Source of the DNA: Blepharisma stoltei ATCC 30299
Taxonomy: Eukaryota > Protista > Ciliophora
Length of the DNA stretch: 64,000 nt
Direction of reading: 5' to 3'
Assembly: GCA_965603825.1 (NCBI GenBank)
Contig: CBFDEM010000064.1
Location: 186,001 to 250,000 of the forward strand
Made by a program: the position numbers and the translations under genes. The notes beneath the pieces were generated by a model that searched no databases, was not told where the DNA came from, and was given only the letters and a program-made list of their open reading frames with translations. Below are positions 1 to 64,000 of the stretch, piece by piece (within the stretch, counting starts at the first letter, position 1; each line of letters begins with the position of its first letter).

Positions 1-720
1 TATGATTCTTTATCTCACAACGCAAAGAGTCTTACTACAAAAATTGATCTGCGGCCTACCAGCTTATTTCTTTCAGGGCTGCCATACGATATCGAGTATC
101 CAGTATACGATGAGCCATATAGCAAGCCGTATATAGTTCTTTTCAATCAAAAAGTCAATGGAAATAGAACTTGTTATGACTTAGGCATCCATCCTCTTCA
201 TTGTTCATGCTTAGTCCTCAAAGAAATCGACCCATCATATTATGATCTTAATTCTGACAACGAGCTAAACATGCTGCTAAAAAGAATAGTCACAGAAACT
301 ATCGTGGCCATTAATTCTGAAGTCTTCACACCTACAGGAATTATAGGAAACTCTATATGCAAAAAATTGACCTTAAAATCTATACAAAAAGCTTTTGGGC
401 TGCAATTGACATCAGTTTTAGAGGAAATTCAAATACAGTTTAATGTGAATGAAAGCGAAAAAGCATTGTTTGAAGTGTATGCTCTTGTAGGATCAAGCCA
501 AAGAACTTCGATATTCCGAAATATAAGAGGGAAAGGAGCACCAATACCTTCTGTATATTTAGATTATAGAATTAGAATTAAAACAATTGGGATCAACAGA
601 AAAGATGCATATGCAGGACCATGTGAAAATTTGAGCAGGGCGAATAACATTAATGCAGAATATTGCATTTGCAAGGATTTTGAGGAAATTAAGCAGAGTT
701 ACCCTAAGCTATTTGATTAA
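1..720 (+). CDS. 5'-truncated CDS; C-terminal part of a DUF229 / alkaline-phosphatase-superfamily-like protein
   Basis: Frame 1 is open from base 1 to TAA at 718-720. The upstream part reads ...SLTTKIDLRPT...NRTCYDLGIHPLHCSC, resembling the DUF229 C-terminal 'RTC.DAGI..H.C.C' pattern. Confidence 0.6.
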   Translation, partial: YDSLSHNAKSLTTKIDLRPTSLFLSGLPYDIEYPVYDEPYSKPYIVLFNQKVNGNRTCYDLGIHPLHCSCLVLKEIDPSYYDLNSDNELNMLLKRIVTETIVAINSEVFTPTGIIGNSICKKLTLKSIQKAFGLQLTSVLEEIQIQFNVNESEKALFEVYALVGSSQRTSIFRNIRGKGAPIPSVYLDYRIRIKTIGINRKDAYAGPCENLSRANNINAEYCICKDFEEIKQSYPKLFD

Positions 721-759
721 TATTTTAGAATAAATAAAAGTGAAAAAGTTAATAAAGCA

Positions 760-1893
760 TTACCATATTAATGTGTTTACGTCCAAAGGCTTGAAATCAC
801 GAAATACGTTTGAGCATATAGGAAGTTCTCGAATTTCTTCATTATAAAACTGAGAAATTGAAGATTCAAGATTTCCAAGAACTTCTCGATCGAATCTTGG
901 CTGGCCTCCTCCATTCAAGCATCCAGTAGGACAAGCCATAATTTCTACATACGAATAATCAAGCTTTCCTTGCTTAATCATCCTTACGATATTTTGGATA
1001 TTCTGAAATCCACTTGCAAAGCAAAATTTCAAATCACGATACTCCATTTCTAATAAATCTCTTCTTCGAGTTGTTTTTATTTCAATCGTTGGGATCTCAC
1101 CATAGAGATTTTCACAAGCTTTTATAAAAATAAATTCTCCATAGCCAAGCGATCCAGATTTATGCTTTGTAGAGGAATAGAAAAGAGGTGCTTCAGGATC
1201 GGGAATGGCGTTTAAGAAGTCATTTTCATTCAGAAACTCTAACAACTCAGTAGTTGTGAGCACCAAATCGACTCCTTTTTCCATTACCGCTTCTAATTTT
1301 TTATCAAAGCAAGGCATCACAGTCACATTATAAAAATCCTGCAATGAATTTATCTCAATTTGTATCATCATAGGTGTTTTTATTCTTGAAAGACAAGGTA
1401 AAATGCACTCATCTGTTTTTTTCTCTGCAAAAAGCACAAATCCTGGGCACTCAGAGCATAATATCGGTAATCGAGATTCTCTAAACCTTTCTAAGAATTC
1501 TTGAGATGCTGCATTCAGTGATATATCTCTGGCTAAATTCATATTAAGGACCCTTTCGACTCCCAAAGATTTCAGCTTTCCTGAGATTTTATTGAAAGCC
1601 TCTTGAGGGGAAATATTGAAATATTTAGAAATTGCAAAAATTGTTTGCTGAGATAAGGAAATTGCCATTCTCATTTGGCCAAGATTTTTTCTAAAAATTT
1701 CTAAGGAATGCTGCTCAAGAAAAACAGCGCTAGATGAAGTAACGCAGCCGCTGCAAGCTAAGCAATCACTTAAACTCACCTGAGCTGTCTGAGCAGAACT
1801 TGTTTTAATCATTGAAGAGTGTACGGAACAATTTGCTGAAGGATTCAAAAAATCGTTCAGATCTGTGATTTTAACAATCCCTGAGAACTCCAT
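760..1893 (-). CDS. NAR1: Cytosolic Fe-S assembly factor Nar1/NARFL (Fe-only hydrogenase-like)
   Basis: MEFSGIVKITDLNDFLNPSANC, SLSDCLACSGCVTS, CSECPG, VMPCFDKKLEA, EIMACPTGCLNGGGQ and a terminal Trp. First ATG is at 1893. Confidence 0.93.
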   Translation of the reverse strand: MEFSGIVKITDLNDFLNPSANCSVHSSMIKTSSAQTAQVSLSDCLACSGCVTSSSAVFLEQHSLEIFRKNLGQMRMAISLSQQTIFAISKYFNISPQEAFNKISGKLKSLGVERVLNMNLARDISLNAASQEFLERFRESRLPILCSECPGFVLFAEKKTDECILPCLSRIKTPMMIQIEINSLQDFYNVTVMPCFDKKLEAVMEKGVDLVLTTTELLEFLNENDFLNAIPDPEAPLFYSSTKHKSGSLGYGEFIFIKACENLYGEIPTIEIKTTRRRDLLEMEYRDLKFCFASGFQNIQNIVRMIKQGKLDYSYVEIMACPTGCLNGGGQPRFDREVLGNLESSISQFYNEEIRELPICSNVFRDFKPLDVNTLIW

Positions 1894-2156
1894 AATTTGC
1901 AAATTATTTTAATATTAAATTAATGATTGGAGAAATATGAATTTTTAAATAAATTACAAGGAAGTATTAAATATTTTTTTATTTAATCAAATTAAAACAA
2001 AAATATTCAAACATCATTATATAACAATAATAAACTTACTAAAGAAATAAAAAATGATTAGCATATGATAAAATCTATCCCTTTTATATAATTAAATATT
2101 CTCTCCATATCTTAAACTAGAAATAAATATTTCTTAAAATTGAGTTGTTAACGAAA

Positions 2157-3671
2157 ATGGAAACAGAAAGTGCAATATCTAGAGCTATCGATATCCTTCG
2201 AAAAACTCCTGAATCAAGATCACAAGACGATATAAACGAACTCATGGAAGCTACCAAATCAATCAAGCTTTTCAGTTCATTAGACAACGAAGATGGAGAA
2301 TCGATTCATCGAGGCTGTTGCAAAGTTCTTGTTTACGCGGAATACGAAAGAGGTGATTATATTTTCCATATTGGCGAAACTGGGGATACTTTTTGTATCG
2401 TCATTCGTGGAAAAGTGAGGATCTTGGTACCGCCTACTAAAAAGTTTCCAAGATCGGCTATAACCAGCTCTCTGCCTATTTTTAAATCAGACAACCTGCA
2501 ATGTGTAGACACTATGGGCCCTGGATCATCATTTGGGGAATTGTCGTTACTAAGAGGAATGCCACGATCAGCAAGTATTCAATGTGCAGAACCTACCATA
2601 GTCGCGATTCTTAAAAAATCAGATTACACAGCTCTGATTGGAACGATTCATGAAAAAAGGTTCAATGCAAAGCTAAATTTTTTACAATCATTACCGGAAT
2701 TCAAAAAATGGGCTAAAAATGCTCTATCAAAGCTGAGTTATTATTTTAAATATGAAAGTTTTTACAGAGGGCAGGCGGTATATAAAGAAGGAGATACAGT
2801 TGACAAAGTTTATGTAATAAAATCAGGAGAGTTTAAATTTACACAAAAACACACAATTTCATACGAAAAAGAACAAAAAGCTGGGGAGTATATAAATCCA
2901 AGGCTGGAGATGGCACTTAACCTATTAAAGCATTCCCCAAATAAAGTAAGAAAAAATAAAGACCTCCAAATACTTGTTAAGCAGCAAGGCGAATTTTTTG
3001 GCTTAGAAGATGTCATTAATGAGCGCCCTAAACGGCCTGTTACTTGTATGTGCAACTCACTTCTTGGAGAAGTATATGTGATCTCTGATAAAGAATTAAA
3101 AAAAAGGATCCCAAACCCAGAAACCTGAGGGTTTTTGGGTACTCAGCAAGATGCTCATGAGGAATGGCTTTCTAAAAGAATTGAATGTTTAAAAGAAATA
3201 GAAAAAAATAAACTTCAACGGCAATTTACTACAATAAGTGCCAGAAAAATATTAGACAATGCTGGAAATATACGAAAAGACCCTTATTCATATAGAGAAA
3301 TGGAAAGCAGATGTGCATCTAGACTTGAAACGCCAGAAAGTCGATGCCAATCAAGACTTGAGACATTAGAAAGTAGATATGGAACTAGATTAAATACCGA
3401 AGAAAATAAAAGTGCAAGGTATGAGAGCAAAAATAGGTTATATACACAAGAATCAAGCACTCGAGCTCATAATGCAAGCTTTATTGATAATAATGAGTCA
3501 TTTACAAAGCTGTTTCCAAATGAGAGTAATGCAAAAATAAGACCATCTACATCTTCAAGATATTCTCAGTCAACATCTCCATCAAAAACAAGGCTTTGCT
3601 TAACCCCGGAATTAAGTGGGAAAATTTTAAAGTCTCAGGCTGGTAGGCTAGGAAGGAAAAACTTTTTGTAA
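2157..3671 (+). CDS. Tandem cyclic-nucleotide-binding-domain protein
   Basis: FGELSLLRGMPRSASI and FFGLED...RPVT cNMP motifs. The two track ORFs are in the same frame, joined by TGA(Trp) at 3126-3128; ends in TAA. Confidence 0.85.
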
Positions 3672-4116
3672 TTTTTTAATTAATGATAATTAGCTAATTA
3701 TCATAAATTGGTATTATTAAAAATTATAAATTTTCATTACGAATATCTATCAAATTATCTATCTATGGATAAATTATTAAAATCAAAAGCAATTAAGCAA
3801 GCGAAAATGACTGAATAAAACAAGAGAAAAATATTTCATATTAAATAAATATAACCTTGAGATAGGCAGCCGTGCAACTTGAAATAGCCTGAAATGCAAT
3901 TATCTATTAATTTAATGACTGCAAAATACTTATTATAAAGCTCATAAATTAACTAAAAAAGATTTCTTTAAAACATACATTTCTTATTACAAGAGATCTT
4001 TTACCTATTTGATGATCATGTTTCAATGATTATTATCAGTTCATTTTAGCTTTATTTAGCAATAAATCTAAATGATATTCATATATATAAAATTCTCTCT
4101 CCATATTAGTTTAACT

Positions 4117-6123
4117 ATGGAAGCATCAAACTTATTCTATGGAGTGATAGACACTAAATCTTATTTAAACGTCGACGACATCAATGGAATAGGTCTCGGT
4201 AGCTTTCCCAAAAAATTCCAAGACCCCTCAATAGACTTCGCACTCTTCAAAATCGCTACATATGCCCAAACCGAACTGGTACCAGAAAAAATTAATTTTG
4301 TTAGAGAAATTTCAGACACTTGCAGAGAGCTTGGTCCTTACTCTGAAGAATTTATAATTCCTATAATAAATTCTCTTACAGACGAATCAAGCGAAATAAA
4401 AATTTTACTGGCATCAAAAATTCCTGATTTAACCTCATTTTTTGTCCAGGAAACTAGAAATTTTCAAGCCATTAACAAAGGGATCATCCCAGTAATCAAA
4501 AAACTGCTATCAGATGAAATTGATGTGTCAAAGGCGATGGTTGATAATTTATTGTCAATCGCATCATTAATGAGCTTTGAATTAATTCAAAGTGAGCTGT
4601 CTGACATTATTAATGAAATGCTGAAAGATGAAAACAATGAAGAAGATATCGCAATTGGGATTGATTTAGTAAAAGGGTTAATGAAAACACATGGAATTGG
4701 GGTTTGGCAACTTTATATTGCTGAAGTGCTAGAAAGGCTAATACAAAGCAATTCAATTAAAATTAAAAAGAGCTTAATTGGAGTACTGGGGACTGCATGC
4801 GAAACTTTTCCTTATGAATATGTGAAAGATGAAATAATCCAAATGTTCTTAACTCTCTCACAAGATGGAAATTGGGGAATAAGAAAAGCTTGCTCAGAAG
4901 CAATTATCCCCTTTTTCAAGGTCTGTGATGCAGAAACCCTAAACAAGTTCATTTTACCAGTTTTTTATAAATTTTTAAAAGATAAGTCAAAATGGGTCCA
5001 GCAAGAATCCCAAAATCTTCTCCCACAAGTAATAGTCTATTTCAAAGGCGAAATCCCAGAAAAGCTAATAAAAACATATTGTACAATCCCAGACGCAACT
5101 GATGCAGCTTATTTCCGAGCATTTTATTTCCCAGGGGTTTTGTTGAAATTAGGTAAAGAGTCTTGGAATGATTTGAAAAAATTATTTATGAAACTCTGCA
5201 CATCAGAATTTAAAATAAAAATGTGCATTGCTTCTTCTTTGCATGAAATAGCCAAAATTTTAGGATCTGAAACAACAGAAAAAGATTTAGTTGAATTTTT
5301 AGAAGATTTTATTAAAAATGACTCAACAAAATCTAAAGCCTTGACTATTCTAGCTAAATTTTTAGTAGAAGTAAAAGACTCAAGAATCAAAGAAAAGTTT
5401 TTGGTTTATTTTAAAGAAATGGCGGACTCAAATAACTGGAGGGTTCGTGAACTTTTAGCAGGGGAATTACATGAGTTGATTCCTGTTTATAATAGAGATA
5501 TTCTTAATGGGGAAATTTTCAATATAATTCAAAATCTATGCAGAGATAGTGTTAATATTGTAAGGAAAAAAGCGTGCAGAAGCTTAGGAAATATTGCACT
5601 TTTTATGATAAACCAAAAACAAGGAGAAAACTATATAAATTTAATCAAAAATATTGCAAAGGATTCAAATTGCCATATAAGGATTGGCTTTGTTGAGGCA
5701 GCAAAAAGTTTATGCATGGATTATGAACTTTTTATAGAGAATTTTAAAGAAAATATTGAAGAAATTTCAAAGGATCCTGTGAATAATATAAGACTGGCTT
5801 GTACAGATCTCATAAAGCTTGGAGTGAAGTATAACTCAGCAGAGTTTTGGCAAGAAATTAAAGGTGAAATGTCAAGAGATTATGATGAAGACGTCAAATA
5901 CGAATTAATTGGAAAGTATGAAAAATCTCGTGGGGTTGAGCCATTAGAGCCTGGCCATGGAGAAAATTTCATATTATTCCCACCTGTATTTAGGTCAATT
6001 CATGCAATAGAAACAGTAGATAAAACAGAACTGATTTCTCCTGTTGAAGCGAAACTAGTAGCAATATCAAGCTATATTGAGTTAGAAAATCACATGCCGA
6101 AAGATATAGAGCTATCAGCATAA
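4117..6123 (+). CDS. PPP4R1: HEAT-repeat phosphatase scaffold, PP4 regulatory subunit 1-like
   Basis: HEAT motifs (DGNWGIRKAC, DKSKWV, NNWRVRE). AFYFPGVLLKLGKESWNDLK resembles the PP4R1 'AYSLPGVALTLGRQNW' segment. ATG at 4117 is preferred over 4072. Confidence 0.75.
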   Translation: MEASNLFYGVIDTKSYLNVDDINGIGLGSFPKKFQDPSIDFALFKIATYAQTELVPEKINFVREISDTCRELGPYSEEFIIPIINSLTDESSEIKILLASKIPDLTSFFVQETRNFQAINKGIIPVIKKLLSDEIDVSKAMVDNLLSIASLMSFELIQSELSDIINEMLKDENNEEDIAIGIDLVKGLMKTHGIGVWQLYIAEVLERLIQSNSIKIKKSLIGVLGTACETFPYEYVKDEIIQMFLTLSQDGNWGIRKACSEAIIPFFKVCDAETLNKFILPVFYKFLKDKSKWVQQESQNLLPQVIVYFKGEIPEKLIKTYCTIPDATDAAYFRAFYFPGVLLKLGKESWNDLKKLFMKLCTSEFKIKMCIASSLHEIAKILGSETTEKDLVEFLEDFIKNDSTKSKALTILAKFLVEVKDSRIKEKFLVYFKEMADSNNWRVRELLAGELHELIPVYNRDILNGEIFNIIQNLCRDSVNIVRKKACRSLGNIALFMINQKQGENYINLIKNIAKDSNCHIRIGFVEAAKSLCMDYELFIENFKENIEEISKDPVNNIRLACTDLIKLGVKYNSAEFWQEIKGEMSRDYDEDVKYELIGKYEKSRGVEPLEPGHGENFILFPPVFRSIHAIETVDKTELISPVEAKLVAISSYIELENHMPKDIELSA

Positions 6124-6614
6124 ATAACAAATAATTAATATAAAATTTCATAAACTTGCTTATCAGCAAAAATTTAAATTGATTATGAATTTAAAATATC
6201 AGACTTTTTCAACACCATTTTTTTGTTATTTATTCATATTGGTATAAACTTCATTTATTATTAAATTAATATTTGAATTAAAGGTTTCATCAGTTTTTTC
6301 TTCAAAAATATATTGCTAACTTTAGATAGGCTGACTTAGAATTAATATAGCATGATTCTTATAGAGTGCAAATCTTAGCTATTCCGGAATAATCAGACAG
6401 CTATTAAATCGTAATTTTCGATTTAATTATTCGTTAGATCATCGAAACAATTTAATGCTGTTTTATTAACTTCCCAAGGCTTTTCTGAGATATATATCTA
6501 TCATTAAGCAGCTAAAATCTATATTCTGTTACGTCGAAATTAAACCAATTATTATTCCGACATTATTTTAGAAAGTTGGCGATATTAGACTTATATTTAT
6601 AAAATAAGAATTTA

Positions 6615-7676
6615 ATGGGAAACAACGTAGATGCAGTCCTAGAAGGAGGCAAGAATCATCAATTAATGAAGCCCTCTGACTTCAAATTCCATTACCTCAT
6701 AGGTAAAGGAGGGTTTGGCCGTGTGTGGAAAGGAGAGTTAAAAAGAACAAAGCAAGTTTTTGCAATAAAAGAGATGCAGAAGTCACGAATTGTAAGCAAA
6801 AGAAGCGTTGGTTCAGTTATGAATGAGAGGAAACTGCTTTCAATCATAAAGCATCCTTTCATTGTCAACATGGAGTATGCATGGCAAGATATAAACAATT
6901 TATATTTAGCCATGGACTATGTACCTGGTGGTGATTTAAGGTACCATTTAATAAAAAATGAAAGATTTACAGAAAAACAAACAAAATTTTTTGTAGCGTG
7001 TATTGTTACTGGATTAGAATATATACACTTGAATGGGATTATCCATAGAGATATTAAGCCTGAGAACTTGGTGCTTGACTCAAGAGGATATGTAAAAATA
7101 GCAGATTTTGGAATCGCAAAGAGGATTGGCCCTTGGCTTGAAAGAGAAAGTTCTGGGACACCTGGATATATGGCTCCAGAAGTAATGTGCAGCAAAATGC
7201 ATGGATTTGCTGCAGATTTTTTTGCATTAGGTGCGGTAACTTTTGAATTTATGACAGGTTATCGACCCTATTGGGGAAGAAACAGAAGAGAATTAAAAGA
7301 TATCATGTTAAGCCAGCAAGTACAGCTGAAAAGAAAAGACATTCCAGAAGGATGGTCTTATGAAGCTGCAGATTTTATAAATAAACTTTTAAAAAGGAAA
7401 CCTGAGGAAAGACTTGGTTTTAATGGCCCGCAAGAGGTAAAAAATCATCAATGGCTTCGAGACTACAATTGGAAAGACCTATTTTCTAAAAAAATTGAAG
7501 CACCTTTTAAGCCAGGCAGAAAAGATGATAATTTCGATAAAACTGCTCAGGAAGATTGGCTTGACGATATGGACAGCAAAACCTTTAATACTTCTTTGCA
7601 AGACCTATTTGAAGGCTTTGCTTTTGACAACAAAAAAAATCATGGAAGCGATGAGAATACTCAGCTATTGAGTTAA
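6615..7676 (+). CDS. AGC-family Ser/Thr protein kinase
   Basis: GKGGFG, FAIK, HRDIKPEN, DFG, GTPGYMAPE and an AGC C-tail (APFKP...NFD...FEGF). Confidence 0.95.
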   Translation: MGNNVDAVLEGGKNHQLMKPSDFKFHYLIGKGGFGRVWKGELKRTKQVFAIKEMQKSRIVSKRSVGSVMNERKLLSIIKHPFIVNMEYAWQDINNLYLAMDYVPGGDLRYHLIKNERFTEKQTKFFVACIVTGLEYIHLNGIIHRDIKPENLVLDSRGYVKIADFGIAKRIGPWLERESSGTPGYMAPEVMCSKMHGFAADFFALGAVTFEFMTGYRPYWGRNRRELKDIMLSQQVQLKRKDIPEGWSYEAADFINKLLKRKPEERLGFNGPQEVKNHQWLRDYNWKDLFSKKIEAPFKPGRKDDNFDKTAQEDWLDDMDSKTFNTSLQDLFEGFAFDNKKNHGSDENTQLLS

Positions 7677-8162
7677 TTGCTAAAATAATATTAAATTAAA
7701 TATTCTCAAAATTATCATTCTTAAACCTAAACAAGCTATTTATTTTATTTTCGAGCAAAAACTAAAAGACAAAAAACGATTCTCAAATAATGTTTCTGAT
7801 TAGGGGCAGAACTCATTTATTATGAGATTAATTAAATTAACATTTTAAGTAGCCATGCCTAATGGCAATCTTAAATTCTTTACAGCATTCTGTTACTGCT
7901 TGCAGGCTTTAAAATCAATTTTATTATGAAAGATAATGGGCAAAATATTAATTATATAAAACTGAGCATCTTTGGTTTAGGATCTAGTAAATATAAAATA
8001 GAATAAATCGATTTAATTCAAATCTTATCTTATCTTCAAAAAATAATACCTTTCTGAGAAATTAATAAAAATTATTTTCAGCTTAAATTTATTGCCTGCA
8101 AAATTATTATTGAATTTTATTATCTTATTTACAATAAACTAAAAATGAAATCATTATATATC

Positions 8163-8384
8163 TTAATTCAGACTTTGCAAGTACTCCAACAGCCTTTGAT
8201 TTTGAGGGCTCATTTTTGCACCTGTAAAATCACAATTACAAACTATTAGTTCTCCGTTCATTGATGACCAGATCAAGCTTGACTTTCGAGGTTCTGAATC
8301 TGCACATGAGTCACATCCAGAGTCTTTACAAGTCTTTTTTGATTCTTTAGTGTCCTTATCACAATTTTTACATTCGCTTTCCAT
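8163..8384 (-). CDS. Small Cys-rich hypothetical protein (73 aa)
   Basis: ATG in an A-rich context like neighbouring genes, TAA stop, GC above the flanks, CKNC/CDSC/CNC motifs. Confidence 0.5.
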   Translation of the reverse strand: MESECKNCDKDTKESKKTCKDSGCDSCADSEPRKSSLIWSSMNGELIVCNCDFTGAKMSPQNQRLLEYLQSLN

Positions 8385-9282
8385 ATTTTATAAAATTAAA
8401 TCACTGATTTATCACGAAAATAGCCGAGTGCAACTATATTGAAAAATACAAGAAGCAATCAGCATAGCAATACATCACATAAAGCACTCTAGTCTTTTCA
8501 CTAGCTGGATGGGAGCACCTTTGATACTTTAATATTCAGAATGGGAAAAATGAAAACATATAATCGTTTTATGCTGGGAAGTAATATGGACAGTCTAGAG
8601 AGAACAGTCTTAGCAGGGAGGTGAATGTAAAGCCTTCCTAGGCATGGACTGGAGTTATAGCTAGAGTTCAGGCTCGAATATTTATCCATGGGAGGAGGAC
8701 GAGAAGCCCACGCACTTATAACATTCCCATCGAGATCGATTAATCTGGATTTTTCTATTCATGGGTTGGGTCTATTCCTGGAAGTAGATTCTCGTGGTTC
8801 GAAGCGAAATCTCCATGTAGCAGGGGAAAATGGCTGCCGGAACTTGGTCCTGAAAAATGCAAACTTAGTCAGGCTAAGCGCAATGAAAAAAGACTAATTC
8901 TATTCTTATCTAGTGAAACTTAATACAAGCCAAATGGGTCCAAGCAACTATTTAAGAGAGCCAAAAGAGCTGACCGACAGAGATTGAGATCTAAAGATGC
9001 AAATTACTGCCATGAATTCACAAAGTTTGGATGGAAGAAAGAGATGAAAAGGAAGAGAAACCAAATATAGGAATTATGCTATTATGAAAATTTTTCCAAA
9101 TTAGCTTATGATAAATAAAAAATAAGGGCACTCAAGCACAATACCACGTAATTTATTATAATTATAATTTAAATAATGATTCTGTTTTTATATTTTAGCA
9201 ATCATTAAATGCTTTTCCGCATCAATTTATGTTTAAGAGCCAAGATCAGGAGCAAATTTTTGAATTTCATTAACAATAAAAT

Positions 9283-11295
9283 ATGCAAAAAGTTAGCCAA
9301 AAAGAGCAGCTTCAAATAGAAAATCGAGAACAAAATAAAAATAATAGAGAAGCTGAGGCAAAATTCAAAGAAGGAAGGACCCTTCTTCGTGACGCTAGAA
9401 CTCCCGAACAGTTTGAAGAAGCAGCTCAATGTTTTTCTGACGCAATAAGCCTAAGAGAAGACAAAGGAATTTACTGAGCTTATAGAGGTATTGCATTCAG
9501 AAATATAGGCTGGTTTCGACGTGCATCCTGTGATTTTTCTATGGCCATTCAGCTGGACTCAGGATATCCTCAACATTATGCTGAGCGTGGAATTTGTTAT
9601 CAAAAAATGGGTAGGCTTGAAGAAGCGCTTGAAGACTTTAATGAAGCTATATATTTAGAGCCAGCAAATGGACATTACTATTACTCGCGTGCTATCGTGT
9701 ACAGTAAAATGGGAAAATACGATCAAGCAGTTGACGATTATACAAAGGCCATAACTGCTTTGCAAGACCCATTTCAAGCTTTATGTAACCGTGGAAATTG
9801 CTACAGGAGACTTGAGAAAATGGACTTATCTATTTCAGACTTGAAAAAAGCTGTCACAATGCAGCAAGACAACGTGAATGCTAGAAATAACCTTGGACTG
9901 AGCTATTTTGAAAACAAAGAATTTGACCAAGCTCTATTGGAGTTTAACAAAGCTATAGAAATGGATAAAGAGAACCCAACCTTGTACTATAATAGAGGCA
10001 TTGTTTTTTATCATATGGAGGAGAATGAAGCTGCTTTAAAAGATTTCAATAAAGCTATAGAGCTAGACTATCAAGACCCAAATTATTATTTTAATAGAGG
10101 AAACACATATTTGGCTATGGAAAATTATAATAAAGCCTATAGTGATTTTGATAGAGCAATAGGTCTTGCCCCTCAAAATCCTAAATTTTATCATTCAAAA
10201 GGTCTTGCCTTCCAAAAAGAAGAAAAATACAATGAAGCTATTGAAATGTTTTCTAAAGCTTTAGACATAGCTCCCGATCATGTTGCTTCTAGATACCATT
10301 TAGGCTTGATGCTTCATAAATCAGGGCATTTTCCACAGGCTTTGCAAGCCTTTACAAAAGTTTTAGATCTTGTAGGGGAAGATAGGCTTGTTTATGAAAG
10401 TCGTGGAAGGCTTTATCAAGATATGAGAAACCATGAAATCGCAATAAGAGATTTCAATAAAGCAATTTCAATTGACCCACATAGTCCTGATGCATACATA
10501 TTTAGAGGAATTTCTCTGCTGAAACTAGGCAAGCCAGAAAACTCGATAACAGATTTTGATAAAGCAATTGAATTGAACTCTGAAAGTCCATTAATAGATA
10601 ACGGACTAGGTTGTGCCCACAAAGCATTGGGAAACTTCGAAGATGCCTTAATTCATATGTCAACAGCAATTGACAAAGAGCCTTCTTCAGTTGATTTTCT
10701 AATGGATCGGGCAGGCTTACATTGTGATATGCATCATTACCCAAGTGCTGTTGAAGACCTTACCAAAGCTTTAGAACTCCATCCAGAAGATCCTCAGCTG
10801 TTTTATAAACGTGGCCTAGCTTATTATAAAAATGAAAACTATGAAGAAGCTATAAAAGACTTCAAGCAAAGCTTGTCCTTCCACCCATTTCCTACCTATA
10901 AGCCAGATATTCATTATCATTTAGGCCTTGCCTATGCATGCTTAGAAATGTTTGAAAAAGCTATAAAGCCTTTCACAAAATGCATTGATTTGTGTCCAAA
11001 TGAAGCTGTCTATTATCACGAAAGAGCAAAAGCTTATCAAATGGTCGACAAAAATGCAGAAGCTCTTGAGGATTTCGGCAACGTTATTAAGCTGCAGCCT
11101 AATAACGCTCATGCCTTTTTTAGAAGAGCTTTTAGTCAAAAAGCTTTGAAATTCTATCAAGAAGCTGCTGAAGATTTTAGTAGAGCTAGAACTCTGCAAC
11201 CAAAAAATCCAGCCCTGGTGATTAATGCTAAAAAAGTGCATGGGGTGAAATGCATTGTACTTTGTAAGCCTGGACAAGAGCCAAATTTTAACTAA
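9283..11295 (+). CDS. Multi-TPR repeat protein
   Basis: Serial 34-aa TPRs (YYNRG...AI.DF.KAIEL.P). The 9283 and 9541 ORFs are one frame, joined via TGA(Trp) at 9475-9477. Confidence 0.9.
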
Positions 11296-11347
11296 TATTT
11301 TAATTTTATTACTAGCAGAATGTAAAAACCCTATTTAATTTTAAATC

Positions 11348-12421
11348 TTAAGGTCCTGCTGCAAACTTCTTCGCCAGTTCAGGATTCTTTGCTAGGGCTT
11401 CTCTCAAAATCTGCTGATTTTTCTCTTCGTCAAATGTTGGAAGTCCCATTTCTTTTCTTTGTGCATCAAGAAGTCCTTTTTCGATCACTGGTCTGGTCTC
11501 TTCATCAAATATTGACAAATTGGTGTTTCCAGGGTCTACTTTGGTTGTATCAATTTCAGGCTCTCCTTTTAGTGCGCATTTCCACCAAGTCCTTACAGCT
11601 ACCTTATCCAAAGTCAGGACAATGCATTTTCTTCCCTCAACAGTATCGACCATCCAGAGAGGATCATCAGGCTTAATAGCATCAAAGAAATCTCCATCTA
11701 AAAACATTTGGCCTTTGTGAATAATTGTTATGTGGTCTGGGCGAAGGTTTACTTTAATATATTTTGCTTGGAAATTCTCTGGGATATAGAAATTGATAGT
11801 CAGGTCGTTTAGTTGTTGTGTCCAAAAATAGCGATCTGTTTTACCACCATTATTTATAGGCATCAACCCTTTAGACTCTCCTTTTGTCTCTTCTACTGGA
11901 GGTGTAGATCCTGCAGGGAGCTGGTTTTGTGTAAGTTTTGGTGTCAGCTTTTTCTTTGGAGGAGACTTAACTTCTTCTTGTTTAGGCTCAGTTAGCATAG
12001 CAGCTTGCTCGTCAGTAACTTCAACAACCTTCTGCTGGCTCAGCTGAGTTTCAAGGTTTTTCTGCTCTTCAGACTTGCTCTCTTCAATGATTCTGGCCTC
12101 TTCTGCTTGTCTTAATTCTTCGGCTTTGCGTTCTTCTTCAGCCTTTCTCAGTTCTTCTTGCCTTTTCTCTTCTTTGATGCGGAGTTCTTCATCTCTCTTT
12201 TTCTTTTCTTCTTGCTTCTTTTGGAGGTATTCTTTCGCTTTATTGAAATAAAGAAGATTGGCTTCGAAATGATCCAGAAGCTCTTGCTTGGCTTCTGTTG
12301 GGGTGGTGAAGAAATCAGTTCGGCGCCTTAAAAACCCGTAGAAGCAGTTTAGAAAGCCATCGATGCCACGCTTGGTTTGCACACACTGCATGAAGAGACC
12401 ATCAAATGACTCGTCGTCCAT
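11348..12421 (-). CDS. NUDC: NudC-family co-chaperone (NudC_N, coiled coil, CS/p23 domain)
   Basis: FDGLFM...FYGFLRRRTDFF N-terminus; NNGGKTDRYFWTQ; WWKCALKGEPEIDTTKVDP; QRKEMGLPT. Confidence 0.9.
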   Translation of the reverse strand: MDDESFDGLFMQCVQTKRGIDGFLNCFYGFLRRRTDFFTTPTEAKQELLDHFEANLLYFNKAKEYLQKKQEEKKKRDEELRIKEEKRQEELRKAEEERKAEELRQAEEARIIEESKSEEQKNLETQLSQQKVVEVTDEQAAMLTEPKQEEVKSPPKKKLTPKLTQNQLPAGSTPPVEETKGESKGLMPINNGGKTDRYFWTQQLNDLTINFYIPENFQAKYIKVNLRPDHITIIHKGQMFLDGDFFDAIKPDDPLWMVDTVEGRKCIVLTLDKVAVRTWWKCALKGEPEIDTTKVDPGNTNLSIFDEETRPVIEKGLLDAQRKEMGLPTFDEEKNQQILREALAKNPELAKKFAAGP

Positions 12422-12458
12422 TAATTTTTATTATAATTCTATAGATTTTAGTTATAAA

Positions 12459-12833
12459 ATGAACCCTCAAAATGATTCGTTTGATATCATGGCTGAAGAG
12501 CATAAAGATAAATCTAGCCCAGAAGAAATCCCTGGACTGAAGGTCGATGATATTCATTTTGGAATTATGGGAAATGATGAATATGTTGCCCCATTTCCTA
12601 AGAAAACTCTTTATTGTTCTATTGCTTTGTTTATAGTTGGTAGTGTTTTAGTAATAGTCGGCTGTGTTGAGCTATTAGTAGTTGAAGACAAAACAAATGG
12701 TTTGGCGTTATTAATTATAGGTGCAATTGCATTTATCCCCGGGATGTATTACTCTTATATTTTTTATAAGCTATACCGAGCTAAAACACAGTCAGAAAGA
12801 ATGAGAATTCTGCGAGAAATTCCAGAAATGTAA
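12459..12833 (+). CDS. TMEM230/TMEM134-like (DUF872) two-TM protein
   Basis: PKKTLYCSIALFIVGSVLV...LLIIGAIAFIPGMYY. The start is 12459 (alternative 12489); the track start at 12363 overlaps NudC and is unlikely. Confidence 0.75.
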   Translation: MNPQNDSFDIMAEEHKDKSSPEEIPGLKVDDIHFGIMGNDEYVAPFPKKTLYCSIALFIVGSVLVIVGCVELLVVEDKTNGLALLIIGAIAFIPGMYYSYIFYKLYRAKTQSERMRILREIPEM

Positions 12834-12896
12834 AACACAGTGATTTACAATACTGAAAATTAGATAAAAATTAGAAATAATAATTTGATTATAATA

Positions 12897-13112
12897 ATGA
12901 GAAAAGCTCCTTTCTTTATTGGATTGTTTCTTGGAGCATATACTGGCGCAATATTCAGAGAAGAGTATTATTTTCCTACGTCTGAAAGAATAAAGCATGC
13001 AATTGCGGTATTTAGAAAGAACCAAGAAGCTATAATCGAAGCCACAAAGTTGCCAAATCCTGGTCAAAACCCTGAACCTATTGTGGAAAAGAAGGAAGAA
13101 CAAAAAAAGTAA
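12897..13112 (+). CDS. Single-TM microprotein, STMP1/DUF4535-like (71 aa)
   Basis: FFIGLFLGAYTGAIFREEYYFP resembles the F..G...G...G....Y..P pattern of short transmembrane mitochondrial protein 1. Confidence 0.55.
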   Translation: MRKAPFFIGLFLGAYTGAIFREEYYFPTSERIKHAIAVFRKNQEAIIEATKLPNPGQNPEPIVEKKEEQKK

Positions 13113-13532
13113 TCTAATAAGCTTACGTAAAAAAGAAATCCTAAAAATGTGTTTAAAATATCTGCATTATAAAAGCTGAAGCTGCTTAGATAGCAAATCT
13201 TGAGCTTTTTAATTAAATGCAAAATTTTATATCGAATAGTCAAATAATTTAAGTTATTCAAATATTCAATCTTCATCTTTCCTCCAGATAATTTATGATT
13301 AAAATATAATTTATATCAAAGATTTAAGTTTAATCCTGATTGAAAAATTTCATTGATTTCAAGGCTTTACTTATTTTTTAATGTCCTATTTGTATTTTAT
13401 TAGCTTGATTAATTAATATTTTTATTATTTCTGATGCTTTCTAAACACTCTAATTTGCAAATTTCACTATCCTTGCTTATGAAAATTAAAAGTAAAAATA
13501 TATCAAAAAGCCCCTCCTAATATAAATTTAAA

Positions 13533-13934
13533 ATGTCAACGTTCGCAAAAGCAAAAGGAAGCAGAGGAAAGGTTGCAACCCCAGGAAAGATGTCAAGATC
13601 TCAAAAGGCAGGCTTACAGTTCCCAGTTGGGCGTATCTCAAGATTTATGCGGCATGGAAAATACGCAGAAAGAGTAGGTGCAGGAGCTCCAGTTTATTTA
13701 TCATCAGTCCTTGAATATTTAGCTGCAGAGCTGTTGGAGCTTGCTGGAAATGCAGCAAAAGACTTTAAAAAGAGCAGAATTCTACCTCGTCATATACAAC
13801 TTGCTGTAAGGAATGATGAAGAGCTAAACAGACTCATGGCAGATGCTATTATATCTAATGGAGGGGCAGTTCCATTTATACATCAAGCACTTCTTCCAAC
13901 TGGTCCAAAAGAAGAGGTGGATCAAGAACTATAA
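13533..13934 (+). CDS. H2A: Histone H2A variant with an atypical acidic C-tail
   Basis: [42 protein letters not shown]. Confidence 0.97.
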
Positions 13935-14297
13935 TTATTATAATATTGAGATTTATTTCCCGTATAAATTTAGAAACAATAAAAAATTTTATAAGCATGA
14001 AACCATATTCATTTTATAAATACGCAAACAAATTAGAAACCTTAACCAAAATCTTTTTTTTTAGCTGAGGTACATAAAAGTAAAGGCATGAAAGCTAAAT
14101 AAAATGCCAATATTGAAAAGTTGAATCAAAAATTAATTTCTTCTAATAAAATTAGCAAAAAGTATTAAATAAGTTAAAAAATTAAAAAAAAGACTTTTGA
14201 GATAATATCGTTTTATTACGTTATGTGATATCTTTCACAGTTTTCTATCTTAAAAATCAGCATATTTTATCAGATCCTATTTATCAATTAAAAATGG

Positions 14298-14954
14298 TTA
14301 TTCAGTCTTCAGCTTTTTATTCTCATCAAGTGCTTCTTGAAAGTGCCTCTTTAGAGATTGGCTAGCATCCTCAGACTCGAAGCTATCCTCATCAGTTTCT
14401 GAAGTATCTTCATCAGACTGCCCATCTTTTACAATAAATCCTTCCAAATCGCTTTCATCTTCATCAGTATCACCATCCTCAGATGAAAGTCCGATTTCTT
14501 TTCCAAACTTATCAAGGTTATTGACAGCTTCTAATTTTTCAAACATTTCGAAGATTTTTTTGCTAAAATCAGGGAATTCGGCGATAGGACACCCATAAAA
14601 ATCGAGTCCTATTAAGCTTGTAAGTGAGATAAGTGGAAGAAGCGCTGTGTAGTCAGATATTGGATTTCCAGCTAAAGACAGTGAGCTTAAATTGGATAGT
14701 TTTGAAAGCGGCTCAAAGCCACTTTTTAATCGGTTGTCGCATATATCTAGAGTAGTCAAATTCCTCAAATTGGGAAAATTTGAAATATCTTTTAAGCCGC
14801 AACCTGTCATAGAAAGAAATTCTAAGTTTACGAAAGATTCAAGAAGGGCTTTTTCAGACAGTGAAATTGAATTCCCTCTCCACTTGTCTAAGACTAACTC
14901 GTAAACTTCGTTGTTTTGAATCCCTTGGGTTTGAATTTTTATCAAAGCTTCCAT
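14298..14954 (-). CDS. ANP32-like acidic leucine-rich-repeat protein
   Basis: VYELVLD, NLEFLSM..CGL, NFPNLRNLTTLDICDN LRRs, LRR cap, Asp/Glu-rich tail and a terminal basic NLS-like segment (KR...KKLK). Confidence 0.85.
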   Translation of the reverse strand: MEALIKIQTQGIQNNEVYELVLDKWRGNSISLSEKALLESFVNLEFLSMTGCGLKDISNFPNLRNLTTLDICDNRLKSGFEPLSKLSNLSSLSLAGNPISDYTALLPLISLTSLIGLDFYGCPIAEFPDFSKKIFEMFEKLEAVNNLDKFGKEIGLSSEDGDTDEDESDLEGFIVKDGQSDEDTSETDEDSFESEDASQSLKRHFQEALDENKKLKTE

Positions 14955-16010
14955 ATGTATTTAATTATTTTAATGTTTTTTATTCATCAAAAAAAAAGCA
15001 ACTGATCTAGACACAATGAGAATGAATTTATCAGAATTAACGGCATAAAAACGTATTACATATTATGCAGAGACACTCCAAAAAAATAAAGTAAAAAATT
15101 CTGTCCTGTTTAAAATTTTTTAAAATTTTAGCTTGTTTTAATCACTAAATTATTTGATTTATTGAGGTCTATATAATAAAAAAAAATTATTAAGCTATCA
15201 AATAAATAAGACAAGCAATTAATATCTGAGCTTGAAAATTTTTTGTCGAATGTTGCAGTTCTCTTGATAGCTTTAATATTATGAATACAACCCATTCACT
15301 GAATTTGCTGGATAATTAAATATCACAATTATTTACTTTTAGTAATTTAAAACCTTTTCTGGTTAAAAACATTTCTGGTAAAACTGTATAATATCTGATG
15401 TGCAAAATAAAAGCAATCATTTCTTATTCGTTTGTAATTAAGTTTTAAATAGCTAACTCTTTTAAGTATAAATGTTTTGCATTAAATTATAAAATAAGGG
15501 GATTATAATTTTATATTTTAATATAAAGAATAGTTTTCTTTACATTTATAAAGAGGCAATAAATTAAAACTTAGCAAAATTTATTTAGTCTTAAGCAAAT
15601 TTTAGATAATATAAGCTGTATAAAAATGCTGTTTAGATTTTAAAAAAAATTTAATTTTAATAGGCTCCACTAATTGAGGAATTGAATGCCTTGCATTTGT
15701 TTTAATACCAATAACTTATATTATGGTTATAGATCTTGCTCTCTATTCTAAATCTCATTGCCTTCAATCAAAAATGCAAAAAATTGAATATCTGTATTAA
15801 TGCTCAAATTATTGCTTATATATTTAATTATCAGCATATTTGATAAAATTAAACAGTTATGTGATAAATTTGAAAAATTAATTTTAATTGGTGTGAATTT
15901 TAAGCAACCAAAACGCGAAAGTAGGATCTTATTTGTAAAATAACAGATTTTGTGGATAAAACATGTAGACTAAAAGTAATACTTGAGATAAGCCTTAATG
16001 ATAAGGCATA

Positions 16011-16043
16011 ATTATTTATTATTTATTTATTTATTTATGTATT
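16011..16043. repeat. (TTAT)n microsatellite
   Basis: attatttattatttatttatttatttatgtatt. Confidence 0.7.
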
Positions 16044-16262
16044 TAATTATAATCTATATCTGCAAACGATTAGAATAATTTAATAATTCAAATATTCACT
16101 GCTAGTTTTTACCAAAAGAGCATCACGATAATATGCTACGCTTTCTTATATGATTAATCATATAGGAAATAACTCAAAATTCTTAAATGCTTTTCTAATA
16201 TCAAAAAACCCTAAAGAAATTCCTTCAACTTGACTATTGAAATTATGAGACCATAAATTAAT

Positions 16263-16718
16263 ATGGCTCAGCCAGTCCATACTCATCTTCCAAGAGTGGA
16301 AAGTGTCCAGACCTACGGCAAAAAGAAACACGCACAAGCAGTTGCTCTTATCACTAAAGGAAAAGGAATGATCAGAGTTAATGGAGTTCCTCTTCATCTC
16401 GTAGAACCACAAACATTAAGAGTAAAAGTATTAGAACCAATTCTCTTGCTTGGTGAATCTCGTTTTAGCAAGGTTGATTTCAAAATTAGAGTCCATGGAG
16501 GTGGCTATGTTAGCCAAATTTACGCTGTAAGGCAAGCCATTGCAAAAGGAATTATTGCTTTTTATCAAAAATACGTTGATGAAGCTTCAAAAAGACAGAT
16601 AAAGGAAATGATTTTGGCTTACGACAGATCCTTGCTGGTTGCTGATCCTAGAAGAAAGGAGCCTAAGAAGTATGGTGGTCCTGGCGCAAGAGCAAGAAGA
16701 CAAAAGAGTTATCGTTAA
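16263..16718 (+). CDS. RPS16: 40S ribosomal protein S16 (uS9)
   Basis: [46 protein letters not shown]. Confidence 0.98.
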
Positions 16719-17297
16719 ACATAAAGCTTTTGAGGAAATAATGATTTCAATAAAATTATGATGATAAAAATCTATCTTTGATAATATATAAGGAGAAGTA
16801 AAAAATTGGAAAAACAGTATTTTGATGTTTAGATTATTTGTATTCTACTTTATGCTTGAATAGACTAAAGAAAAAATATTCAAGTCGTAAATATTTTTAG
16901 AAGCGCTCTATTCGATTGAAATCATCATTTTTTGTTGTATTTATAAAAACTATGGACATGAGCTATAATCAAATTATTAATTGTATAAGACCTCTAAATA
17001 AACAAAATCTGCAAGTTTCCAATCAATTTTTTAGCTTAATAATCTGAAATTTTCTTACTCCCCATTAAGAATCAGCAAGATTTTGTTTTTGCTCATGAGA
17101 GATATATTTTAATGAAAACAGTTTCTGACCCAAGCTTATAATATTCAGAAAAGTGGCCGATTTTATTTAAGAAAATTTCATTAATTATATATGAATATTT
17201 GTTAAAATATTTGATATACTCATTGATGATAATCTCACACACTGCTTAAATTCATCTAAAATGTCATGTCAATTTCTCTCCATTTTACACTTTTCAA

Positions 17298-20009
17298 ATG
17301 TCAGAAGAGAAATTAATAGATCAGCCAGATTATTACGAATTTATTGAGAAATCTCGATCCTTCAGCACAGCCTCCTCGACTATTTCCAACGAAATTATGT
17401 CCCGATATTGACTCCATTTCAAGCTAATGATGTGGAAGCAATATGTTGTCTTTAAGAGAAACTTGAAATCCACTTTATTCCAAATAGGAACTCCTCTTAT
17501 TATCTGTGTTTTTCTAGTTATCCTTCAGGAAATTGCAAATTATTCAATAGAGAGCATGATAGTAAAAAATCCTGATATAGTAAATCTCCATAAAATTCCC
17601 AAATGCTGAGGAGATGGATGCGTCACTGTAGGCGTTGGGCTGACTAATGAAGAAGATGAGTTTACAGATTGGGTGCTAAGATATGTGGCAAAAAAAAATA
17701 ATCTTGAGTATGGAAAAGATGTGAAGATTCTCACAAAGAATGACCCGATGAATTTGATTAACTACTTGTCAAAATACGAAAATAAAACCCAAACAGCAAT
17801 TGTATTGTGCACTGGGCCTTTTATTTTGCCATCAAACCCAGTATTGAATGGGACTTTTGACTGCAGAGGAAATGACACAAGCTATACAGTTAAGATGTAT
17901 AGCATAATGGTAAACTCAACTATTTTGAATAGCATGTTTATGGCTAGCTGAAATGCGCCTGCACCACTGGATTATCCATCAACTGCAGTCAAAGTTTCTT
18001 TTGATGAAGCAATTCTGGCTTATTATATTAATGAAAAAGGGATGCCTAACTATGATATTCAGCTAGATGCACAAAGCTATCCTGAGCCAAAAAATAGATA
18101 TTTTGATGGCTATTCGATTGTGACTGAATCTGGAGCATTTTATTTTTTTATTCCACCAATGGTCACTTTTGTTGTGCTTTTAAGTGAAATTGTGAGGGAA
18201 AAAGAATATAAATTACGGCATGGACTTAGTATGGCTGGAATGGGGCCTTCTGCGTATTGGCACAGCTGATTCATTACTGGGCTTGTTTTTTCGCTTATAG
18301 TGAGCAATAGCTTAATTGTAAGCGGACTTATCTGTGACTTTGACCTCTTTTTGCATTGCCCTTACCCTATAATTTTGATGCTTTTTACCTTATTTTCTAT
18401 CGCAATGATGTTTTTAGCATTTTTGGTCTCGACTTTTCTGAAAACCACGAAAGCAGCCTACACAGCCTCTTATGCATTTATTTTAATTGGCTTAGTGCTC
18501 CAGTTTTTTATGTCGAATATCTATATAATTTACCTATTTTATTCAGAGGATGTTCCCAACTGGGTAGTTGCCATTCGCACTATTTTAGCATTATACCCTC
18601 CATTTAATTTTTCTAAAGCATTCGGCGATATCGCCTTAAAAGCGTCATCTCATTACTCAAATAGTGCTCATCGTTGGGTATCTGGTGATGATTATACTTG
18701 GCATGATTTTGTTAAAACAATTCATGGAAAAGTATCAGGAACTAGCTATTCAGTTCCCCCCACAATTGTTACTATGGTCACTTTAATAGGAAATGCCTTT
18801 ATGATATGCATTTTGGCTTGGTATTTTGACCATGTAATGCCTAGTAATAGAGGCTGTGCTGATCCTTTTTATTTTATGTTTACCAAAAAGTATTATGGAT
18901 GTAAGAGGAAAAAAGTTGCTAAAAATATAAATATTGAAATCAAGCAAGATTCAAATGATCCTGTTATGCATGAAAAAATAAAAGTAAAGGAACTAATTGA
19001 AAAAAATGTCCCAGCAAAAGGGATAAGATTAATTGGCATTGACAAAGTTTTCAAAAAACACAGTTACCCCTCAAATGATGATATTCATGCAGTCAATAAT
19101 ATGTTTTTAGAAATTCCTAATAGACAGCTATTGACTTTATTAGGACACAATGGAGCTGGAAAATCTACGCTAATTAATATTTTAACTGGGCTCATAAGCT
19201 CTTCTGGAGGTACAGCCAATATATGCGGCTTCGATATTAACGAAGACATGGACGAAATTCGAAATGTTTTAGGGGTATGCCCTCAGCATGACATATTGTG
19301 AAATGAACTTACAGCAAAAGAGCATTTAGTTCTTTATGGAAGAGTTAAAGGAATGAGCTATCCTGCAATATATAAGGAAGCTGAAGAGATTTTGAAAAGA
19401 GTCAATTTATTAGAAGAAGCAAATTCATTAGTTGGCACTTTCAGTGGAGGAATGAAGCGTAGACTTTCAGTTGCTATCTCAGGCATTGGAAATCCAAAAG
19501 TCATTATTTTAGATGAGCCTACAACAGGAATGGATCCAATTAACAGAAGAGAAGCTTGAAAGTTTATACAGGAACTCAAACAAGGAAGGGTGCTTATTCT
19601 GACAACTCACTCTATGGAAGAAGCTGACGTGCTCAGTGACAGAATTTGTGTTATTGTCGACGGGGCCATAAAATGCATAGGAACTTCTCTATATTTGAAA
19701 AATCAGTATGGAGATGGGTATAGAATTACGATTATTACAAAAGATCCCGCTCAGGTTAACGAACTAATCCAAAAAGTTATGCCATCATCAGTAAAAATTG
19801 ACAGCAGCGGAGGAAGCATTGTATTGGGAATTCATCTAAACGATATAAAAGAAATTGGGGAGTTTGTAAAGCTGATGGAAACCAAAGAACCTCATGAATT
19901 CGAGAAATTGAGAGAATTGATTGATGATTGGGGTTTATCTCATACCACTCTTGAAGAAGTGTTTATGAGGGTGACAGGCAAAAAGCAATCAAGACTAATG
20001 ATATCATAA
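17298..20009 (+). CDS. ABCA-subfamily half transporter (one TMD plus one NBD, about 903 aa)
   Basis: Six track fragments share one frame, joined by five TGA(Trp) at 17607, 17949, 18267, 19299 and 19557. Walker A GHNGAGKST, CPQHDILW, signature FSGGMKRRLSVA, Walker B ILDEPTTGMDP, TTHSMEEAD, TTLEEVF. Confidence 0.93.
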
Positions 20010-20113
20010 TAGCTTGAAAATACTATTAATTGCATTTCCTTCTTATCACTTTTTTTTTGCAATATTTCAATTTATATGAATAACTTAAAGAATTATGTCT
20101 AAATTGCTAAAAT

Positions 20114-20485
20114 TTAGTTAGCCACTGCGAATTTTCTTTGTGGGAAATTCAATTTCTTTTTCAAAATACGAAGCGGTAACTTCTTAGCTTGTTCTTTTGT
20201 CAATCTTAATCTGAGAGCTCTAGTGAGTTTTGGCCTAATATCGAAAGCGAGGTATTTCTTTCCTTTGTTTGCAGCTTTGATCTGGTCTCTTTTCTTTTCG
20301 TGAATAATGGTTAAAACTTTAGCGACATCTTTTCTGAAGACTCTGATTTTAGATAGTTTTGATGGGGCACCGCCAGCGACTTTAGCAACTCTTAGATGGG
20401 AAAGCTCAGTTTTAAGTTCTTCGAGCTGTTTTTGAAGCGCTTCTGGGTCTTTCTTTCTGAGCTCGTAGGCCTTGACTTTCACCAT
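20114..20485 (-). CDS. RPL35: 60S ribosomal protein L35 (uL29)
   Basis: KVKAYELR, ELKTELSHLRVAKVAGGAPSKLSKIR, FPQRKFAV. Confidence 0.98.
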   Translation of the reverse strand: MVKVKAYELRKKDPEALQKQLEELKTELSHLRVAKVAGGAPSKLSKIRVFRKDVAKVLTIIHEKKRDQIKAANKGKKYLAFDIRPKLTRALRLRLTKEQAKKLPLRILKKKLNFPQRKFAVAN

Positions 20486-20907
20486 TTATCTAGCTAATTA
20501 TAAGGGTTTTACCATAAGAAAACTTTTCAAGCTTATAAACTCATTTTACGTTAGTTTGAAAAGAAAATTATACAGTGAATAAATATATTAAGGAGATAGA
20601 ATCAAAGAGAGGGTTATAATTACTGAAGTTGATTATGTTTAAGATGTTTAGAAATGAAATGCATAAAGCAGAATAAAATCTTAGAATTAATTAAAATTTT
20701 CCAAAAATCGATATAAATATCTTAATAATGAAATCTGTTTATATTGGATTTGGTAAAAAGATATAAAAATAAATTTCAGCTAACTTTCAAAGCAGCAATC
20801 AAGTAAAAAACTTTGTATTTAGACCCTTTAGGTTTTTAAAATCCTGAATCATTTAAAACACAATCTATAAATTAATTCTTGCTAAACATAAAATAAATAC
20901 AGTTAAA

Positions 20908-22704
20908 ATGTCTTCTATAGTTCCAGAGTCTCCCTTCAAAACCAAACTTTTAATTCCTCATTCAAGCCATCTATCAATACATTCTATCGACTCCCATACA
21001 GGCTTAATAAAAGTGCAAAGTCGTGAAAACAGTGACGATCTACCAAATTTTTATGCATCTCCAATGAAACTATTTAGGCCAAACGCCTGAAAAGAAGTCT
21101 CTCTATCCAATTCAAGGCAAATGTCAGAGACTTCTAAAATAAAACAACCTGAATCTTTAAAAGACCAAATAAAACGGCAAGAAATCTCAGTTCTTGAAGA
21201 GCTTGAAAATGGTAATTTAGAAGATGCGAAAAAAATCATGGAAAGTTGCATGAAAAATATCAAAAAAGTTTATGGTACTTATGATTTGGAAAATATCTAT
21301 AGTATGTATTTATATGCTGATGTGCTAGCAAGAGCTGGGGATATAGATCTTGCAATTCATTATAGTGAAAAAGCTTTACATACAATTGAAGAGCTCCCTC
21401 CTCATATAATAAAGGAGCCTCAAGTGATACAGTATCAAGCTATGATTTTATATATGGCTGGGGTGTTATATATAAATTCAGCGCAGCCATGCAAAGGAAT
21501 TCATGCTTTACAAACTTTATCAAGTATCCTTGAAAACTACCAGATAGAGTCTATATCTATGGTGACTGTAAAATTAACTCTTGGAAATGCATATATACAG
21601 AAACAGAAATATGTTGAAGCCCAAAGGGTTTTTGATATTTGTAGGCAAGCTTATACAAGTGATGATCCCATGTATCACCAAATTTTAATTAAGATGCTCC
21701 AATGTGCAATGTCACTTAATCAATTTAATACTGTGGAAGGGTATTTAAGCGAAGCAAAAGAGTATTTAGAATTATATGATGATACAGATAAATATACAAT
21801 TCTTAGTAGTGCTGCCTGGTTTCACACTCACAGAGAAGAATATCCGCAAGCTATCGAATATCTAATAAAATGCATGGAGCATTTAAAAAATACTGACCAA
21901 GAATTTTCTAATGAAATGGGATGGGTTTTGACCGAGCTTGGCAACTGCTATATTTTTATCAACCAATTAGATGATGCTTTTGAAATTACTTGCTATGCCA
22001 AAAATGTACTAGAAAAATCAGTAGGACCTCACTCAAAAGAAGTCGCTAATGCAGTACAGCAGTTAGGAAATATTAAGTTTAAGCAGCATGAGCTGCAGGA
22101 ATCAATACAGCTATACAAGCTTTCTAAATCATTATTTATTAACGCTCTTGGCCCAGTCCATGACTCAACAATTCAAGTCTGCTTATGCATTCTTCATGCA
22201 TATTTGCAGATTGGCAACTCTTCGGCAGCATGAGAAGTATTAAGGGAGCTCAATGCTCAAGAGTATTCATACCCTCCTGAAACAGCAGGACTTGTTTATA
22301 ACGAAATGGGAAACGTAATGCGTGAATGTGGATACTTTACTCAAGCCTTACAATATTACGAGTCTGCATTGCGAGGGTACTCAATGCTGGAAGAAAATAA
22401 CCCAGATTTAGGAAAGGTCCATTTTAATATAGGAAGTTTAAATCTGCAGATCGGCAGGATGAGTGAAGCTACTCTGCATTTATCTAAAGCAAAAACTATT
22501 AAAGAGGCTTGCTTTGGCAAAGACAGCATAGAAATAGTCAGTGTCCTTGAAAAATTCGCTGAAGTTTATAAAGCGCAAGGACGAACAAAAGATGCCTATG
22601 AGATTTTGAAAAAAGCTCTAAAAATATGTGTAGGCTGCAAGTCAAACAAAGAAAAAGAAATCCGCAAGCAGATTTCCAATTTAAGGAATCATAGAAATAA
22701 GTAA
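20908..22704 (+). CDS. TPR protein (kinesin-light-chain/NPHP3-type long TPRs)
   Basis: Three track ORFs in one frame, joined by TGA at 21088 and 22231. Repeats of type LEKSVGPHSKEVANAV, LGPVHDST, FGKDSIEIVSVL. Confidence 0.85.
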
Positions 22705-22723
22705 TATTTAATTATTTTAATAA

Positions 22724-23488
22724 ATGGGAATCATAAGTTCAAAAAATTACTTCTGCATGGGATGTGCTGGACAAAACTATTCGAGCTTTTCTGAAAACTC
22801 GAGCTTCAGCCAGTTTCCTTTATCTACATCCATGACATTATTTGCGCCTTCAGTCGCATCGGAAAGTCATTTTGATTTAAATGAAGAGTTAGAAAGCAGA
22901 GAAAGCGTATATGACTTCGATTTACCAGAATTACCATTACCAGAACCTACAGAAGAATGCATCCCTGATGTTTTGGAAAAAGAAATCAAGCTATGAGACG
23001 AAGAAAATAAGCTTATAAACGATTCTACTGATGAGACAAGCTTGTATAAAAATGAAACTCACCAGATTTTTTTTAAAGGGATATCTGAATTGTCAGATTT
23101 AGAGACAAATAGTGCAACGTGAAAATTTAATGAAGGGGAATTGAAAATGCCTTATACAAGAGGATTTTCAGATATTTCTGTGGAAGAGTTACTGGAAAGA
23201 GCTGAAAGTAGATTAACAGCTTCTTCAAATACATCGATAAATTCTGTTAGCAAAACCCCAAGAAAAGGCTCATTGGTTGACTATAGAAATGAGGGTGGAA
23301 AAAATATAGTTGAAGTCATTAGGTCTCAAGGGGGAAATAAAAAAAATGAAATAAACGCATTGAGGATTAAAAATGACAAGATAAATCTTTCTCTCACAAA
23401 TAGGCAAGATAATAATAAGAGAAAAAACGAAGGAAATAATTTGATAAGGAGTCAGAGTATAAGAATGACACAAAAAAGAAAGCTTTAA
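22724..23488 (+). CDS. Hypothetical low-complexity protein
   Basis: Single frame with TGA at 22994 and 23120 read as Trp; ends in TAA; begins MG. Confidence 0.7.
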
Positions 23489-23808
23489 ATGATATATTTT
23501 TGGTAATAAATATAATTTAAATTTAAAAGCAATTATCGTTAGGTTTATTAGCTTTTCAGTTAAAAATTTCAATAATATAGCAGAAGATCCTTCCATATAA
23601 TTCATCATCAAACATTCAACAGAGCAATATATGAAATTCTCATTTAAAATTTACTATAATTTCTTAGAATCCAGGCTTTTACAAAAATATAATTCCAATA
23701 AATTTTAAATTTCTGGATTTTTATCCAAAAGCCTTAAATTTTAGCAATGGTAACTTCCCTATAATTTTAAAATATAACGATTTCTTTGATATTAGATAAT
23801 TTTTCAAT

Positions 23809-24126
23809 ATGGAAACAGAAAGATTGAACTTGAAATCTTTTCGACACATCGCGACATCTCCTCGATTTACACCTCTGCAATCTCCAAGACTTAGAAAACT
23901 TGTTGTTCTCAGTCCTGATCGCGAAAATCCAGACTTGAATTCTGGATTTAACAGCCCCAGAATCGTGCGGGCATCTCATGTATTCAAGCCTTCAAATGCA
24001 TCTTCTTTAGCAACTCCAAGAAGACAAGAACACCAACATAATGAAGTTTTTATTGGGAAAGACCGCAGGCTTATTAGCAGAAACCTATTGCTAGACAAGT
24101 ACAAATATGCAGAAATGCAAAACTAA
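23809..24126 (+). CDS. Hypothetical basic protein rich in S/T-P-R motifs
   Basis: 105-aa ORF with GC above the flanks; TSPR, QSPR, NSPR, TPRR. Confidence 0.65.
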   Translation: METERLNLKSFRHIATSPRFTPLQSPRLRKLVVLSPDRENPDLNSGFNSPRIVRASHVFKPSNASSLATPRRQEHQHNEVFIGKDRRLISRNLLLDKYKYAEMQN

Positions 24127-25603
24127 TGCTTTGTTATCTAGTTATAATTTATGTTATAGATACAATAAGTTTCAAATAATTTGATTTGTTAGGAAGAATA
24201 GATTATTAATCAGAAAATAAAATAAGGCTATTAGGTAAAAGCTTTATTCAAATCAGAAATTATGATAATTATAACTATACAAATGGCAAAAAATTTATTT
24301 CAATATGCACAAGTATCAAAAGATATTGCGATAAGAATTATTATGAGCAGGAACAATTAGCTTTATTTGCTTTTGAGTTTAAATTGATTTAATAGCAAAA
24401 ATTATTTTTTATAAATATTATTCATAATAATCAGTAATAAGAGTATTTATTTGCTCTTTATTTATGATAATTTATTAGCATAAATAAAATTCAATGGCAT
24501 TTTGCAATATTTTTTTCAATTATTGTCCTTCTATTGAAAAGCGCTATTAAAATTGATAAGTGAGGGCTCAAACTCTTTTAATCAGCAAGTGAAAGACAAG
24601 GAAAAGAGTTTTTTTCACTTCAGCAGAGACTGAATTACGCTTTACTATTTCTCATCAATACTATTATTGCTATGGAGATACTAAACGATTTAGATTTTAC
24701 TGGTTATTAAATTTATAGTCAAGATAATTAAATAGAATTAGAATTAGATACGGAGATACTATTAGATTTTTTATATACTTAGATTGAGAACTTATGAGAG
24801 GTAATAAAATTTGCAAATTCTTAGGGAGAGCACTATAGGGTCTGAAAAAATAGACTCAGGAAAAATGGAGAAAAGATAATTTAGTGTATTTATGTGAAGA
24901 TATTGATGAAGATCTTGAAGAAGGTGAAGATAATGAAGCAAAACTTGAAAGTGTTCGTGTAGATTATAATTAGCCAATTTTATGATAAAAAAAATCTGAA
25001 GTAGATAAAATCATTGAAGTAAAACCTGGGGTAATTCATGAAAGGCATGTGGATTCTTTTATGAAGATCTTGGTGATGACGATGGAGAAGATCCAGGAGT
25101 GGAACCAGGATTGAAAATGGCAATGACCTATTACTAAAGGAAAAATTATAAGCAATTAATAATTCTCTATCTATTGAAAATCAACCTGCAAATATAGGTT
25201 ACTCTTTATTTATAAATTGAAATAGCTTTATTAATTTAATCTTCTCAGTTAATGAATATTCCATCATAAATAAAATTTTTCCTTAGCCGTTATCTTTAAT
25301 AAAAGTTTTTTCCTATCCCATTTTTATATGCAATGATGACAAACTGTAAAGAATTAATTGCTTTAGTTATTGATATTTATATTTTCTCCTTCTATTTACT
25401 TATATTTTTTAGTTTTGATGGAATCATGCTCTATGTATATTTAATTATGATTTTATTATATATAAGCCATTTTTAAGATTACTTTTATCAACCATCAAGC
25501 AGAAAGGATTTAAAATTAAATTTCCACACAAATTGCACATTACCAGCAATTATAGAATTTGAAAGCAATTAATCCTGATTATTTTTAATATTAATAATAT
25601 TTG

Positions 25604-27277
25604 TTATAGCCTGATCCTTTGTCTTGCTTTCTCGTCTAAATTTTTAATAACTAGAAGAGTTCTTACATCGTTGAAGTCGATTTTTCCTTTAGTTTGATAT
25701 GTTTTTTGTAGCTCAGCCAAGACTTCCCACAGATTTTTCAGCTCTTGTTCCTTTTCTCTAATTTTCTGCTTAAAAGCATCAATTTGAGTCTTCAAGCTCA
25801 TTTGACCTTCCATGCTTTCCCCTTGGTTTCTATCCATTCTTACAGCTAAATTTTCATTTTCCTGTGAAGCCAACACCAATCGCTCTTTTAAGTCTTTAAT
25901 TTCATGCTTAAGACCTGTATAGATTTCAGCCCATTCGTTTTTTTGTTTAATTCTGTATTTTTCTTTATTTTCTATTTCAATCAGCATTCTTTCTCTTTCT
26001 TGAGCCATTTGTTTGTCTTTGTCCTCTAGGGCTTTCCGTAGCATAAATACTTCTTGATCCCCATTTTGGATGAGATTTTCTTTTTGGTCTCGGAGTCTCT
26101 GGATTTCATCTCTGAGCTCTCTAAATTCTCGATTTTTCTCTTCATCGTCTAACTTAAAGCTGTTTAGTCTTTCTCTGAAATCTTGGTCAGCTTTTGTGAG
26201 TTCCTTTTGCAGGCGAAGAATTTCTTTATCTTTTGATTGCTCTAAAGCGACGATTCTTTCATTCGCAGATATTTTTGACTGCTCGAGCTCTCTCGTTAGT
26301 GCTTTATATCTCTCGTTTAAGTTTTGGAAGCCTGCACCATTGTGTTTCATCTGCTCATCAAATTCGAATTGCCTGGATTCAAGGATTTTCTGCATATTTT
26401 CAACTTCGTTGTTAAGCTTTTCAATTTCTTGCTGTTTTCTATGCAAGTTAACTTGTAAGTTTCCAACTTCTGTTGACTTCTTTATCAGATTTTCAGTTTT
26501 TTCTTCTAATGAAATATTTTTCTGCTCAATTTGCTGTTCTAGCTCTTTAAGCTTTTTTTTATATTCATATTCCACATCAGTAGCTCTTGGCAAATTTGAT
26601 AGCTTGTTATTAAGTTCTTTTAAAGCTTCTATTTGTCTTTCATATTTTTCTCTTTCTTTTTTTAGCTCATTTTCATGTGATAAAGAAATTTCTGTTTTTA
26701 ATTCTTTAGTTTCATGTAAGGAAATATGACCAAGTTTTTCAATCTGCCTCATGCAATCGTGGAGAGATAATAGCTGACTTTCTAAGTCAGAAATTATTTT
26801 CTCATTCACGCTTTCAACATCGCAAACTTGTTGCACTAGATGCTCTCTATTTGTAGTTACTTTTATGGTGCTTAAAGGCTTCATTTGAGACTGTAATTGG
26901 ACAATAGCGCTTTCTATGACAAATCTTCTTTTCTTCAGCATTTCTTTGACTCTTGAAAACTCATTTTCTTCAGTAATCTCTTCATCTTCGTTCTTTTTAG
27001 CTAATTTTCCTTTCTTTCTTTTTATAGTAATATTTTTTATATCAGTTTCTTCTCCTGCCCTGATTTTTGGCTTTTTTTCAGGTATATTTTCTTTCTTGGC
27101 CGCTTTTTTCTTTTTCATCTTGTCGAAGTGATAATCGACCATGCTTTTAGTTTTCTTCCTGAAAAATCCATAAAGAGAATTTGGCGATTCACCGTCCTCT
27201 GTGCTATCTTCTTCGAAGTTCAGTAATTTTTTCTCAATATTTATCTCACTTGGGGATCGTTCCCTGATAACGGCCAT
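25604..27277 (-). CDS. Long coiled-coil protein
   Basis: 557-aa ORF with E/K/Q/L-rich heptad composition. Confidence 0.85.
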   Translation of the reverse strand: MAVIRERSPSEINIEKKLLNFEEDSTEDGESPNSLYGFFRKKTKSMVDYHFDKMKKKKAAKKENIPEKKPKIRAGEETDIKNITIKRKKGKLAKKNEDEEITEENEFSRVKEMLKKRRFVIESAIVQLQSQMKPLSTIKVTTNREHLVQQVCDVESVNEKIISDLESQLLSLHDCMRQIEKLGHISLHETKELKTEISLSHENELKKEREKYERQIEALKELNNKLSNLPRATDVEYEYKKKLKELEQQIEQKNISLEEKTENLIKKSTEVGNLQVNLHRKQQEIEKLNNEVENMQKILESRQFEFDEQMKHNGAGFQNLNERYKALTRELEQSKISANERIVALEQSKDKEILRLQKELTKADQDFRERLNSFKLDDEEKNREFRELRDEIQRLRDQKENLIQNGDQEVFMLRKALEDKDKQMAQERERMLIEIENKEKYRIKQKNEWAEIYTGLKHEIKDLKERLVLASQENENLAVRMDRNQGESMEGQMSLKTQIDAFKQKIREKEQELKNLWEVLAELQKTYQTKGKIDFNDVRTLLVIKNLDEKARQRIRL

Positions 27278-27408
27278 TTAAAATTTTAAATATGAATTCA
27301 TATAGTCAAACAAAATTTTCAGCAATTCGAATAGATATGTAATGGCTATAAACTAAGATTATTTAAGCAGCAATAAAAATTATAGAGTATTATAAATATC
27401 AAAAAAAA

Positions 27409-29208
27409 TTAAACTCTAACACTTAAATTAGGCATTTCTATGTTCCAGCTTTGACTGCCAAAATCAAAACAATAAAGGTATTTATTTTTTGAAAATGCAT
27501 AAATCTTGCTACCAATCGTCACGATTGGGTCAAAAAATATAGTAGATTCTGAACCGTCTTCTGGGATTGGTATATCATTAATATATTGGAAATTTAATCC
27601 ATCAAAAATATAAGTATTCGGAATTTTTGTTCCATTTTGGCATTTTCCTCCAAAACACAATAATTTATTACTTGGAAGTGCAACAACCCCGAGGCTTGAA
27701 ACCCCAAATGGATACTCAACGGATAAAATATCCCAGTGGTTTTGAGCCATTGAATAGGCTTGAATTAAGTATAAATTAACAGACCCAACTTCTTCAACAT
27801 ATCCTCCTATACAAAATATTCTTCCAGCCATATGACAAGCTCCAGGTAAAAAGGTAGTTGAAGGCAAAGGCTCAATGTCAATTCATTGGTTTGAATCTAA
27901 TAAATATTTTTGGCAGCGGCTTTGAGATGTGTTGGGGTCTATAATTTCTACCCCTGCTACAGCATATATTTCACGTCCTACTGGGACTAATCTTAACCCG
28001 TATTGCTTATATTTTAGTTCTGCAATATTTTCTGAATGCCTTGATTGAGGATCTAGAGTCCAACAAGAAACTGTACCTTCTGGAGCGTCTTCTTTGAGAC
28101 CTCCTGCAAACATCAGCCTTCCATCTCCAAGAATGCAAAGTCCTGTGTATTTGTAAAAATTATGGAAACTTGCAGGTCCAGTTTTTCTTGATGCTTTGTT
28201 GTCTAAGTTATATTCTAAAATTTCGCATTCAGTTTGGCAAAAATGATACACATATTTCCCTTTTTCCCTATTTGATAAAACCGGAGGATCTTTTCCAGTC
28301 ATTTTTTCTTCAATGTCAAAATAGCTTCAAGATCCGCTATTTAAATCATATGTAAATAAAGTTTCGTCATCAGAATACAGCAAAACTTCTTGTTTAGCAT
28401 ATAAAGGAGTATCAGAAAATCTCAGCTGCCCTACAGTAGGTAAGTCAGATAAAGCTTGAAATTCTCTACCATTAAACATATAAGTATTTTTCGATTCATC
28501 TGAAGAATAATGCTCACAAGGGTCATGCCCTCCAATAATCATGACTGCAGTGTCTGTCAAAACTACACAAGAGGGAAGTCCATGCAACGGAGGCGTTGTA
28601 ATGCTGCTTTGAGCTCATTCGTGTGTTTCCAAGTCAAGCTTCAGCATTGACCCAAACGGAGTAGGCTGATTTGGATAATTTAGAAATCCTCCTATTAAAT
28701 TTAACCCTTTTCCTATAATAAAGCTCCCACATAATGATAGATTTACAGGTATTTTTGGCAATTCTGATCATTTATTAGTTTTTACATCATATACCAGTGG
28801 TGGCGCAGGCTTTTCTAAGCCATCAGCTTCAATGCATAGCGATCCAATTACATAAACCTTGTTTTGATATGTGTGGCATCTCCCATATGCCAAACTCATG
28901 GGTGGCCCATTAATTTGGCTAGTTTTTCGTTCAATGATATCTAAAAGGAAAGCAATTTCCCCATTTTCTACGCCTCCAATACAAATATATAGACCTGATT
29001 TTATTTTTCCAAATAAAGCTCCAGCTTGGAACATGAAATCTGTATTAATTTTCACATCCCAAAAAGCACGATCTGAAGGTCGGTAGCATATTAAAGTAGA
29101 AGAGCTGCTCTTTGGCTTGTAATAAAGACTGTCATCTGTTGTTGCCATTCGTTCTAACATCTGGTTTCCATTTGCTTTGTTTTTCTTTCCAGAGAAGCAC
29201 CCTCCCAT
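27409..29208 (-). CDS. N-acylated Kelch-repeat (probably double beta-propeller) protein, 599 aa
   Basis: Four track ORFs in one frame. TGA at 28768, 28615, 28327 and 27883 each sits at the blade-terminal Trp (YDVKTNK-W, LDLETHE-W, YDLNSGS-W, YLLDSNQ-W). IGG/AGG motifs; N-terminus MGGCFSGKK. Confidence 0.9.
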
Positions 29209-29319
29209 ATATGATTAGGTATTATATAAAATAAGAAATATAGAAGAAAATAAGTAGTCTGAAGACTTGAAGACGAATGAATTAGATTATAGGAATAATT
29301 AGCCATTTATATAAATTAA

Positions 29320-30198
29320 ATGTTTTTTCAATCTTTCCATCGCCAACCTCAGCATCACACGTATTTTGAGATGTATAAAGCATTTCCAGCAAGCTTCTTT
29401 GGAAAAACAGAAGTAGAGAAAGGGAATTTCAGTATTTTATAAACAGTAATTTTGCCAACCTCGGCTGCTCAGACTTTAGTTAATCTAAGAATTGACTATC
29501 CTATGCTATTCAAACTTACAAATACTCAACTTGGTTTATTTACACACTGTGGAGTACTTGAATTTACTGCTGAAGAAGGAACCTGCTTGCTTCCTTACTG
29601 AGTATCTCCTATATAGCTTATGAACCATCTCGGAATTTCTGAAGGAGGAGATGTCACAATAGAAAGTGTCAGACTACCCCGCGGATCCTTCGTCAAAATC
29701 CAGCCTCATACAACAGCATTTATCGACCTTCCAAACCCTAAAGCTGTCTTAGAAAATGCTCTGAGAAGCTACGCATGCTTAAGCCAGGGTGATACAATTT
29801 CTGTGCAATTTGCAGGAAGAAGTTTCGAAATTGATATTATTGAGACCAGGCCTGGACCCGCTGTAATGACGATTCAAACTGACCTTGAAGTTGATTTCGC
29901 ACCTCCTAAAGACTATCACGAAGAAGCTCCTCAGCTGAAAAAAGAACCTTCTCTTACATATGAGCAAGAAGAAAAAAAACAACAGAATAAGACTGCAACT
30001 TGGCAGGGGACTGGGAATAGACTTGATGGAAAGCCTATCACCAATTCTATACCTGCCCGGAAAGAGTCTACAGATAAAGCTTCAAATGAATATGACCCTA
30101 GAAAGCATCGATTGGTGAATGGGGTTAAAAAGACTACAGGAAATATGAAAACAAGTTATTGGGATACCTTAAGCTCAGGAAATTCGATAAAGAAATAA
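29320..30198 (+). CDS. UFD1: Ubiquitin fusion degradation protein 1; exons 29320-29431, 29447-29601, 29617-30198
   Basis: Spliced product gives EKGNFIILPTSA...YPMLFKL...THCGVLEFTAEEG..LPYWLM...FVKIQPH...NPKAVLE..LR.YACLS.GD, DLEVDFAPP and the SHP box WQGTGNRLDGK. Confidence 0.95.
29432..29446 (+). other. 15-nt spliceosomal intron (UFD1 intron 1)
   Basis: GTATTTTATAAACAG; contains an in-frame TAA; removal restores the conserved G..IILP motif. Confidence 0.92.
29602..29616 (+). other. 15-nt spliceosomal intron (UFD1 intron 2)
   Basis: GTATCTCCTATATAG; in-frame TAG; removal restores LPYW-LMNHL. Confidence 0.92.
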
Positions 30199-30203
30199 AT
30201 TAG

Positions 30204-31235
30204 TTAATTTTTGATATTTAGCCACCTATGAGTCAGTATTTCTTGTATTGAAATTCTTTCATCTGGGTTTTTTGTCAAAATTTTCAAAAGTAGATCTTTG
30301 AAATCATCAGAAAAAGATTCATGAAGAGTAAGCTCTTGGTTTTGAATAGAGAGCTGAGTCTGGATTTCGCTTTCGTTAGACCAAAAAGGTAAAAAACCTC
30401 CAGACATCATAGCATACATACAAATTCCCATAGCCCAAACATCAGATTTTTGGCCTGAAAATCCATTCCCTGAAAACATGCTTTCAGGCGCCTGAAAAGG
30501 TGTCGTCCCTGGCGGGTTATAACAAAGTGTCTCAGGAGTTTCTAGCTTCTGTGAAATCGTAAAATCAGTTAGCTTTGCATTGCAGTCCATACTACAAAAT
30601 AAGATATTATCAGGTTTTAAATCTTTGTGAATAACATTTCTAGTTGGATTTTGCAAATATTCAACCCCTTGAGCGACCTGGCTGAAAATTATTTTTGCAG
30701 TAGCTTCTCTTTCATCAAATTTTTCATAGACTTCTGGGTACTTTTCTCTTAGCCAGCCCACGACATCATTGTTGAGCTCATATCTTTGTTCATCAGATTT
30801 TCACTTCATTATTTGTCCGCAATCTGCGTATTCAATCACTAGGTATACGTAATCGTGGTTTCTATCATCAATTACTTCGTAAAGGCGGATTATATTAGGA
30901 TGGCAAAGGGTTCTTCAAATGCTTATTTCTGTTTTTACTTTTTCTCAGTTATTAGCCATTTTCATGGTATTTGTGGAGTCGTAGAGCACGCATCTTTGTT
31001 TTTTCAGTGTCGGCTTGTGCATTTTTTTGATAGCGTAAATTGCTTGTTCTTCATTTCCATTTTCATCTCGAAAAATTCTATAAGATTGTTTCACCTTGGA
31101 AAAGCAGCCTCTCCCTATTGTTTTTTCCAAAATAAATTTCGACCCATCATTTAAGCATTCAATGACTTTTCTACCTTGAGGGTTACGGCTAATAGCAACT
31201 TCTGTAGTATCATAAACGACGAAATCCGGGTCCAT
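30204..31235 (-). CDS. CaMKK-like Ser/Thr kinase (DFT variant)
   Basis: One frame with three TGA(Trp). GRGCFSKV, YAIKK, HPNIIRLYEVIDD, HKDLKPDN, DFT, GTTPFQAPE, DVWAMG. Confidence 0.9.
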
Positions 31236-31254
31236 GTTTTTTATTACTTATTAA

Positions 31255-32454
31255 TTACCTAAAAGGTTGCTGAGAATTCATGTATTGTCCCATCATCATT
31301 CCAGTCATGAATTGGTTATATGCCATCATTGCTGCCATAGGGTTTACACCTTGCATTTGATTTTGCATATTTGGCGGCATGGCTTGAGCTCCTATTTGAG
31401 GCATTCCTAATGGAAATCCATTAGGCTGCGAACTACTCTGTGGGAGAGGCTGCTTGCTAGTCTCTGGCCTAGGTGAGACAGCTGATCAGTCAAAAGTATT
31501 CGCTTGCGGTTGGCTTGTTTGGGATTCAAAAGGGTTGTTGCTCATCCCGAATTGATTATTATTTGCGAAAGGGTTGTTGTTTGGCTTGCTTTTGTTTGAA
31601 GGAGTACTTATGTTACTTGTGAAAATGTCTGTAGGTAATGTGGAAATTTGATATGGAGCATCTAATAAATTTTGTTGATCTTGTGGCTTTTTCACTTCTA
31701 CATCTTCATTTTTAGGTGGTGGAGGGGGTGGAGAGGATACAGGAATGGGCCTTCTTTCTACAACTCTAGGTGGCTCGCTTCTTCTTGGAGTTCCGTACAA
31801 ATCTGGAGAATCCCTATCATTTTTCCTGGATTTTGAAAAATCTTCATATCTTTCCCATACCTCATTTTCTTCCTGATTTTTCCTGAATCCATCAGCTCTT
31901 ATATTTCCTTCATATCGATCTCTCCTTTCTCCTCTCAAAGAATGCCTTGAAGTGTCTTTATTTTTAAATGGATCGTCATAATCATATGAGCTGTCATTAA
32001 AAGGGTTATCTCTATAAGCTTGTGGGTCTCCAGCCTTTCTTGTATAAAAAGGATCATTTGCTTCTTCTCTATATGGAATATTTGGCTCAGTATCAAAGTG
32101 GTATTGTTCGTTATACCTAAAATCGCTTTGCGTTCTTGTTCTTAGGTAATGACTTTCAAATGAATAATTGTCTACTCTTAAATCAAAGATATGATCTTCT
32201 TGCTCATAAACTAGAAGATTGTGACGGCCTATTCTTAGAGGATAGCTTCCATATATTGCTGTTTTTTTAGTCTGAATTTTAATATCACCATCAACTAACA
32301 CTTTTCGCTTTCCTGAAATCTTGGAAACATACAGATCAACTGTATGTTCATGTCCATCAAGCTCAAATTTTCAGCTGTGACGTTTTTTAGTAGATTTTAT
32401 ATGTTTTCCTACATTCAAGCAGTCGTACAAAAGTGGCTTAAAATTTTTGGACAT
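31255..32454 (-). CDS. FAIM-like N-terminal domain protein with an NPF/DPF-rich disordered tail (399 aa)
   Basis: With TGA=Trp the frame runs from ATG 32454 to TAA 31255. NVGKHIKSTKKRHSWKFELDGHEHTVDLYVSKISGKRKVLVDG resembles the FAIM 'W...DG.H.I......SGKR.V.VDG' pattern. Confidence 0.75.
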
Positions 32455-32763
32455 TTTTATAGTATATTATCAGTTTATAAATGAGTGAAACTCCTTTAAA
32501 TCCTTTTAATAATGAAACTTAATTATTGAAAGAAATTAATATTCTACTGTTCAGAACTCTTTTATTTTTAATATTTATCTAAAATAAGAGAAAATCCAAG
32601 GCTTTCACAGTAGTTTTAATATATAAATTATAAATTCGTAATTATATAATAGATTTTAAGCTTTATGCTATTATTTTGAAATTCACAATAAATCGAGGAA
32701 TTATGTGAAAGGAATTTGCAATTTTTTATTATCAATAATTAAGAAAAGGCTTGCAATAACTAT

Positions 32764-33661
32764 ATGAAGAATAGATCATTATCATATCTCATATGTGTAG
32801 ATGGATCACCTTCGTCTATTGATTTTTTTAACAATTTTTTGCATGAGCACATAGTTATGGGAGATCGAGTTTGTGCATTGCACATCTACAATTCTTCTAA
32901 TCCCAATTTTTTAATATCTCCTGAAGATTTACGATTCCAACTTGAATGCCAACTCCTAATGAAAGTAATTCTAATTCAGCTTCCTGGCAATGACTTTGCT
33001 TTCAAATTCGAGCAAAAAGTGGAGAAATTCACAAGTATTCAAATTGTAAAATCAATCCCTGTTGTAAATCCAAACCTTCTCATATTATCATTCAACGGAC
33101 CAAAAGGACCAAAAAAGTAAACATAAATTAGAAAGCCAGGAGAAATAGGATCATCTATCCAATACTCATTATATAGATCACCCATTTCAGTCCTCTACAT
33201 GAAAATCCTTGAATTCAGATCAAGACTGCCATATAGAGGCTACACCTGAATGGTATGTGTTGACAATTCCAATCGAGCATTATCAGCTTTTCATTTAGCT
33301 GTTAGGCTGCACAATACAAATTTTGATAGAATAGGAGTCATTCATATAATTAAAAACACAGAAGAGTCTAAACAAGTTGAAGAAAAGTATAAAAAAGCAA
33401 TTTATGAAAGCGGAGTATTATATATGATAGGTTAATGGGCAATTTTTCCAATTAGAATGCAGACCAGAAGGAAAAGGAGTGCATAGTATATTAATTAGAC
33501 ATTTATGTGCAAGAGATGTTAATGTACATTTTGTGCTTGTAAAATATATGTAGTGCGGAATTGATGGGGATAGGGCTGAAGCGGAAGGAAAAACAGGAAT
33601 TGGCACAGTCCCAGTTCAGCTTGTGATGAGAGCTCCGTGCAATACTTTAATAGTAAAGTAA
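32764..33661 (+). CDS. Tandem universal-stress-protein (USP) domain protein with four tiny introns
   Basis: YLICVDGSPSS...G.KGPK..PGEIGS...YSLYRSPISVLYMK, then W(TGA 33247)MVCVDNS...GIGTVPVQLVMRAPCNTLIVK-TAA. The frame is continuous after removing 32965-32979, 33117-33131, 33415-33430 and 33539-33553. Confidence 0.88.
32965..32979 (+). other. Probable 15-nt intron (in frame, no stop)
   Basis: GTAATTCTAATTCAG matches the GTA/A10/YAG consensus, but would read through as VILIQ if retained. Confidence 0.65.
33117..33131 (+). other. 15-nt intron (USP gene)
   Basis: GTAAACATAAATTAG; in-frame TAA. Confidence 0.9.
33415..33430 (+). other. 16-nt intron (USP gene)
   Basis: GTATTATATATGATAG; removal supplies the frame change needed to reach the USP C-terminal motif. 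Confidence 0.85.
33539..33553 (+). other. 15-nt intron (USP gene)
   Basis: GTAAAATATATGTAG; in-frame TAG; removal gives HFVL-CGIDG. Confidence 0.9.
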
Positions 33662-34066
33662 AAATTCAATTATTATTTTGCAATAACCTTTTGCATTTGC
33701 TATAATATTGGCAAAATCGCGAATATTGAAATATATAATTTTGCTTAATTTAAGCAGAAAAATTAGTCTAAAATGCGAAAGAGAACAAATAAATTGCATC
33801 ATTAAATTCGACCTTTCAATTACATAGCAAAAGAATAAATTTCCTATTATTTTTAGGCTCGCTAATATTTTTTATTGTCTCTAATTATGACCTTTTTATG
33901 AATTAAATAATTTATATTTTAAGTTATACTTACTAAATAGCCTATCTTTTTAAAAATTAATCAGCTATTATTAACAAAAAATAAAATATTAAAATTCACA
34001 AAAGTTGGTGGAATCCCTGATTATTAATCTTACTGATAAATTAAGAAAATTTTAGCCAAATTCTAT

Positions 34067-34621
34067 ATGGTAGATCAGCAGCGATGCTGGCCAAAGATTG
34101 ATCATTATATAGGAATACTAGGGGATCGATATACTGGGAAGACATCAATTATCAAGAGTATTTTAAAACAAGGCTGTACCGATCATTTTAACACTTACTT
34201 TGGACTAGCATTTATCTTAAAAACCCAACCCCAGGGATTGGAGAAACCGGTAAAGTTCTTATTTTTTGATCCTGAGGAAGGAGGAACTCTAAGATTGCTG
34301 AATCCGAAGCTGATTGAAAAAATGAGTTTAACTATAGTAGCATATGACGTGATGTCGAGAGAAAGCTTCGATCATATTGATTTCTGGGTTAACTCAGTTA
34401 AAAATCAAATTGCCTCTAAATTAGTGCTTGTTATCGGAAATAAAATAGACATGAAGGTAAAAAATAGAGCTGTAAAATATGAAGAAGCCCAAGAAAAATG
34501 CTTGAAATTGAACTGTTTTTATATTGAGCTTAGTGCTAAAACCACCCTTCATATTCATGCTATGCTAAGCTCTATAATATGTCTATCTAAAACAGACGCT
34601 AAAAAGAGACTGCCAAATTAA
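34067..34621 (+). CDS. Divergent Rab-like small GTPase
   Basis: GDRYTGKT, GNKID and SAK are present; the G3 box is replaced by FDPEEGG. Confidence 0.85.
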   Translation: MVDQQRCWPKIDHYIGILGDRYTGKTSIIKSILKQGCTDHFNTYFGLAFILKTQPQGLEKPVKFLFFDPEEGGTLRLLNPKLIEKMSLTIVAYDVMSRESFDHIDFWVNSVKNQIASKLVLVIGNKIDMKVKNRAVKYEEAQEKCLKLNCFYIELSAKTTLHIHAMLSSIICLSKTDAKKRLPN

Positions 34622-34757
34622 TGTAGTATTTAACCAAAATTGATGTATAATGCCAATTTCTATTTAAATCTTGCTTTTATTGTTTTTAAATAAGATTAAT
34701 TTTTGAATTTAATTACAAATAATTTGACATCATTATTTTCTATATAAATTTAGAACC

Positions 34758-35369
34758 ATGCTTACAACTTTGCATTTCACCTCTCATGAAGATTTCGCTG
34801 GGGCAAATAATTCAGAAAAGAAGCCTGAGCTGGATCATAAAATTGTTTTCCTTGGAAACGCAAAAACTGGCAAGACATCAATTATCTCTAGATTTTTGCA
34901 TAACACTTTTTCTGAAGAGTACGCATTCACAATAGGTGCTGCTTATACCAAAAAGGAATATTTATATTTAAACCATGTTATTAGGCTTTCTATGTGAGAT
35001 ACTGCAGGTGAAGAAAGATATATGTCTTTGATCCCTATGTATTTGCCAAATTCTGATGAAGTTGTTATTGTATTTGATGTCACAAACAGAAAAAGCTTTG
35101 AGGATATTGAAAATTGGATTTCGTTTGTTAATTCAGCAATAAGAGACCCCATGATTTTTGTTGTTGGGAACAAAATAGAAGAGGATAGAGTGATAAACTT
35201 TGATGAAGCTCACCAGAAGTGCTCTGAATTAGGCTGCTTTTATTTTGAAGTGAGTGCGAAGTTCAATGTTCATGTACAAGAGCTGTTTTTGGTCATGGCA
35301 AAAAAAACTAAAACTTCAATTAAAAGTGGAAAATTTGGAAAGAGGGACGATGCTATTAATCAAATGTAA
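34758..35369 (+). CDS. Rab-family GTPase (Rab5/6-like)
   Basis: GNAKTGKT, TIGAAY, W(TGA 34995)DTAGEERY.SLIPMY, GNKIE, SAK. Confidence 0.92.
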
Positions 35370-36379
35370 TAATTTTTTAAATTTTCAAATTTTTTATCAT
35401 CATATCCCCTTCTAAACACTAAAGAGGTTTTAAAATTTTTTACTTGAGAAATAAATTACTTTTATTCTATAATATTTAAAGCAATTAGAATATTAGGCTT
35501 ATCTACTTAAATTGCTGCTAATCCATCATTGCAATAAATTGATCAAGCTACCAATCCTGTTTCATCAAGTTGATATTTTTATTTAAATCCTATCTTGATG
35601 TCTTTATTATGATGGAAGACTCTCAATTTATATCTATTTGGAGTTTTACAAAATATACAGAAAATTCCAAAATCCGATGAAAAATTGTTGATAAGCTAGC
35701 GATTAGAATTGATGCTCAAGCAGATAGCGAAGCAGCCTATAACAATCAACGAGAAGTAAAAAAATAAGAACAGATCAGGAATCTTTTTTTTAATTTTTCA
35801 TCTTATAATTTTAGATATTAATACAAGTAAATTAATGCAAATAATTTTTTGCTTGATCAATTAATTATTATCTTGAGCTTGCAACTAGTTTAGAATAAGA
35901 AATGCTAATCATGATGCTATTTATTTCATTTTCTTAAGTTTAAAATGATATCTCACGTTAAAAAGACTAACGCTTGATGAAATAAAATTAATAAGATGTT
36001 GAAATCATCGTTTTATTTGATAGAATTAGTTTGATATTCGAAGCTATATCTGAAATCTTTTCCAAGCTTGAATAATTGCTTTTAACAATGACCTATATTA
36101 AATCAAAAACTAGCGTTTTAATTTTAGACTTTTAATATAATCTATTAATTTAAAAAGAAGTATTAAAGTAATATGCAGCAAATTTTTGTTTCATCTTTGT
36201 GTCGTTTAGAGATAGGGACCAATATTCCATAAACTGAAATCCAGTTTTTCTTTTAGATGTATTTTTTATATGTTAGAAGCTTCAAATTTTTTTTTAAAAT
36301 GGGAAACCGCTAAAAAAATAAATCTTCTCTGTTGTAAAATTGTATAATTTTTACAGCCAAACTATGATTAAGGAAATTA

Positions 36380-36790
36380 TTAATTTATTATTGGAATAAG
36401 GGGAGGCAATGTTGCATCTTCCAGTTTGAAAGGACTTGAGGGAATTTCATAAGTCATTTTTATATCCGCCTTCATTAAAATATTTAACCAAAACGCTTTA
36501 GGTAATTTTTTCTTTTTTTTATCTATTTTTTGATGCTGCTTTTTATGGACAGATAGTTGACTTGCTTGTCTGTATTTTTTCGAGCACCCTGGGAACTTGC
36601 ATAAGTAAGGTTTTTCTCCTGTATGGCAGTAGCTGTGATCTTTTAAGCTCTGTGCTGAGCATAATTTCTCTCCGCAAGTAATACACAGAAAGCGTAGATT
36701 CTTATGCGAAACATTTATGTGCCTATCCAAATTATATTTTGTTGTATATGTTAGGGTACAGCTTTGGTAAGAGCATTTAAAGTATTTCAT
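36380..36790 (-). CDS. Three-finger C2H2 zinc-finger protein
   Basis: CSYQSC...H...H, CITC...H...HTGEKPYLCKFPGC...H...H. Confidence 0.92.
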   Translation of the reverse strand: MKYFKCSYQSCTLTYTTKYNLDRHINVSHKNLRFLCITCGEKLCSAQSLKDHSYCHTGEKPYLCKFPGCSKKYRQASQLSVHKKQHQKIDKKKKKLPKAFWLNILMKADIKMTYEIPSSPFKLEDATLPPLIPIIN

Positions 36791-38499
36791 TTTTATTTAA
36801 GCCATTGATAGAATTTAAAAAGTCTATGCAAATATGATATTTTTAAAGCAAAAAACGCAAATAGCTGGCTTTAATTATATGAGCAGAAAATGGTAAGAAA
36901 AAAAATTTTAACATTTTACAAGTTTATAATTCTTTTATTTACAAAAATGTATAGGAATTGATACGATTCAATAAGAGAGGATTCATTATAGTATAAAAAT
37001 ATAATATAATCATCCGAAATTGATGTATTTTATTTTAATACAAATCTTGAGTAATTGTATATACTATTGAAAGGGCAAATCATTATTTCTATATTAAAAA
37101 TGTAAGATTATATAAGCATTTCGTATTAATTTCAAATAGCAGTGCGCGATTTTCAAATAAAAAATTTAATTAGAAGGAATTATTAAACTTCGATAAAATC
37201 TGCAAATATATTTAACAATTTATTTGGAAAATTTGATTTATTTTTAAGACTTGAAAGCAAATTTACTGTAATTTGAATCGAATTCAAGGAATTTTATATA
37301 CTAATAATAGCTGCATAAAATCCCTCGCGAACTACATATATTTATCCTCTTAAATATTAAAAAATTAATAGTTGAATTTAAAATTTAAATTTATTCGGTT
37401 CAATTAAATTATTACGTTTATATTGCTAATAAAGGAAACCAGATCATATCTTCTCTCCTGAATAAGCTAGTAGGAATTTATATACCTTTATTTGTTCAGC
37501 TTGTGCCAAATATTTACCCATAATTCAGATAAGGTTTGTCTAATCTTTTTCGTTTTTAAAATATAAAATTATTATACTAAAATTTTCCTTATATAAACAA
37601 TTTTACATTCTAGATATTTGATATAATAGCAAATGTGCTAGAAAGCACATTAAAACTGTCTAGAAGCATTATAAGGTGGTAGCTCTCAGGCTTATTATAG
37701 TTAAGATATGTAGTAAGATTAAGGAGGTAGGAGATTAGATTTCAAGCTGACGATATGAAATATGTTCGATAAAAGACCAGTGGCTATCCAATTTTGGGTA
37801 ATATATATGAAAATTGTTCTATAAGGGTGTGGAGTCATATGAATTTATTAGCATAACAAATGTAAAACTATAAAGTTTTAAATAATAGCACAATAAAAAA
37901 GGTCAAAAAAATTTGAAAAATAACTATAATATTAAGTTAATATCCTTGAGAGGTCAATTTTTTCCTAATCTAGCAAATTCACAAATAAATAAATTCCTTG
38001 ACTTTATGCTTATGATCTCAGCCTGATTTCTATAATTTTCCTTCACTATAATTTCAAGCCTACAGAAGCTCAACAGTATCATAGTCAAACTCACTCTATC
38101 AAAATCTTAAGCATTCAATAATTTATTGTCTGCTCTCCTTAAACAAACTACACACTTCTTTTACATGCAATTCATCTTCAAATTTCATGTCAGCAATACT
38201 AGCATTTAGGCTTCTCAGCTAATTGCAATATGTATTTGCAGTGATTTTAAAGTTAAACCATATTCTAAATCCAAAAATTGTCCTAATGGTTCAGAACCCT
38301 TTAAAGTTTATAAAAATATCTATTAAAATGATGTGAATACACTGCTTCGAAATTACATTAGCTTTTAAAATAAATAAACATCGCTTATAATTTGTTCAAG
38401 GCATTCAAAGACCTGATTCTGATGGATAATTAATTAAGGAAGCCATATTTTAAGCTTTTAATGTATCTTATAAGGTAGTATGCAAATTACACAATTAAC

Positions 38500-38920
38500 T
38501 TAAAATTTCTTAAGAATTGGTGATAAGTTGATTTCCTCAAATTTGATTGGACCTGACGGCATCTGAAATAGCTTTGGTTCATTTTCGTCAAGAGTCAAAA
38601 TAATCTAAATAGCAGTTACCTTCAGCTCTCTAAAGTAGTCAGGCAAGGCTGAATTCATTTTTGCATGCTTTTTCTTATGCACAGAAAGCTGGCTTGCTTG
38701 GCGATACTGCTTCGTGCATCCGTGATGTTTGCACTTATATGGTTTTTCGCCAGTGTGACAGAAACTATGATCCTTCAGGCTTTGAGAAGAAGACAATAGT
38801 TGCCCACAAGTATTGCACTGAAATCTATGATTTAAGTGAAATACTTGTATGTGCCTTGTTAGGTTGTATTTAGTCGTATATGTTTGGTTGCATTGCTCAT
38901 AATTGCATATAAAACATCAT
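38500..38920 (-). CDS. C2H2 zinc-finger paralog with a 15-nt intron; nearest ATG is out of frame (frameshift, pseudogene or assembly indel)
   Basis: FICNYEQCNQTYTTKYNLTRH...HTGEKPYKCKHHGC aligns with 36380-36790. After intron 38605-38619 the tail FQMPSGPIKFEEINLSPI matches the paralog's YEIPSSPFKLEDATLPPL. Confidence 0.78.
38605..38619 (-). other. 15-nt intron (zinc-finger paralog)
   Basis: GTAACTGCTATTTAG; in-frame TAG; the downstream exon is homologous to the paralog tail. Confidence 0.88.
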
Positions 38921-39058
38921 CTCTTCAGCGAAGAAATGACCTATCAACCTCAAATGTATCTTTTTAACTTTTCTGTGATGATTTGTAAAAATGAAATGCA
39001 TTGATATTATGCAATTGCTATAAAATTTATGCAAGAGCTATTTAATTAATAATCAAAA

Positions 39059-40207
39059 ATGAACATTTCATGTATGATCACTTCTATTGGACTGTATTTA
39101 GATCCCAAAGATGTATTTTTATCGTTATCATTAGTTTGTAAAGAGTGGCACATAGAATTATCAGGAAATTACATAGGGTTTTGGCTAAAATCTTACCTAT
39201 CTCTCAAGACTCCATTCTCATTAGAAGACGCCAAGCGCAATATATCTAAGCTTTTCAAGCAAGAAATTCTGAGGTTTAACCCATGGATTTCTACAGGCGG
39301 AATGAGCCCTTACGAATATGGAAATTCTTTTCAGAACATGTGAAATTATAATGGACTTCCATATTCTTCTTACTACGCAAGGCAAAGTCCAGGACCTTTC
39401 AAGAAAAATTTGAATTGCGTAGCTTATTATGGAGGAGGGTTTCAATCTCACTATTTTTACGACTCAGGCCATTATGATTGGTACTGTACGTTTCAACAAG
39501 GAAATCTTCCTATTGAACTTTTGGATTTTGAGAATAACAACAAGCTTGATATGCTGACGCTTGCCCCGCTCTTCCCTGAAGAAAATATTATTGATCTTGA
39601 TGAGCAAGCATCGGTCCCTAAACCTTGAGACCCACAAATTGACTTTAAGTCAGGACGAATAAATGGAAAAATTCAATTTCCCTATAATCCTTGTAGAACA
39701 GAGCTAGCATTTGTGAATAAAATTGCTATAGCACGTCCTCTTTATTTTACAGCACCCATCAGAACAGTAGTGATTTTTTTTAGCCAAAGTGACAGTGAAG
39801 AAATAAATTTGGATCGGTTTGACATTGCAAACAATTTAGTGTCGATTGAGGATGCAAAATTACTAGGAATCGTTGATAAAGAAGTCAATGAAGAAAAAAT
39901 AAAGTATTTGGAGTTCAAAAAAAGAGACGAGGAATGGTATCCTGCAATATGAATTCAATTTCAGACGTGAAAATTAAGCCATTTTGAAATTGATTTGCAG
40001 AGGATCCATCAGGTAGAGAGAGTAATGGTGAAATTAATAGATGCAGATGACTGTAGAGATAAATACGAAGCGGAGTGGATGGACCCTAATTATGATATTT
40101 TGTATTGTTTGTTTTTGGGAACTTCAATAGCAAAGGAGGATAGTGAAGAAGCAGAAGATAAGGAAGAGATATATGAAATAGATAGTAATGAATTTATTTT
40201 ATCCTAA
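39059..40207 (+). CDS. F-box-like protein, tandem copy 1 (382 aa)
   Basis: Four track ORFs in one frame via four TGA. N-terminal IGLYLDPKDVFLSLSLVCKEWH is F-box-like. Confidence 0.85.
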
Positions 40208-40318
40208 ATAATTAATGGAATTCTGGAATACAAGTTGTGTCTAAGACAATTGATATTCAATTTGCACCATTAAGTCTACATTTTCTTTTGTTTAACAACA
40301 GACGCTATCAGATATAAA

Positions 40319-41413
40319 ATGGAAATATCGTGTGTTATTCCTTCAATTGGGTTATTCTTAAGCTCAAAAGATACCTTTCTTTCACTGTCATTAGTTTGCA
40401 AAGAATGGCATCAGCTACTATCAGACAACTACGTGCTGTTTTGGCTTAAGTCAACATTGAAGACATCTTCGCTAATTTCTCTCGAAGATGCCAAACTCCA
40501 ATTTCCTGGCTTTGCAAATCCAGAAATTTTGAATTTTCAACCATGGTTTTCTGAAGGTGGAATCAGCCCAAAAGAGACAGGAAATTGCTTTCGAAACATA
40601 TGAACATACGATGGGCTAACCTATTCAACCTATTATGGAAGTAGGACTAATTCATATTTTAAAAAAAATATCATTTGTTCAGCTTTTTATGAAGGAGGTG
40701 GATATCAGTCGCACTTCTTTTTTGATTATGGACATCGTGATATATTTTTAGCAGAAAACTATTACTTCCCAGAGAAATATCTAGATTATAATAAGTACAA
40801 CATTCAAGAATTGTTAACTCTTGCACCCTTATTTCCCGAAGAAAATATATTGGATCTTCAAGAATATGATCCAATTCCTGATCCATGAAATCCTATATTC
40901 GATCATGATGGTTGTGAGTGAGAAAGAATATCTTATCCTTATTACCCTTGCCAGGCAGAGATTGCTTTTGTAAATGAAATAGCTGTAGCAAGGCCTCTTT
41001 ATTTTACTTCAGCTATAAAAACAATGGTGATATTCTTTAGTGCTAAAGTCGAAGAAGAGATGGACACCAAATTGTTGGATATAGCAGATGATATATTAAC
41101 AATTGAGGACGCAAAACGCCTAGGACCGATTGCGGCTGAAGTTGATTTAAAAAGAGAAAAATATGTCGAATTCCAAAAAGTTGACAAAGAATGATATCCT
41201 GTAATATGAATCCAGTTTCAATCTTGGAAGCTGAATCATTTTGAAATTCCTTTACAAAGCATTCATCAAGTTGCAAGAGTTGCTATAAAAATGATAAACA
41301 CTGATGATCTCAGAGAAGAGTTTTTTCATCCAGACGGTGACCTTAATTTTGATATTTTATACTGTTTATTTTTGGGCAGATCCATTAAATTAGTGGAAAA
41401 TTTAAATAATTAA
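40319..41413 (+). CDS. F-box-like protein, tandem copy 2 (364 aa; mostly missing from the ORF track)
   Basis: Open to TAA 41411-41413 with five TGA(Trp). Collinear with copy 1 (LTLAPLFPEENI.DL, ARPLYFT, FDILYCLFLG). Confidence 0.87.
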
Positions 41414-41587
41414 TATTTTGAGCTCAATGATAATTTTTATTTTAAAGAATCAATTTATAATGCTTAATTTGCATAACTTCCACCATTATTGATTTATTTA
41501 ACTATCTCTTTACTTTATCAATTTAAAATATCTTATAATGATAAATATACTAATAATTAATATAAATTTAGACCGAATACAAAATTT

Positions 41588-42655
41588 TTAATCAAGGATG
41601 AGACTTTCTTTTTGCAGGCTCCTCTGTTCAGATTTGACAGGAATTGTTGAAGTCACTGTTTCATCTTCAATAGCTCTGAAAAAGTCATGCCTGAGAAGCT
41701 CTCTTGCAGAAGGCCTTAATTGAGGATCTCGATTGAGACATTTTAATATTAAATCTTGAAGAGATTGTGAAACTTTAGGGATTGTAGGAAGACTGTGCGA
41801 AAGAGAAATTAGCCTCAGAACTTCCTTAGCGTCTCTTGTGAAATCAGACCAAGGCGGACGACCAGATGCTATCTCTATCAGTAAACATCCATATGACCAT
41901 ATGTCTGCACTATAAGAGTGCCCTTCTCTCATCACAATTTCTGGAGCCATCCAATATGGGCTTCCTTTGAGGCTTTTTGAAACTTTTGTCCCTAATTCTT
42001 CAAATTGTCTAGATGATCCAAAATCTGAGAGCTTAACTTGCCCAGTAGAAGCAATCAGAACATTAGCAGACTTTAAGTCTCGGTGAATAACAAAGTTCTC
42101 ATGAAGATAAGCAAGCCCTTCAAGCAGCTGCTGGCCATAGTGCTTTATGATTTCTTCACTGAGGCCTCCGTATTTTTGTAAAATTTTCTGTAACGATCCA
42201 CCTGAAACATACTCCAAAATGATGTCAAGCTCGTCCATATCTTCTGATAAGTCAGTTTGATAATATCTTACGATATTTGGGTGGTCAAGCATCTTTAATA
42301 ATAAAATTTCTTTTTTCAAATTAAGGTACTCTTTTTCAATTTTTTTGATGTCTTCTGTAGTCTCAAGATGTTTTATTGCAATCAGTTCTCCAGTGTCTAA
42401 ATTCATCCCTTGATACACTTTTGCATATGCTCCTTCGCCTATGAGATCCCCTCTCCTTCATTTTATCATTTTGCCCATTCTTGAAGAACTTACATCAGCA
42501 AACGTAGATTCAGAGCCTTCGCTATAAAATAATTGACTTCGCTTCATTTTGGCCATATCAGCAACAGAGTTTCCAGTATTCGAACGTTTTAATGTTCTCA
42601 CTTTATTAGGAGAAACTTCAACAGCGCTTTTTGTACTGCAACACGATGATCCCAT
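41588..42655 (-). CDS. MAP3K (STE11/NPK1-like) kinase, N-acylated
   Basis: IK-W(TGA 42458)-RRGDLIGEGAYAKV, HRDLKSAN, DFG, LKGSPYWMAPE; N-terminus MGSSCCS. Confidence 0.93.
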
Positions 42656-42887
42656 TCTCTCTCCAGATTAGAGAGGTATAATTTATTATCAAATTTAGAG
42701 TAAATTTTAATTGTTTAATTAATTGTTTTAAGCTGGTTTTGGGATTTAAATAATGCAAGCATTTTATCTTATAATAAGCCCTTTGATAAGCTGAATTTAT
42801 GTCTGCCTTTATAAGCAACTTTTTAATACTTTAGGTTTATAGTAACTTTATGGCGTACAGGATGCCATTTAATAATCAATAGCCATC

Positions 42888-43457
42888 ATGAAGCAGATCA
42901 TCAAGACCGAAAAGCTTAAGGTTGTCGAAGGTGTTAAAATCACAGTAAGAGCCCGCAAAGTTACTGTAGAAGGCCCAAGAGGAACTCTCTCAAGGGATTT
43001 CAAACACCTCGCCTTAGATATCCAAGTTTTAGATGATGGAAAGATTGTCAAGGTAGACTGCTGGTTTTCCGACAGAAAACAAGCCGCTTGCGTTAGAAGT
43101 GTGCTCTCAGCTATCGAAAACCTCATGATTGGAGTCGTGAAAGGATTTGAGTATCATATGAGATTGGTCTATGCTCACTTCCCTATTAATGTCCACATAC
43201 CTAATGATCACAAATCTATTGAAATCAGAAACTACATTGGAGAAAGACAAGTCAGAAGAATTGCCATGTTGAATGGAGTGCTCATTGAAAAAAGCGACGC
43301 AATGAAAGACGAGCTCATTTTAAGAGGAAACGATTTGGAGCTCGTGTCTATGTCTGCAGCACTTATTCAACAGTCCTGCTCAGTCAAGAATAAGGATGTC
43401 AGAAAGTTCCTTGACGGGATTTATGTGAGTGAAAGAACAAATATCGTTAAAGAATAA
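42888..43457 (+). CDS. RPL9: 60S ribosomal protein L9 (uL6)
   Basis: VEGPRGTLSRDFKH, MRLVYAHFPINV, KNKDVRKFLDGIYVSE. Confidence 0.98.
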   Translation: MKQIIKTEKLKVVEGVKITVRARKVTVEGPRGTLSRDFKHLALDIQVLDDGKIVKVDCWFSDRKQAACVRSVLSAIENLMIGVVKGFEYHMRLVYAHFPINVHIPNDHKSIEIRNYIGERQVRRIAMLNGVLIEKSDAMKDELILRGNDLELVSMSAALIQQSCSVKNKDVRKFLDGIYVSERTNIVKE

Positions 43458-43828
43458 ACATAATCCTAAAGGAGTTTTACTCAGTGCTTAGAAATTAACT
43501 CTCATTTAAGTAATTTATGATATCTAGCTTAGAATTCCCAAGTTTAGAACGCATTTAAAGTAAATAAAGTTTACTAAATATAAAATATATAGACCTTAAG
43601 CTACCCCAGAGCTGTTTTATTTATTTTAAATTATATAATTTAATTTTTTTCTTTTTCTGGTAATTTAAGAGCATGAGATGCTCTTTTTAAAAGATTATAA
43701 CTAACATTATTATTTATAGTATTTAAATTTAATATTTATTTCTCTTTAGATTTCTTAATAGTCTCTCCAATTTCATATTTTCATACCAGGTTTACTTACA
43801 AATTCTTATTCTCAATCAAATTTATAAA

Positions 43829-45004
43829 ATGGGAGATTTTGATAAAACTCAAAGACCTGCAACAACAAACTTCTCTGATCTCGGCACAGCTAACATCAGC
43901 ACAAACCTCGACATCCAAGATGACAAAGAGCAATGAAAGCGTGAAAAGAAATGCCACATTTGCCAAACTCCTTTTGGTATGGTAGGGCTTGTTTATAATA
44001 AAAAATATTCCTGCAAATTCTGCTGCCACGCAGTCTGTTCCAAATGCTCCCCACAAAAAGCTCCACATCCAGAGACCATGAGCATGGCCCGCATTTGCAG
44101 CATATGCTATCAAAAAGCTATGGAAAACCACTTCACAGAAGGTTACAACCAAGAACTCATAAAAACCAAGTCAGAAAAAGAAGAGCTCCAGATCCGTCTT
44201 GAGCAAGAAATTAAAAAACGCCAAGCAAAAGCAGCTAAAAGGAAAATTCTCGAAGAAAAAATCCAACAAATAGAAAAAGACGCAGCTCACCAAGCTTCAG
44301 AAAATAAAGCGACTATAAACTCGTTAAAAGCACAAAAGCAGACTTTATTGGCTAAGGCACAAGCACTTGCAGCAAGAATTAAAGAAATTGAGGCAGAAAT
44401 TAACCAAAAAGACCAAATTTTGAATGAATTAGGAAATCAATTAAAAGAGCTTAAAGAAAAGTACGAAAATGATAGAAATGAAGTTAGCGAACTGAGGAAT
44501 CAATTAGCAGAGCAGCAAGATGAGAACGTAAGGCTTCTTAGAAAATTAGAACAATTTTCAGCACCGCCTCCAGAAGAGAACAAAAAGCAGAAAAAGCAAA
44601 GAGAAAAAGAAGAAAAAATGAGGTCTTGCATAGAAGAGCTGAGTATCCAGCACAACGAATTAGTTGAAGAAAGCAAAAGATTGGCTGCAGAGCTCGTTCA
44701 CACTGAAAGTGAATTAACTAATCGAGACGAGCAAATAAAGCAGCTACAAGACAGGCTGGGTGAGCTTTATAGCGCTTCTCAAGACGACTCTGAATACCCC
44801 ACAAATGCAAGCATCACTCAAGAAGAGGAAGAAAGAATAAAAGAACTAAAAGAGCAGCTTCAGGAGCAGCAAAACCTAATTGAAAAGCTCAAAGCAGAAG
44901 TCGAAAAAGCGAGAGAAAGAAAAGAAAACGCGTTTAATTCAGTCAACATCAATGATGGCCCAGAAATGACGAGGAAAAATTGTGCAGACTGTGAAATCTT
45001 TTAA
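43829..45004 (+). CDS. FYVE-like zinc finger plus coiled-coil protein with a CaaX end
   Basis: With TGA=Trp it extends to ATG 43829: W...CHIC..PF....KKYSCKFCCHAVCSKCS...RICSICY. Ends CADCEIF. Confidence 0.87.
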
Positions 45005-45018
45005 TAATAGGATATACA

Positions 45019-47523
45019 TTAATATTTTTTAGGAAAAACTTCTCCGAGTTTCCAAGAAGGCGAGCTTAAAGCTTTCCCTTTGGTTAAGTTTGGAAGGCCT
45101 GTTTTTTCACTCTTCCAAAATTTGGATGTTCCAGACATTTCTCCTAAATTAGATGAGATGAAGCTTTGGTGGAAAGAGCGCTCAGGCTTAGGGTAGTTCT
45201 TTGGGCCGCTTTTTTGAGACACAGAGCGGTTTCTTTCTTTGGAAACTTCAAGGGATTGGGAATTTGAAGAGGAGCGAGGCTCTTCTTTTTTGTAGTGAGG
45301 GGTTTGTGTGGCTTGGTCTCTGACTTTTTTGCCAGCTGCGTTGTAGTATGGCTGGAATGCTGAAAACAAGTTATTGTTTCTTGACAAATTGCTCAGGCGA
45401 GGCTTTGGTTTTTGAGCTGGGCTTTTGCAAGTATGCCCTGGAGCCATGTTTTCTCCACAGTTAGCACACTTTACTATTTCAGGTTCTTTTTCTTTGGTTT
45501 CTTGAGGCTTTTCTTTAGATGTGGGAGGATTAAAAGACCTGATTGAAACATTTCGTCTTTTATCTGAGCTTGGTCTTTTTTTGTCCTGCATCATTTTCTT
45601 CCTAATATTCACAGGCATTATTTCTGCATATTCTTCAGGCTCTAAGTTATCCTCAGATGGGTCTGAATCACTTCCTGAGCTGTCACATTCCTCATTGTCT
45701 TCTAGCAATTCTTTAGTATTTTTCAGCTCATTTACTATATCCCCTTTTTTGAGGAGTCCTATATTATTGCTATATTCTCCATCAGGAGAAGGCTGAGGGT
45801 CAGGACAGAAAGGAATATCGATTTCTGAATAAACTGCTAAGGCTAAGCACAATTGTTTCCCCATCTCTTGTAGCTGCTTTGCTGTATGATGGGAGCTTGC
45901 ATATGGACCAAAATTTGGCCCACAGAAGCTTGCTTCTAATGTATAGACGTTAGGGACTCTGGCTTCTTTGAACATTGTAATCCTTAAGGTAGCGTCTTTA
46001 GATTTTTGCATACGAAATGAGCAGTAAGAGTATGAAAAAAATGGAGAAATTTTGGATAAAATGAAAGGGAATGTGCGAGTCACTTCTGGACGACCTGGGT
46101 AGTTGCACCCATACATGAAGATGTTTTTTCTTCTGGAATGCCCATGAAGATCGCAGACTAGTTCTAAAGGTCTTTCCTTCCCAAAACACTTGATAAGCCT
46201 TTTGGCAGCAAATACAGTAGGTTGAAGAGATTTAGAAGGAGTTTTCCACCTTCTGTTTAAGTCAACGCCCGATAGGTTGCATCTGTAATTTCCATTGATG
46301 ACGCCATCTGGGTTCATCATGGGTATCAACTTAAACACAAAAGCTTCTCTCAGCATTTGGGCTTCAATAGAAGTTCCAGTCAAGAAATCAATGACCCCTT
46401 TCATCATCCAAGATCCAACACTTTCTCCAGGGTGGGCTCTCGCTGAAATCACTACCCCTTTTCTCTTTTTAGTCTGTTCTGGCGTGCCCTGTGCTGTAAT
46501 TGTTAAATATTCGCACCTATTCCCTGCTATTGTGTAACAGAGCAGTCTTCTTGCCATAATTTGACTGACATAATAGTTGTCTTCCAAAGCTTGCAAATCC
46601 TGCATTAAATCTGTATATGTATAAGGAAAAGAGTAAGCGAAAAAGACAGTATCATTCGTATATTTAAATTCATATGCAAAAGTCATGGTATAAAACATTT
46701 TTGAACTCCCTGGTTTCCTTATGCCATTTGCATAGTAAGAAATGTCAGTCCCTCCTCTAAACCATCCTGGGTTTGTCTTATTTTCGCTTTCTGAATGAAT
46801 CAAAACCTTCATCCCTTCGTTGTACAAAGAGTCTTTTTTCCCTAGATTAATAATATTAAATCTGACAGCTAAGCCTTCTGTAGTGTTCGTAACTCTAAAA
46901 TAGAACCACTGTGTATGTCCTTTTGTATTGATATCATTTTGTAGTATCAAATTATACTCATTGTCGCTGATTTTAATGGCCATCGACAAATTCCCACTCT
47001 CAAATCTGCTTTCAAACACCAAAGTTTGGTCCTCAGAGGTCGGGGTATAATACGGTTTAATTGAAGTATTTGGCTTTACAGGCTCCATCCTGGAGTTTTC
47101 TTGGTTTTTCAATAACTTCCTCAAATTAAGGAGGTTTGAGTTGTAAGGCTGCCCTGAAGGCGAGGGGTCTTTGACATATACAATATTGTTGTTCCTGCTT
47201 AAAAATCACCTTGAGTCGCATATAGAAATAAGTGACGTACTTGCAATAACTGAGTTATTAGTAGGACTAGTCCCTGGCCCTTGGGAGCAGAAGCCTTCAT
47301 GGTCTGTAAAACGTGGTAAAAACCTGGATAAATGTTACAGCATGTCTTGATGAGATCTTGGTAAATCATCAGTATAGCGATTTTTAGGTACCAGTGGCAT
47401 GGGTGGTTGAATGTGTTTGTACAACTCTTCGCTCATGCTGAAAGGGGTTTCTGTTGCTGAAAAGGTATCAGAGATTTCAATAAAACCTCCACTTTCGTCG
47501 CTTTCTTCGCCAGAGTTACTCAT
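45019..47523 (-). CDS. Cytosolic carboxypeptidase (M14D, CCP/AGBL tubulin deglutamylase-like)
   Basis: FESRFESGNL, QWFYF, RAHPGES, NPDGVINGNYRC, DLNRRW, DLHGHS, YTLEASF. 5' exon MSNSGEES (47523) is joined by intron 47324-47338 and TGA at 47206. Confidence 0.93.
47324..47338 (-). other. 15-nt intron (CCP gene)
   Basis: GTAACATTTATCCAG; in-frame TAA; the flanking frames are otherwise continuous. Confidence 0.85.
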
Positions 47524-47579
47524 TTTATTCGTTAAGGAAAAATTATTGATTTTTAAATTACGAGTCAATTAATTTAAAT

Positions 47580-49184
47580 CTAACTAGCATCTTCATGGTC
47601 TGAATCCCAGACTTCATCTAAGACTTCGCTACTTTCAGCATTTTCTTCTTCCATCGCGAGCCTAACATATTCAGCCAGCGCATATCTATCCCAGTCAGTG
47701 AAGTTTGGATTCTCAGTCTGCTCATGCTTTATAGTGAATGGGTCGCGCTGCTCATAATTCACAAATTTATTAAGATTCAGCAAGCAATTAAAAAATACAC
47801 CAGAAATCTGTTTCTGAGCTTTGAAATCCTCTATCTTGAACTGATTTTCAACCTTTGGCTTTATCATGTCAGCCATCTGGCAAAGCACATCTTTAAAAGG
47901 TACAGCTTCTTGATTTAAATATTCCAAACGATGGAGCTGTTCTTCATAGAAATATTCCATTTCATAAGCAGTGATAATGCAATTTTGGTCAATGTCAACT
48001 ACTTTAAATCAATACTCCAGCGATCTTATCGAAGTTTTATCTTCTTCATTTATCATGAACCATATGAAATCTTCGTAGTTCATTTTTTCAGGGATATCAG
48101 ACTTAAATTTCCTAGGAATTTGTTCAAAAATTCGGTCTATTGCTTTACGTGATAAAGTATGCCCGTCATATCTAGAAAAGTCTTCTTTATCGATGTAAAA
48201 GTCATGGTCTGTGTCTATTTCCCAGAATTTGCAGTATAAGACGTAGAAATGCTCATAGGAGAAATAATCTTTGATTTTATTAATGTCTTCTTCTTCGTCA
48301 AGAGACTGCATAATTTCAAGCAAATTGCTTCGTTTTAGTTCTCTCAGTGTAATTTTACCATCATCGTTGGTATCTATTACATAGAAAATCCTCTCCACAA
48401 CGGTGTCAGCATATCTGTCTTGGAACTCTGGAGTTGCCTTTAAAAAATCAAGGCCAGGGTGAGTATCCATGAGAATCCTCATCAGTGGCTTGAAATCATC
48501 CCTTTCAAAATAATTATTCTGTGGCTTTTTCAGAGTAGCAAATAGCCTTTGGATGGGTTTTTTCCCTTCAAATTCTGCTTTTCAAAATTTCAAGAACATT
48601 TGTTTGGTCACTGAATCTCTACCTTCTCCTGCAACCATCACAAACACTTTATTAACTAAAACCTTGGGCAACCCACATACATCTTTTACAACATTTACAA
48701 ATTCGTGTAATTTTAGAGACTCTTTTATAAAAGCTTGCTGAATGGCTTTCATGTCAGCGTCAGATTTTTCTACATCAATTGGTTTGCCTTTAGGAAAATA
48801 AAATTGAGGAATAGCCGGACGCACAGGAACTGGAGGTTCAGGCTTTGGCTGTTGAGGATTAGAAGTAATATGTAGACCATCAGGAGGCAAAGATACTGCA
48901 TGAGTAGAACTAAGCTTATATGATGCTGAAGGGGATAAGGGTGGAGCTAATGAAGAACGCTTAGGGGAGGATATTGAAGGAGAATTTGTTGTACTAATCC
49001 GGTTTTGGAAAATCGGGCTAGGATGTGTTTGAGATTCTGATAATGGACGGCCGGATTCTTCAATTAGTTTGTGGATTAATTGAGTAGTTGCAGGGATACT
49101 AAGTCAACGCAAGAAATTTTCATCTAGTTTTTTTTTAGCTAGCTCATATCTAACACTTTCTTTATAAGCAGAGAATGCTTCCAT
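47580..49184 (-). CDS. PP2A regulatory B'' (PR72/PPP2R3-type) EF-hand subunit
   Basis: One frame with TGA in KLDENFLR-W-LS, LKF-W-K and LEY-W-FK. IPQFYFPKG, THPGLDFL..TPEFQ.RY, YFSYEHFYVLYCKFWEIDTDHD, TDWDRYA. Confidence 0.94.
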
Positions 49185-49217
49185 AGAATTATTGGCATTT
49201 TGTGAAAAATTAACTTA

Positions 49218-50363
49218 TTAATTAAAGAAAGATGACAATGAGCTGCTTTTAAAGCCATCTAATAGATTTGCAACTCGAGAAAGTTCATCTTCAATCCATT
49301 TCTCATGAGATGGTATCATTTTTGCTGTAGGATGTGTCGGGTCTCTTGGTTTTGTGGTTCGTTTTCCTTTGAGTGCTCGTATAAAAATTGCGAAATTTCC
49401 TTTTTTGTCTTCTCTTACTTGCTCTTTTTCTTCGTTTATTATCAACTCGCTCATTTTCTCTTGTAAAATTTTGACTTCTTCTAGTAAAGACCTGATTTCT
49501 TCTTCTTTATCCTCGATTCCAGTTTCAAAAGGTGAAACGTGTACGATTTGGCAAGGAGAGTTCAAAACAAGTGGCAAAAATTTTGGCCTTCCAGCCATCT
49601 TTCGGCATTTTATACTATCTATATACATCAGCATTCAATCTCTATTATAACTTTTCGCAAAAACTAAACTCAAAGCGTCAAGCTTTACTTTTTTGAATTT
49701 TTTCAAAAAATAATAAAGCTTTTGGATTAAATAAAAAGAATTTTCCTTAAGCCTTTCTTTATCCAACCTACCTAAGCCATTCTTCATCGTTTTATTTTGT
49801 AGAGTTGGTGTAGGGCTTTGTGCTCGGATATTCGGTAAAGAGTTTCTAGAGGTTGAACTCAACTTTAAATTAAATTTTGGCTGGAAATTACAATGCTCAA
49901 TTTCGAAAGTTTTTTTTTTCCTGTTTCAGTTTGTTTTTATTAAATTTTCACTTGAAATGTATTGCTGAATAATTTTATTTCGAAATTGCAAATATGTCGA
50001 TTCGCTCACTATGGAATTTTCTGAAATTAACGAATAGGACTGAATTGTTGAATTTACCATATATTTAGCCTCAGCAACAGGGTTTGAAGTGTTTTCTGCA
50101 GCTTTGCCTCATTTTTTAGCAATTGAGTGAATTCCTTCTTCGTTTAATAAACTCTCAAAACATAAATCTCCATTTAGTTTATTGTGCATATAAGCATTGC
50201 TGGGAAACTTAAACCCAATAATAATTGTTTCAGGAACTTGTATATTCAGTGGTGCTACACTATTTAATTGAAATAAAGTTAAATAGCTTCATAGAAGTGT
50301 ATGGGATATTTCAGCATTTGAATTCTCAAAATTATTATACGGTTGAACTTCTTGGTATTCCAT
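49218..50363 (-). CDS. Uncharacterised protein, paralog A (381 aa; possibly ATP-grasp-like)
   Basis: Open from ATG 50363 to TAA with four TGA. Collinear with 53732-54847 (WSY.TLF.LNSV.PL...VPETII.GF...YMHN..G.LCFE; EL.RVANLLD). Confidence 0.85.
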
Positions 50364-51742
50364 TTTCAAAATTATTTTATTGATCCCTGTTTATTAGAAG
50401 AATCAACTTTTTAGCAGGATCATCTGGCCATTTGGCTTACGATAGGTACACAGAAAAAACTTTTGAATACTTTTCTAAAATCTGGCAATACATCTGATTA
50501 GAAAATTAAGCTCTATTCATTCATAAAAACTTAATGTAATGACAACTTAAAATATTTCAGTAAATCAAAAATATAAAAATTTCTGAGATTATATCAGAAT
50601 CCATTTTAGGCTGAATTCTAAGGCCATTAATAAGAAAAAAATTATTGAAAGAAATAAATTATCTATTCTTAAAAAATTTTTTTGTTGTTGATGGATTCAC
50701 CGTTTTAGCTTGTCAAAATTTGTCGTTCCCTAATTAATAGGGACAAAAACATATGAAATCATTAAAAAGTATTATAAAGGAGTGAAAAGATATAATTGCA
50801 ATATTTTCTAGTGGGCAAAAATTATTAAAAAGACTTTATATATAAACTAAAGAATTTAAATAAGTAAATACATTTTTATTTAATTTCCTGTTCTCATCTG
50901 ATGATAATATTATTAAAAAATTGAAATTTGATATTACAATAATAAAATGAAAGATCTTTATTACAAAATAACTGAGAAAAAAGGCAGCAAAATTAAACTT
51001 TTAGCTGGAGCAGCAAACACTTTTAAATTTCAATGGGTGTGAAAGCAGAGCTTTTGAATATACTTTTTAAAGATTGGCAATTCATCTGAAATAGAAAATC
51101 TAGCGCTCTTTCCTTTATAGAGCTAAATGTTAATTTATAATGTAAATTATCTTGAAAATCTTAGTTTGTTAGTTAATTTACTTTTAAACAATTGAATTTT
51201 ATATTATATATAAATTTGTATGATTGTTCTTAAATTTTCAAAGATTTGTCTCCTGATCTAGATATATAAACACTTAAAAATAAGAATGCATAGCTAGAGA
51301 AAATTAATTTTTTAATTTTGTGAATAACTTTGTGATATCTAAATCTCTCTGCTTTCTACTAAGCCAACAGTTTTGAGTCAAAAGCTTTTAAACAATAAAA
51401 GTGGAATAATTTTATTATCAATAAAGGAAGAAAGCAATATGGAACAATTTTTAGGGGGCATTAAATATAAATAAGAGGCACTAAAGCAGTTAAATCTATA
51501 CTTGGCAATGAGAGTTAATTGAAAGCATTTTAAGAACTATTTAAAAATGTATCAGACAGAGAAATATATTAATTTAGTGAAAAAATTCAAAATTTTAATA
51601 CTGCTATATAGTCATATGATGGGCTATTAATAAGTAAAAGAGAGTATTGATATTCTTTGAAGTAACGGAGAAGTCACAATATCATTTCAAGTAAAAGATG
51701 TTAAAGTTAGCACAATTATTGATTCAATTTTAAAATTTTAAT

Positions 51743-52997
51743 TTATCTTGGAGGAAAAAAATTCTCAACTTTTTCAGAGCATATTCCTCCATATTTACAC
51801 TCCAGCTGATTTCTCGGTACAATCTTAAGTAATTCATCCTTATAATTTTTATTTTTTAAGATCACTTTCTTCAAAAATGATTTCGTGAAAAACAAGCTCA
51901 AGGCTTTTCACAAAACCCTGATAAGTTTTGGAGTGTTTATCATGATCATTTTATCAAGTCTGCATGGATAATATAACGACATTTCATCAATTATGTGCTT
52001 GATTTTTGACCTTGGGTAACTAAAGGCATTCATCTTGTCTAAATCAACAATCAGTAGCCAAGTTTCTACCCTTCCAGGTATAAGTAACTTATTTTTTATA
52101 TACTTTAATAAAATATGGCAAGCTTTAACCAGCGCATGCATCTCAATTTTTGAGTCCTTGATTTTCTTCATATTGATAACAATAATTGGTCTCAGGTCTT
52201 TATCTCTACCAAAGGAATACATCATGCCTGAATTCTAATTAGTTAGTTACTAGTATTTTCTCAGATTCTTCATCAATCGAAATTTCTTTATTTTCCCATT
52301 CAATTATGGACTTTATCCTTTCTAATGTTTTTTGGAAATCTCTTCCAGTAGCATTTAAGCACTTTAAAGCTAATAAATCTCCTTCAAATATAGAATTTGG
52401 GATCTTGTCCTCATCATTAGACAGACCCAAAAAATACTTAAATCTTGATAAAACTCTTTCTTCTTCTGGGTCAAGCTTGACACCGCTGTAAATTTTTCTA
52501 ACCCCGTCTTTCATTATTTGTTCTGGGTCCATAACTTGCACTTTTTTATGCGCGGCTGATATAAACATTTTTTGAGAATTTCTGCGAGTTTCTCGAGGAG
52601 AAGCTATGGAGCGGCTTCTTCTTTTGCCATTTGGATCATTGATTTCGAAAGAATAGCTAAATTAAGAATACCTCATAGATCTATTTAAAAGAGAATTCTC
52701 GTCTTCGCTTTCATCATCTCCTCAGATAATATTTGTTGCTGCTTGTATTAAGGTGCAGTTAAATGTATTTGTATTTTTATCATAAATTTTAGGTTTATTT
52801 ACAGAAACTGTTTGTGTTCTGTTAGCATTTTCTTCTTTTGAGGAATAAAGGAATTCTTCTTCAAATGGGGATGAGGTTACCTTTGGGATTTGCTTTTTTT
52901 GATTGCTTTTTTGCTTAGAGGGACGGGCTATTGGAGTATATTTATTTTCTTCTTTGTCGTGAATAGGGAATATATCTTCATAGCTCTGAACGTCCAT
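51743..52997 (-). CDS. CRAL-TRIO (Sec14-like) lipid-binding protein with two tiny introns
   Basis: Spliced product reads EKILNSGMMYSFGRDKDLRPIIVIN...IPGRVETW..IVDL...YPCRL..M..INTP...W(TGA)...QLECKYGG. Introns at 52657-52671 and 52235-52250. Confidence 0.9.
52235..52250 (-). other. 16-nt intron (CRAL-TRIO gene)
   Basis: GTAACTAACTAATTAG; removal gives the frame change joining two track ORFs. Confidence 0.88.
52657..52671 (-). other. 15-nt intron (CRAL-TRIO gene)
   Basis: GTATTCTTAATTTAG; in-frame TAA. Confidence 0.85.
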
Positions 52998-53731
52998 AAA
53001 ATTCTTTATGGTTGAATAATTTACACAGAATTGTAAAGGAGCCAGGATGATATTTAATAAAAATATTAATAAAATAAGTCACAGGAGGGAAGCATGCTAG
53101 AGTTAATAACAATCAACTGTTTCGTTGAGACTTCCACTCATTTATATTCGATAAAATAGAATGATGGTAAAATTCTATATAAAAAAAATTAAATCTTATT
53201 TTAGGCTCCTGATGATCCTATTTGTTATATTAAATTAGCTTTCTTTTCATCATTTGTCGATTTTATTTTAAAATTGTAATAAAAAAAATCAGTGTGGAAA
53301 CTATAAAAACACTATTGATATTGAAATAATTCAGGCCAAGCTACAATAATAATTAAAAAAAACCAAATAGAAAAATTAAACTTTAAGCATGCTATTGAGG
53401 TAAATCAGAATAGATATGCCAAAAATCAGCCTTCATATCTAAAAATAGGCATTTTGCTAAAAAATTTTAACCATAACTGCTTCTGCTTATTAATTAATAA
53501 TTGTTTAATTAAAGTCAAAAAGACGAAATTTAAAAACGATTTCATGTAAATTAGTTTAATGATATATTAAGAATAAGCCTCTCAATATTCCTTTTATAAT
53601 TAGCTCAATTAATAATGCATAGATATACCAATATTTCATAATATTAGGACTCTTGAGAGTCGCTACAAGAAATTTTAATTTACAATAAAGTGAATTATAT
53701 AAACAGCTCAAAATTTTATACAAATAAATAA

Positions 53732-54847
53732 ATGGAACCCGATATATCCAAGATTATTCCATGCGCATCTTCAATTTGGTCATATTATACTTTATTTACT
53801 CTAAATAGTGTCTCTCCTCTTACTCTCATCGTCCCTGAAACAATCATAGTTGGTTTTGGATTTTCTTCTATAACATATATGCATAATCGTAGTGATGGAT
53901 CGTTATGTTTTGAAGAAATATCGAATGAAGCAACGATTAAACGGATCATAAAGAACTGAGACCAACCAAAGAGCAACGGTCAAGCTTTTGCAATAGTAAA
54001 ATATCTAGAAAATACAGTTGCCAAAATATTACCTTTAACTCCAGACCTGTCTTCCCTTGATGAACCAATTTTTTTACAAAATAGAAATAAAATAATTCAA
54101 GAAAATATTCATTTCCGAAATAGTTCAGAAAACCAAAAAATTAAAGTTAAATGAAAACGAAAACAACACTCCTTTGAATTTAAGATTAATAGTCCATTAA
54201 ATGATTTTTTAGCTGAGAGAGCACCTAATTCCTACTCACAAAGAACTTTAGCTACAACAAGAAGATCATCTTCGAGCTCAAGTATTGCATTAAGAAATGA
54301 TTGAATAAGAAAATCATATAAAGATTATCTAAAAAATTTGTCATCATATATCATAAGCAATCTTTACACGCTCATGAAAAAGTATTATAAAGAAAAGCTA
54401 AGCATGATAGAAATTAATTATGAACAAGGAAGCAATGGAGATTGATTTTTTGTGGATTTTGGAAAAAAATCACATAAAAGATTGAAAGGAAAAATAAAAT
54501 TAATAGATCCTCTATATAATACTCCATGCTTGTTTGTTGAGAAAAAAATTGTAATAAAAGAAGTTGAATCCAGACCACTTCTTGATGAATTGAAAAAATT
54601 GGAAGAAAAGATGAAAGAAATTATCAAAAAAAGGATTGATGAAGACACAAATAAGGCATCGTGCTATTCAGGATTTATAATGAATTTGAAAAGAAGAAAC
54701 TCAGCAGATCAAAAAGCTGAAAATGAAAAGTTAGGCTATAAAAATCGTTTGCGTTTTCCTACTAATGTTGACAGAGAGCTAACACGAGTTGCAAATTTAT
54801 TGGATAAATATAGAGATAATACAAAGAGTAGAAAATCAAGTGTTTAG
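53732..54847 (+). CDS. Uncharacterised protein, paralog B (371 aa; possibly ATP-grasp-like)
   Basis: Single frame with four TGA; ends in TAG; homologous to 49218-50363. Confidence 0.85.
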
Positions 54848-55072
54848 ATTGTTTTCGAAGATTATTTATTTTTTAATTAATAAATTTAAAACTTAATTTA
54901 TGTTTAGTTGAAAATTTAATATCTCATTTTTCTGTTAAAATCAAAAGTAAATGCATTTAAAATGTAACATCATCATTTTTAAATTATAAATTAATCTATC
55001 AACATACTTAATTTACATTGAATAACATTATTTATCTTCACTTGAATATGAAGCTACTCATTAATTAGGTGA

Positions 55073-56002
55073 TTAACTTAACGGGTGTTTAAACTGAACA
55101 ATAATTGCAGTCATATTATCGCAGCCTAGCCCTGCATTCGCCCCCACACTTGGTGCAAGGCATCTATCAAGCATTTCTTCAATGATTTGCTGCAAAGGTT
55201 TAGTATTGATTCTTTCTCTAACGAAGCTCACACACTGCTGTGACGTAAGCATATCCCACACCCCATCGCATGCAAGGACCATAAATTCATCATTAGGAGT
55301 AAGGGTTTCTCTTCTAATATCTGGGTAAGCACTTATAATTTGATCTTTTGGTGGAATAGACCGATTTTGCTTATATTCTAAATCCCCGATGCATCTGCTT
55401 AGGTTTAAATTTCCCATAACTCTCCCATCTTCCACGTTCCCACCTGCTCTGTAAATTCTGTTTTTTTCTTCAGGCATGTCTGGCTTATGATCAATAGAGA
55501 GTTCTACTGCTTGTCCATTTCTGCACAGCACACATCTAGAGTCTCCTGCATTTGCTACGTATAGTTCATTCCCTTTAATTAATGCAGTCACTGCTGTACA
55601 TCCAGCTTGGATTATCATATCATTAGCATTAACTGGGGTGCTATCAGGTAAATCTTTTGAAATCCTCACAAGTTCTTTCATGCCATCTTGGGTGACTTGC
55701 AGCTCATCTAATCGCAAATAAGTCTCTTGTAGTGCAAGATCAATACGACCTTGGCGATAATTAGCATTTTGAAGCAGCTCCTGGCTCAAATGCCGAGTTA
55801 CGAATTGAGCAACTTCATGTCCACCGTGCCCATCATATACTCCAAACAGCTCAGATGAGGCATCGAAGTTAATATTTGTGATTTTCGCATCCTCCATTGT
55901 CATGCGCCAGCCTTGCATGTCAGAAGCTGCATAGCGAACGCGAGAGTTTTCAGAAATTTGGGTGCGCTTTTCTGTGCGAGGAGCAGATAAATAAGGTCCC
56001 AT
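55073..56002 (-). CDS. PP2C/PPM-family protein phosphatase
   Basis: MGPYLSAP, MQGWR.TMED, YDGHGG, NAGDSR, DHKP, LSRCIGD, LACDGVWD, GCDNMT. Confidence 0.97.
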   Translation of the reverse strand: MGPYLSAPRTEKRTQISENSRVRYAASDMQGWRMTMEDAKITNINFDASSELFGVYDGHGGHEVAQFVTRHLSQELLQNANYRQGRIDLALQETYLRLDELQVTQDGMKELVRISKDLPDSTPVNANDMIIQAGCTAVTALIKGNELYVANAGDSRCVLCRNGQAVELSIDHKPDMPEEKNRIYRAGGNVEDGRVMGNLNLSRCIGDLEYKQNRSIPPKDQIISAYPDIRRETLTPNDEFMVLACDGVWDMLTSQQCVSFVRERINTKPLQQIIEEMLDRCLAPSVGANAGLGCDNMTAIIVQFKHPLS

Positions 56003-56243
56003 TTATATAAATTTGGCAAAATAAAATGACTGAAGTGCAAGGATAGAAAAAGCCACAGAGCCAAATAAGACATGTAAATAGCACAAAGAATTTTCACTCA
56101 ATCCCATTTGTTACACCTATATTGGATAGGCATAGATTATATACCGTTGCAGAAACCTTAAGAAATTCAATAAACATTAGTTCACCAATTTCTTATTTGA
56201 CAAAAGTTAATTTGAAATTATTTGAATGATTAAAAATTGTTCC

Positions 56244-58418
56244 TTACATTACGATTATTTTGTTCCTTTCAAGACCTCCTTCGATCAAAAGCCCCTTAAT
56301 GAAATCATTATATCCTGAAGGTCCACAGATCCAGGCGTTACTTGCTTTCATTCCTGCATATTTCTTAACCAAATCAGGGAAACTCATTTCTTTTGCTTGC
56401 TTATCAATCACAGGGATGAACTTGAACTTGTCTTCTCCCAAAGCTCTTGAGGTAGCCTCCAGTATATCAAAGCAGAAGGAGTCTTCCTTTGTTCTGAATG
56501 ACGCAAATAATGTAAAGCTCATAGGCAGAGGCTGGTCTTTTGTGGACCACAAAAGATAAGCAACATCCAAAAATGGAATTAATCCAGTGCCACCTGCGAA
56601 GCCTAAATAATTTCCAGAATAAGCATTAAGCATTAGGCCAGGGCCCAAAGGTCCTTTTAATTGAAGCTCGCCACTATCTCCTTGATTATGCATATGCTGA
56701 GTCATTTTCCCTTTTGCGTAAACTCTATATATAAGTTGAATGCTTCCTTTTTTGCATTCTGGGAATTTAGAAGAAAGGTTTAGCTCAGATGCCCAACTGT
56801 GTAGGTCTGCAAAAAATGCACTATAATACCTTGAAGTTAAGGTCCCACCAATTTTTGCGGTTACTTTAAAATGCTTTCCAATCCAAAACGGCTCCTTAAT
56901 GTTCTGGCTCATTTGAAAATGAGGTGAGGAAAGAGAAATTATCTTTGTGCTAGGATTTAGCTCTTGCTGGAAATTGATTTTCCAGTTCATGTGGTTATTG
57001 TCTCCAGAAGAATCTGTTGCATCTAAATATCCCTCAGGATATGGAACTCTTGCTATTGCTAACTTTTTGGTATAGTCAAGTGCAGGTCTTGAATGAGCGT
57101 ATGGGAGTAGGTCTCCGTTTGTGCTTGAGCATCCGACTAAGTACTTTCCTGCATCTTCTCCAATTGCATCTTCAAGCATAAAGCCACCTCCTGGATGTGA
57201 AGTAATAAAATGCTTCACATTCATCACCAACTCATCGTAAAACATAATTTTGGCATTTTTTTCGACGATCATATCCATAGCTTCTTTATGGGTCATAGCA
57301 GGAAGTGTTCTTCTGCATAACAAGCCAGCCCACCAATAAGAAATTTGGTGCCTAACTTCGAAAAGAGCCCATATCCCTAATACAATCCCTAATCCAGCAT
57401 GGTAAAGAGAGGCGCTTGAAAAGATATCCCAACCATATGAATTATTCAAAAGTCCTCCAATTACCATGCTATATCCAGTAACTTTATGGATTCTTCGGAT
57501 TTGAGAAATCAATCCAAAGTGAGAAGACTTAGATTGAAGAAATCCACAAATCAAGCCCATAACTCCTTGCCCAACAACTAGGAAGGTTAAGCAAAGCCCT
57601 AGTCTTGAGTGATGCCTTGGTTTGCTAGTTCCTTGGATATATGGTGTCTCATGTGCATGATAAGTCAGTGAAACACTTATAATTGTAGCTGCAACTGCGA
57701 CTCCCAGTAAAATTAGGTGACAGAAATACCAACACCTCCAGTGTTTGCAGTATCTAGCAATAGCAATGCCAATAGGTGCTAGAATCAGCCAGCAAACTGT
57801 CATAACAAGACCATGCATGCCAAATCCTTCATGGTCACTGTCCTCTGTAGAAAAACTTGCATCTTCTTTTCTTGTAGTAAATTTAATTGTTCCCTGAGAA
57901 TAGTCGCTATGTTCTTTAAACCCTGCATTTGCATTATTAGAATCTCTGAGGTAAGCCCAGTTAATCTTCATTTTTCTTCCTGGTATGATAACTGTATCCC
58001 AGATATCTCCTGTATCTAAAAGTCTTTTGAAAATGACGTTGATAAATCCTGAGCTTCCTGTTGTATTGCTAGGATAATAGTATCCGTATTGTTCGATAAT
58101 ACTATACTCGCCATTCCAATACTCAGAATCTGCCTTTGGGGTGTCATGGTTTTCAGACCATAAGTCTAGCATTGAGGCTTTAATAGTAGATGAGCCGCCT
58201 CCAACAGCTACATACATATCGCTCAGATACATTGTGTTTGATAAGCCAATGCCACACCAACTTGCTTCACACTAAATAATGCTTACGAGGAACTGGAATG
58301 TTATGTACTCCCCACTTATTTCCCAGCCTAGGGTCATATATTTGTCCAAAGCCTGATATATGAACCCGGTAATGGGACTTGAGAAAAACCATAGTAATGC
58401 TAATAGTGATTGCTTCAT
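56244..58418 (-). CDS. Signal peptide-DOMON-cytochrome b561-cytochrome b5-FNR(FAD/NAD(P)H) fusion oxidoreductase, copy 1 (719 aa)
   Basis: ATG 58418; intron 58272-58286. WCGIGLSNTM..SDM and KRLLDTGD..D..I...INWAY...EH (DOMON); four TM His; HPGG/AHS (b5); RYYS, GKMT, GPLG, AGGTGLIPF, ICGP (FNR). Confidence 0.9.
58272..58286 (-). other. 15-nt intron (DOMON fusion copy 1)
   Basis: GTAAGCATTATTTAG; in-frame TAG; same position as in copy 2. Confidence 0.92.
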
Positions 58419-60511
58419 TTATAAGAATGTAACGCGTTTTGCAAAAAAATGCTTTAACGCATGGATCACTGGTGGGATAAAATGGCAATTCTTAGTGATC
58501 TCAGGAATGAAATCTTTCCAATTATATTTTAACTTTTAATTCTCAAAGCAGAAGTAAGGTTAAATGTGACCAGAGCCAGCTTGAACTGATTTTTGTGAAA
58601 AATGAAAAATTTTGACTAATTTGAGCTAATTCAATAAGAAATGCTAAAGAAAGTCTTTTTTTGGTATAATTGATACTTTTAAGTGGTTTAGTTAATTAGT
58701 TAAAGCTAAAACAAATCATGATTGATTAAATTAGTTGATAATTAAAAATATTATTATTTTTGCATCATCTCTGGTGTTTAATTGTTTTTTAAGTCAATAT
58801 TAAAGTAAGTCTAGGTGTTTACATTACTTATCATAATAAGTAATTTATATATTATCTTCGATGGTCTCCTATTAAAGCGATTAACTTTCAAATAAATTAT
58901 ATTTTTGCTTTGAAAAGCAAGAAGAATTTTTAAAAATTAGTTAATAAAACGATATAAATATCAATTTTTACTTAAACCCTCATTAAGACTTCTTAATCTA
59001 TATGAGACCTCCTTGTAAATAATATCAAAGCTGTGTGCATTGTTCAATTCTTAAATATTTTGAAACCATTTTTTATTATGCAGTCAAAAGAAACACTCCT
59101 ATGCCTGGAACTCAAGTCTAACTATCTATTTTATAGCAATAATTATTAAAGATATCAAAGATAAATGCTTATCAATTATAATCATATTTGCAAAGATACT
59201 GCATGTTGTGTCTCTTATCATAGTGCATAAAATTATAATATAAAAAAAATTCAATAAAATAAAACATTATATAATTGATTAAACGATGGTTCGTTCAATC
59301 AAGGAAATATGATTTAAAAAGAGAGGCTCGGCAATTAATTTAATTTATACTCATCTAATTAGCACAAAAGCATTTTAATGCTGGAATAGTAAGCATTTGC
59401 TTTCCAAAGATTCATGATAACTTTATTGGATATTTTTCTAGTTCTATTCTTGAGTTTCGGTAAGTATTTTTAAGATAAGGAAAGCATACTTCTTTTTTCG
59501 ATCTCTTATATAAAAATTTAATTTGCATAAGGTAAAAAAAATATTGAGATAATAGTTTTTCATTCAGTTGCGTTTATAAAAAGATGCTATTTTTTGAGAA
59601 AGAAACCTTTGTTAATACCTTTATCCAAATTACTTATAGATATCGACTTATAAATTTTAATTGCTTTTCATAATATCTAGATTTATCTGCAAGAAAGAAA
59701 TTGGATAATAAAGCCTAAAATTCTTTCAAAATTTATAACATAGCTAAAAGTTTACATTTTCAATAGAGGATAGAATTTAACCACACAGCCTTTCAGCCAT
59801 TTATGTCTGCTTTGATCTGTAATGAACCCAGTAAACATTTATACCTTATCTATAATTTTCTCCAAAATCTACCAAATGCCAAGAGTTCTCACTTGACTCT
59901 CTCTTCTCTCCTAGTTTTATTCAGTCTAAATTGTTCTGATGTGAAGAATAACTCGATGCATAATTAAGATATTGCTGTTGCAAAAAGAAAATGTTTTAAA
60001 AGTCCAGAATAGAGCAGGTAATTATACGACGAAAATAATGGGACTCATTAAAGACAAGAGCGAACTATTTGGAAACTGTTGCTAAATTTATGATAAGATT
60101 TCATGCAAGATCTACTGATATAGATTTATTCATGCTACTTATAGGAGAAACTTGATAAGCAATCATTTCAGAGGCTAATCAGAATTCAACTTAAAGAAAT
60201 TGATGAAAGGTAGAGGACCTAATGAGCCTAATAAATATGGGGTTTTTTATTTAGGAGATGATGCAATCAATTTTACAACGAACCTAGGATTTAGCTTAGA
60301 AATTAATTATTCGATGTGTGACACTTTTAATCATTATCGGCAAAGAGTGGCCCATTAGCTTTATATGCATCATTCTGTATGTTGAAGCCTACTTTAATAA
60401 ACTTCTATTCTTTTATTATTTTTACTCGCCATTACAATAATCAATAAAATACATATTTAATCAACACATAATTACTGGACGATTTATCTAATTTTTCATT
60501 CTATATTAACA

Positions 60512-62719
60512 ATGACCAAGATATATCTTTTGATACTTTTGACCTTCTTGGCCTACGCAGAGCTGATTTACCAAAAAATCGATAGCGTTATGACAATCGG
60601 TTGGGAAATCTCAAATGACGAAATCATATTCAACTTTAAGGTAGCATTTATTTAGTGCAAAGCTGATTGGTGCAGCATAGGGTTCGCTAATTCCATGTTT
60701 GGATGTGATATGATTGTAGCCCTACAAAAAAAGTCTGCGAATTCCACTGTAGAACTGATGGACATCTGGTCAGAAAATCATGACACTCCTTACTCAGATA
60801 CTGATCTAAAAGGAACCAATGACATAAAATATATCAAAGGAGGCTATTCAACTTCACCAGGTAGACTAATTGATGTATATTTTAGCAGAAAATTGGACAC
60901 TGGAGATAAGTATGACAAGGTTATAGTGCCTGACCAAGTCATGGACATTAACTGGGCATATCAAAAAAGAACAAGACGCTTTGATGAGCATGATGAGTAC
61001 GGAGCATCAACCATTGTATTTGCAACAAAAATAGAGAAAATAAACTACCAAATTGATGAAAATGATTTCGAGTATTATGCAGCCCATGCATTGCTTATGA
61101 TAATTTCATGGTCTTTATTAGCTCCTGGAGCTATTATTGTTGCCAGGTACTATAAAAGCTGGAAACTTTGGTACCCTTGTCATCTAATTTCTTTTTCCCT
61201 GGCTATTTTTTTAACCCTATTTAGTGTTGGATTAGCTTTTTATAAACATCCAGTATCTTATGAAACCTTTACAGAAGTGCCAAGATACCACGCCAGGCTT
61301 GGATTTCTCTTAGCAGGAACTGTTGTAGCCCAAGGCATTTCTGGCTTAATCGTAAGGTGGCTTCAGACTTCTTCGACCAGCTTTTCAGCAATTTCCCAAA
61401 CAAGAAGACTTCATAAATCAATTGGATGAATTATGGCAACTCTTGGCATCCTGATCAATATATCAGGGTTTTGACTTGTGGAAAGCGAATTAGATGAGGT
61501 CAGTGGAATATTGTTCTGGACTGCAATATGCACATTGATAATAGTTTCCTTTGAAATTGATCATAAATGGATAAATCTTATTCCAGCTCAATTCGTTGTA
61601 TGGATGAAGCTAAAACTCTCCAAAAGATTCCCATTCCTTTATAAGGCAAACAGGAGCATGACTCATAGAGCAGCTCTAAAAGAGATGACAATGAAAAATA
61701 AAGATTACATGTTTTATGAAGAATTCGTGATTGATATAACTGATTTTAAGTTCTCCCATCCAGGAGGAGCATTCATGCTGAATGATTCTATCGGAGAAGA
61801 TACAGGGAAATACATGATTGGGTGCAGCAGTGCAAATGGAGAATTAGCGCCATATACCCATTCGCCTGAGTCTTTTGATCTTCTTAAAAAGCTTGTAGTT
61901 GCCAAGATTCCATATCCAGATGAGTTTTTAATACCTCTTAACTATGAAGAATTGATGGATTCCATGACTTGGAGTGTCAAATCACAGCATGTTATAAGCG
62001 AAAATACTTATTTACTTGTATTAAGTTCTAAGAACTTCAATATGAACTCGAAATGCAAAAATCCTTTATGGCTTGGCAAACATTTTAGGATTAATGCAGA
62101 AGTTGATGGGAAAAATGTATCAAGATATTATAGCGCATTCTTTTGCAACTTGAATTCATGGGCTATTGAATGCCAAGAAAGTGGTTATAGAGTTAGCACT
62201 TATCCAAACGTGAAAAGTGGTAGATTGCAGCTGATTTATAAGGAATATCCTCAAGGAGTCTTAACCCAGCATTTGAAGTCTTGCCAAGCAAAAACTAAAC
62301 TAAACCTCAAAGGTCCATTAGGACCTGGACTCTGCTTATCAGAATTTTCTGGTAAATATGTAGCCTTTGCAGCTGGTACAGGCTTGGTTCCATTTCTGGA
62401 CATAGTCTGCTATCTTTGGACTATAAGAAATAGCCCACATATTCAATTTTCTTTTACTCTTATAGTTTCTTTTAGGAATTTGAAAGACTTCTTTGGCTTA
62501 GATCTTCTTGAAGCTACTGCAAGTGCTTTAGGAGAAAGTAGATTTAAGCTTGTTATCCTCACTAATGAAAGACGAGAACAACTTCCTGGATTAGTCAAAG
62601 AATGTGGAGAGCTCAAGTCAGATCTAGCTTGGGTTTGTGGGCCTTCTGGGTACAATAAGTTTATTCTTGATTCCCTGAAGGCTGGAGGACTTAGTAGAGA
62701 TAAAATTATCGTGATGTAA
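60512..62719 (+). CDS. Signal peptide-DOMON-cytochrome b561-cytochrome b5-FNR fusion oxidoreductase, copy 2 (730 aa)
   Basis: ATG 60512; intron 60641-60655; TGA(Trp) at 61427 and 61472. Same motifs as copy 1, and both end in KIIVM. Confidence 0.9.
60641..60655 (+). other. 15-nt intron (DOMON fusion copy 2)
   Basis: GTAGCATTTATTTAG; in-frame TAG. Confidence 0.92.
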
Positions 62720-62960
62720 AGACTCTATATCCATAACTTAGAATATTTTTATGATGAAATTAATTAATTTCATAAATATAAAATAGCATCAGAATTCAGT
62801 TAATATAATAAATAAGATAATAATTTCATAGAAACTATTCAAATGACAAGTTTGAACAGTTTTTTGATTGCTTTAAAACTTGTTTCACAATAAAGAAAAT
62901 TATTACCAAAATATTATGATAAATATTGTAATGTTAAGAGGCTAGCAATAGTTATATACA

Positions 62961-64000
62961 CTAACTACATTCAATTTTCGCTCGCTTCGGGGAACATTCT
63001 ACACAAAAGAATGTTTCCGGAACTTCGTACCTCTTTAATCCTATACATTCGCTGTGGAATCATTTTCCACATTCATCGCAAGCAATCATTTCACTATCCC
63101 TAATCCTTTGTTCATAATCCTCATCTGTCTCATCATTTCTCTTTGGCGTGGCTTCAACAAATGGCTTTCTGCACAAGCAATGAAGCTCTTGACTTACGAG
63201 ATCTTCAAGAACAGGCTGCTTCGGCTTCCTTCCTCTTTTGGCTCCTCCTATAGGCTTAATATACTTTTTCAGCTTAGCTTTTTCTCTTAATGTTGGCTCA
63301 TAAACTACTAAAGGCTTTCCTAAAATTTGAATTTCCTTTTTAATTACTGGGAATATTGATTCATTGTAAAATTTATAGCAATCTTGGTATTTTCTCCCTT
63401 GTAAAGCAATTTTTTCTAGCAAAATCATTTGAGGATGCAAAACTGTGTATTGCAAAGGTTTGGACACTTGCACGCCTCCTCGCAACTTTTTCTGAGAGCT
63501 TGCTTTGGTGAAGGCAAATTTAAAGCCAGGCTTTTCTTCTTTTGCAAGCCTTGCTTCAACGATTTTTAGCAGCTCTAGCTTTTCTTCGTAAGAAAATTCT
63601 CCACTTCTCTTTCGTTTAACTTGGGGTGGAGTTTGACAGGCTAGCTGATTCTTTTTGACTTTTCTAGCTTCAAATTTCTGAAGAGCCCTTCCTAAATACA
63701 ATATATCTTCGACAGCCTTTTTCTCAAGGCTTTCAATTTGCTTTCTCAGCCTAAGTGGCCGATGTTTTGAGCAATAACAATTCATATCATCAAATCCTGT
63801 TTTATCCCTGGTGCTAAGAAAATTATTTTTAGCACATAATGGATGGAATCCCACTGTACACCTCCCATGATGACACTGTACACAGGCTCCGTTTTTTGTG
63901 TTGCATTTTTGGCATTTGAGCTGAAATCGGTCCTTGTTGATTTTCGAAATATCAATTTCTGACATCAATTCTTGATCTTGGAAGCAAGAAAAATCTAAAT
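62961..64000 (-). CDS. PHD-finger chromatin protein (extended PHD plus C-terminal PHD), 5'-truncated
   Basis: CQKC...GACVQCHHGRCTVGFHPLCA...YCSKH; HCLCRKP...MIACDECGK-W(TGA 63060)-FHSECIG...FFCVEC; ends TAG at 62961. Confidence 0.9.

Follow-up and report, generated by a model that had tools for sequence, protein, structure and literature searches.

Two head-to-head genes of Blepharisma stoltei, here called gene A and gene B, each encode a DOMON domain, a cytochrome b561 membrane block, a cytochrome b5 domain and a FAD/NAD(P)H reductase module in a single polypeptide. We infer, with a probability of roughly 0.55, that these proteins are NAD(P)H-fed, ascorbate-independent trans-membrane reductases, probably of Fe(III)/Cu(II). 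In the proposed mechanism, a CYBDOM-type cytochrome (DOMON plus b561) would carry a built-in donor, namely the b5 and b5-reductase unit. FAD would be reduced by cytosolic NAD(P)H, and the b5 heme would take single electrons from FAD and dock at the cytosolic b561 face, the ascorbate site of ordinary family members. Two b hemes would then carry the electrons across the membrane to a Met/His DOMON heme outside the cell or in the vacuole lumen, which would pass single electrons to an oxidised acceptor. Chelates of Fe(III) or Cu(II) are the most likely acceptors, and their reduction would serve metal uptake at the cell surface or in the food vacuole. We likewise infer the cofactor binding, electron flow, nucleotide, substrate and location in this scheme. 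HYP1 and CRR, plant CYBDOMs and the nearest relatives that have been tested, are reductases of ferric and cupric substrates (PMC10784544; PMC10784552), and a b561 is required for the use of ferric colloids in another phagotroph (PMC11934334).

Both genes lie within the 64,000-nucleotide stretch of DNA that was analysed (the window). Gene A (58418-56244, reverse strand; exons 58418-58287 and 58271-56244) encodes 719 amino acids and gene B (60512-62719, forward strand; exons 60512-60640 and 60656-62719) encodes 730, and both end in TAA. The preliminary description had proposed one 15-nt intron per gene, and both were found (GT-AG; 58272..58286 in gene A, reverse strand, and 60641..60655 in gene B, forward strand), at the same position in the protein. 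Contigs from four runs of one study cover the two genes separately, lack exactly these two introns, and have no further base differences; in the same runs, depth is zero over most of the length of the intergenic DNA. This is the pattern of spliced mRNA, the RNA label of the runs being a tool's guess, and confirms that genes A and B are intact, transcribed and spliced in B. stoltei. A gene-fusion or frame artefact is ruled out by the single spliced contig per gene in the four runs and by a domain order common to the relatives. Furthermore, chance resemblance is excluded because there are 57 relatives at E<=1e-62 and 324 clusters at E<=1e-30. Reading of TGA as tryptophan had been suggested for both genes; it applies to gene B, at codons 301 and 316 (window positions 61427 and 61472), and not to gene A, which has no internal TGA codon.

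A public B. stoltei protein of unnamed product, P0001, matches gene A, and this database copy was the input for alignments and folding. Database searches were run with exon 2 of gene A and with those stretches of gene B that contain no stop, and sequence features of the joined gene B protein were examined by script. The Pfam order in both proteins is DOMON, Cytochrom_B561, Cyt-b5, FAD_binding_6 and NAD_binding_1, the last being weak; an NCBIfam search gave sub-threshold matches only. Every motif quoted in the preliminary description is present in the two proteins.

At the N-terminus of gene A, visual inspection and the model point to a short hydrophobic stretch as a putative signal peptide (58365..58418, reverse strand). 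The DOMON domains (gene A, 57876..58361, reverse strand, PF03351 E 1.8e-11; gene B, 60563..61024, forward strand, PF03351 E 3.7e-11) have the candidate heme ligands Met58 (58232) and His165 (57911) in gene A and Met57 (60695) and His155 (60989) in gene B. As had been claimed for these domains, a Met and a His are the likely ligands: across 91 diverse family rows they are retained in 83 and 87, respectively. [quoted passage not shown]

The membrane block of gene A (57333..57833, reverse strand) is a five-helix cytochrome b561 in which His197/His265 would bind the outer heme and His229/His306 the cytosolic heme; that of gene B (61067..61567, forward strand; PF03188 E 5e-07) has His187, His219, His255 and His296. 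Each of these histidines has its single counterpart in Arabidopsis cytochrome b561 and in human DCYTB, and profile alignment places all four on 4O6Y (E 5.6e-08) and 5ZLE (E 2.5e-06). They are kept in 91, 91, 86 and 91 of 91 rows, and the transmembrane fold is nearest to b561 (Z 14.0 and 13.9), so the four-His b561 block read from the sequence stands. All eight heme ligands (DOMON, b561 and b5) are conserved across the family and present in both window proteins, diverged as these are. The AlphaFold model of P0001 (pLDDT 88) has five transmembrane helices at residues 191-357. Loops 1 and 3 and the stretch after TM5 are basic and nearly acid-free, while acidic residues sit in the pre-TM1 stretch and in loops 2 and 4. 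The helix count and the charge bias agree in predicting the DOMON outside and the b5/reductase inside, the opposite sidedness that the electron chain had been supposed to have.

Ascorbate contacts in b561 have been assigned to positions H2-7, H2-3 and H4-7 (PMC10691727). Located by counting back from His across loops of variable length, these positions are basic in just 13, 4 and 5 of the 91 rows, and genes A and B lack them. The proposal of a hard-wired donor gains support because these residues are absent. Other cytosolic positions are often basic (H2-12 in 79 rows, H2-9 in 78 and H4-3 in 64 of the 91) and may form a docking patch for the acidic b5. It is very improbable that the modules are merely tethered, with b561-DOMON running on a small soluble reductant and the membrane-anchored b5/reductase serving cytosolic acceptors such as desaturases. 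While the family retains the CYBDOM-like R-Y-x-K motif after TM1, and ordinary b5/b5-reductase pairs do supply ER enzymes, this arrangement fits poorly with the missing ascorbate contacts, with a fusion order and short b561-b5 linker (median 19 aa) kept across ciliates and other supergroups, and with the four separate b5 reductases that the genome already has.

The claimed cytochrome b5 domain with HPGG and a second His was recovered in both proteins (gene A, 57048..57302, reverse strand, His403 at 57197 and His437 at 57095; gene B, 61652..61906, forward strand, PF00173 E 1.4e-05, His411 and His445). The HPGG His is found in 157 of 158 rows and the second His in 154, the remainder being gaps. 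Among 52 members, PF00173 was matched in 46, FAD_binding_6 in all 52 and NAD_binding_1 in 15. The reductase modules follow (gene A, 56247..57005, reverse strand, with RYYS, GPLG, GGTG and CGP; gene B, 61949..62716, forward strand, PF00970 E 1e-11), and the motifs RxY(S/T), GPxG, GxG..P and CGP show little or no variation across 52 rows. The preliminary description had called this an FNR module; the motifs and the FNR fold bear this out, but the module resembles those of b5 reductase and nitrate reductase rather than plant FNR. Its nearest fold is yeast Cbr1, an NADH-b5 reductase (Z 22.5, rmsd 2.9 over 233 residues). Asp667 of gene A, also found in 30 of 52 rows, is in register with an Asp of the genome's own b5 reductases. 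We take an acidic residue at this position to select NADH over NADPH, which makes NADH somewhat more likely as the donor for gene A. The nucleotide is uncertain because gene B has Asn at this position; other paralogs have various residues there.

The divergent genes are separated by 2093 bp (58419..60511, 27% GC) in which a search for a long ORF found none, and the DNA flanking genes A and B showed no similarity. The genome has 12 copies of the family, including genes A and B. Identity is about 42-43% between A and B and 56-58% between A and copies on another contig (C24), with which gene A also groups in a FastTree tree whose deep nodes are unresolved. Together with the dissimilar flanks, this rules out a recent inverted duplication. 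Since there are 12 copies and gene A is nearer to those of another contig, the head-to-head arrangement looks incidental. Two paralogs (L007 and L009) that resembled pseudogenes are not, as their TAA stops lie in in-frame 15-nt introns. It should also be noted that the tree has no outgroup, because almost nothing was returned when kin of a peroxidase-fused member and of stand-alone DOMON-b561 were sought by word-index search.

The family is also found in Stentor, Tetrahymena, Paramecium and Euplotes, the last three being, to our knowledge, without Blepharisma-type pigments. A role in pigment redox had been floated; as the family occurs beyond Blepharisma and beyond pigmented ciliates, a pigment-specific origin is unlikely. 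Forms with up to 15 DOMONs occur, as does a clade without one outer b561 His, and these, with the twelve copies, suggest several substrates. Relatives in Cyanophora (a glaucophyte) and in the stramenopiles Platysulcus and Discosporangium have an N-terminal An_peroxidase, and many retain the distal, Arg and proximal-His motifs, which points to peroxide chemistry in part of the family.

These relatives bear on an unlikely alternative, in which the same wire would deliver electrons not to a free metal ion but to a partner in the lumen or at the surface (peroxidase intermediates, an enzyme with copper or heme, or a quinone such as the Blepharisma pigment); the peroxidase-fused forms would then be trans-membrane NAD(P)H peroxidases. 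Multi-DOMON forms would suit a long-range wire, and the CDH cytochrome domain, a fold match to the DOMON, hands electrons to a partner enzyme. The presence of the family in ciliates without such pigments speaks against this reading, as does the finding that no redox partner is encoded adjacent to the genes in the Blepharisma window or in Stentor. An_peroxidase gave no match in the genome, a weak objection given that the positive control likewise gave none.

Less probable still is a NOX/DUOX analogue that would make superoxide or H2O2 from O2, at the cell surface or inside food vacuoles, to kill prey bacteria or to signal. The layout of the peroxidase-fused relatives mirrors DUOX, and a six-frame Pfam search with limited controls found no NOX/FRE domain in the genome. 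However, the hemes of b561 and of Met/His DOMON domains sit at positive potentials, while those of NOX are strongly negative, and one-electron reduction of O2 would be uphill. Of the roles proposed, direct superoxide production is the less likely. Tetrahymena food vacuoles make ROS, which a NOX inhibitor lowers (PMC10944698), but separate NOX-like genes have been reported from Tetrahymena (PMC7730656; PMC10944698), so its ROS needs no other source. Membership in the ferric reductase domain (FRD) superfamily or NOX is ruled out, as the transmembrane fold is of b561 type and PF01794 is absent from all 52 members.

All 7 b561 matches in the genome belong to the DOMON-b561-b5-reductase family, and no stand-alone b561 was detected at the limited sensitivity of the search; FAD_binding_6 matches comprised 11 family members and the four ordinary b5 reductases. 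The preferred metal reductase is of interest in ciliates because a 2013 survey of 18 alveolate proteomes found no FRD homologs (PMC3591440) and the search of the present genome detected none either. Ciliates are major bacterivores, and the family is a candidate for reducing iron or copper from their food. Because the family has members in Tetrahymena, Paramecium and Stentor, ciliates in which genes are routinely knocked out or silenced by RNAi, the idea is directly testable.

Enzymes of the FRE/NOX type are the standard means by which electrons from NAD(P)H cross eukaryotic membranes, and ascorbate is considered the donor of b561 proteins. The two systems would be joined in a b561 that has an NAD(P)H dehydrogenase of its own. 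A literature search outside Iyer 2007 and Asard 2013 found no description of the architecture. We tentatively suggest, at less than even odds, that the proteins belong to an uncharacterised family of NAD(P)H-driven trans-membrane oxidoreductases, widespread among eukaryotes, which reached the FRE/NOX/DUOX design independently and replaces FRD in ciliates like Blepharisma; the peroxidase-fused glaucophyte and stramenopile form would be a DUOX that arose by convergence or an NAD(P)H peroxidase working across the membrane. That form may be a second, independent DUOX-like design.

Among known systems, CYBDOMs (Arabidopsis HYP1 and CRR, animal FRRS1/SDR2 and Drosophila CG8399) have a signal peptide, an outer Met/His DOMON and a four-His b561; the Blepharisma proteins resemble them in the Met/His DOMON and the four-His b561, and in a putative signal peptide and a predicted outer placement of the DOMON. 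The plant proteins have five transmembrane helices (PMC10784544; PMC10784552), the number predicted here. The Blepharisma proteins add a b5 and a FAD/NAD(P)H module, fused to the chain and predicted to be cytosolic, with NAD(P)H as the presumed donor, and the H4-7 Arg that CG8399 proteins conserve is mostly absent from the family, as are the other ascorbate contacts. The FRD superfamily (FRE/FRO, NOX and DUOX) follows the logic proposed for the Blepharisma proteins, that of a cytosolic FNR-fold dehydrogenase, two transmembrane hemes and a far-side acceptor; DOMON-eFRE of Naegleria, Albugo and Phytophthora (PMC3591440) even has an outer DOMON, and the peroxidase-like outer domain of DUOX has its counterpart in the peroxidase-fused relatives. 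However, FRD has His pairs on TM3 and TM5 (PMC3591440), whereas the family has a b561 with His on four different helices (NOX5 transmembrane fold, Z 11.4, 8% identity). In FRD, FAD_binding_8/NAD_binding_6 directly follow the membrane domain, whereas here a b5, with its extra heme, lies between the membrane and a FAD_binding_6/NAD_binding_1 module that resembles b5 reductase more closely than it does the dehydrogenase of NOX5 (Z 17.0). Eukaryotic nitrate reductase and CYB5R4/NCB5OR, the next-best structural neighbours in the Atlas, likewise place a b5-reductase module behind b5 in a single chain, and the Blepharisma order is that of the C-terminal half of nitrate reductase. Those enzymes are soluble and pass electrons to Moco or cytosolic acceptors, whereas here they would go to a b561 in the membrane that carries a DOMON predicted to lie outside. 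Cellobiose dehydrogenase relays electrons from flavin to a Met/His DOMON-type heme in one chain, as is proposed here, but it is secreted, has a GMC flavin domain and a sugar donor, and crosses no membrane.

Gene A (58418-56244, minus strand) encodes a protein of 719 aa after removal of one 15-nt GT-AG intron (58286-58272). Gene B (60512-62719, plus strand) encodes 730 aa after removal of one 15-nt intron (60641-60655). The outer limits given in the preliminary description are the stop codons of these divergent genes. The proteins are about 42-43% identical end to end, and all motifs that had been quoted are present in both. Reading TGA as Trp is needed for gene B, which has two such codons (the second aligned to a Trp in gene A), but not for gene A, for which it had also been proposed. 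A public, unnamed Blepharisma stoltei protein matches gene A, which fits the genetic code and the tiny introns. In four runs from one study, the genes lie on separate contigs that exactly lack both introns and otherwise show no differences, while the intergenic DNA is mostly uncovered. Therefore, genes A and B are expressed and spliced as modelled, each with the single intron first described; contig depth gives no basis for ranking one above the other. Upstream of gene B, at 59951-60418, short low-depth contigs from three runs could represent either a long 5' leader or a separate non-coding transcript.

The four modules claimed for these proteins were recovered by Pfam in the order DOMON, Cytochrom_B561, Cyt-b5, FAD_binding_6 and NAD_binding_1. 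Searches were run on single exons or stop-free segments of the two genes and on database proteins. The AlphaFold model of gene A (pLDDT 88, pTM 0.75) contains a beta-sandwich and five long helices (residues 191-357), together with a domain the size of a b5 and a fold of the FNR type. Folded separately, the DOMON-b561 part (pLDDT 93) best matched Arabidopsis b561 (Z 14.0) and human DCYTB (Z 13.9), followed by the dopamine beta-hydroxylase DOMON (Z 13.1), CDH-type cytochrome domains (about 12) and the NOX5 membrane domain (Z 11.4, 8% identity), although a Z near 13 is not decisive where helical bundles are compared. Independent of fold, a sequence profile places the four His in register with both solved b561 proteins. 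The C-terminal module is nearest to NADH-b5 reductases in both sequence and fold. Its C-terminal residue (56247-56249 and 62714-62716) is Met or Leu family-wide, unlike the aromatic residue of the genome's own b5 reductases, and may alter flavin access. The putative signal peptide, assigned by eye, and the five helices predict DOMON outside and b5/reductase inside, the sidedness first proposed; loop charges are concordant.

Candidate heme ligands are strongly conserved. Of 91 diverse DOMON-b561 rows, 83 retain the Met and 87 the His of the DOMON, and the four b561 His are kept in 91, 91, 86 and 91; the b5 His are present in 157/158 and 154/158 rows. In one well-supported clade (P0022, P0023, P0027, P0029, P0036, P0047, P0049) the third b561 His, the outer heme ligand, is Ser or Ala, with the remaining ligands retained. 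In solved b561 structures, three positions bind cytosolic ascorbate (PMC10691727). These are basic in only 13/91, 4/91 and 5/91 rows (the count depends on loop register), while three different cytosolic positions are mostly basic, as would be expected if a tethered, mildly acidic b5 replaces ascorbate as donor. The strands of the reductase module are in register with those of b5 reductases encoded elsewhere in the genome, and the match extends to Asp667 of gene A, so NADH is the favoured nucleotide for gene A. Gene B and other paralogs differ at this position.

Electrons would most likely enter from NAD(P)H to FAD, pass to the b5 heme, then to the inner and outer b561 hemes, and leave through the DOMON heme to an acceptor outside. 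We put the probability of this trans-membrane wire at roughly 0.9; uncoupled modules are improbable. Cofactors of these types form a downhill run with a positive-potential end, which metal chelates, quinones and peroxidase intermediates would suit better than O2. Production of ROS by the chain is doubtful, and its feeding a partner enzyme or quinone is a possible but rather unlikely role. By analogy, ferric or cupric reduction is the best supported role and may well be the actual one, since the nearest tested relatives carry it out (PMC10784544; PMC10784552) and a b561 has a part in the iron uptake of another phagotroph (PMC11934334).

The Blepharisma genome has seven Cytochrom_B561 matches, every one of them within the fusion family, and FAD_binding_6 matched 11 family members and four ordinary b5 reductases. 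No match to Ferric_reduct (PF01794), NAD_binding_6 (PF08030), FAD_binding_8 (PF08022) or An_peroxidase (PF03098) was found genome-wide, with controls weak for two of the families: FAD_binding_8 and An_peroxidase matched nowhere, whereas Ferric_reduct and NAD_binding_6 matched control prokaryotes. The lack of NOX/FRE matches agrees with a survey of 18 alveolate proteomes that found no FRD homolog (PMC3591440). Together, the b561 matches and this lack point to the family, though they do not prove it, as the chief trans-membrane di-heme reductase in Blepharisma. The same cannot be said of every ciliate: Tetrahymena is reported to have NOX-like genes (PMC7730656; PMC10944698).

The genome holds 11 full-length family copies and one with three frameshifts. 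The latter (C51:554800-556965, L041) has at least two DOMONs and a core split by the frameshifts, and is either a pseudogene or an assembly error. Another paralog on this contig (C51:544506-548117; L010, L016) has four DOMON domains preceding the core; database relatives have up to 15 (P0101). At a further locus (C10:476344-479490, L040), one DOMON match and two matches to cytochrome b5 share a strand and a reading frame in the space of 3 kb; neither b561 nor reductase was detected there. Gene A is nearer to three copies on contig C24 (56-58% identity), with which it clusters in the tree, than to gene B (43%); no long ORF occurs in the 2.1-kb spacer, and the two flanks share no similarity; and further copies, here and in Stentor, are tandem. 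We conclude that the head-to-head layout appears to be an old local duplication or chance, and no feature of the system. An ordinary PP2C phosphatase (55076-56002, minus strand) and a PHD-like zinc-finger protein (62964-63998, minus strand) flank the pair, with no evident connection to it.

The taxonomic range, left open in the preliminary description, includes full-length relatives in Stentor coeruleus, Tetrahymena utriculariae, Paramecium sonneborni and Euplotes crassus; a 54-member Atlas cluster is for the most part Ciliophora. A profile search also revealed many proteins of 1,100-2,000 aa with an N-terminal An_peroxidase ahead of the DOMON-b561-b5-reductase core, in Cyanophora paradoxa (P0096, P0137), Platysulcus tardus (P0159, P0160) and Discosporangium mesarthrocarpum (P0156), and at loci L017:5001-9257, L020:8001-11858 and L022:6001-10065. 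An Atlas cluster of this kind has 179 members. Many retain the peroxidase motifs (distal Gln/His, Arg, proximal His). The family tree has no outgroup and is compatible with both gain and loss of the peroxidase.

Fusion sequences and their Pfam labels are already in public databases, and DOMON joined to FAD/NAD-binding oxidoreductases has been stated in general terms (PMC10784552). We found no description of a b561-b5-reductase fusion in the literature searched, the two reviews likeliest to depict one being outside its scope. The family is real, expressed, widespread and testable, and apparently characterised by nobody so far. It shares b561 and DOMON features with CYBDOM proteins but differs in its missing ascorbate site and added nitrate-reductase-like donor unit. 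Compared to FRE/NOX enzymes, the fusion would work alike, but both structural membership tests place it outside the FRD superfamily. The closest functional parallel is the DOMON-bearing FRD reductases already described (PMC3591440). The peroxidase-fused relatives resemble DUOX in layout but are built from different parts, and merit study in their own right.
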